A stretch of DNA of 28,520 nt, from the IMG/VR virus record IMGVR_UViG_3300024228_000018, positions 1 to 28,520 of that record; one strand, given 5' to 3'. Both the position numbers and the translations under genes were made by a program. This DNA comes from a virus (Duplodnaviria; Caudoviricetes). How positions within the stretch are numbered: the stretch's first letter is position 1; each line of letters opens with the position of its first letter. The notes beneath the pieces were generated by a model that saw nothing but the letters and a program-made list of their open reading frames with translations, was not told the origin of the DNA and ran no database searches. Below, one piece after another: positions 1 through 28,520 of the stretch.

Positions 1-1014
1 ATATTATTTAAAGGAAACGTTAACAAAGCGAATCCAGCAGCATATAAAGATAATGGATTAAAGGTTCACATGACTAATATATGTAGCGAAATAACGTTGC
101 ATACAGACGAGAATCATAGCTTTGTATGCTGTTTGTCGTCATTAAACTTATCTAAATATGAAGAATGGAAAGACACTAATCTTATATACGACTCTATCTG
201 GTTTCTTGATGGAGTTATGGAAGAATTTATTCAAAGAGCAAAAGGACTTAGAGGATTTGAAAACGCAATACGATCAGCTCAAAAAGGAAGGGCCTTGGGC
301 TTGGGGGTCCTCGGATGGCATACGTATCTCCAAGAAAAAGGTATTCCTTTCGAAGGTTTACTATCTCAGTTTGAGACTAGGAAAATTTTTAGCCAAATTA
401 AGATTGAAAGCGAAAGAGCTTCTATGGCACTTGCTGAGACTTATGGTGAACCTTTGTGGTGTGCTGGTAGCGGTATGCGCAATACTCACCTGCGTGCTGT
501 TGCTCCCACTGTTAGTAATTCAAAACTTGGTGGCAATGTCTCGCCAGGAATAGAGCCTTGGGCTGCTAATGTATTTACAGAGCAATCTGCTAAAGGTACA
601 TTTATACGTAAAAACCCTACACTTTTAAAGTTATTAAGAAAACATAAATTAAATACTAATGAAATATGGAATAAGATCCTTGCTGACGGAGGCTCGGTTC
701 AGGATATCGATGAGCTTGGTGATATTACTATGGGGCACGATATACCAGCTAAAGAAGTTTTTAAAACTTTTAAAGAAATAAACCAACTGGAACTAGTAAA
801 TCAAGCTGGCATACGCCAACAATACATAGATCAGTCGGTTAGTTTGAATCTCGCTTTCCCTAGTGAAGCAACGCCTAAGTGGCTTAATAAAGTGCACTTT
901 GATGCTTGGAAAAACGGAGTAAAGACTTTATATTATACGAGAACAGAAAGTGTTCTACGTGGAGATATTGCACAGCAAGCAATGAATGAGGATTGTCTTG
1001 CGTGCGATGGTTAG
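1..1014 (+). CDS. nrdA: Ribonucleotide reductase class I alpha subunit, C-terminal part (5' end outside window)
   Basis: Frame is open from base 1 (ILFKGNVNKANP...), so the track start at 70 is internal. Motifs: TNICSEI (catalytic N-x-C-x-E), VCCLSSLNL, RALGLGVLG, AVAPTVSNS, SPGIEP, KTLYY (radical-relay tyrosines) and a C-terminal CLAC redox pair. Confidence 0.95.
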   Translation: MLFKGNVNKANPAAYKDNGLKVHMTNICSEITLHTDENHSFVCCLSSLNLSKYEEWKDTNLIYDSIWFLDGVMEEFIQRAKGLRGFENAIRSAQKGRALGLGVLGWHTYLQEKGIPFEGLLSQFETRKIFSQIKIESERASMALAETYGEPLWCAGSGMRNTHLRAVAPTVSNSKLGGNVSPGIEPWAANVFTEQSAKGTFIRKNPTLLKLLRKHKLNTNEIWNKILADGGSVQDIDELGDITMGHDIPAKEVFKTFKEINQLELVNQAGIRQQYIDQSVSLNLAFPSEATPKWLNKVHFDAWKNGVKTLYYTRTESVLRGDIAQQAMNEDCLACDG

Positions 1015-1024
1015 TTTGTTTGTT

Positions 1025-1056
1025 AAAAAAGGGAGGTGTGGTGCCTCCTTTTTTTT
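1025..1056. terminator. Bidirectional intrinsic terminator between convergent nrdA and the late operon
   Basis: AAAAAA-GGGAGGT-GTGGT-GCCTCC-TTTTTTTT: GC-rich stem (GGAGG/CCTCC) flanked by an A tract and a T tract, located exactly at the convergence point. Confidence 0.85.
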
Positions 1057-1150
1057 ATTCTTTTTCTCTATAATTATGAAACATCAATCTATACATTAAT
1101 CTATTCCATAAATTCTGTAATTTGTCAATAAACAATTTTATTTTCTTCAT
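1055..1150 (-). CDS. 31-aa cationic amphipathic peptide (not in ORF track), last gene of the lysis cassette
   Basis: Manual translation MKKIKLFIDKLQNLWNRLMYRLMFHNYREKE*. The ATG lies 10 nt after the amidase stop, behind the leader AAATAAAAAA, and the ORF fills the gap up to the terminator. Confidence 0.65.
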   Translation of the reverse strand: MKKIKLFIDKLQNLWNRLMYRLMFHNYREKE

Positions 1151-1160
1151 TTTTTTATTT

Positions 1161-1586
1161 TTATAAGTTACAATATTCTTCTTTAACATTAAAACAAGGA
1201 CACGCTTTTGCGGCAAATTCATTATGCCCATGAACAGTAGCCTCTGGGTTTAATCTCTTTAGTGTTTTTATCAAATCTAATAAGCTTTCTTTTTGTTCTA
1301 GCGTTCTAGTATCCTTGGCGATCCATTTGCCATTAGAGCCGCGTTCTGATTCAACACCTCCAATATAACAAATACCTATAGATCCTTTATTGTGGTTCTT
1401 AACATGCGCACCTTGTTTATCTATGGGCCTACCGTATTCAATGTTTCCATTTAAGGACACAACATAATGATACCCTATTCCGCTCCAACCTCTATCTCGA
1501 TGCCATCTATCTATGACAGCAGCGGATATATCTTCGCCTTCTCTTGTAGCAGAGCAGTGTATTATTATTTTATTTATCTTCCTCAC
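1161..1586 (-). CDS. Endolysin, N-acetylmuramoyl-L-alanine amidase (Amidase_2, T7 lysozyme-like)
   Basis: IIIHCSAT, IGYHYVV, GAHVKNHNKGSIGICYIGG and HGHNEFAAKACPCF give the His/His/Cys zinc ligands and catalytic Tyr typical of T7 gp3.5-like amidases. GTG start. Confidence 0.93.
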   Translation of the reverse strand: MRKINKIIIHCSATREGEDISAAVIDRWHRDRGWSGIGYHYVVSLNGNIEYGRPIDKQGAHVKNHNKGSIGICYIGGVESERGSNGKWIAKDTRTLEQKESLLDLIKTLKRLNPEATVHGHNEFAAKACPCFNVKEEYCNL

Positions 1587-1728
1587 GTACTTTTGACCAT
1601 TTAGATATAGTGTAACCTATAGTTACTACTAATAATATTATTTTTAACCAATCTTCTATTTGCGTAAAAGTTGTAACCCCTAGTGTACTGCCGTTTATGG
1701 CGTATAACTTAATTTCCTGTAGACTCAT
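1570..1728 (-). CDS. 52-aa small membrane protein, putative holin (not in ORF track)
   Basis: Manual translation MSLQEIKLYAINGSTLGVTTFTQIEDWLKIILLVVTIGYTISKWSKVREEDK*. Hydrophobic segment WLKIILLVVTIGYTI and a charged tail. ATGA overlap with the upstream gene; its end overlaps the amidase start. Confidence 0.7.
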   Translation of the reverse strand: MSLQEIKLYAINGSTLGVTTFTQIEDWLKIILLVVTIGYTISKWSKVREEDK

Positions 1729-1964
1729 TTCTTTTTTTTATATTTGCTTACGCGCCCTTTTTGATTTTTTTCTTTTTGAGCAGCAGCTTTTTCTGCGGCG
1801 GTTAACTCGCTCCAAGTTGACGGTGTATCTTTGCTTATTTTCTTAGTTGGTCTAAATGTATTTTCTCCATCACTGTAATCTTCTTTACCGCTTGGGGTTT
1901 CCCATTCCTCTTCAAACCAACGCCTGAGACTTTTAAACGGAGATGGTTTCATTTTAAATGCCAT
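1725..1964 (-). CDS. 79-aa basic hypothetical protein (LRRWFEEEW...RPTKKIS motif); probable start at 1964 rather than 2159
   Basis: ATG (MAFKMKPSPF) lies 1 nt after the stop of the 76-aa gene. The longer track ORF would overlap that gene by about 190 nt. Confidence 0.75.
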   Translation of the reverse strand: MAFKMKPSPFKSLRRWFEEEWETPSGKEDYSDGENTFRPTKKISKDTPSTWSELTAAEKAAAQKEKNQKGRVSKYKKKK

Positions 1965-1965
1965 G

Positions 1966-2196
1966 CTACTTAGATTTATTTCCCCAGTTAGCAGCGCCAA
2001 CTTTTCTACATTTAACCAAAGCACCACTCGCATAAGCTGATGGCCATTTCTTATACCTGCTTTTAACTTTACTATAGCAAGCGTCTTTTTTTGTAGCTGG
2101 CGAAGACGGTGTGCAATTGCAATTCTTTCCTTTGCATTTGTTGCAGTAAGTTGTAGCACCTACTTTACTTGTTTTTGCTGTGATTGGTTTGCTCAT
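1966..2196 (-). CDS. 76-aa basic Cys-containing hypothetical protein (WPSAYASGALVKCRK motif, recalled as DUF5872-like)
   Basis: Packed tightly between neighbours (1-nt gaps). Contains YCNKCKGKNCNC and KKDACYSKVKSRYKKWPSAYASGALVKCRK. The family name is from memory and unverified. Confidence 0.75.
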   Translation of the reverse strand: MSKPITAKTSKVGATTYCNKCKGKNCNCTPSSPATKKDACYSKVKSRYKKWPSAYASGALVKCRKVGAANWGNKSK

Positions 2197-2197
2197 A

Positions 2198-5100
2198 TTA
2201 ATTTCTTTTTTTCCATTTAGAACCAGATGTTCCTCTTTTTTTCCATTTAGTTGTTCCTCCGAATTTACTTTTAGATTCCTTCTTTTGTACTAAGCCTAAA
2301 TCCCATTGACTATAACCTAATAGTAATGCAACTTTTTGCCAGTATTTTGTATCATCGCTAAAAACAACCCTTAAGTTATCTAGTTTTCTAACAACCCTAT
2401 CTACTGGTATATTAGTAAAAGCAGAGATAGATTGACCTACTGCATAGTAAGCAGGGTTGTCTAATCCAAATCCTTTCATTTTTTCTCTAGTAGTTTTATA
2501 ACTAAAAGCTCTACCTGTGCTAAGTACTTTTCTTATTTTAGAATCTACCGGCGGTGATATACTAAGCATTCTTAAACCAGCTTGCGTATAATCAGGTCTG
2601 TCTTTATTTGATTGCTTATTAATTTCAAATAATATATTTTTTATAGTAGAAGCAATAGCTCCGTAAACACCTGTACCTCTAAGCAAAGAATCTAACATGG
2701 AATTAGCAGCTCTTAATTGCTTATCTTCAATCATTTCTTCGTCATCATCTTCAAATAAAGCAGCAAACATTGCTGATTGCAAAGATGAGAAGATCATATT
2801 CTGCACTGTAGTGTAATATATTATTTTAGTTATATTAGTCTTATAGTCCCCTCGGCCATTTTTAAGATCTAAAACAGCCTTCTTAGTTAATCTCATGTAT
2901 TGCATAGGGGTGTTTGCAAAAGCCAGTATAATACGCCCTAATGGACTAGCTTGTTGTTGAGATACTCTATCCGGTCTGGATGACTGCTGTGTTTCTTCTG
3001 CTATCTCTTGAAAATCTAAAAAAGCTTTTTCTTTTGCAGAAGCCTCTGACATACCGTCTTCTTTGTACTTATTTATTCTATTTCTAATAAACGATGCTCC
3101 CCCCATTGCTATAGCGAAACTATCCGCTATTTGAGTAGGTAAGAAACCTGCTTTAAGTATTGCGCTGAGAGCGGCTTTATATTTATTAGTAGCCGTCTCC
3201 GCTGCTCTTGCAATGTCATCTGCGTTTACGTCATTTTTTAAACCAGACCTTCTCTGCTTTAAGAAATCAGAGTTGAACAGCATACTAAAGTCTTTCCAAA
3301 ATTGATCTTGATCTGCAAAAGCCTCTGCTGCAGCTATAGGGTTGTTATCACCCCAGTTTACAAAGTTTACAATAGATAATGTTTGTAATAAAGCTGATCT
3401 AGTATTAAAGAACATTATAGTACCCACAGAGTCATTTACCCAATTCATAAAGTTATTAGTAAGCTTGTTTGCTCCTATAGGTCTATTTCGACCTGTCTTC
3501 ATTCTGTAAAGTATATCCTCAAGAGCTTCAGTGTAGTTTTCACCAAATTGTAACCTCAGCTTATTCATGTTGTCCTTAGAGAATACTACATCTGCGTTTT
3601 GCTGCCAAGCTTCTAAAAACTCAGCCCTCTTAGTTGTGTTTATCATACCTATGGCATCAGTGGTAATAGTACCAGAATACCAATTACTAGTAGGTTCAGG
3701 ATAGCCACCTAATGTAGCCTGTATTTGTTTCGCAAATCTTAGCAACTCAGGATTACCCTGTACAACTTTTATTAAGTCGCTTCTTTCTTGTTTTGATAAA
3801 CCAGGTATTGCATGACCATTCTTAGCCCACAATATAACCCTTAACGCCATTTCATTTGTAAATCCGGTGGAGTTTGTTTTCTCTAAACCAGATGGGACAT
3901 CTTTAAAGCTTTTAATAAGTTCTTTAACTATCCCCGTCGCGTTCTCTTTATATGATTCAAAATCTCTATAACCTTTAGCATAAGGATCTAGTAATGCTTT
4001 CTTAAACCAAGCAGCGTGAGCGTCTCCTTTTTTTCCTTCCCCCATTAAAGGGTACAATAGCCCAACAAAATCCTCAGCTGAGTAAGGTACAAAAAACTTA
4101 AACTTATCTTTTGTTTTACCTATAACTTTACTTGCGGCTTCAAAGATTTTAGTGTTAGCTCCTATTCCAGTAACATCTTCTATTATTTTGTTAAAGTCTT
4201 TATTTATATTTTTAGAGAATTGAACCTTTGCCTGATGCACTTTGGATTTTACGTCGGCCTCTTCAAGAACCCCTTGCACCGCTTTAACATTTTTATAAGC
4301 GTCATCTGCAAAATAGAAATCGTTATATCCTTCAGCTACTTTATCAATAACCCATTGTGCTTTCGCTAAAGCTGTGCCATCGCCTAGTCCAACTATATTC
4401 TCTAATTTAATATCTAAGCCAATACCTTTTAAAAACTCGTGTATAGCATATTTTGAATTCGCTGGTCGAGCGGTTAAAATGTACACGTTGCTGTTACCAA
4501 ACTTTTTATTACGAGCCATTGCTTTGTCGAACATAGGGCCTTTAGCCCCCTGCATAACCTTACTAAATTCGCTAAAATCAAAGGAAGCACCTTTAGCTGT
4601 TAACTGATCTGCCTGCAAAGCAAACTCAGTGGCATTTATTTTTCCTTTTGTGCCATCTGGCAATGTATATAAAACATTACTTTTAGTTGTAGCCAATGTG
4701 TCATCAAAGTCCCAAACGCTAATACCTTTTTGAGTAGCATCAGGTCTATTAACCATAGCTTTAGCTTTGTTAAGAGTTTTGCTAAATTGCAACAATTTAT
4801 GCTTTTTCATCTCAGCTCTAACTTCTGCTTGCTGAGCAGGTGTTAAATACTTATACGTTCTTTGAAATCCTTGTTTGTTTTTGAATGCTTTAGTTTTGCC
4901 AAACAAAGACATAGTAACCACATCAGCCATATCAAATGGATCCCAGTTATATTTTGTTTTAGAAAACTGTATTATTTTTTTAGTTTCCAAAAAATCTTTA
5001 ACGCGCTGGTCGGTGTATCTTTCTTTACCTCTCCATCCCTTTTCCTTTTGAACTTTTCTTAAAAGCGCATCGAATTCCCTAGACACTAAGTTTACTTTAG

Positions 5101-8100
5101 CACCTTCCAGAAAGTTAATTAGTTCTGGTCTTTCTATTTTTCCATCGACAAAATCTTTCCATGCTTTAAACACCTCAACAGCTTCGGTTTCATGCTCAAG
5201 TATAGAGTCTTTAACCGATAGCCCCTCCATCGCAAATCCTGCTGAGTTCATTTTTCTTATAACTCCTCTTTGATCTGCACTTATTAAAGAAAGAAAACCT
5301 ACAAAAGAATCTCCATTCTTATTGTATATAGCTTTTTGAGCCTCATTAAGTAGCCACTCTCTAACCTCTGTAGCTTCTTCGTTTATAGTTTTAACATTGT
5401 TAATGAAGTCTGCTTTTATGTTAGTTACGTCAGCTAAACCTTGTAGCCTTACCCCATCTTTAAGGATATAAGACCTGTTTTTTTCTGTATCTACTTCTTT
5501 GGTAAATCCATATTTTTCAGGGTCGCCTAATACTGGCTTCAGTATTTTATCGTACACTTGCTCATTTCTTGTTATGCCATCAAGCTTAAGTGTTCTTATA
5601 GATCTGCTTATGTACCTTAAAAAAAGCTCTGCAACCTCCGCTTTCGCTTTGGTTCCCTTTACATTATTGAATGAAGATTTAAAGTTTGTTAAGGAATAAT
5701 CAAACCCAATAACTTTTTGTTGGTACTTATATACTTTTTGATGTTCGTTTATAGCGCTTATTAAAAACTTAACAGTATCTGTGTAATTTAGCTTGTTTGC
5801 TAATAGCTTTAATAATTCTGCTCTATATGTTCTAACGCTGTTCTTGTTTAAAGTATCATTGCCAGCATTCCATACAAGCTCTGCTAGACCTTTAAAATCT
5901 TTTACTTTATCAAGACCCTTTATGATATCTTCAACCACCTTTGTTTTAAAGTCGTTGTTAGAAGGTTTTTCTAATAAAGGATTTAAAGCTTTAGATATGT
6001 TTTGTTTTTGTTCGACAGTAACAGTTTTAGAAAATTGTATAATATCAAAGCCTGTTTTTTCGCCTTTGTATCTATCAAGTTGACTTTGAAGATCATTTAA
6101 TTGAGATTCTATTATAATACCCGCCTGAACGTCTAAAGAAGTATCAGGAGCTAACTCTTGTATTGATTTTAATTGGCCTAAGTTTTCCGCAGTTGCATAG
6201 TCGGCAACAATTTGCTTAGCTAATGGCTCAAGTATCTCTCTAAATAATTGCTTTTGTCTTTCTAATACCGCAGACTTTTTCCCCTTTACAAAATAAGTTA
6301 AAAAGGTTTTCTTATCGATTGGTTTGATTCTAAAAACAGGATTACCCTCTGCTGTTAATTCTCTACCAACTTTCTCAGTAGGGAATAACTTACCGTAGCT
6401 CTTCTTAATGCTTTTAATTGGTAAAGCTTTAGTTACTATGTCAAATGTATTCGGATCGTTTAGAAAGTCTATATAAGCTCCTGGGATGACTGCGTTGGGG
6501 TATACGCCCGTAATGGCCCCTGTTTTTTTCATTAGCTTTTTAAACAATTGTTTGTTAACATAGTTTTCAAGCCAAGAAACAATATAAGTATCTCTTCCTT
6601 TTTTAACCGATATAGTTTCAGATAGAGTACCTTTCTGCACTCTCACTCTTATTTCTTTTTCTAAGTCAGATTTAATGTCATCTATTAAATCCTGATCTAC
6701 TATGTCTAGCTCATTAAACGTACGCTGACCCCTTTCTACATTACCACTTCTATCTATGGACTGAGTATCTTTAGTAGCGACAACACCTTTAGCATCATCT
6801 AAATTAGATGTAAATTCAGTGTTAGCCTCCTTAAACATTAAAGACTGTCTAGTTTGCACTATCTTTTTTACATAACCAGCTAAATCTTTGTTTTTAGCAG
6901 GGTTGTATGTACGGATAGCAGCAATTACTTCTGCCCTTAGTATAGCCAAAGCATCTTGAAACTCTAAAGCCTCAGGCGCAAATTGTTTAAACTTTTGTTG
7001 AACAATAGTATTGATATAGCCCTCAAACATTGGTACTAATTTACGTTCCACTGGAGCAGGTAAAGGTTTACTAGCTGTGTATTCTTTTCTTTCAATACCA
7101 TACATGCCTACATTGTACTGGTCCATTATTTTTTGGGATAACGGATCTCTAGGCCCTAAGTCTGTTGTTCTTGTTGGTTTATCAGGTCTTTCTTTTTTAA
7201 CTTTTGGCTTAGCTTTTGGCTTTGGGGGAGTTTTAACAACAGCTTGTGGGTTTGCCGCAGCTTCCTCTGCAGCGTCTAATGCTGCCTCAGCTGCTTCTAA
7301 GTTAGCTTCAAATCTAGGATCGTTTGGGTCTGCGTTTTGTGCATTTTCATAATCAAGCTCAGCCTCCTCTACGGTTTTAGAAAATTCAATTCCATCTTGT
7401 AACCCAGCATCGCTTAAGTCAACATCTTTAAGAGCTGCTGCTGCTTTTGATGTTAATTTACCTTGTTCGGCACTTTGGTCAAACTCTTTAATGAAATTGT
7501 ATACATCTTTACCGGATTCAAAACCTATATTGGTATAACCTACAGGTTTAAAAACACCCACTACAGCATCACCTATTTTTTCAAATGTTGTCTTATCGTA
7601 GTTAATTTGTTTTTTACGAAGCGCATCAGAAAATACATTAACATATTCTGTATTATATGCTTTTCCCGTATATCCCCTCTCTTTCATTTTAGCGTCAACA
7701 AAATTCCTTTGAGAAGAGGTCATCGATTTTCTAAATTGACGAACCATTTTACCTTGCTCTTTTACGCCACCAATAAGCTTATTAAGTACTGGGTGTAGTA
7801 CCTCGTGCATTCCTGCATTAATAGAACCTGTTTTTCTAGCTATATCTTTATCTATAACTATCTTGTTACCAATAGCAAAAGCAGATACATCAAATCCTTT
7901 GTCTTTGTTATCAAAGTAAGTTTTTCTAGTTTCCTCACTTACTTTATCGCTATTCATTAAAGACTCAACCTCAGCTGTTGTAAAAACATCCATTTCTAAG
8001 CCTTTTTCTTTAGCTATAGTTTTTGCGGAGGCTATATTTTGCTCAAGGTTCATGTCAATAAGTTGCTGACGCGCCCCATCATATTCAGATTTAAAACCCT

Positions 8101-9601
8101 CCATAGCTGAAGCGTATTGGCTTTCGCTAATTTCGTTACTTCTAAATTGCTTATTAAGCTCCGTTGTTTTAAACGCAGCAGCATCCGCTAAGTCAGTTAA
8201 GCTTTCAATTTTACTGATCTGCTTATCATCTAAGCTATTGTATATATCATTGCCTTTTCTAACTGAGTCCGCAATTTCAGATTCTTTTTCATTAATCTGT
8301 GCCTGAATACCTTCTTTAACTAATTTATTATCGGTAGTATTAAACTTTTTTCTAAGTAAGGATAATTCATTTATATTTTTATCTATTTTATCGCCGTCAA
8401 CTACTGTTCTTATAGTGTTCATGGATTTTGCAGAATAACTACCTGCAACCATTCCTCCACCACCAATAAATCCTTGAAGTCCCGCTTCTAAACCTTCTTG
8501 GCTAGTAACAGCATCTATAACTGTTTTAAACACTTCTGCTTCGTTGTCTGTGCCAGCGACCCTACCGTATTCTACGTTAACCTTGTCGGCGGCATGCTGT
8601 AATATTTCTGTAGTAAACTCAGTAGCTCCTGTTGAAAACATCCTCATGGTGTTTCTAGCTCCTTTATTATATATTAGTTTTTGAGCAAGATATTTGCTAC
8701 CCATACCAATTAATCCCGAGGATCCTGTTCCTTTTACGGCTCCTTTAGCTCCTTTGGCAACCGCTCCTAACCCAATAAACTCTAATCCGGTAGAAATAAC
8801 CCCCATGCCTACGGGTATTGCATTGTCTGCTTCTCCTGATTGTACGAGTTCATCAAAGCTAACGCCTAGGTTTTCAGCTTTTAACTTATTGTACTCTACA
8901 AAGTTTTCAGCTGTATAATCCATAAAAAACCCAGTACCTAACGTACCTGCTCCGTAAATAACACTACCTATCATAGAGGTTAAAGCATTCACTCCTCCCG
9001 CAAGAGCGCCGCTTACATCTCCTTTTTTTACGCTTTCAATTATGCCAAGGGTGTCTTTGCTTTCAAGTTGTTCTTTCTTATATTTCTCAATAGATTCTAA
9101 AGTGTTTTTAGTTCCAAGACCTTGAGCCGCCCAAGAATCTTTACCCTGCTTTTTAACATATTCATCTACTTTGTCTTGCCCGAATATTCCAGCGTATACA
9201 GTATTAGTAGCTATGTCTAAAGATGCTCTTGCACCCCCACCTTCTTCTTCGTTTGTATCAAACCAAAATTCAAAGACATCCCCAACCTGTTCACCTACAT
9301 TGGAGAAAGAATTTTTAATTGATTGCCAAGCCGATAAAGGTTTTTCCGATTGTGATCCCGTAGCGTTTTGGCTTGACTCCACAGCTGGATCCGCACTTGC
9401 AGAGTCGTTTGTCTTTACTGGTTCTGCTGTATTAAAAAACTGAGAAGTAAAATCGTTCATAGACTTAGTGTAACTTCCTGATTCTTTTAAAGCACCGTAT
9501 AGTTTTTCTTGACCTTCTAGGCTTCCAAATTGTGATTGAAAGTCCGAAAAAGATTTAGTGTATTGCCCGCTAGCCTGTAGCGCCTCGAATAGTTTTTCCA
9601 T
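2198..9601 (-). CDS. 2467-aa large internal virion/ejection protein, polyvalent (zincin, sigma70-r2-like and HAD phosphatase modules)
   Basis: Last and largest of three genes after the tail module. Gly/Ala-rich hydrophobic helices at about aa 200-390, HEVLH at aa 599-603, sigma-r2-like segment at aa 851-924, DFDDT/LTAR/K/FADD HAD motifs from aa 1631, and five [QE]FSK[TN] linkers. Confidence 0.85.
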   Translation of the reverse strand: MEKLFEALQASGQYTKSFSDFQSQFGSLEGQEKLYGALKESGSYTKSMNDFTSQFFNTAEPVKTNDSASADPAVESSQNATGSQSEKPLSAWQSIKNSFSNVGEQVGDVFEFWFDTNEEEGGGARASLDIATNTVYAGIFGQDKVDEYVKKQGKDSWAAQGLGTKNTLESIEKYKKEQLESKDTLGIIESVKKGDVSGALAGGVNALTSMIGSVIYGAGTLGTGFFMDYTAENFVEYNKLKAENLGVSFDELVQSGEADNAIPVGMGVISTGLEFIGLGAVAKGAKGAVKGTGSSGLIGMGSKYLAQKLIYNKGARNTMRMFSTGATEFTTEILQHAADKVNVEYGRVAGTDNEAEVFKTVIDAVTSQEGLEAGLQGFIGGGGMVAGSYSAKSMNTIRTVVDGDKIDKNINELSLLRKKFNTTDNKLVKEGIQAQINEKESEIADSVRKGNDIYNSLDDKQISKIESLTDLADAAAFKTTELNKQFRSNEISESQYASAMEGFKSEYDGARQQLIDMNLEQNIASAKTIAKEKGLEMDVFTTAEVESLMNSDKVSEETRKTYFDNKDKGFDVSAFAIGNKIVIDKDIARKTGSINAGMHEVLHPVLNKLIGGVKEQGKMVRQFRKSMTSSQRNFVDAKMKERGYTGKAYNTEYVNVFSDALRKKQINYDKTTFEKIGDAVVGVFKPVGYTNIGFESGKDVYNFIKEFDQSAEQGKLTSKAAAALKDVDLSDAGLQDGIEFSKTVEEAELDYENAQNADPNDPRFEANLEAAEAALDAAEEAAANPQAVVKTPPKPKAKPKVKKERPDKPTRTTDLGPRDPLSQKIMDQYNVGMYGIERKEYTASKPLPAPVERKLVPMFEGYINTIVQQKFKQFAPEALEFQDALAILRAEVIAAIRTYNPAKNKDLAGYVKKIVQTRQSLMFKEANTEFTSNLDDAKGVVATKDTQSIDRSGNVERGQRTFNELDIVDQDLIDDIKSDLEKEIRVRVQKGTLSETISVKKGRDTYIVSWLENYVNKQLFKKLMKKTGAITGVYPNAVIPGAYIDFLNDPNTFDIVTKALPIKSIKKSYGKLFPTEKVGRELTAEGNPVFRIKPIDKKTFLTYFVKGKKSAVLERQKQLFREILEPLAKQIVADYATAENLGQLKSIQELAPDTSLDVQAGIIIESQLNDLQSQLDRYKGEKTGFDIIQFSKTVTVEQKQNISKALNPLLEKPSNNDFKTKVVEDIIKGLDKVKDFKGLAELVWNAGNDTLNKNSVRTYRAELLKLLANKLNYTDTVKFLISAINEHQKVYKYQQKVIGFDYSLTNFKSSFNNVKGTKAKAEVAELFLRYISRSIRTLKLDGITRNEQVYDKILKPVLGDPEKYGFTKEVDTEKNRSYILKDGVRLQGLADVTNIKADFINNVKTINEEATEVREWLLNEAQKAIYNKNGDSFVGFLSLISADQRGVIRKMNSAGFAMEGLSVKDSILEHETEAVEVFKAWKDFVDGKIERPELINFLEGAKVNLVSREFDALLRKVQKEKGWRGKERYTDQRVKDFLETKKIIQFSKTKYNWDPFDMADVVTMSLFGKTKAFKNKQGFQRTYKYLTPAQQAEVRAEMKKHKLLQFSKTLNKAKAMVNRPDATQKGISVWDFDDTLATTKSNVLYTLPDGTKGKINATEFALQADQLTAKGASFDFSEFSKVMQGAKGPMFDKAMARNKKFGNSNVYILTARPANSKYAIHEFLKGIGLDIKLENIVGLGDGTALAKAQWVIDKVAEGYNDFYFADDAYKNVKAVQGVLEEADVKSKVHQAKVQFSKNINKDFNKIIEDVTGIGANTKIFEAASKVIGKTKDKFKFFVPYSAEDFVGLLYPLMGEGKKGDAHAAWFKKALLDPYAKGYRDFESYKENATGIVKELIKSFKDVPSGLEKTNSTGFTNEMALRVILWAKNGHAIPGLSKQERSDLIKVVQGNPELLRFAKQIQATLGGYPEPTSNWYSGTITTDAIGMINTTKRAEFLEAWQQNADVVFSKDNMNKLRLQFGENYTEALEDILYRMKTGRNRPIGANKLTNNFMNWVNDSVGTIMFFNTRSALLQTLSIVNFVNWGDNNPIAAAEAFADQDQFWKDFSMLFNSDFLKQRRSGLKNDVNADDIARAAETATNKYKAALSAILKAGFLPTQIADSFAIAMGGASFIRNRINKYKEDGMSEASAKEKAFLDFQEIAEETQQSSRPDRVSQQQASPLGRIILAFANTPMQYMRLTKKAVLDLKNGRGDYKTNITKIIYYTTVQNMIFSSLQSAMFAALFEDDDEEMIEDKQLRAANSMLDSLLRGTGVYGAIASTIKNILFEINKQSNKDRPDYTQAGLRMLSISPPVDSKIRKVLSTGRAFSYKTTREKMKGFGLDNPAYYAVGQSISAFTNIPVDRVVRKLDNLRVVFSDDTKYWQKVALLLGYSQWDLGLVQKKESKSKFGGTTKWKKRGTSGSKWKKRN

Positions 9602-9605
9602 TTAA

Positions 9606-10961
9606 TTAAAGATTATCTAATGATCCAGAATTTGTATTGTTCCCAGACGGGTAATTATTTATAAAGTGGTTTTCTGCTTTACCACCAAAATCTGAGTTTT
9701 GTATATAAAACCTATAAATAGATTGAGGGTCGTTTACATCTACAGATATACCTCTAGAATAAGAGGGGTTGCTGTAATTGTACCTAAACAGTTCAGAGTT
9801 ACCATACATGTCTGCAAACTCTTTACGGGCCTCTTCACTGTCCTTAATCTCCTGCCCAGTTATAAACTCTTGGTAAAATTCAGCTCTACTTTTGTATTTT
9901 ATATTTTTATCAGTGGGATCCATAGAGTTGGCTGTTCTAGCTATAGCTGTCGCATCGCCAGAAGTCGTTTGAGATAACTGCAAAGCTTCTTGTGCTCTAG
10001 GCCCTCCTAGATTAATTTCGTCGCGTACTGCTCCGCTGTATCCGCCACCACCTCTTCTGCTGGCTGGTCTTTTATCATTTGCCCCTTGTATAGAGGATTC
10101 TGTAAAAGCGTTCATGTAACTATTAAGAACAGCATCTTTTAGTAAAGCTTCATTCTCTGGTTCAAACAAAGACGGGTCTTCTAAATTCAATCCACCTTGA
10201 ACAACAAAGTCATCTGATGCCAACGATAATAAACTATTTCTACCACCTTTATCTATAAGTTGACTAACCTGCTGGCGTACCATGTTTTTTCTAGCACCTT
10301 GTAAAACTTTTCCTGAATTATATACGTTTTCGTTTATCTTCATTATACTGTCAGCAGCCCCAAAGTCTTTTAAGAACGGTTTCTTTGTTTGTCTATAAGA
10401 TTTAAACTCTCCGTTTTCTTCGTTCCAAAAGTTTATACCACCACCTTGACCAATGCTCATTGTGCTTTCGCCCGTGTATATACCTGAAGCATCGCTTAAC
10501 GTTCCTATCTTGTTGCCTTCAGACAATGTACCATTATCAAAATCTTTAACATAATTTAGCTTGTCTTCTTTAAAAGCATTTAGCTCTGACGCTAGGTTGG
10601 TAAAGTTAGATTTAATACTATTCAACTGGCTAACTCCTTCCATGTACATAGGGTTATCCGCATCAAGTTTGGCTACTCTCATAGCCGTATCCGCATATAT
10701 TCTTTTTTGTTCTACTAAGTAATTTTTTACTGAGCTTTGCTGAGTAGGAGTTAATTGAGTAACATCAAACTCTGAATTTAAAGTGTCTATGTAGTTTGCA
10801 ACCTTGTTATTTATTTGAGCTTTTTTTGCTTGCCTTACAGCCCTGCTTTGAGCCCCTGCTGCTAAACTGTTGTTTAACCCCTCTTGAAAAGCTTGTCCCC
10901 AGGTTGATTGTTTACTTGCTCCTACAAGAGCAGCTCCATCAATTAATGATTTATTTGCCAT
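9606..10961 (-). CDS. 451-aa probable internal virion/ejection protein
   Basis: Long ORF between the 209-aa and 2467-aa genes. Helical, Cys-free, with an Ala/Gly/Gln-rich N-terminus. Function inferred from position only. Confidence 0.6.
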   Translation of the reverse strand: MANKSLIDGAALVGASKQSTWGQAFQEGLNNSLAAGAQSRAVRQAKKAQINNKVANYIDTLNSEFDVTQLTPTQQSSVKNYLVEQKRIYADTAMRVAKLDADNPMYMEGVSQLNSIKSNFTNLASELNAFKEDKLNYVKDFDNGTLSEGNKIGTLSDASGIYTGESTMSIGQGGGINFWNEENGEFKSYRQTKKPFLKDFGAADSIMKINENVYNSGKVLQGARKNMVRQQVSQLIDKGGRNSLLSLASDDFVVQGGLNLEDPSLFEPENEALLKDAVLNSYMNAFTESSIQGANDKRPASRRGGGGYSGAVRDEINLGGPRAQEALQLSQTTSGDATAIARTANSMDPTDKNIKYKSRAEFYQEFITGQEIKDSEEARKEFADMYGNSELFRYNYSNPSYSRGISVDVNDPQSIYRFYIQNSDFGGKAENHFINNYPSGNNTNSGSLDNL

Positions 10962-10974
10962 AATTTATATTTTA

Positions 10975-11604
10975 TTAGGAATTCAAGATATCCCCTAAAG
11001 GAGTACCTTGCATACTTGGCATACCACCAATTATTCCCGCAGCGCCTCCTACCACACCGCCTATTCCGCCTACTATTGCGTTTGTTGCGTCTTGCCTAGC
11101 CTTGTTTGCCGCGCCTAGTCTTTGCTGAGACATGCCCAATAATGTAGATTGTTTTTCATTTTCTGCATCTCTTGATATTAATTCTCCTTTCTTTTCGTAT
11201 AACTGTAAGTTAGCTGCTTGTTGTCGCTCAGCCATTTGATTAGATTGCTCTTGCCTCCCTATATCCATAGAAGCTTGTCTTACTTGCTGACTTTGTTGTC
11301 CAGCTAAGGACTGAGCTAATGCAGCAATACCAGAACCACCCGCGGCCCCTTGAAGATTACCCATTATGTTAACTAGTCCTTGATTAGCTTGTTCTGCTTG
11401 AAATTGAGCCTGTTCTTGATTCACGGTTAGATCTTCCATCGTGTTTTGCATATTTGTATATACATTTGAAGTGTCTTGCATTTCAAATTTAGCTTTGTTT
11501 CTATTAAACTCAGCTTGGGCTGCTCTTTGTTCTTCTTTTCTTTTTTTAGAACCGATGATACCACTGGCTATACCAGTTAATCCTCCTACTATTTGTCCTA
11601 CCAT
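10975..11604 (-). CDS. 209-aa probable ejection/DNA pilot-like protein
   Basis: Gly-rich hydrophobic ends (MVGQIVGGLTGIASGIIG; AIVGGIGGVVGGAAGIIGG) around a Gln/Ala coiled-coil core. This matches the architecture of the smallest podovirus ejection proteins (T7 gp14/P22 gp7 type) by analogy. Confidence 0.7.
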   Translation of the reverse strand: MVGQIVGGLTGIASGIIGSKKRKEEQRAAQAEFNRNKAKFEMQDTSNVYTNMQNTMEDLTVNQEQAQFQAEQANQGLVNIMGNLQGAAGGSGIAALAQSLAGQQSQQVRQASMDIGRQEQSNQMAERQQAANLQLYEKKGELISRDAENEKQSTLLGMSQQRLGAANKARQDATNAIVGGIGGVVGGAAGIIGGMPSMQGTPLGDILNS

Positions 11605-11637
11605 TATATTAAGTTTTTATAGTTTTATTATTACGTA

Positions 11638-11982
11638 TTATTTGCTACTCTCAAATACCTCACTAGCAACAGCAAATAACTCAGCATACTCTGTAGATTT
11701 ATTTATAAATTGTGTTTCCGCAAAATACCCTTTTAAAGAACTAACTTCTACTATGGGGTTTTTTACGTAGAATATAAAGTCACCCGAAGAAGGTGGAGCT
11801 ACACCTGGAGGTGCCGAAACCAAAACATAAGTTAAATCACCGTTTGGATCTATGGTTATTGATACTATAGGCCCAACTTGTATTTCGGAGCCGCTTGCGC
11901 CGTCTACATACCATATTATGTCCTGTACTTGCATTCCGTTGGGTACAGAGCTTGTGCTAAATGTAATATTTATATCAATCAT
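11638..11982 (-). CDS. 114-aa tail-associated structural protein
   Basis: Beta-rich ORF ending FIFYVKNPIVEVSSLKGYFAETQFINKSTEYAELFAVASEVFESSK. Last gene of the tightly coupled tail cluster. Confidence 0.7.
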   Translation of the reverse strand: MIDINITFSTSSVPNGMQVQDIIWYVDGASGSEIQVGPIVSITIDPNGDLTYVLVSAPPGVAPPSSGDFIFYVKNPIVEVSSLKGYFAETQFINKSTEYAELFAVASEVFESSK

Positions 11983-11984
11983 AT

Positions 11985-12344
11985 TTAAGGGTTTTGATTA
12001 GAGTCAATACATTGATTGCATTGAGACCACGGCCCGCCTTGTATGTCAATATACAAACCAGGTTCCTCATCTACATTTATGTCGATTATTTCCGCGCAGA
12101 GTCTAGGGCTGGTAGCACCGGCTGTTACCCAAACAACTTGACCTATAGAGTAAGTGTTAGAATTTATTACTTGGTTGCTTCCAAAAAAAGCATCGGATTG
12201 TGAAACATAAAATTGACCTGCGTTGTTGCACATGTCCACTTTGTATGAAAAAAACGCTGGTGGGTTTGTGCCGCATTGAGGGCAAGCTGTCTCACCTCCT
12301 AAACCAATAGAGGTTTGCTGTCTATATGTGTTGTTTTGTGCCAT
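11985..12344 (-). CDS. 119-aa Cys-rich tail-associated protein
   Basis: CPQC near the N-terminus, then C...C...CNQC. ATG with leader CTTAATATA. Gaps of 4 and 2 nt to its neighbours. Confidence 0.7.
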   Translation of the reverse strand: MAQNNTYRQQTSIGLGGETACPQCGTNPPAFFSYKVDMCNNAGQFYVSQSDAFFGSNQVINSNTYSIGQVVWVTAGATSPRLCAEIIDINVDEEPGLYIDIQGGPWSQCNQCIDSNQNP

Positions 12345-12348
12345 TATA

Positions 12349-14352
12349 TTAAGGTATTATGTTAAAGCAGGTATTGTCGCTATAGAATCCGTTTGGAGCA
12401 GCGGTAGTTAAAGATGCATCTTGGTATAATCCTGAATTATTTAAAAAAGTTTCTCCCTGTGCAACCCATACTTGAACCGTTGTAGCATTGCCACAGCAAA
12501 GATCATCAGCTGATTTAGCGGCGTAACACAAGAATAAAGATTGTGAGCAACCTGGACAATTAATCGCAGGAGTAAGGAACAATCCTGTTTGTCCATCGTA
12601 ATTTCTGTAAATGCTACCATCGGAATATGTTCCGCTAAGTGTTGCTGGCGGATTACCTGGTACATTCAAATACATCTCTGTTGCTGTAGATAAAGAGGTG
12701 GTGTTTAAATAGACGATAGTCGTGGTTTGACCACAACATGCATCCGTTACACTAAATTTAGAATTGTAATTTAAAATAAATGGCCCAAACAACGCAGGCA
12801 CCACTGTAACTATATCATCTAAGTCAAAAGTAAACGTAGCATCAGCATCTCCAGATCTATTTAAAATAAAGTTATAATGTAGAGAAATACTGGTTGGACT
12901 TATCTGTGTCATTGTAATCGCAGTGGGCCCATTGCTTACGTTACCACTTGTTCTAAAAAACGAAACTGTACCCCCATCAGCTGTGGTAGTCAGCGGAGGT
13001 GTTATACCTACACTTAAATTAGGAAGACTGCCGGTTATCGATGTTACAGTATAATTAAATGGAGCTTGATTGGTACTATTGCTTAATGGATCATAAGCTG
13101 AAAAATTAAATCTGTCTCCAACCTGCAGGTTACCATAATTTTCTGATAATGTAATAAAATTTAAAACAGAAGCGTTTGTAGCGGGTCCGTCAAATGAGCC
13201 GTTTACGGCTATTTCTTCTCTAAATTTACCCAATGCAAAAGGGGTAATCGATATGTTTTCTGAAGGAGCAATGTCAATAGTAGCGTCTATGTTTGTAGCA
13301 AACACAGGAGGATTAGTAATTTGAAATGCAGGCACGGAGAATGTTTGCAATGAGTTATAAGATATATTTGGATTTGTAGAAGCTCCAGTAACTGTTAATT
13401 CAATGTCTGCGTATTGTCTTACGATAATTGGTAAAGGTTGGGAAAATGGACTTGCTAAATCTCCTGTTAATAAAATCTCCCACTCTGTATATCCGCTCCC
13501 TGACCAAACTGGAAATTCTATAATATAAGTTCTTTGGCCGCTACTAACCATAGAGTCGTTTTGAGCTATATTTATAGTATCAATACCATTAGACATTGAG
13601 ATGCTATACACAGCTCCCTCTTGGCCAAAAACAGTAAAAGCTTTATTTTCACCAGTAGCCTGCACAAAATTAGGTAATTCAGAGTAACTTGATATTACTA
13701 TAGGTTGAACTAGAGGTAATAATTTTGATCGCAAAGTAAAGTCTATAACATCATCTGAATAGCTTTGAGCGGTAAACAAATACTTAACCACATAGGTAAT
13801 ACTAGTCATTAATCCCTGTGAGTTAAATTGAGGATTTTCTTCAAAAGAATAATTAGCAGCGTTACCTTGCGTTAAAGCAACATCTGCTCCTATTATATAA
13901 AAATTAGAACTAGCCGTAAATGTTTTAGAAAATAAAGTAACCAAGTCCCCAACTTCACCAGAAGCGCTATAAGGCACGTTAGACTCGCTAGAAGGGGTTA
14001 TTTGAGGTTCTACATCGGTGTTATATATTCCATTAATACCCGAATCAATCTGGCATGCTCTTCCGCTGATACATATACCTAAATATAAATTGCCAGCAGG
14101 CATGACAGCAGAAGGAACTAAGTTAATAATGACTAATACGTTAGCTCCTGCTTGGGTAAAAACAACACTGGATACATAAGTTGCATTAGGTGGCGTTGCT
14201 AAACTAAAACTAGTCGCATCTACGGTGTAACCTGTATCTGGTACAATTAATAGTTCCATGTAGGCTTGCCCTATTGCCTCCGTAATAACAGAGTTCTCTG
14301 GTATTATATACTCTACCGATGTTATTGTGTAATTGTTATTGGGTGTTAGCAT
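12349..14352 (-). CDS. 667-aa beta-rich tail fibre/appendage-like protein with C-terminal Cys-rich repeats
   Basis: Thr/Ser/Asn/Val/Pro-rich and Lys/Arg-poor, consistent with beta-sandwich domains. Has DACC...CPGC and DLCC... repeats. Its start overlaps the stop of the 1843-aa gene (ATGCTAA). Confidence 0.7.
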   Translation of the reverse strand: MLTPNNNYTITSVEYIIPENSVITEAIGQAYMELLIVPDTGYTVDATSFSLATPPNATYVSSVVFTQAGANVLVIINLVPSAVMPAGNLYLGICISGRACQIDSGINGIYNTDVEPQITPSSESNVPYSASGEVGDLVTLFSKTFTASSNFYIIGADVALTQGNAANYSFEENPQFNSQGLMTSITYVVKYLFTAQSYSDDVIDFTLRSKLLPLVQPIVISSYSELPNFVQATGENKAFTVFGQEGAVYSISMSNGIDTINIAQNDSMVSSGQRTYIIEFPVWSGSGYTEWEILLTGDLASPFSQPLPIIVRQYADIELTVTGASTNPNISYNSLQTFSVPAFQITNPPVFATNIDATIDIAPSENISITPFALGKFREEIAVNGSFDGPATNASVLNFITLSENYGNLQVGDRFNFSAYDPLSNSTNQAPFNYTVTSITGSLPNLSVGITPPLTTTADGGTVSFFRTSGNVSNGPTAITMTQISPTSISLHYNFILNRSGDADATFTFDLDDIVTVVPALFGPFILNYNSKFSVTDACCGQTTTIVYLNTTSLSTATEMYLNVPGNPPATLSGTYSDGSIYRNYDGQTGLFLTPAINCPGCSQSLFLCYAAKSADDLCCGNATTVQVWVAQGETFLNNSGLYQDASLTTAAPNGFYSDNTCFNIIP

Positions 14353-17300
14353 GTTGGATCTTCTATAGTGTTTACTTGTGTCATTGTCGTTATAGTACCA
14401 TTCTCATCTGTTTCAATAAAATACCACTCATCCCCAAACAAAGATAAATCATCCCATAAAGCTTGGACATAAGCAACTGAAGTTCCTCCATTGGGGCTTT
14501 TCCACATTGCAGTTGTATTAGCGTAAGGCGTATATACTTCTTGTGCTGAATTGTAAGTGTATATAGTAACACCTTCTTGTAAGTCAGCAGATTGAGAGCT
14601 ATACCAATACACCCCTTTGCTGAAAGTGCCTCTACCTTTACAATTAGGAGGCGGGTCGCTGAGTGGTCCACAAATCTCTAAAGGTGAATTTGTCCAAGTA
14701 GTTATAGAATCCCTCATACCGCATATTGCAGATGTAATTCCTCCAGACATAACGTAGCTTTGAACATTATTGTAGTACCCTCTAAATAAATTCATAGGGC
14801 CCACATCAGGATCCTCGTCGCAAGGCGGTAATGTGTTGTATTGGTCCATAGATTGAATAATTCCATCCGGCGTAACCATAACGATCATATAAGCATTAGG
14901 AACTGTTGCGGGGTTAGAAGGGTCTAAGGCGGGGGCATCCGGAAGAGGACCAGCAGTGTTGCTTATAAATAAATAAGTACCTGGTTCGCTTATGGGTTCT
15001 AAAGTGTCTTTATCATATAATTGAGTTCCGACAGTTAACCCTTCTTCAAATATATACTTAAACTGGTCATAATTAATTGAGCTTATTTCAGAGTAATTCC
15101 CAGCTAACCATAAGTGAAAGTCTTCTATAATACATTTAGCACTGGAGGCTTGTGATTCATTTAATATTGAACTAGAAAGACCCTTGGTGTTCCATTGCCA
15201 CCACCCATCAATAAGCGTGTCTGGCACAGGGTCAGCTTCGCAGTCTTGCCCAAGACCTTCGCAGCTTAATCCAGAGGTAAGTATGTAATCTTGCTCCACA
15301 GGGTCAATAGTTCCAGTACCTATACCCTTCCCCTTTTTGCATACTTCTAATGCCTTTATATGATTAAAGTATTTACCTTCTTTATTTTCAAATTCTTTTA
15401 TTTCACCTGATTCTAAATTTGTTCTTATAAAATTACTGTACCAACCTTCTCTTTTTACTTGAACAAATCCAGGAACGAAAGAACCTGCGTTAACCTCAGC
15501 TATTGAATACCAGTTGTTATTGTATTCGTACTCTAACTCCCTAGAGGCTGAACCCGAATAGTTTAAAGCAGTATAACCCTTTACCGCTTGAGGGGAATCG
15601 TTAATTAATAGATTTACTGTACTAAAATATTGATCGCCATAAAAGTTATTATAAGTATCATTTAACCCATGCTCCCAGATTAATGCGTTCTTGAAAGTGT
15701 AATAAGTATTGTTTAAAGAAACTCCACCCTCAGGTATAAAGCTTTTTCTACTAGTCCAGCCTTTAACTTGTTCGTCAAAAGAAACAGTAGTTTCTAATAT
15801 TAAGTTCTCTTCTGCAGGAGAATCACTAGTAGGGCACTCTGCGGTTAAATTATAATCTTTATCTACACTAAGATGCTTTCTCCAGTAAGGAGTTAGCGAA
15901 TTAAGAGTTACATTATATAAACCCTTGTCTTCGTCGTAAGATCCTATTATTTTTGTAGATGATGATAAATTGTCAGAAAAGAAATCATTCATTCCTTGCT
16001 CTGATATAACGGTTATACCGTCCCTAGATAATCTTATCACCGCTCCTCTGTTTTTATCGGTAAAGTAACTTCTAAAAGCATAAGATGCAAATGATTCTGG
16101 ATTTTTTGATATTCCGTAATCACCAACGTAAGGAATAGTTTGTCCTAAAACGGCATTGTTACCTGTTAAGTTAACATTTCCGTCAGCATTGTATAAAGCA
16201 TCTTTATTGGCTAATACTCTAAAGCATTTATCCTCGCAAAGTGCTATTAAGTCAGTATCTCTAGCGTGTAGCTTTTGAATTGTACCGTAGGTGGGGTTTA
16301 AATCTTTAGTTATTTTTTCCGCTTGTATAAATTGATTCAATCTATTGATACCGGAGGTTGAGTTATATAATTGAGAATATATAAATCCACTACCTCTATG
16401 TTCTAAAGCGTATGGCTCGTCAAGTACCGTTGAAACTTTTACCCCTTTGTTTATGGTTTTAGCATTAAAATCATCTCTAACTCTATTTGATTCTGCTCCG
16501 TTTCCAAAAGAATATACATTATACCAATCTATAGGGTCATAATTAAGCCCATGCTGAGCTATTTCAAAGGACTTACTAGCTTCGTAATATAAATCAAGAT
16601 CAGCAGTCTCTTTTGGCTCTGTTTCAAAAACTGCAGGGTTAGTAGATGTAAGTATTTTATTGTCACCATCATAAACATCAGTAACTATTTGCATAGAAAT
16701 ATCACTAGATATTAGTGTGCCTGTGTCCCCGTTAGAAGATGGAAACCAATCTTCCTTTAATGTTTCATTCAACTTAGCAACAAAAGCAACACGCTGGTCC
16801 TGGGCTTGGTTATCTAAACCACCCCCACAACAAACTCCAGCGCACGCTTCCCTACCCCCAAGCCTTCCTTGCTGGTAAGCTTCTTGTATTTGATAAACCT
16901 TACTGTAATCTCCAGTAGAATTATTAACAAATCTTATATAAGATCCCGCGTCAAAGTAAGCTCCTCCCATTTGGCCAAAACCACCTTGTGCCGTGCCACT
17001 AAAATCATCTATATACCCGCTTAGTTGACCTACAAAAGAATAGCCAAACCATTGGTTGTATTGCATAGGAGGTTTGTAGTTCTCTCGTATTATGGTGTTT
17101 AAGCTGGTTCCAACTCCACCCCACGCTCCTGGCCCTTGCGATTGATATTGAGACCAATTAGAAGCACACTCACATGGAAAGCAGTCGTTGTCATGCCTGT
17201 TCCCTGTGTCAAGCCAAAAATACTTGAAGTTATTAACATTTGTTTCACCTTCAGCTGTTCTTAAAAACGGTTTTATTTCATCTAAAACAACATATCTTTT

Positions 17301-19877
17301 TTGTAAAGCGGAAAAAGTTTTAATTATATTTTCGTCAAATGCAAAATCTCTGTTTATTTTAGCAAAAAATCTACCTTCAAACTCAGGGAGACTTTTTGGC
17401 TCCTCTATAAATATAGTTATATCTATATTGTCCCCAGTAGATAAGTTTTCCATCCAAGAAGCATCGCCAGCTAATGGGTCTTTTAACTTTATAGAATAAA
17501 TTACAGGATTGTTACCGCCTGCGGAATTATAAGCGCTACCTGCTTTTTCTATTCCATAAGCGTTAGTTTCAAAACCTCCTTTTTCAAATATAACTTGATT
17601 AGCAGAGCTTAAGTTATTTCCAAAATTTGGATTTGACTGAAGACTTGGTCCCTCTACTCTTACAGTAAGAAAACCAGGGCCTGCTTCAGTAAGTAATTTA
17701 ACCGTACCTGAAAATAAAGTCTTCTTAAAATTAGAAACAAAATCAGGCGCTTCGTTTTCTATAGCTAAAATTTTATATCTATTAAGATCTTTTACTGGTT
17801 CTGAATTGTCATGCTGTTTTTTTAGTATTAAATAAGTCTCCTCGTCTAATTTATTTCTTTCAGAAGAAGGAAATGACAACCATATATTACCATCCTCTGC
17901 AGGATAGAACCTGTCCAAAGCCAAGTTATAATAAGGAGTTGATGTTTCTTTTACAAAATACTTATAATGCGTAGCAAATGGCGGAGGAGCAGTAAATATC
18001 TTGGTAGCTAATTTTGTAACTTCGCAAGATTCAGATATATCTATGTAGGTCGATGAGTTCTGACTAGAAAAAACAGGTGTTTCTCTTCCAAATTCATCCT
18101 TATAAACAACACCAACTTGATAAGTTCTTATTGATTTCAACGACGGCTCTGCATCTCCTGTAAATTGATTATTTGTATACTGACTTTCCGAGCCCGGTAC
18201 TAAGTACTCAGGCACTCTTGATGGATGAGGGCTGGATAGTATTTGCGTATCTAATCTGATTGATCCAACGGTGTAATTTTGCAGATAGTTTCCATAAACT
18301 ATTCTATTGCCTATAATTTCTTGTGCTTTTGCTTTTAAAGGCACGTTATCCCATGGTCTTAGTAATTGATTAGACTCAACAATAGAGCCTATTAACTCAT
18401 TTTTAATTTCAAAATAATCAACTAAATTACCAGTTAATAGAGTGGAATCATTTCTTTTTATAGTGTCTACAACGTAAACAGCATTACTGTCATCTGCTTT
18501 ATATAATATATCTAATTCAATAACCTCTTCACTTCCCCACGAAAAATCTGATACAATTAATTTCCTTATATTGTTAGTCATACCAATATTATAACCATCT
18601 GATGAAATATACTTGAACTTATTAGGTATAAAAGCAACTTCTGAGAAAGGAGAAAAACAAGAATACTCGTTATCAATGTACTTCCATCTATAAGCGAATC
18701 TAGGAAAATTGTATTCAAACAAGGGAGTCTTTTCTTCTAATATAACTTCCCATGCAATAAGCAGATCATCCCCGTCTTCGTTAAAAAACCTGTTAACGTC
18801 ACTTGAGATGGATTGTATTCTAACTGTTATAGAATCACCATTAACTCCATTTGTAACTATTAAAAATCTAGCTTGGTATTCATATTGATTATTAAAGTCA
18901 TCTATATAAGAAGCTCTAAGCGAAAGTACATCACCATCCTGCCAAACAGCTTGTCCGTCTACTATTCCATAACTAGGTGGAGCTAATATATCAAAAGTTA
19001 TTTCTCCATTCCAATTAGCCCCTAAAGAACTATTTGCATAATAATCTGGGTCACCTGCGATGTTCGCTAAATACTGCCCATAAGTATCTATTGGTATTGG
19101 TTGCGACGGAGGATCTTGAGTAAGGTCAGCTCTATAAGTAAAGTTTTGCTGCTCATTAACACCATACTCTGTTCTTAAGTAATCTACACCAGTACCAGGA
19201 ATATCTGCTCCAAACTTACTTGCTCCCATATCTAAAATAGGAGGGTTTAATGGTGATTTTTTAATTACAGTAATATCTTCTTCTAAAAAATCCGGTTGAC
19301 CAATTATATTAGATTGATACACTTCAGCTTCCTGATTGTATATAGGTATTTTAGTGTGCGTAACAAAATTAACAGAGCCTGTTTTAAATTTATCAATATT
19401 TATTTTTTTTGGTTCAGTTTGATTATCTGTCCAAAATAAAAATTTATCAATTATATTTATACCTGTTATAAGGTAAGTTTCATTAAACTTTAATATACCT
19501 TTAGTATCTACCAGCACTGGTGATATTGTGCCGCTTACCTGATTATATTCAGCTATTGCACTTATGCCAAATTTTCCAGTCCCATGAGTTGGAGCAGCTA
19601 TAAACCAATATATTTTTTCATTTATATCGTTTCTGTATACACCTATACATTTAGCGTTGTCAAGCTGATCTATATAGTTGCTAACCCACGGCAGATTTTT
19701 ATTATTTTTTCTTAACTGAGTATTGCCCTCTACATTCTGCAATGAACCACTGTTGCCATTCTCTGAGTTTGCTAAATCTAGATTTAAAGCATCTCGATAT
19801 TCTCCCTGAGGAACAAGTCTTTCGTCAAGGTCTTTATTCATTTTACCCGCGTTAAACAGGTGAGTAAATTCTGGCAT
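14346..19877 (-). CDS. 1843-aa tail stabilization/nozzle-like protein with insertions and C-terminal repeats
   Basis: N-terminus F-x-x-GKMNKDLDERLVPQGEYRDALN and blocks such as RFAYRWKY...YSCFSPFS, PWDNVPLKAKAQEIIGNRIVYGNY, SLKSIRTYQVGVVY, YGISKNPESFA, YFTDKNRGAVIRLSRDG and GWTSRKSF. I recognise these from tail stabilization proteins of Bacteroidota podoviruses. Follows the ring-protein genes. Confidence 0.8.
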   Translation of the reverse strand: MPEFTHLFNAGKMNKDLDERLVPQGEYRDALNLDLANSENGNSGSLQNVEGNTQLRKNNKNLPWVSNYIDQLDNAKCIGVYRNDINEKIYWFIAAPTHGTGKFGISAIAEYNQVSGTISPVLVDTKGILKFNETYLITGINIIDKFLFWTDNQTEPKKINIDKFKTGSVNFVTHTKIPIYNQEAEVYQSNIIGQPDFLEEDITVIKKSPLNPPILDMGASKFGADIPGTGVDYLRTEYGVNEQQNFTYRADLTQDPPSQPIPIDTYGQYLANIAGDPDYYANSSLGANWNGEITFDILAPPSYGIVDGQAVWQDGDVLSLRASYIDDFNNQYEYQARFLIVTNGVNGDSITVRIQSISSDVNRFFNEDGDDLLIAWEVILEEKTPLFEYNFPRFAYRWKYIDNEYSCFSPFSEVAFIPNKFKYISSDGYNIGMTNNIRKLIVSDFSWGSEEVIELDILYKADDSNAVYVVDTIKRNDSTLLTGNLVDYFEIKNELIGSIVESNQLLRPWDNVPLKAKAQEIIGNRIVYGNYLQNYTVGSIRLDTQILSSPHPSRVPEYLVPGSESQYTNNQFTGDAEPSLKSIRTYQVGVVYKDEFGRETPVFSSQNSSTYIDISESCEVTKLATKIFTAPPPFATHYKYFVKETSTPYYNLALDRFYPAEDGNIWLSFPSSERNKLDEETYLILKKQHDNSEPVKDLNRYKILAIENEAPDFVSNFKKTLFSGTVKLLTEAGPGFLTVRVEGPSLQSNPNFGNNLSSANQVIFEKGGFETNAYGIEKAGSAYNSAGGNNPVIYSIKLKDPLAGDASWMENLSTGDNIDITIFIEEPKSLPEFEGRFFAKINRDFAFDENIIKTFSALQKRYVVLDEIKPFLRTAEGETNVNNFKYFWLDTGNRHDNDCFPCECASNWSQYQSQGPGAWGGVGTSLNTIIRENYKPPMQYNQWFGYSFVGQLSGYIDDFSGTAQGGFGQMGGAYFDAGSYIRFVNNSTGDYSKVYQIQEAYQQGRLGGREACAGVCCGGGLDNQAQDQRVAFVAKLNETLKEDWFPSSNGDTGTLISSDISMQIVTDVYDGDNKILTSTNPAVFETEPKETADLDLYYEASKSFEIAQHGLNYDPIDWYNVYSFGNGAESNRVRDDFNAKTINKGVKVSTVLDEPYALEHRGSGFIYSQLYNSTSGINRLNQFIQAEKITKDLNPTYGTIQKLHARDTDLIALCEDKCFRVLANKDALYNADGNVNLTGNNAVLGQTIPYVGDYGISKNPESFASYAFRSYFTDKNRGAVIRLSRDGITVISEQGMNDFFSDNLSSSTKIIGSYDEDKGLYNVTLNSLTPYWRKHLSVDKDYNLTAECPTSDSPAEENLILETTVSFDEQVKGWTSRKSFIPEGGVSLNNTYYTFKNALIWEHGLNDTYNNFYGDQYFSTVNLLINDSPQAVKGYTALNYSGSASRELEYEYNNNWYSIAEVNAGSFVPGFVQVKREGWYSNFIRTNLESGEIKEFENKEGKYFNHIKALEVCKKGKGIGTGTIDPVEQDYILTSGLSCEGLGQDCEADPVPDTLIDGWWQWNTKGLSSSILNESQASSAKCIIEDFHLWLAGNYSEISSINYDQFKYIFEEGLTVGTQLYDKDTLEPISEPGTYLFISNTAGPLPDAPALDPSNPATVPNAYMIVMVTPDGIIQSMDQYNTLPPCDEDPDVGPMNLFRGYYNNVQSYVMSGGITSAICGMRDSITTWTNSPLEICGPLSDPPPNCKGRGTFSKGVYWYSSQSADLQEGVTIYTYNSAQEVYTPYANTTAMWKSPNGGTSVAYVQALWDDLSLFGDEWYFIETDENGTITTMTQVNTIEDPTC

Positions 19878-19880
19878 ATA

Positions 19881-20768
19881 TTAGTGTTTTATTTGCTTAG
19901 ACTTATTACGCATAACCTGAGCAATCTCTTCTATTTTTATATTTGATAGTCTTAATTTCGCGTTTCTTTTTGCGGCTGCTTTTTCTTTTTTGAATCTAGC
20001 TACCATATATTCAGGCACATTGGTTCTTGTTGAAAGAAGAGAATGAGCTATATGTTTATACATAGCCTCTTCCGCAAACTTATGTAGTGTTATGTCTTCG
20101 TCTTTGCTGCTAACACCGTCAGAAACGTATTTTAAAGTGATTATTTTATTAGATAAACTGGAATCAAAGTATATAATACCAACAGATTGGTCTATGTAAA
20201 AAACACCATTAGACTGAGCACTTGAGGGGGTTAGCCCGTATCTGCGACCATAATTAGCGCCTATGCTTTTTATATCACTACCTTTTGATCCGTTGTCAAA
20301 TCTTTTTTTAGTTTCTGATTCCTCTGCGGTAAGTAGCTCTCTATTTTGTTCATCAAACAAATATTGAAATCTGTGGTCCTGCAGTATCGGTTTAGGATTA
20401 GAAGTGTTAATGGCTGGATATATAACATGCTCAAGCCCTACAGAATCGGTCCACGTGAGTTTTACATAGTTAACGTAGTCTTGAGGTAATATCATTCCTA
20501 AGGAAGGCCCTAATTCAATCTCTTGCGATTTAACTGAAGGTAATATATCAAAGCTAAATTCTTGAATACCACGCATTGCATGGAATATAACATCCGTTCT
20601 TTTTACTCTTGGTATTATTTTATCTTCACCAACATAAGATATCATAAAATTATTTATTATATCTTTTATAGTTATAAACTGGTAATTACCGTAATTTTCA
20701 TCCCAGCTATTCCATTGACCATCTGGACCTAGGTAATACTGTTCGTTATTTTCTGTTATTAAACCCAT
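19881..20768 (-). CDS. 295-aa structural protein, probable tail ring/adaptor
   Basis: Helical N-terminus, LPQDYVNYVKL beta motif and C-terminal helix (LHKFAEEAMYKHIA), a layout typical of adaptor/ring proteins. Sits between head and tail genes. Confidence 0.65.
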   Translation of the reverse strand: MGLITENNEQYYLGPDGQWNSWDENYGNYQFITIKDIINNFMISYVGEDKIIPRVKRTDVIFHAMRGIQEFSFDILPSVKSQEIELGPSLGMILPQDYVNYVKLTWTDSVGLEHVIYPAINTSNPKPILQDHRFQYLFDEQNRELLTAEESETKKRFDNGSKGSDIKSIGANYGRRYGLTPSSAQSNGVFYIDQSVGIIYFDSSLSNKIITLKYVSDGVSSKDEDITLHKFAEEAMYKHIAHSLLSTRTNVPEYMVARFKKEKAAAKRNAKLRLSNIKIEEIAQVMRNKSKQIKH

Positions 20769-20771
20769 TTA

Positions 20772-21533
20772 TTACGATTTTTGTTGTTGAATAGTTTCTT
20801 GCTCTTCTTTGTCAAATACTTGGTATAAGCTTAAATCTTTTATAAGTATTCCACATAATTCTAGTATTTTTATAACCAATTCGGTTTCCTCTGATGGGTG
20901 CAACTCAAAGTTAGTAGTTGTGGTTGCATCATAAAGAGGCTCATCAAAAACTATTTGATAACCCCAAACCACTGGAGTCGGCTGCTTTATATACGTAGCG
21001 ACAACATCAGACTGTATTTCTTGGTCACCGTATACTTTGATACCCCTATCGTCTGCTATATATATAGGACGTACATTTTTAGGTTTTGTTAAAGGAGAGG
21101 AGTTTATGTATAAGAACTCATTAGGGTTTATGCGTTCTACTATTACATCTTCTGTTGTTGTAACAGGTGTATTAGGCCCTAAGTTCGGATCTAATATATT
21201 TTTAGTTGTAGAATTAGCGTATATAACCGTGCCAAGTCTATATAAATCTGAAGGTAATTGAAAAGTACCGTTAGAGCTAAATAAATAATTTAATGGTGCT
21301 CTAGTCTCAAATAAGGCTATTTTCTCATTAAGCAATTTAAGCATATCAGAAAATTCAGTGGAGTTCCCTGGTATTCTGCCAAATTGATTAATATCATAAA
21401 AGTATTGCTCAAACAAATCCATTTGCGCTTGGTTCGCGAACAAATTAAATTCTTGAGGCGTAACATACCCTCGTTGTTCTTTATTGAGTATTCCTAATAC
21501 TCTTTGATAAACAGTGTTTATGCTTACAGCCAT
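20772..21533 (-). CDS. 253-aa structural protein, probable head-tail adaptor/ring
   Basis: ILNKEQRGYVTPQEFNLFANQAQ, FQLPSDLYRL, YIKQP and FELHPSEETELVIKIL fit the tail-tubular-A/ring pattern. The LPxD motif is shared with the 295-aa neighbour. Confidence 0.7.
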   Translation of the reverse strand: MAVSINTVYQRVLGILNKEQRGYVTPQEFNLFANQAQMDLFEQYFYDINQFGRIPGNSTEFSDMLKLLNEKIALFETRAPLNYLFSSNGTFQLPSDLYRLGTVIYANSTTKNILDPNLGPNTPVTTTEDVIVERINPNEFLYINSSPLTKPKNVRPIYIADDRGIKVYGDQEIQSDVVATYIKQPTPVVWGYQIVFDEPLYDATTTTNFELHPSEETELVIKILELCGILIKDLSLYQVFDKEEQETIQQQKS

Positions 21534-21551
21534 GTGATATTTTTTTAATTT

Positions 21552-21590
21552 ATAATAGTTAAGCCACCTTTAAAGCAGCTTAACTACCAT
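21552..21590 (-). terminator. Intergenic RNA hairpin (terminator/attenuator or processing site)
   Basis: Minus strand ATGGTAGTTAAGCTGCTT-TAA-AGGTGGCTTAACTATTAT: perfect 9-bp core TAGTTAAGC/GCTTAACTA, extended by G-U pairs only on the minus-strand RNA. No strong U tract. Confidence 0.55.
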
Positions 21591-21601
21591 AAAGTAACTT
21601 A

Positions 21602-22441
21602 CTATAGTTTATTTACTATAACTTTGTAAACTTCCATACCTTCATCTGTCTTAAAATATGCAGCTAATGCTGAATAAGGATGCTCGTCAAAAGGAACAGT
21701 CATTAATTTTCTATTTGTTTCCCCATAACTAAATGTTCTTTGATCAGGGGATAGAGTTATTATCTTAGCCTCTACTGCTTTAGCTCCAACGTTTCTTAAA
21801 TGTACGTTATCATCTGTAGCTAAATTTATAAACAAAGCTGGATTTCTTTTAGCGAAGATCATAAGATCTCTTTTAAGTTCGCTTGAAGAAAGTGTTGTAA
21901 CCTTACTGCCTAGCTCTACTCTTAATATAGCTTCGGCATCATCCGTGCTCATTCCCTTAGCCGCTGTAAGTGCTTCTAACTCTAATTCAATCCAATTTAT
22001 CTCGTTCTCTGAGATGGCTACAGGATCATGTTCATGATACTTGATGCCTTTATTAGGATGGTATACAGAAAGAAATTTTTGCAATATAACATTTTCTTTA
22101 GGAACGGTTAAAGTACCGTCTCTAAAAACTATTCTACCAAGTGTTGAGTTTCCTTTTTGCTCATCTGCGAATGGGGACTTTTGATTGGTAGCATACCTTA
22201 GCTCTCTTTGGTAACCAGCTTCTTTGTCAAAATAAAGCAATGGTTTTCTTGAAGAGTGCTTAGATTGCATAGAGTAAACTATAGGGTGTCGATCACCATC
22301 TAAAACATAAACTCTATCTTTAAATTCAAACACAGGAACTTTTGGAGCTTCTATGATTTGTTTTTCTATTGCTTCTTTCTTTGTAATAACTTGAGGTGCA
22401 ACCTCAACAGGTGCTACTGCTTCTTTAGCTTTTTTAGCCAT
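21602..22441 (-). CDS. 279-aa hypothetical protein downstream of the major capsid gene
   Basis: Clean ORF with a low-complexity A/P/V/E/K N-terminus and an A-rich leader. No motif I can assign. Confidence 0.75.
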   Translation of the reverse strand: MAKKAKEAVAPVEVAPQVITKKEAIEKQIIEAPKVPVFEFKDRVYVLDGDRHPIVYSMQSKHSSRKPLLYFDKEAGYQRELRYATNQKSPFADEQKGNSTLGRIVFRDGTLTVPKENVILQKFLSVYHPNKGIKYHEHDPVAISENEINWIELELEALTAAKGMSTDDAEAILRVELGSKVTTLSSSELKRDLMIFAKRNPALFINLATDDNVHLRNVGAKAVEAKIITLSPDQRTFSYGETNRKLMTVPFDEHPYSALAAYFKTDEGMEVYKVIVNKL

Positions 22442-22470
22442 GATATAATATAATTAAATAGTTTATAAAG

Positions 22471-22511
22471 GTAATAATTACCCCTGTAAATACAACAGGG
22501 GTAACAATTAC
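22471..22511 (-). terminator. Hairpin directly after the major capsid gene, probable leaky terminator
   Basis: Perfect 10-bp stem TTACCCCTGT/ACAGGGGTAA (22478-22504) with a 7-nt loop, extendable by GTAAT/ATTAC. Followed on the minus strand by an interrupted T-rich run. Confidence 0.7.
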
Positions 22512-22523
22512 ATTAGTGTAGTA

Positions 22524-23966
22524 TTACTTTTTCAACAATACAAAGTTGTTAGCAGCTTGTACACATAAACATCTTTCTGATAAGAAATGAACATTCATTG
22601 CGTCTTCGTCGCTTGTATAGTTTCCACCTACAGATCCAGTGATCCAAGACTTCATCTTTCTATCGTCTGCTTCAGAAGCTCTGTAACGTACGTGTAAGAA
22701 AGGTCTTGAAATATTCTGTCCTAGCATTTGGTCGTAAACTGTTGAAGTTCCTGCTGGAACAATAACACCTTCGATATCCCCAACTAAACCACGAGTTGTA
22801 GCGTCGTTTAAGTATTTCCAATCAGTCTTATAGAAATCATAAGATCCTCTACGGAATCCACTGAATCCTAAGTTCAACGCCATATCTTCTGAATTTTCGA
22901 ATACACCATAAGATGTTCCTCCTACTCCATAAGTATTTTGTTGAGCTAGCATATTGTCAATACTTAAAGCAGTGCTTCTATCTAAGAACATCATGTTCTC
23001 TTCGATAGCTCCTTGCTTATCTAGTTCGTTCAAGATAATATCAAACTCTGCTAAACCTGGGCTTGGCGCACCGCCGGTACCAGGGTCTCCAAAATTAGCT
23101 CCCTCGTAAACTAATCCTCTTGCTTCAATAGCAGAGAAAAGTCCATCAGAACCTGTGATAGTGTTACCACCACCAAAATCATTTGCTGGGTCAGTGTTGA
23201 TTGTTACAGTTGCTTTTTCAGCTTCAATCATAGCCATTTCTAATTGGTCTTCGAAACGGATACGAGCTTCGTGCTCTGATTTCAAGTACCATAGATATCC
23301 TGATGTTCCAATCTCAGTAGTTACTTCTACCCACCCAATTTGAGCAGTATCAGAACCATTTACATTGTACTTATCTCTAAGGATAATTGGCTTATTATTA
23401 AATTGCTCGAAAGCAGCATCTATAGAAGTCCCCGCGTTAGAAGATCCTTTTCCATATTCAGAACCGTATACAAATACTTTTCCTTTTCCTGCAGCTACTG
23501 GAGTTAAAGCTCCTTTGTAACCTGCTACTGTTAATGTTGCTATACCGTTTCCAGCTGTAGCTACAGATTTTACATAAGCTTTTTCAACCTTAGTACCTGC
23601 TTCATTAGCAACTACAATAGTAGCTCCTGCTCCAATAAGGTTTTTGTTAGTATTATTAGGGCCTGCTGGTATAATTACAGATGTAGCTGTAACTTCTACG
23701 TCATCATAAGCAACGTGTAAACGTCCTTGTTCAGACCATACTACTGTATCAGAAGCCATAGGCATTTCTGCTCCTACCATTCTTAAGAATCCAGAGATAG
23801 TACGGTTTCCGTATCTCTCTACTTCTTTTTCATACACTTCTGGTAAGAATTGTTGTGTAAATTTCATGTCATTCAATGATAAATAGTTATCATTAAATAA
23901 AGTTTGTGTTGGGCGTGGCGTCAAGTGAGCTAATGCTCCTGCGCTACCCTTAAATTCTCCTGCCAT
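22524..23966 (-). CDS. Major capsid protein
   Basis: 480 aa, follows portal and scaffold, and is followed by a hairpin. Motifs QQFLPEVYEKEVERYGNR, VVWSEQGRLH, NKPIILRDKYNVNGSD, LNLGFSGFRRGSYDFYKTDW and HFLSERCLCVQAANNF. Confidence 0.85.
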   Translation of the reverse strand: MAGEFKGSAGALAHLTPRPTQTLFNDNYLSLNDMKFTQQFLPEVYEKEVERYGNRTISGFLRMVGAEMPMASDTVVWSEQGRLHVAYDDVEVTATSVIIPAGPNNTNKNLIGAGATIVVANEAGTKVEKAYVKSVATAGNGIATLTVAGYKGALTPVAAGKGKVFVYGSEYGKGSSNAGTSIDAAFEQFNNKPIILRDKYNVNGSDTAQIGWVEVTTEIGTSGYLWYLKSEHEARIRFEDQLEMAMIEAEKATVTINTDPANDFGGGNTITGSDGLFSAIEARGLVYEGANFGDPGTGGAPSPGLAEFDIILNELDKQGAIEENMMFLDRSTALSIDNMLAQQNTYGVGGTSYGVFENSEDMALNLGFSGFRRGSYDFYKTDWKYLNDATTRGLVGDIEGVIVPAGTSTVYDQMLGQNISRPFLHVRYRASEADDRKMKSWITGSVGGNYTSDEDAMNVHFLSERCLCVQAANNFVLLKK

Positions 23967-23988
23967 TTTATTATTTTTTTAATGGTTA

Positions 23989-25146
23989 TTATTTTCGTTT
24001 TCTAATTTTAAACGAAGAAGCAGTTTTTCCGCTTGGGACTGATCTAACCTTCCAACCGTTAGGAGCATCGACTTCTTGGTGAGCCCCTCTAGGACTCATA
24101 TCGATGTTCTTAGCTTTTGATATGGAATCTTTCATTGCATCAGCTTTGCCTTGCTCATAAAAGTGATTAGCAATCTTGTCAGCGTTCATAGCTGTAAATA
24201 GAGACTTATGGTAACCACCAGCGTCAGACATTTCATTTTTATCATTCAAGAACTTCTTGACAAAATTATTAATGTCGCTTTGATTACTCTTAACAGATTC
24301 TACATCATTAACGTTGTACCTAAATTTTTTATCTCCAACAGCGAAATCAAAACCTTTGAAATCTTTTGAAAATAATTTTTGAGTCTTTGTTTTAAATGTA
24401 GACACCTGTGCCTCTGCTAATTTGCTAGCTTCCTCATTTTCTTTTGTATATCGGTTAAAGAATTCAACCGCTTTCTTTTGTTCAGGGTTCAATCTAGACC
24501 CTGCTTTAATTTCTTCGTAATACTTAGTCTTTAATCCGTCTAAGTAATTTTTAGCTTTAGCTAATTCCTCTTTGTGAGCAATCTGCTTTTTTCGAACATC
24601 TCTCTCCTCATCTAACTCTTGGTCATAAGAAAAAGTATCTTCCATTAGGAAGCTTATTTCTTCAGAGTCCAGGTGAGGCTTTGTTGTTTCGTAGTACTCT
24701 CTAAGAAGCTGCGTTTCACTTAAAGACGTATAATCTGTATTAAGTTTAACATAATCTGACAAGCTACCGCCTGTTTCATTCATAAACTCAACTACTTTTT
24801 GTATGTTCTCAGGCAATTCAATACCCGCATCAGCTTCTATTAAAGCTTGTTCTACTTGATCTTCAAGCTCTTCAGTTTGCTCTACAACCTCTTCTTCGGT
24901 TATTTCCTGAATAATAGGCTGCTCAATTGTTTCTGTAACTTCCTCAACTTCCTTAACCTCTTCATTAATCTGTTCAACAGGAGCCTCCTCGCTTACTGGT
25001 TCTTGTTCAGCTGGAGTTTCTTCAGTAGGTTTATTTAGCTCGGCTAAGTTTACTTTAATTACGCCGTCATCAACGGTCATTGGTCCAACAGGACTCTGCT
25101 CCACCACTTCTTCAGTGGCGGTTTTGTTTTCTAGTTCTTCTGACAT
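23989..25146 (-). CDS. Probable capsid scaffolding protein
   Basis: Very acidic Glu-rich N-terminal third, helical core and basic C-terminal tip (SFKIRKRK). Located between portal and capsid genes. Confidence 0.7.
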   Translation of the reverse strand: MSEELENKTATEEVVEQSPVGPMTVDDGVIKVNLAELNKPTEETPAEQEPVSEEAPVEQINEEVKEVEEVTETIEQPIIQEITEEEVVEQTEELEDQVEQALIEADAGIELPENIQKVVEFMNETGGSLSDYVKLNTDYTSLSETQLLREYYETTKPHLDSEEISFLMEDTFSYDQELDEERDVRKKQIAHKEELAKAKNYLDGLKTKYYEEIKAGSRLNPEQKKAVEFFNRYTKENEEASKLAEAQVSTFKTKTQKLFSKDFKGFDFAVGDKKFRYNVNDVESVKSNQSDINNFVKKFLNDKNEMSDAGGYHKSLFTAMNADKIANHFYEQGKADAMKDSISKAKNIDMSPRGAHQEVDAPNGWKVRSVPSGKTASSFKIRKRK

Positions 25147-25178
25147 GATAAAATATTATATAATTATTACTATTATTA

Positions 25179-27605
25179 TTACTTAGGATCAAAGTTACCT
25201 AAGCCGAAATCTCCACTAAGTATGTCGTTTCCTGCGGATTCGAAGTTTTTAGGAGGTAAATCGTTTTTTCTTTGGTTTATTAATTCACTTTGTTGTGAAG
25301 CCTGGATTTTTGTTCGGTCATCTTTTCTATCTTCTTTTTCTTTTATCTCGGACTTTTTACCAGATACTTCCAAGCCTTTAAGCTGCATATTCATTTGAAA
25401 CTCTAACTGCATAAGTTCTTTTTTCAAAGCTGCTTCTTGCATTAATTTTTGAGTATCTATCTCGGCTTTAGCTTGCTCTAGACTTATTTTTTGCTGCATG
25501 AGCGCTTGGCTTTTCTGTACTTCTGCTTGAGCAGCTACCTGCTGGGCCTGAGCATTTGCTTGTGCCTGCGCTTGAATATTTTCTTGTTGTATCTTTTGAT
25601 CTTTCTTTTGTTTTTGATCTCTTCTTATTTTTAGCAATTGATTAGCTAATTTAAGATTCTTTATTTCTCTAAGATCTATAGCGTCTGATAAATCAATCAT
25701 ACCGGCTTGAACAGCTACTTGTATATTGTTTTCGAGCATTGCTTTTTCCTCTTCGTCAGGCGAAAGCTGTATGAATATACCAAAATCATACAAATATAAG
25801 TCTGACATTTCTTGCAGCACAGCTACATTCTGATTACCTATCTTATGTATGAACGCTTGTCTTGTGGGCGAGTATTCTATAATATCAGATATTCTTAATG
25901 ATAATCCTTCGCATAAATCTGCGGTTATAAATAAACTTCCGTTTAATATATGTCTTGTTGCTGTGTTTGAGTTAGCAGCTGCCATTTTCTGCACGCCTAC
26001 CAATGCTCTTGCGTCTGGTGTGCTACCGTCTCTTGCTTCATTAAGCCCCGTCACATCTCTTATCATTTGTAAATAATAATTGTATGTGGTTATTAAGCTT
26101 TGTAGTTTTGCCCCGCCAGATCCTGATTGTATTTCCTGAATAGGAACTTTACCTGGATTCATATCACCCTCTTGAGTGAAGCTTCTACCAATTACCGATC
26201 CAGTTTGAAAAAACATATTTAATGCTTCTTGCGGATTGTAGTTTGTGCCGTTGCCTAAATCAATTTCAGCTAAACCATCTGCGTCTAAATAAACTCCATC
26301 TGGAACCATCCTAGACATCACTTGCTGTAATTTCAAGTGAGTAAGCTGAATCATATCCGCAAACCCTGTTATTCTTGAAACTAAACTTTCAATACGCCCT
26401 TTATACATTCTAGGAGCAACTATACTGTAATTCATTTTTACTTTAGTATAATCGCTTTTAGGTCTTATCATATTAGTAGCTAACTCCCATTTAAGGACTC
26501 TACCTCCTAAAACTTTAACCCCTTCGTATAAAACTTCTAAAGACTGAGATATCTTTTCAATCTTATGATCCTGCATTATTTTTTCAGGTGGATTAAACTG
26601 ATCGTCTTTAGGTATTATTTTAGACGCTCCTGTTGCCAGCTCTTTTACTTTGTATACTTCATTTGTATAAGTCTTGTAATTAAAGTACAATACCTGCACA
26701 GTGTTAGCATCATCGCCATTATCATTATTCAAAGTTCTGTCATAAAAGCCATTTGCTTTGTACGATTGCTGAGATAATTGACCAAGGTCTTCGTTTGTTA
26801 AATAAGGGAATTGCTTTTTTAATTCATTTATATGCACACTCTTAACTTCACCTACATAATATATATCGTCAAAATACGGTGAATCGGTATACGACCATAC
26901 TAAGTTAGTAGGATCTACATAGTCCACGACTACCCCTTCTGATTTGCTAAATGTATTTTTAACAGCACCTATACCTATGGTAGTTAAGTCGTAATTACAT
27001 CGTCTTTTGGTTAAGTCGTATTTATTACCCTCTAGTAATACATTTATAGCTTGCTCTTCAGCTATTTCAACTTGCTGTTTATAAGTAAGTTGCATGTGTA
27101 CCTCTAGCTCTTCTTGATTTCTAGGCACAACGTCAGGAGCATTTTCAAACAAATTAACTCCAAATTCTTTTCTTACAAATTCATTCAGATCTTTGGTTTC
27201 CATGTCTCTTATTAGAGACTCCATATATTTAGTTCTTTTCTCAACGCCAAATGGATCTTGAGAATAAGCTTTAACATCAAATGATCTTTCAGATATTCCG
27301 TTAACAACAATATCAACAAACTTAGGAACCACTGGCACAGGTTTCCAATCTAAATTAAGATAAGATAAATCCCCGTTTATAGATAGTTCATCTTTATATT
27401 TTTGCACAGGTTGTTCACCTCTTGCATATAACCTTAAGTTATGAAAAGTGTTTTGATTACTTCTGAATCTACCAATACCGTTATCCGAAGAGAACCACTC
27501 GCTTTCAATAGCATTACCGATTTTCTTGCCATATTCTAATGACATTTTTTCTTCATCGCTTGCTACTTGACTCGGAAAATAAGATTTTACAACTGACTCA
27601 GCCAT
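25179..27605 (-). CDS. Portal protein
   Basis: 808 aa directly after terminase. LDWKPVPVVPKFVDIVVNG and IRDVTGLNEARDG, plus a long Gln/Ala/Lys coiled-coil C-terminus like a P22-type portal barrel. Confidence 0.85.
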   Translation of the reverse strand: MAESVVKSYFPSQVASDEEKMSLEYGKKIGNAIESEWFSSDNGIGRFRSNQNTFHNLRLYARGEQPVQKYKDELSINGDLSYLNLDWKPVPVVPKFVDIVVNGISERSFDVKAYSQDPFGVEKRTKYMESLIRDMETKDLNEFVRKEFGVNLFENAPDVVPRNQEELEVHMQLTYKQQVEIAEEQAINVLLEGNKYDLTKRRCNYDLTTIGIGAVKNTFSKSEGVVVDYVDPTNLVWSYTDSPYFDDIYYVGEVKSVHINELKKQFPYLTNEDLGQLSQQSYKANGFYDRTLNNDNGDDANTVQVLYFNYKTYTNEVYKVKELATGASKIIPKDDQFNPPEKIMQDHKIEKISQSLEVLYEGVKVLGGRVLKWELATNMIRPKSDYTKVKMNYSIVAPRMYKGRIESLVSRITGFADMIQLTHLKLQQVMSRMVPDGVYLDADGLAEIDLGNGTNYNPQEALNMFFQTGSVIGRSFTQEGDMNPGKVPIQEIQSGSGGAKLQSLITTYNYYLQMIRDVTGLNEARDGSTPDARALVGVQKMAAANSNTATRHILNGSLFITADLCEGLSLRISDIIEYSPTRQAFIHKIGNQNVAVLQEMSDLYLYDFGIFIQLSPDEEEKAMLENNIQVAVQAGMIDLSDAIDLREIKNLKLANQLLKIRRDQKQKKDQKIQQENIQAQAQANAQAQQVAAQAEVQKSQALMQQKISLEQAKAEIDTQKLMQEAALKKELMQLEFQMNMQLKGLEVSGKKSEIKEKEDRKDDRTKIQASQQSELINQRKNDLPPKNFESAGNDILSGDFGLGNFDPK

Positions 27606-27609
27606 ATAT

Positions 27610-28520
27610 TTATTTTTCTATTAATTTCGAAAATGCACCGCTATTGGTGTATTTAGCTATTTTTAAATTTAACTTTCTTTTTTGCATTTGTGGAACCGGC
27701 TTATATAAATTTTTATTACAAGCCATTATAGCTAAACCTGAACTTATAGCTGCATCAAACTTTGTTCTTTTATTTATATCGAATTTAGCCCAATCGTTTA
27801 AGGTTTCGTTAAAATACATATTGCCATATTGGCCGTCTGATTTTAATCCTATGTATTGGTCTATATATGATTCTATAGCTGCAGCGTGTGCTTGTTTTAT
27901 GTCTTCACTTGAATTAGGTATACCACCTATTTCTTTTTCTGCCACAGATAGCTTATTCCATATCTTGTCTGGTCTATTCATTGAATACCCTCTGTATCCT
28001 CTTCTTTTAAAATAATATAATAGACGCGGTTTATTATTCTCACACAGCAGAGGCATGCCGTAAAATACGCAAGCCATTAGCACATCTTCAAAAAACATTT
28101 CAGCTGTTTGGGGTCTTGCTACATATTCTAAAAAGAAAGCATTAGGCGGATGATCTTCTAAACTAAACTTAGTTAATCCGTGCAAAGCGCCTTTAGATCC
28201 TCTCCCGTCTGTTGTTCCGGATATATCGTAACTGTCACAACCAAAAGCACCTATATGTTCGTTGCCTGGTGATTTTCTACCATTTTTTATAAATTGATTA
28301 TTCTGAACACTAGCCGATGGTATCCAACTGACTTTAAATCTTCCGTTTGGATTTGGTGTAAATTTAACTTTGCTTTCTTTTATACCGTTTTCCCAAGAAA
28401 AACTACCTGTTGTAACTACCGCTGAATTAGCTAAGTCTTCGTTATAATCTATTTGTTCATATATTTTAACTAAGTTAAATATACTGTTTTTTGTTTCATC
28501 TCTAAAAGCGTGTTCCTCCG
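27610..28520 (-). CDS. terL: Terminase large subunit, C-terminal nuclease domain (5' end outside window)
   Basis: Frame is open to the window edge (EEHAFRDETKNSIFNL...GNEHIGAFGCDSYDISG...), so the track start at 28185 is internal. RNase H-like acidic motifs GCDSYD, LCENNK and FDAAISSGLA. Directly upstream of portal. Confidence 0.88.
   Translation of the reverse strand, partial: EEHAFRDETKNSIFNLVKIYEQIDYNEDLANSAVVTTGSFSWENGIKESKVKFTPNPNGRFKVSWIPSASVQNNQFIKNGRKSPGNEHIGAFGCDSYDISGTTDGRGSKGALHGLTKFSLEDHPPNAFFLEYVARPQTAEMFFEDVLMACVFYGMPLLCENNKPRLLYYFKRRGYRGYSMNRPDKIWNKLSVAEKEIGGIPNSSEDIKQAHAAAIESYIDQYIGLKSDGQYGNMYFNETLNDWAKFDINKRTKFDAAISSGLAIMACNKNLYKPVPQMQKRKLNLKIAKYTNSGAFSKLIEK

Follow-up and report, generated by a model that had tools for sequence, protein, structure and literature searches.

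A junction motif repeated at module boundaries of a giant phage protein, and its relation to the protein's own predicted zincin

Polyvalent proteins are large phage proteins that join disparate domains, and both this class and the idea that a zincin-like metallopeptidase (MPTase) domain processes its own polypeptide are already published, as set out by Iyer 2017 (PMC5512222). The main text of that paper does not contain the word "linker", and no junction or cleavage motif was found in it. A search of the literature found no junction motif or named cut site in print for polyvalent proteins, and nothing on the processing of giant proteins such as the one described here. The cargo genes of crassviruses and of phage phi14:2 (gp65–67) also include a zincin, and polyprotein cleavage has been suggested for them (PMC10172136; bioRxiv 2020.03.07.982082). 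The N4 vRNAP, a giant ejection protein, has an HExxH domain, and its residues 1007–3500 were solved as one chain according to the account in PMC13434306.

We analysed a stretch of 28,520 nucleotides (here called the window), which encodes a giant protein of 2467 aa (Table 1). The source of this protein is an uncultured marine phage. Like the proteins described in PMC5512222, the giant combines disparate domains with an HEXXH and a downstream Glu, and some of its homologues carry an ART-PolyVal-like module (E=2e-6; 29 bits in L029, cut-off 31.2). Unlike the class as described there, it carries none of the catalogued polyvalent Pfam domains, LPDs included, and possesses a defined joint motif that tracks the zincin. 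It shares with the crassvirus and phi14:2 systems a setting among predicted cargo genes, a predicted zincin, and a muzzle-like tail gene in the window (PF25729 E=1.6e-4, below cut-off), but differs in having a swappable effector cassette, a repeated junction peptide and no RNA polymerase match: no polymerase domain was found with Pfam, PHROGs or NCBIfam, and in place of DFDxD the only similar string is DFDDT of the HAD module. With N4 vRNAP it shares great size, a predicted ejection role, hydrophobic segments at about aa 200–280, an internal HExxH and modularity, whereas N4 vRNAP, as described in PMC13434306, carries a polymerase, is seen as an uncut chain and has no repeated junction motif.

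The gene of the giant lies downstream of the terminase, portal and virion structural genes, all on the same strand in the window annotation, and the order of the terminal cargo-gene triplet matches that in cultured flavobacterial phages. Elemovirus gp18, Gundel_1 gp74, phi38:1 gp101 and phi19:3 gp129 all follow genes of ~200 aa and ~450–550 aa, as the giant does. This synteny indirectly supports the view that the giant is virion cargo. The 209-aa gene has weak matches to two proteins labelled virion structural protein, Gundel gp72 (E=8e-4) and Elemovirus gp20 (E=0.005); on these relatives the label is a record annotation only. The 451-aa gene gave no sequence match to its cultured equivalents. 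Elemovirus gp18 shares the HExxH (hhalign 65%, E=6e-5), as does Gundel gp74, whose C-terminus also distantly resembles the C-core (E=2e-7 and 1e-10, in searches against six proteins only); kinship of the Gundel zincin with that of the giant is unsupported (1.3%). Six cultured or GenBank giants that were checked differ from ours in that none repeats QFSK or has other convincing repeated motifs, and three lack HExxH. No close homologue was found in cultured phages. Scans of the whole protein against Pfam and PHROGs were uninformative, and PDB profile searches gave only a weak sigma match. Contigs from two public runs, one of them perhaps the source of the window, span the stretch with 0–1 differing letters per piece, so the giant is not an assembly artefact; contigs from RNA libraries do not constitute evidence of transcription. 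No joints at motifs were seen in four runs, of which the two raw-read runs gave only 1 and 3 reads.

Table 1. Features of the giant protein and the adjoining predicted cargo genes (positions in the window)
Feature	Residues	Positions	Strand	Remarks
209-aa gene, first of predicted cargo triplet		10975..11604	(-)	weak matches to virion structural proteins
451-aa gene, second of triplet		9606..10961	(-)	assigned by position only
ORF of 2467 aa, polyvalent-type giant		2198-9601	(-)	last of three predicted cargo genes, end of morphogenesis cluster
Constant N-terminal region	1-510	8072..9601	(-)	Gly/Ala-rich hydrophobic segments aa 197-215, 264-282; hydropathy 1.3-1.6
Zincin-like metallopeptidase core	561-715	7457..7921	(-)	H599-E600-x-x-H603 (nt 7807-7793) + E652
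Junction J1, IEFSKT	738-743	7373..7390	(-)	23 breakpoints within 5 aa
Module 1	744-1187	6041..7372	(-)	Pro/Lys-rich linker, sigma-70 region-2-like part, 250-aa domain
Junction J2, IQFSKT	1188-1193	6023..6040	(-)	21 breakpoints within 5 aa
Module 2 (EH)	1194-1543	4973..6022	(-)	conserved L-E1469-H1470; in 11/72 dereplicated homologues
Junction J3, IQFSKT	1544-1549	4955..4972	(-)	5 breakpoints within 5 aa
Module 3, small optional unit	1550-1603	4793..4954	(-)	in 6/72 homologues
Junction J4, LQFSKT	1604-1609	4775..4792	(-)	15 breakpoints within 5 aa
Module 4, HAD-type phosphatase	1610-1792	4226..4774	(-)	in 30/72 homologues
Junction J5, VQFSKN	1793-1798	4208..4225	(-)	25 breakpoints within 5 aa
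Constant C-terminal core	1799-2467	2198..4207	(-)	present in 66/72 homologues

The initial annotation had reported five copies of [IVL][QE]FSK[TN] at module boundaries, and all five stand where it placed them in ORF 2198-9601(-), with the Phe residues F740, F1190, F1546, F1606 and F1795 (codon starts at nt 7384, 6034, 4966, 4786 and 4219). The codon differences that it quoted between copies are correct, and the HExxH that it saw just before the first motif is HEVLH at aa 599–603, with E600 rightly numbered. FSK occurs twice more in the protein, at F1679 within the HAD and at F2007 within the C-core; the initial annotation had omitted these two tripeptides, which are off the pattern and serve as negative controls. 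The post-hoc pattern occurred at most once in any of 20,000 shuffles compared with five observed copies, and some 4-mer attained 4 copies in 53 of 2,000 shuffles of the protein; the signal from the single sequence is modest, and homologues settle the matter. Across 66 proteins the motif count is 231 within the cassette (65,390 aa) and 23 outside it (89,778 aa). As judged from the homologue variants, the family-wide motif is hydrophobic-Q-x-S-(K/R/other), so that strict FSK, as initially proposed, is too narrow.

We located 202 similarity breakpoints within aa 700–1850 in 71 dereplicated homologues. Of these, 89 lie within 5 residues of the motifs compared with 9.4 expected by chance, a figure matched by none of 20,000 random placements. 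The five motifs mark module boundaries: a fixed N-terminal region, zincin and C-terminal core flank a variable cassette whose modules are exchanged between the motifs, which agrees with the earlier suggestion that modules are swapped between motif sites. The exchanged parts include the sigma-2-like unit, a slot filled by the EH or a PD-(D/E)xK-like module, the HAD, the ART module and the 60-aa unit. We counted 41 architecture strings in 66 homologues, an upper figure because some modules are divided or fused by the pattern-based cuts. F1679 and F2007 have no breakpoints nearby in the same homologues and are ruled out as junctions, F1679 being an invariant HAD residue. The expectation of constant ends with variable modules at the motifs held, but the modules are not always bounded by FSK: motif-free breakpoints cluster at aa 930–959 (25/202) and in the aa 1050s (7/202), and in several relatives at least one joint has no clear motif.

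One could suppose that the motif is a relic of micro-homologous recombination at module insertion, copied to new joints and without function in the protein. DNA identity indeed falls just past the J2 motif in homologue comparisons, crossovers lie no more than about two codons from the motif, the tandem doublets that occur 10–25 aa apart resemble insertion/deletion scars, and copying would also yield motifs that change in step. We nevertheless regard this as very improbable, as the residues stay while synonymous sites are free to vary (16 different DNA words over 41 sites; Ser codons TCN 21, AGY 20) and the motif survives across zincins less than 60% identical. This codon spread bears out the initial statement that conservation is at the protein level, where the constraint on the motif acts, and rules out a DNA recombination site. 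Moreover, ART modules lodged within the HAD or within module 1, at folded or linker positions, bring no flanking motif (8/8 cases), and ART modules in other places have a motif at their end in 8 of 9 cases.

The contents of the cassette agree in part with the initial annotation, in which motifs bracket sigma-like, EH, 60-aa and HAD modules: the boundaries stand, but the sigma label rests on sub-threshold matches and the EH module matches no database entry. The sigma-70 region-2-like part (~aa 870–915) is indicated by four agreeing sources, every one below cut-off (Pfam E=0.21; Atlas 11/30 at 0.93; PDB sigma factor E=0.039; SigK E=0.006), and the 250-aa domain matches no known family, nor does module 3. 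The active site of His-Me finger nucleases follows the pattern EHxxP, a beta strand and D/N. Module 2, which we liken to them on the basis of this pattern, is possibly a His-Me-finger-like nuclease; an EH with a later strand-Asp recurs in related modules, its Atlas score of 0.83 is a lead only, and in other relatives a PD-(D/E)xK-like module takes its place. HAD phosphatases have motifs I–IV of the form DxD, T/S, K and DD, and the corresponding D1631-x-D1633, T1710, K1747 and D1766-D1767 of module 4 are invariant in 22/22 sequences. A 97% identical copy of this module matches phrog_415 (E=5.5e-6); the Pfam HAD match reaches only E=0.17, and PDB sequences gave none. Most of 120 short HAD matches and four module-2 matches look like fragments, and they were rejected as free-standing modules.

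These results lead us to consider it fairly probable that the giant is a polyvalent cargo protein whose own HExxH...E zincin cuts its junctions after injection, as the motif stands at swap joints and one of its residues changes along with the predicted zincin. The protein would be packaged intact and leave the virion by ejection together with the two cargo proteins encoded upstream, possibly with the hydrophobic segments of the N-terminal region as a membrane anchor. Once refolded in the host cytoplasm, the zincin would set free the units of the cassette (the sigma-2-like unit, the EH module, the 60-aa unit and the HAD phosphatase), each as an early effector of its own, with the candidate scissile bond between Q and F or between S and K. 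Each separable unit has the motif at its end, so that crossovers at this point would give viable new cassettes, and the motif would explain how the cassette can be reshuffled without breaking the carrier. The giant offers five exact candidate cut sites with the two FSK tripeptides as built-in negative controls, and the motif provides a rule by which unannotated giants can be parsed into individual early-effector candidates. The interpretation in the initial annotation is, as a whole, partly supported.

The zincin fold, in the account of PMC5512222, is built of a three-stranded sheet and flanking helices; the putative zincin core of the giant has no Pfam or PDB sequence match. H599, E600, H603 and E652 (the candidate third ligand) are invariant in 23/23 aligned zincins, HExxH is kept in all long relatives among the matches listed, and no dead zincin was found among the 150 zincin relatives listed out of 955. 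It is unlikely, in our estimate, that the motif is instead bound and left uncut, serving as a tag for docking, threading or packaging and spacing the domains like beads on a string for passage through the tail, with the zincin perhaps a clamp. Such a tag would account equally well for the location at junctions, the protein-level constraint and the in-step change; N4 vRNAP is proposed, in PMC13434306, to be ejected in beads-on-a-string form with its domains still linked, and ArdC functions without its catalytic Glu (E229A retained function, and HhaI proteolysis was not seen; PMC7213743). The invariance of the general-base Glu and three candidate Zn ligands argues against it, as do the lack of the motif in neighbouring ORFs that total 83,009 aa and comprise, among others, the remaining virion genes of the window (chance expectation is also low), and two short HAD homologues, P0295 and P0316, apparently free-standing by sequence alone, which end without the motif.

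In distant relatives K takes the place of Q at every junction at once: of 89 multi-site proteins, 78 are uniform (shuffle mean 43) and 11 score as mixed. P0253 and P0156 are mixed. In a paired-site test on 69 zincins less than 60% identical, with sites chosen blind to the Q/K residue, the residue at this position was identical at J2 and J5 in 27/52 cases (13.4 expected by chance) and at J1 and J5 in 16/34 (7.8); covariation of the residue after Ser was not significant in this set. The Q/K label changes twice on the zincin tree compared with 8 times on the C-core tree and 12 on the N-terminal tree (114/140 rows labelled). For J5 alone, which lies more than 1,000 aa from the zincin, there are 2 changes for the zincin, 6 for the HAD (4 with IQ-TREE), 4 for the C-core and 7 for the N-terminal region (48/52 rows). 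The zincin tree thus accommodates the switch with fewer changes than the trees of the other parts do, but few independent events lie behind the fit: the Q/K split is approximately one event on the zincin tree, with only 2 independent pairs, which is not significant.

That the giant's own predicted zincin reads the motif is therefore supported indirectly. Zincin and cassette are physically linked, and a reader of the same lineage encoded elsewhere could consequently mimic the tree signal. We find it quite improbable that another protease, either of phage head maturation or of the host, cuts the motif while the zincin targets host proteins or peptidoglycan. MPTases are permitted as effectors in the account of Iyer 2017 (PMC5512222), the phi24B and phi14:2 papers suggest that such domains digest peptidoglycan, and a further protease could lie outside the 28.5 kb of genome in the window; against this stand the better fit to the zincin tree than to those of the other three parts and the absence of the motif from the scaffold, capsid and portal proteins of the window. 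Counted against self-cutting are the mixed proteins, the near-single Q/K event, the missing motifs and the N4 vRNAP and ArdC precedents.

A broader reading, to which we give slightly less than an even chance, is that these marine phages inject an effector cassette that cuts itself by a protease code of its own: each lineage's zincin would read its own tag of four to five residues (Q-F-S-K here; K-F-S-K, D-F-S and L-L-S elsewhere), the tag would end every module, and modules acquired from other lineages would have their final residues changed to match the resident code. If true, bacteriophages would have their own equivalent of a viral polyprotein, one whose parts plug in and whose cut sites can be predicted, and the Q-type and K-type zincins form a natural specificity pair. 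A Pro follows the second His in 85/89 Q-type and 0/28 K-type proteins; L033, P0140 and P0173 keep Q without this Pro, which rules it out as the specificity residue and leaves it as a lineage marker only.

The giant gene encodes a 2467-aa protein with a zincin-like HEVLH site and seven FSK tripeptides. Five of these fit the [IVL]-[QE]-F-S-K-[TN] pattern that the initial annotation had reported, and its coordinates and codons for these copies (junctions J1 to J5) were reproduced; the other two, F1679 and F2007, lie outside the pattern. The pattern was chosen post hoc and reached at most one copy in any of 20,000 shuffles of the giant-protein sequence, and some 4-mer reached four copies in 53 of 2,000 shuffles; judged on this sequence alone, the motif signal is modest. 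Contigs from two public seawater runs span the stretch with 0-1 letters different per piece, and one run may be the window's own source.

Positions of features in the window (unprefixed), the giant protein and related records
Feature	Nucleotides	Strand	Residues
Giant gene	2198-9601	-	
HEVLH			599-603
J1, J2, J3, J4, J5			F740, F1190, F1546, F1606, F1795
Motif-free breakpoint cluster, module 1	6727-6812	-	930-958
Slot after J2	4973-6022; L023:11888-12883		
Kinase inserted in HAD, P0218			1737-1879
DUF5872, both ORFs	1725-2196	-	
DUF5872 ORF, profile 11-40	1966-2196	-	
DUF5872 ORF, profile 55-111	1725-2159	-	
HExxH-less giants (Panino, phi38:1, phi19:3)	L015:31744-37233, L019:12423-17498, L020:15376-20991		

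Homologues were collected through the zincin region (120 of 132 homologous proteins, plus 63 loci), the 184 sequences were dereplicated to 72, and a two-state segmentation was applied to 71 pairwise alignments. It yielded 301 breakpoints, 202 of them within aa 700-1850. Eighty-nine of these 202 fall no more than 5 aa from one of the five motifs (J1 23, J2 21, J3 5, J4 15, J5 25) compared with a mean of 9.4 under random placement, which never reached 89 in 20,000 trials; the counts are not independent, as homologues share kinship. No breakpoint in the same alignments falls at F1679 or F2007. All five motifs belong to the mere 15% of positions that have at least four breakpoints close by. In five close pairs, the shift in DNA identity at J2, J3, J4 and J5 comes no more than about two codons from the motif. 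Cutting at the motifs divides 66 full-length homologues into 41 architecture strings, an upper figure. The proposal that modules are bounded by the motifs and swapped there thus holds for all five junctions but not throughout: 25 breakpoints cluster at aa 930-959, inside module 1, and 7 more lie in its aa 1050s, in both cases without a motif in the giant protein, which counts against a simple picture of motif as boundary. At the first cluster, many homologues carry a substituted or highly divergent N-terminal part of module 1 and keep its remainder.

The sigma-70 region-2-like part of module 1 has four matches, all sub-threshold. Module 2, after J2, carries a conserved EH and alternates with a PD-(D/E)xK-like module in relatives; both labels are tentative, assigned from sequence patterns, and found no database match. 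On these tentative labels, it looks as if this were a nuclease slot occupied by unrelated folds. Module 4 retains all four HAD motifs and matches phrog_415. Relatives also carry optional modules, among them an ART-PolyVal-like domain (E=2e-6, slightly below the cut-off) and one that matches phrog_6387 and is, by its sequence pattern, presumably GNAT-like. Whole domains are also inserted into the HAD soon after its first motif, without a junction peptide. The insert is ART-PolyVal-like in six proteins (L035, L076, L052 (P0022), P0031, P0125, P0129) and, in P0218, an AAA_33/zeta-type kinase, giving a kinase-phosphatase fusion.

When sites are located by anchors and not by a pattern search, the family motif is a hydrophobic residue, Q, F (more rarely A, L, T or P) and S, followed mostly by K and also by R, L, Q, N or I; the annotated FSK form therefore describes the giant protein but is too narrow for the family. 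At J2, residues through Ser are those of the upstream module, and residues after Ser vary with the next module. A variant-based pattern has 231 hits in the 65,390 aa of cassette (the swappable modules) and 23 in the 89,778 aa outside it; the strict form occurs 35 times in 51,746 aa of giants and is absent from 83,009 aa of neighbouring ORFs. The 41 motif sites in 28 loci use 16 DNA words, with Ser encoded by TCN in 21 and AGY in 20, which confirms conservation at the protein level and rules out a DNA site. That the motif is a relic of recombination strikes us as very improbable. The spacing from J5 to the C-terminal core differs by more than 10 residues among homologues and tandem motif doublets occur, as expected if the motifs behave like linkers. 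Doublets 10-25 aa apart were seen in P0079, P0013, L062, P0022, P0063, L024, P0047 and P0025. None of the 8 ART modules placed inside HAD or module 1 has a flanking motif, and 8 of 9 placed elsewhere have one at the end; the motif therefore marks separable units rather than insertion as such. In P0062, P0049 and P0039 an inserted ART is preceded by a duplicated first helix of the C-terminal core.

A zincin profile search gave 955 representatives, of which 150 were covered here. The junctions of one distant clade read hydrophobic-K-F-S-K. At least two Q/K sites are present in 89 of 145 proteins. All sites carry the same residue in 78 of the 89 (59 Q, 19 K), against a mean of 43 in shuffles, and the other 11 are scored as mixed; P0253 and P0156 have mixed junctions. 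In a blind test on 69 zincins less than 60% identical, with sites picked without regard to the Q/K residue and a permutation that takes no account of the tree, J2 and J5 shared this residue in 27/52 (permutation 13.4), J1 and J5 shared it in 16/34 (7.8), and J1 and J2 did so in 14/41 (6.7); the residue after Ser showed no significant covariation between junctions. D-type (P0159, P0201) and L-type (P0255) variants, examples picked after the fact, recur at several joints. On FastTree trees (114 labelled of 140 rows) the Q/K label changes 2 times for the zincin, 8 for the C-core and 12 for the N-terminal region. For J5 only, which is flanked by HAD and C-core and separated from the zincin by more than 1,000 aa, the changes number 2 for the zincin (2-3 in 12 bootstraps), 6 for HAD (4-7), 4 for the C-core (4-5) and 7 for the N-terminal region (6-8), in 48 of 52 rows; the remaining four could not be parsed or had a residue other than Q or K and were left out. 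With IQ-TREE the HAD tree needs 4 changes, and a K clade is rejected on that tree (p-AU 3e-8). An independent-pair test is significant on the C-core (p=0.03) and N-terminal (p=0.008) trees only; on the zincin tree, where the split comes close to one event and provides 2 independent pairs, it is not significant. Linkage between zincin and cassette could contribute to the tree signal. The comparisons are a first sign that the motif follows the zincin rather than the flanking domains, and cleavage by a different protease seems to us quite unlikely.

As the most likely reading, held with moderate confidence, the giant protein would be packaged uncut in the virion and ejected together with the two smaller cargo proteins, and its own zincin would then cut it at each motif, freeing early effectors; cleavage and timing, like the other steps, are what we infer. 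It resembles phage polyvalent proteins in the sequence-level features that were testable and differs in having no catalogued domain above cut-off. Self-processing of polyvalent proteins by the MPTase was proposed by Iyer 2017 (PMC5512222), the accessible text of which names no junction motif, although its external alignment files could show one; none is named in the accessible parts of the phi14:2 preprint, the phi24B preprint or PMC9503650. Our literature search, in which subscription journals were poorly covered, found no paper on such a motif; new here are the breakpoint test with internal controls and the sign of a link to the zincin over the flanking domains. Caution comes from the accessible parts of two reports: the N4 vRNAP structure was solved uncut, HExxH domain included (PMC13434306), and the conjugation role of ArdC is independent of its catalytic Glu (PMC7213743). 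A motif serving as a tag, bound yet uncut, is in our estimate unlikely.

The window covers a cluster of phage morphogenesis genes: terminase, portal, virion structural genes and a muzzle-like gene. Its 480-aa structural protein has matches in 85 GenBank phage records. The best of these, at 44-50% identity, belong to an uncultured spring phage, Maribacter phage Panino and Elemovirus, which makes a flavobacterium the probable host. Of six related records examined, five close the cluster in the same way as the window, with a ~200-aa gene, then one of ~450-550 aa and then a giant gene; the sixth likewise ends with a giant gene. Weak matches link the 209-aa protein to Gundel_1 gp72 and to Elemovirus gp20, and aa 2177-2320 of the giant protein match Gundel_1 gp74, with E-values calculated against six or seven proteins only. 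The Gundel_1 and Elemovirus counterparts are "structural protein" by record annotation only, and virion cargo is therefore a putative status for the giant protein, suggested by gene position and by crassvirus and N4 precedent in the accessible parts of PMC10172136 and PMC13434306. No close homologue was found in cultured phages. Among syntenic giants, those of Panino, phi38:1 and phi19:3 lack HExxH and, at 1691-1871 aa, are the shortest; the three that have HExxH measure 2482-3859 aa. Next to the giant gene, DUF5872 is split across two overlapping ORFs in different frames by a frameshift, natural or from assembly.

Follow-up and report, generated by a model that had tools for sequence, protein, structure and literature searches.

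The window, i.e. the whole stretch of 28,520 nt analysed here, is a 28.5-kb virus record of about 45% completeness. Its minus strand carries the terminase, portal, capsid, tail and muzzle genes, the muzzle having a domain in common with crassviruses (Pfam E 1.6e-4). The 85 capsid relatives found among 50,697 phage records (21–50% identity) come nearly all from phages of Flavobacterium, Cellulophaga and Maribacter. The virion module closes with the genes of three probable ejection proteins, the last of which is a giant multidomain protein (Table 1). Beyond it, a gene coding an N-acetylmuramoyl amidase (1161–1586, minus strand) converges with a gene (1–1014, plus strand) that codes the final part of the large subunit of ribonucleotide reductase.

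Table 1. Positions of the probable ejection proteins, of the domains and motifs of the giant protein, and of the late-type motif in the window.
Feature	Position	Strand	Basis or remark
Giant multidomain protein, 2467 aa	2198..9601	-	ORF; closes the virion module; probable cargo (ejection protein)
Conserved C-terminal domain, ~650 aa	2258..4210	-	Viral-contig matches; family-defining
Optional HAD-like domain, DxD motif at aa 1630	4220..4771	-	Pfam HAD E 0.18 only
QFSK repeat, aa 1189	6026..6037	-	Repeat; downstream border of the module; more copies at aa 1545, 1605 and 1794
Partner domain C, aa 951–1190, alpha/beta	6032..6751	-	No fold match; candidate replacement for sigma regions 3/4
Sigma70 domain 2 fold (sigma2), regions 1.2–2.4, aa 821–930	6812..7141	-	Fold match; weak sequence matches
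EFSK repeat, aa 739	7376..7387	-	Repeat; borders the module upstream; putative site of processing
HEVLH zinc-metallopeptidase motif, aa 599	7793..7807	-	Domain directly ahead of the module; candidate protease for self-processing
451-aa protein	9606..10961	-	Second of three probable ejection proteins; position and size like elemo gp19 (450 aa)
209-aa protein	10975..11604	-	First probable ejection protein; family profile matches gp99 and gp20
CGTAAT late-type motif	11630..11635	-	~30 nt upstream of the ejection-protein genes

With a large gene at its end, preceded by those of two smaller internal proteins, the virion module reproduces the layout of ejection-protein genes. The slot codes proteins of 209, 451 and 2467 aa here and of 200, 549 and 1691 aa in Cellulophaga phage phi40:1, where all three, gp99 included, are annotated as virion proteins by MS/MS. 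The family profile of the 209-aa protein matches phi40:1 gp99 (E 4e-9) and elemo gp20 (E 2e-6) in a search of nine sequences, while no sequence match to cultured phages was found for the 451-aa protein. The giant gene occupies the position of phi40:1 gp101, itself a virion protein by MS/MS, and of elemo gp18, which is matched by the profile of its metallopeptidase region (E 4e-9, search of seven sequences). Because the slot is shared with virion proteins of phi40:1 and the 209-aa protein resembles gp99, the giant protein is probably virion cargo, as judged from synteny. This supports the sequence-only reading in so far as it had placed the sigma region 2-like domain in a protein that would be injected.

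The C-terminal domain matches at least 561 stretches of viral contigs. The best 80 of these, an unbiased set selected by this domain, include 70 relatives with a complete 5' end; the HEXXH region is matched in 69 of the 70 and the HAD-like domain in 24. No Pfam family reaches its cut-off in the giant protein, which has neither a Pfam polymerase match nor a DFDxD motif. The latter is missing from 79 of the 80 related ORFs, the sole match being in a partial one (L186), and the DFDGD motif of multisubunit polymerases was not found in the frames of the fetched genomes. Note that a further variable module without Pfam match (window 4958–6031, aa 1190–1545) lies between FS repeats and is exchanged among relatives.

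Sigma2 and domain C form a module bordered by FS repeats. An EFSK-like motif is found upstream of the module in 41 of the 70 relatives and a QFSK-like motif after domain C in 52, vs 6.5% of control windows in both cases. These frequencies support the fragment boundaries near aa 740 and 1190 that had been proposed from the sequence, a reading that missed the conserved partner domain C. HEXXH metallopeptidases have been proposed to self-process polyvalent proteins (PMC5512222, Iyer et al. 2017, available text). No match to the module was found in annotated phage records, and 108 matches, 99 of them new, came from 1.84 billion representatives searched. Among the new ones 59 exceed 1900 aa, 57 of these having the family C-terminal domain and 42 the peptidase region. 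Two ~1480-aa pieces of large viral proteins (BFVD A0A218ML07_2 and A0A516M5M8_2) match the model weakly and are possibly other giant proteins with a sigma2 module.

Residues 821–930 adopt the helical fold of domain 2 of the sigma70 family and encompass the region 2-like stretch (6830–7051) recognized earlier by eye. The third of the fold matches listed is chain F of 7d7d, the T4 gp45-dependent complex. A profile or structure match to sigma region 2 had been anticipated: the structure provides it, while the Pfam profile does not, the score for Sigma70_r2 being 14.8 bits for the window protein and 16.5 bits for the best allele against a cut-off of 24 bits, with none of 20 divergent alleles listed for this family. 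The remark that an SLD-like element of region 3 follows found no support. The domain is sigma70-like by fold and falls outside the family by Pfam score and, as far as the matches listed show, by region 4. Among 54 diverse alleles the two aromatic positions of region 2.3 are kept (Y/F in 53, Y/F/W in all 54) and the WW pair of this region is found in none. ECF sigmas likewise lack the WW pair. Three alleles occupy the sigma2 position in the query and 120 homologues listed (69, 28 and 22 sequences, plus two unclassed); they are 20–23% alike, and the domain behind them is 76–80% alike. The sigma2 profile is found in 50 of the 70 relatives, and most of the profile-negative ones inspected show by eye a (Y/F)(D/N)P..L..(Y/W)-like stretch in the same place.

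Domain C is present in all 70 relatives. Its model (aa 951–1192) is confident (pLDDT 79.6) and gave no convincing fold match, with no sigma4 or HTH among the matches listed. No Pfam region 4 match was found in the giant protein either; an HTH of a family outside those listed may be present.

The genomes of relatives were fetched because the early region is missing from the window. Among these 35 genomes, five of which had been picked by the type-2 pattern itself, early genes of 31 carry a repeated motif, either type 1 (TTRCAA-N5-YACG-N10-GATAAT; 23 genomes) or type 2 (ACGTYACA-N16-GATAAT; eight genomes, including the five selected by this pattern), and never both. The four genomes with neither type are three short fragments and G015 (L151), which is rated 99% complete and has the module and a conserved stand-alone sigma, yet no early-motif site. 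In G022 (36700–41000) a type-1 variant has TTACAA replaced by GTACAC. Of 752 upstream windows on the early strand, 58 contain type 1, vs 0.01 in 100 block shuffles. In the same windows the Bacteroidota promoter consensus TAnnTTTG (PMC10309648, available text) is not enriched (16 vs 23 in shuffles). The strict type-1 pattern is missing from 60 of 60 host-family genomes, the family being that of one Flavobacteriaceae-labelled assembly, and the six type-1 sites in the Flavobacteriaceae-labelled assembly are all on contigs carrying the giant gene. What was fetched of elemo, phi40:1 and Manatee Spring phage yielded no type-1 site, and the early regions of these phages have intergenic TAnnTTTG sites; their giant proteins, two of them covered only in part, show no sigma2 match. 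Since the repeated early signal is unlike the usual one of the host, these phages may bring their own promoter-reading part.

The early sites are strand-specific, spread over 5–9 kb, of fixed spacing and placed shortly upstream of start codons, features from which we infer that the motif is a promoter. They do not suit a replication or packaging iteron, which is what the motif would be if the domain, derived from sigma2 or simply resembling it as a helical bundle, served as a structural element or a decoy, for instance by binding anti-sigma or defence proteins. The weak sequence scores of sigma2 and the sequence-based reading of the motif as a promoter agree with such a scheme, but across alleles 15–30% alike the domain always stands between the peptidase and domain C, and we regard the scheme as very improbable.

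Relatives also encode a stand-alone sigma70 of ~250 aa (8 of 14 and 14 of 22 records) with regions 2 and 4, the region 4 match being weak. In the 34 genomes with that gene, 163 of 165 early-motif sites are on its strand; 141 precede it by at most 15 kb, 16 are at the opposite end of permuted contigs and six shortly downstream, and one site is 37 nt upstream. Judged by where these sites fall, the stand-alone sigma gene closes the region whose transcription they would drive. In type-1 genomes its product is 56–87% alike, whereas sigma2 and domain C are ~28% alike at the median, and a conserved stand-alone reader of the early motif is for this reason a fair rival: it would be supplied by leaky host transcription or be itself packaged, leaving virion sigma2 to clear the host sigma from the core or to perform another task. 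Its possession of both regions, its change of clade together with the early motif and the six sites just downstream of its gene speak for this possibility. The gene is, however, at the downstream end of the motif region without an enriched host promoter to start it, the type-2 genomes have a common early motif despite stand-alone sigmas that fall into two groups just 23–32% alike, and CGTAAT (see below) would be left without an obvious reader. On balance we consider a stand-alone reader unlikely. In five genomes (G017, G048, G080, G085 and G088) region 2.4 and the linker of the stand-alone sigma look degenerate, and it may not be an ordinary sigma.

Sigma2 could also be a mimic that occupies the host core and stops or delays host transcription, the early motif being read by the host holoenzyme with domain C or another activator; in a variant, the host sigma may read only the -10 part. 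The missing WW pair and the lack of a recognizable region 4 would suit a mimic, as would the rapid swapping of alleles ~20% alike before C domains 76–80% alike, which is expected of a host-facing surface in an arms race. However, blocking the core would block the phages too, because no polymerase of their own is seen, and the full early motif is missing from 60/60 host-family genomes; we consider a mimic quite unlikely. The sequence-only reading had left open whether the injected factor redirects or blocks host polymerase. Of the two, redirection is the better supported, because in the relatives a non-host early motif lies upstream of the one other sigma gene they possess.

In a quick capsid tree, type 2 (8 of 31 rows) comes out as a single clade (SH-aLRT 99), as it does in the domain C tree (support 0.97, FastTree), and it is split in the trees of sigma2 and of the C-terminal domain (FastTree). 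This pattern fits a link of domain C with the promoter and an exchange of sigma2, with the proviso that it rests on a single event in which the clade of the stand-alone sigma changes along with the motif.

A second motif, CGTAAT, is overrepresented ahead of the late-strand genes in the type-1 genomes, i.e. those with the conserved stand-alone sigma (47 vs 10.7, 754 windows), and is not among the top words in type-2 genomes. It is often found directly after the stand-alone sigma gene and, as in the window, before the ejection-protein genes of G002, G004 and G015. The existence of two classes of motif and of two factors of sigma type suggests a cascade, the first member of which would be needed at entry. 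Just upstream of the stand-alone sigma gene, G001 has a gene of ~206 codons (30741–31361; L088:11741-12361, minus strand) with equivalents in G002 and G003, whose product has a C-terminal HTH (Pfam E 4e-4). In G002 and G003 it is preceded by an imperfect inverted repeat whose arms, GTGAC/GTCAC, flank TATAATAGT; the repeat recurs where early and late transcription diverge and is possibly an operator or origin. The gene lists of the near-complete genomes G001, G003 and G004 show by eye no evident DNA polymerase gene and do include primase-helicase, ERF recombinase, thymidylate synthase and ribonucleotide reductase.

The preferred reading, to which we assign a probability of roughly 0.55, is that an injected fragment composed of sigma2 and domain C directs the host core polymerase to the early promoters. 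The giant protein would be packaged and then ejected together with the phage DNA, as its synteny suggests. Cleavage at the FS repeats, for which its own HEXXH peptidase may be responsible, would free a piece of ~450 aa with sigma2, the linker and domain C. Bound to the clamp helices of the host core polymerase, sigma2 is predicted to open the GATAAT(AT) -10 element, while domain C, standing in for sigma regions 3/4, would touch the upstream TTRCA and ACG boxes. The resulting holoenzyme could read the early region immediately, before any phage gene is expressed, and through to the stand-alone sigma gene, whose product would then serve the CGTAAT middle/late promoters.

Phage sigma factors of the T4 gp55 and SPO1 gp28 type are small soluble proteins made after infection for middle/late genes; T4 gp55 has domain 2 without region 4 and depends on a separate partner. 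The proposed factor would likewise be a phage sigma reprogramming the host core and, much as in T4 gp55, domain 2 would work without a recognizable region 4. In contrast to both, the domain lies inside a probable virion protein of 2000–3600 aa, fused to an unrelated domain and placed to act first. N4 and the crAss-like phage phi14:2 carry virion RNA polymerases, according to the available text of the sources (PMC13434306, PMC4496689, 10.1101/2020.03.07.982082). The likeness is that the largest of three ejection proteins would hold the means for early transcription; the difference is that no polymerase motif is found here and that the proposed cargo is a specificity factor rather than an enzyme. 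The HEXXH motif of a putative peptidase in a large multidomain protein recalls the polyvalent proteins, described in the available text of PMC5512222 as large multidomain phage proteins with HEXXH that are proposed to be injected and self-processed, T4 Alt being its example of an injected polymerase modifier. The word sigma has no occurrence in the main text of that article, whose supplements may list such domains. G001–G007 resemble the group 2 phages of PMC5332604 (Nishimura et al. 2017), which are putative Flavobacteriaceae phages of marine origin related to phi38:1/phi40:1, in having GroEL and a stand-alone sigma70 gene; the available text notes the stand-alone sigma only, with no sigma domain in a virion protein and no promoter motifs. 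The jumbo-phage survey PMC7824862, in its available part, deals with phage sigmas as genes of their own. The literature searched, which lies largely outside subscription journals, gave no report of a sigma factor in the virion.

With about even odds, the wider conclusion is that a widespread family of podoviruses of marine Bacteroidota injects a two-domain sigma cut from an ejection polyprotein, with a swappable sigma2 that fits the host polymerase and a new fold that stands in for region 4 and reads a phage-only tripartite promoter, as the first step of a two-sigma cascade. If true, this would be a third route to early transcription beside the host holoenzyme and the virion polymerase. Known phage sigmas are products of the infection, and the injected transcription machinery known so far consists of whole polymerases or modifying enzymes. 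The predicted factor, promoter and boundaries are defined closely enough to be tested directly in vitro. If the reading is true, it would also supply Bacteroidota with orthogonal promoter-sigma pairs and add a new fold for DNA binding. In what is a large family, an injected sigma could allow a 60-kb phage to seize the host polymerase ahead of any expression, whatever the sigma state of the host, and would conceal the early promoters from host regulation.
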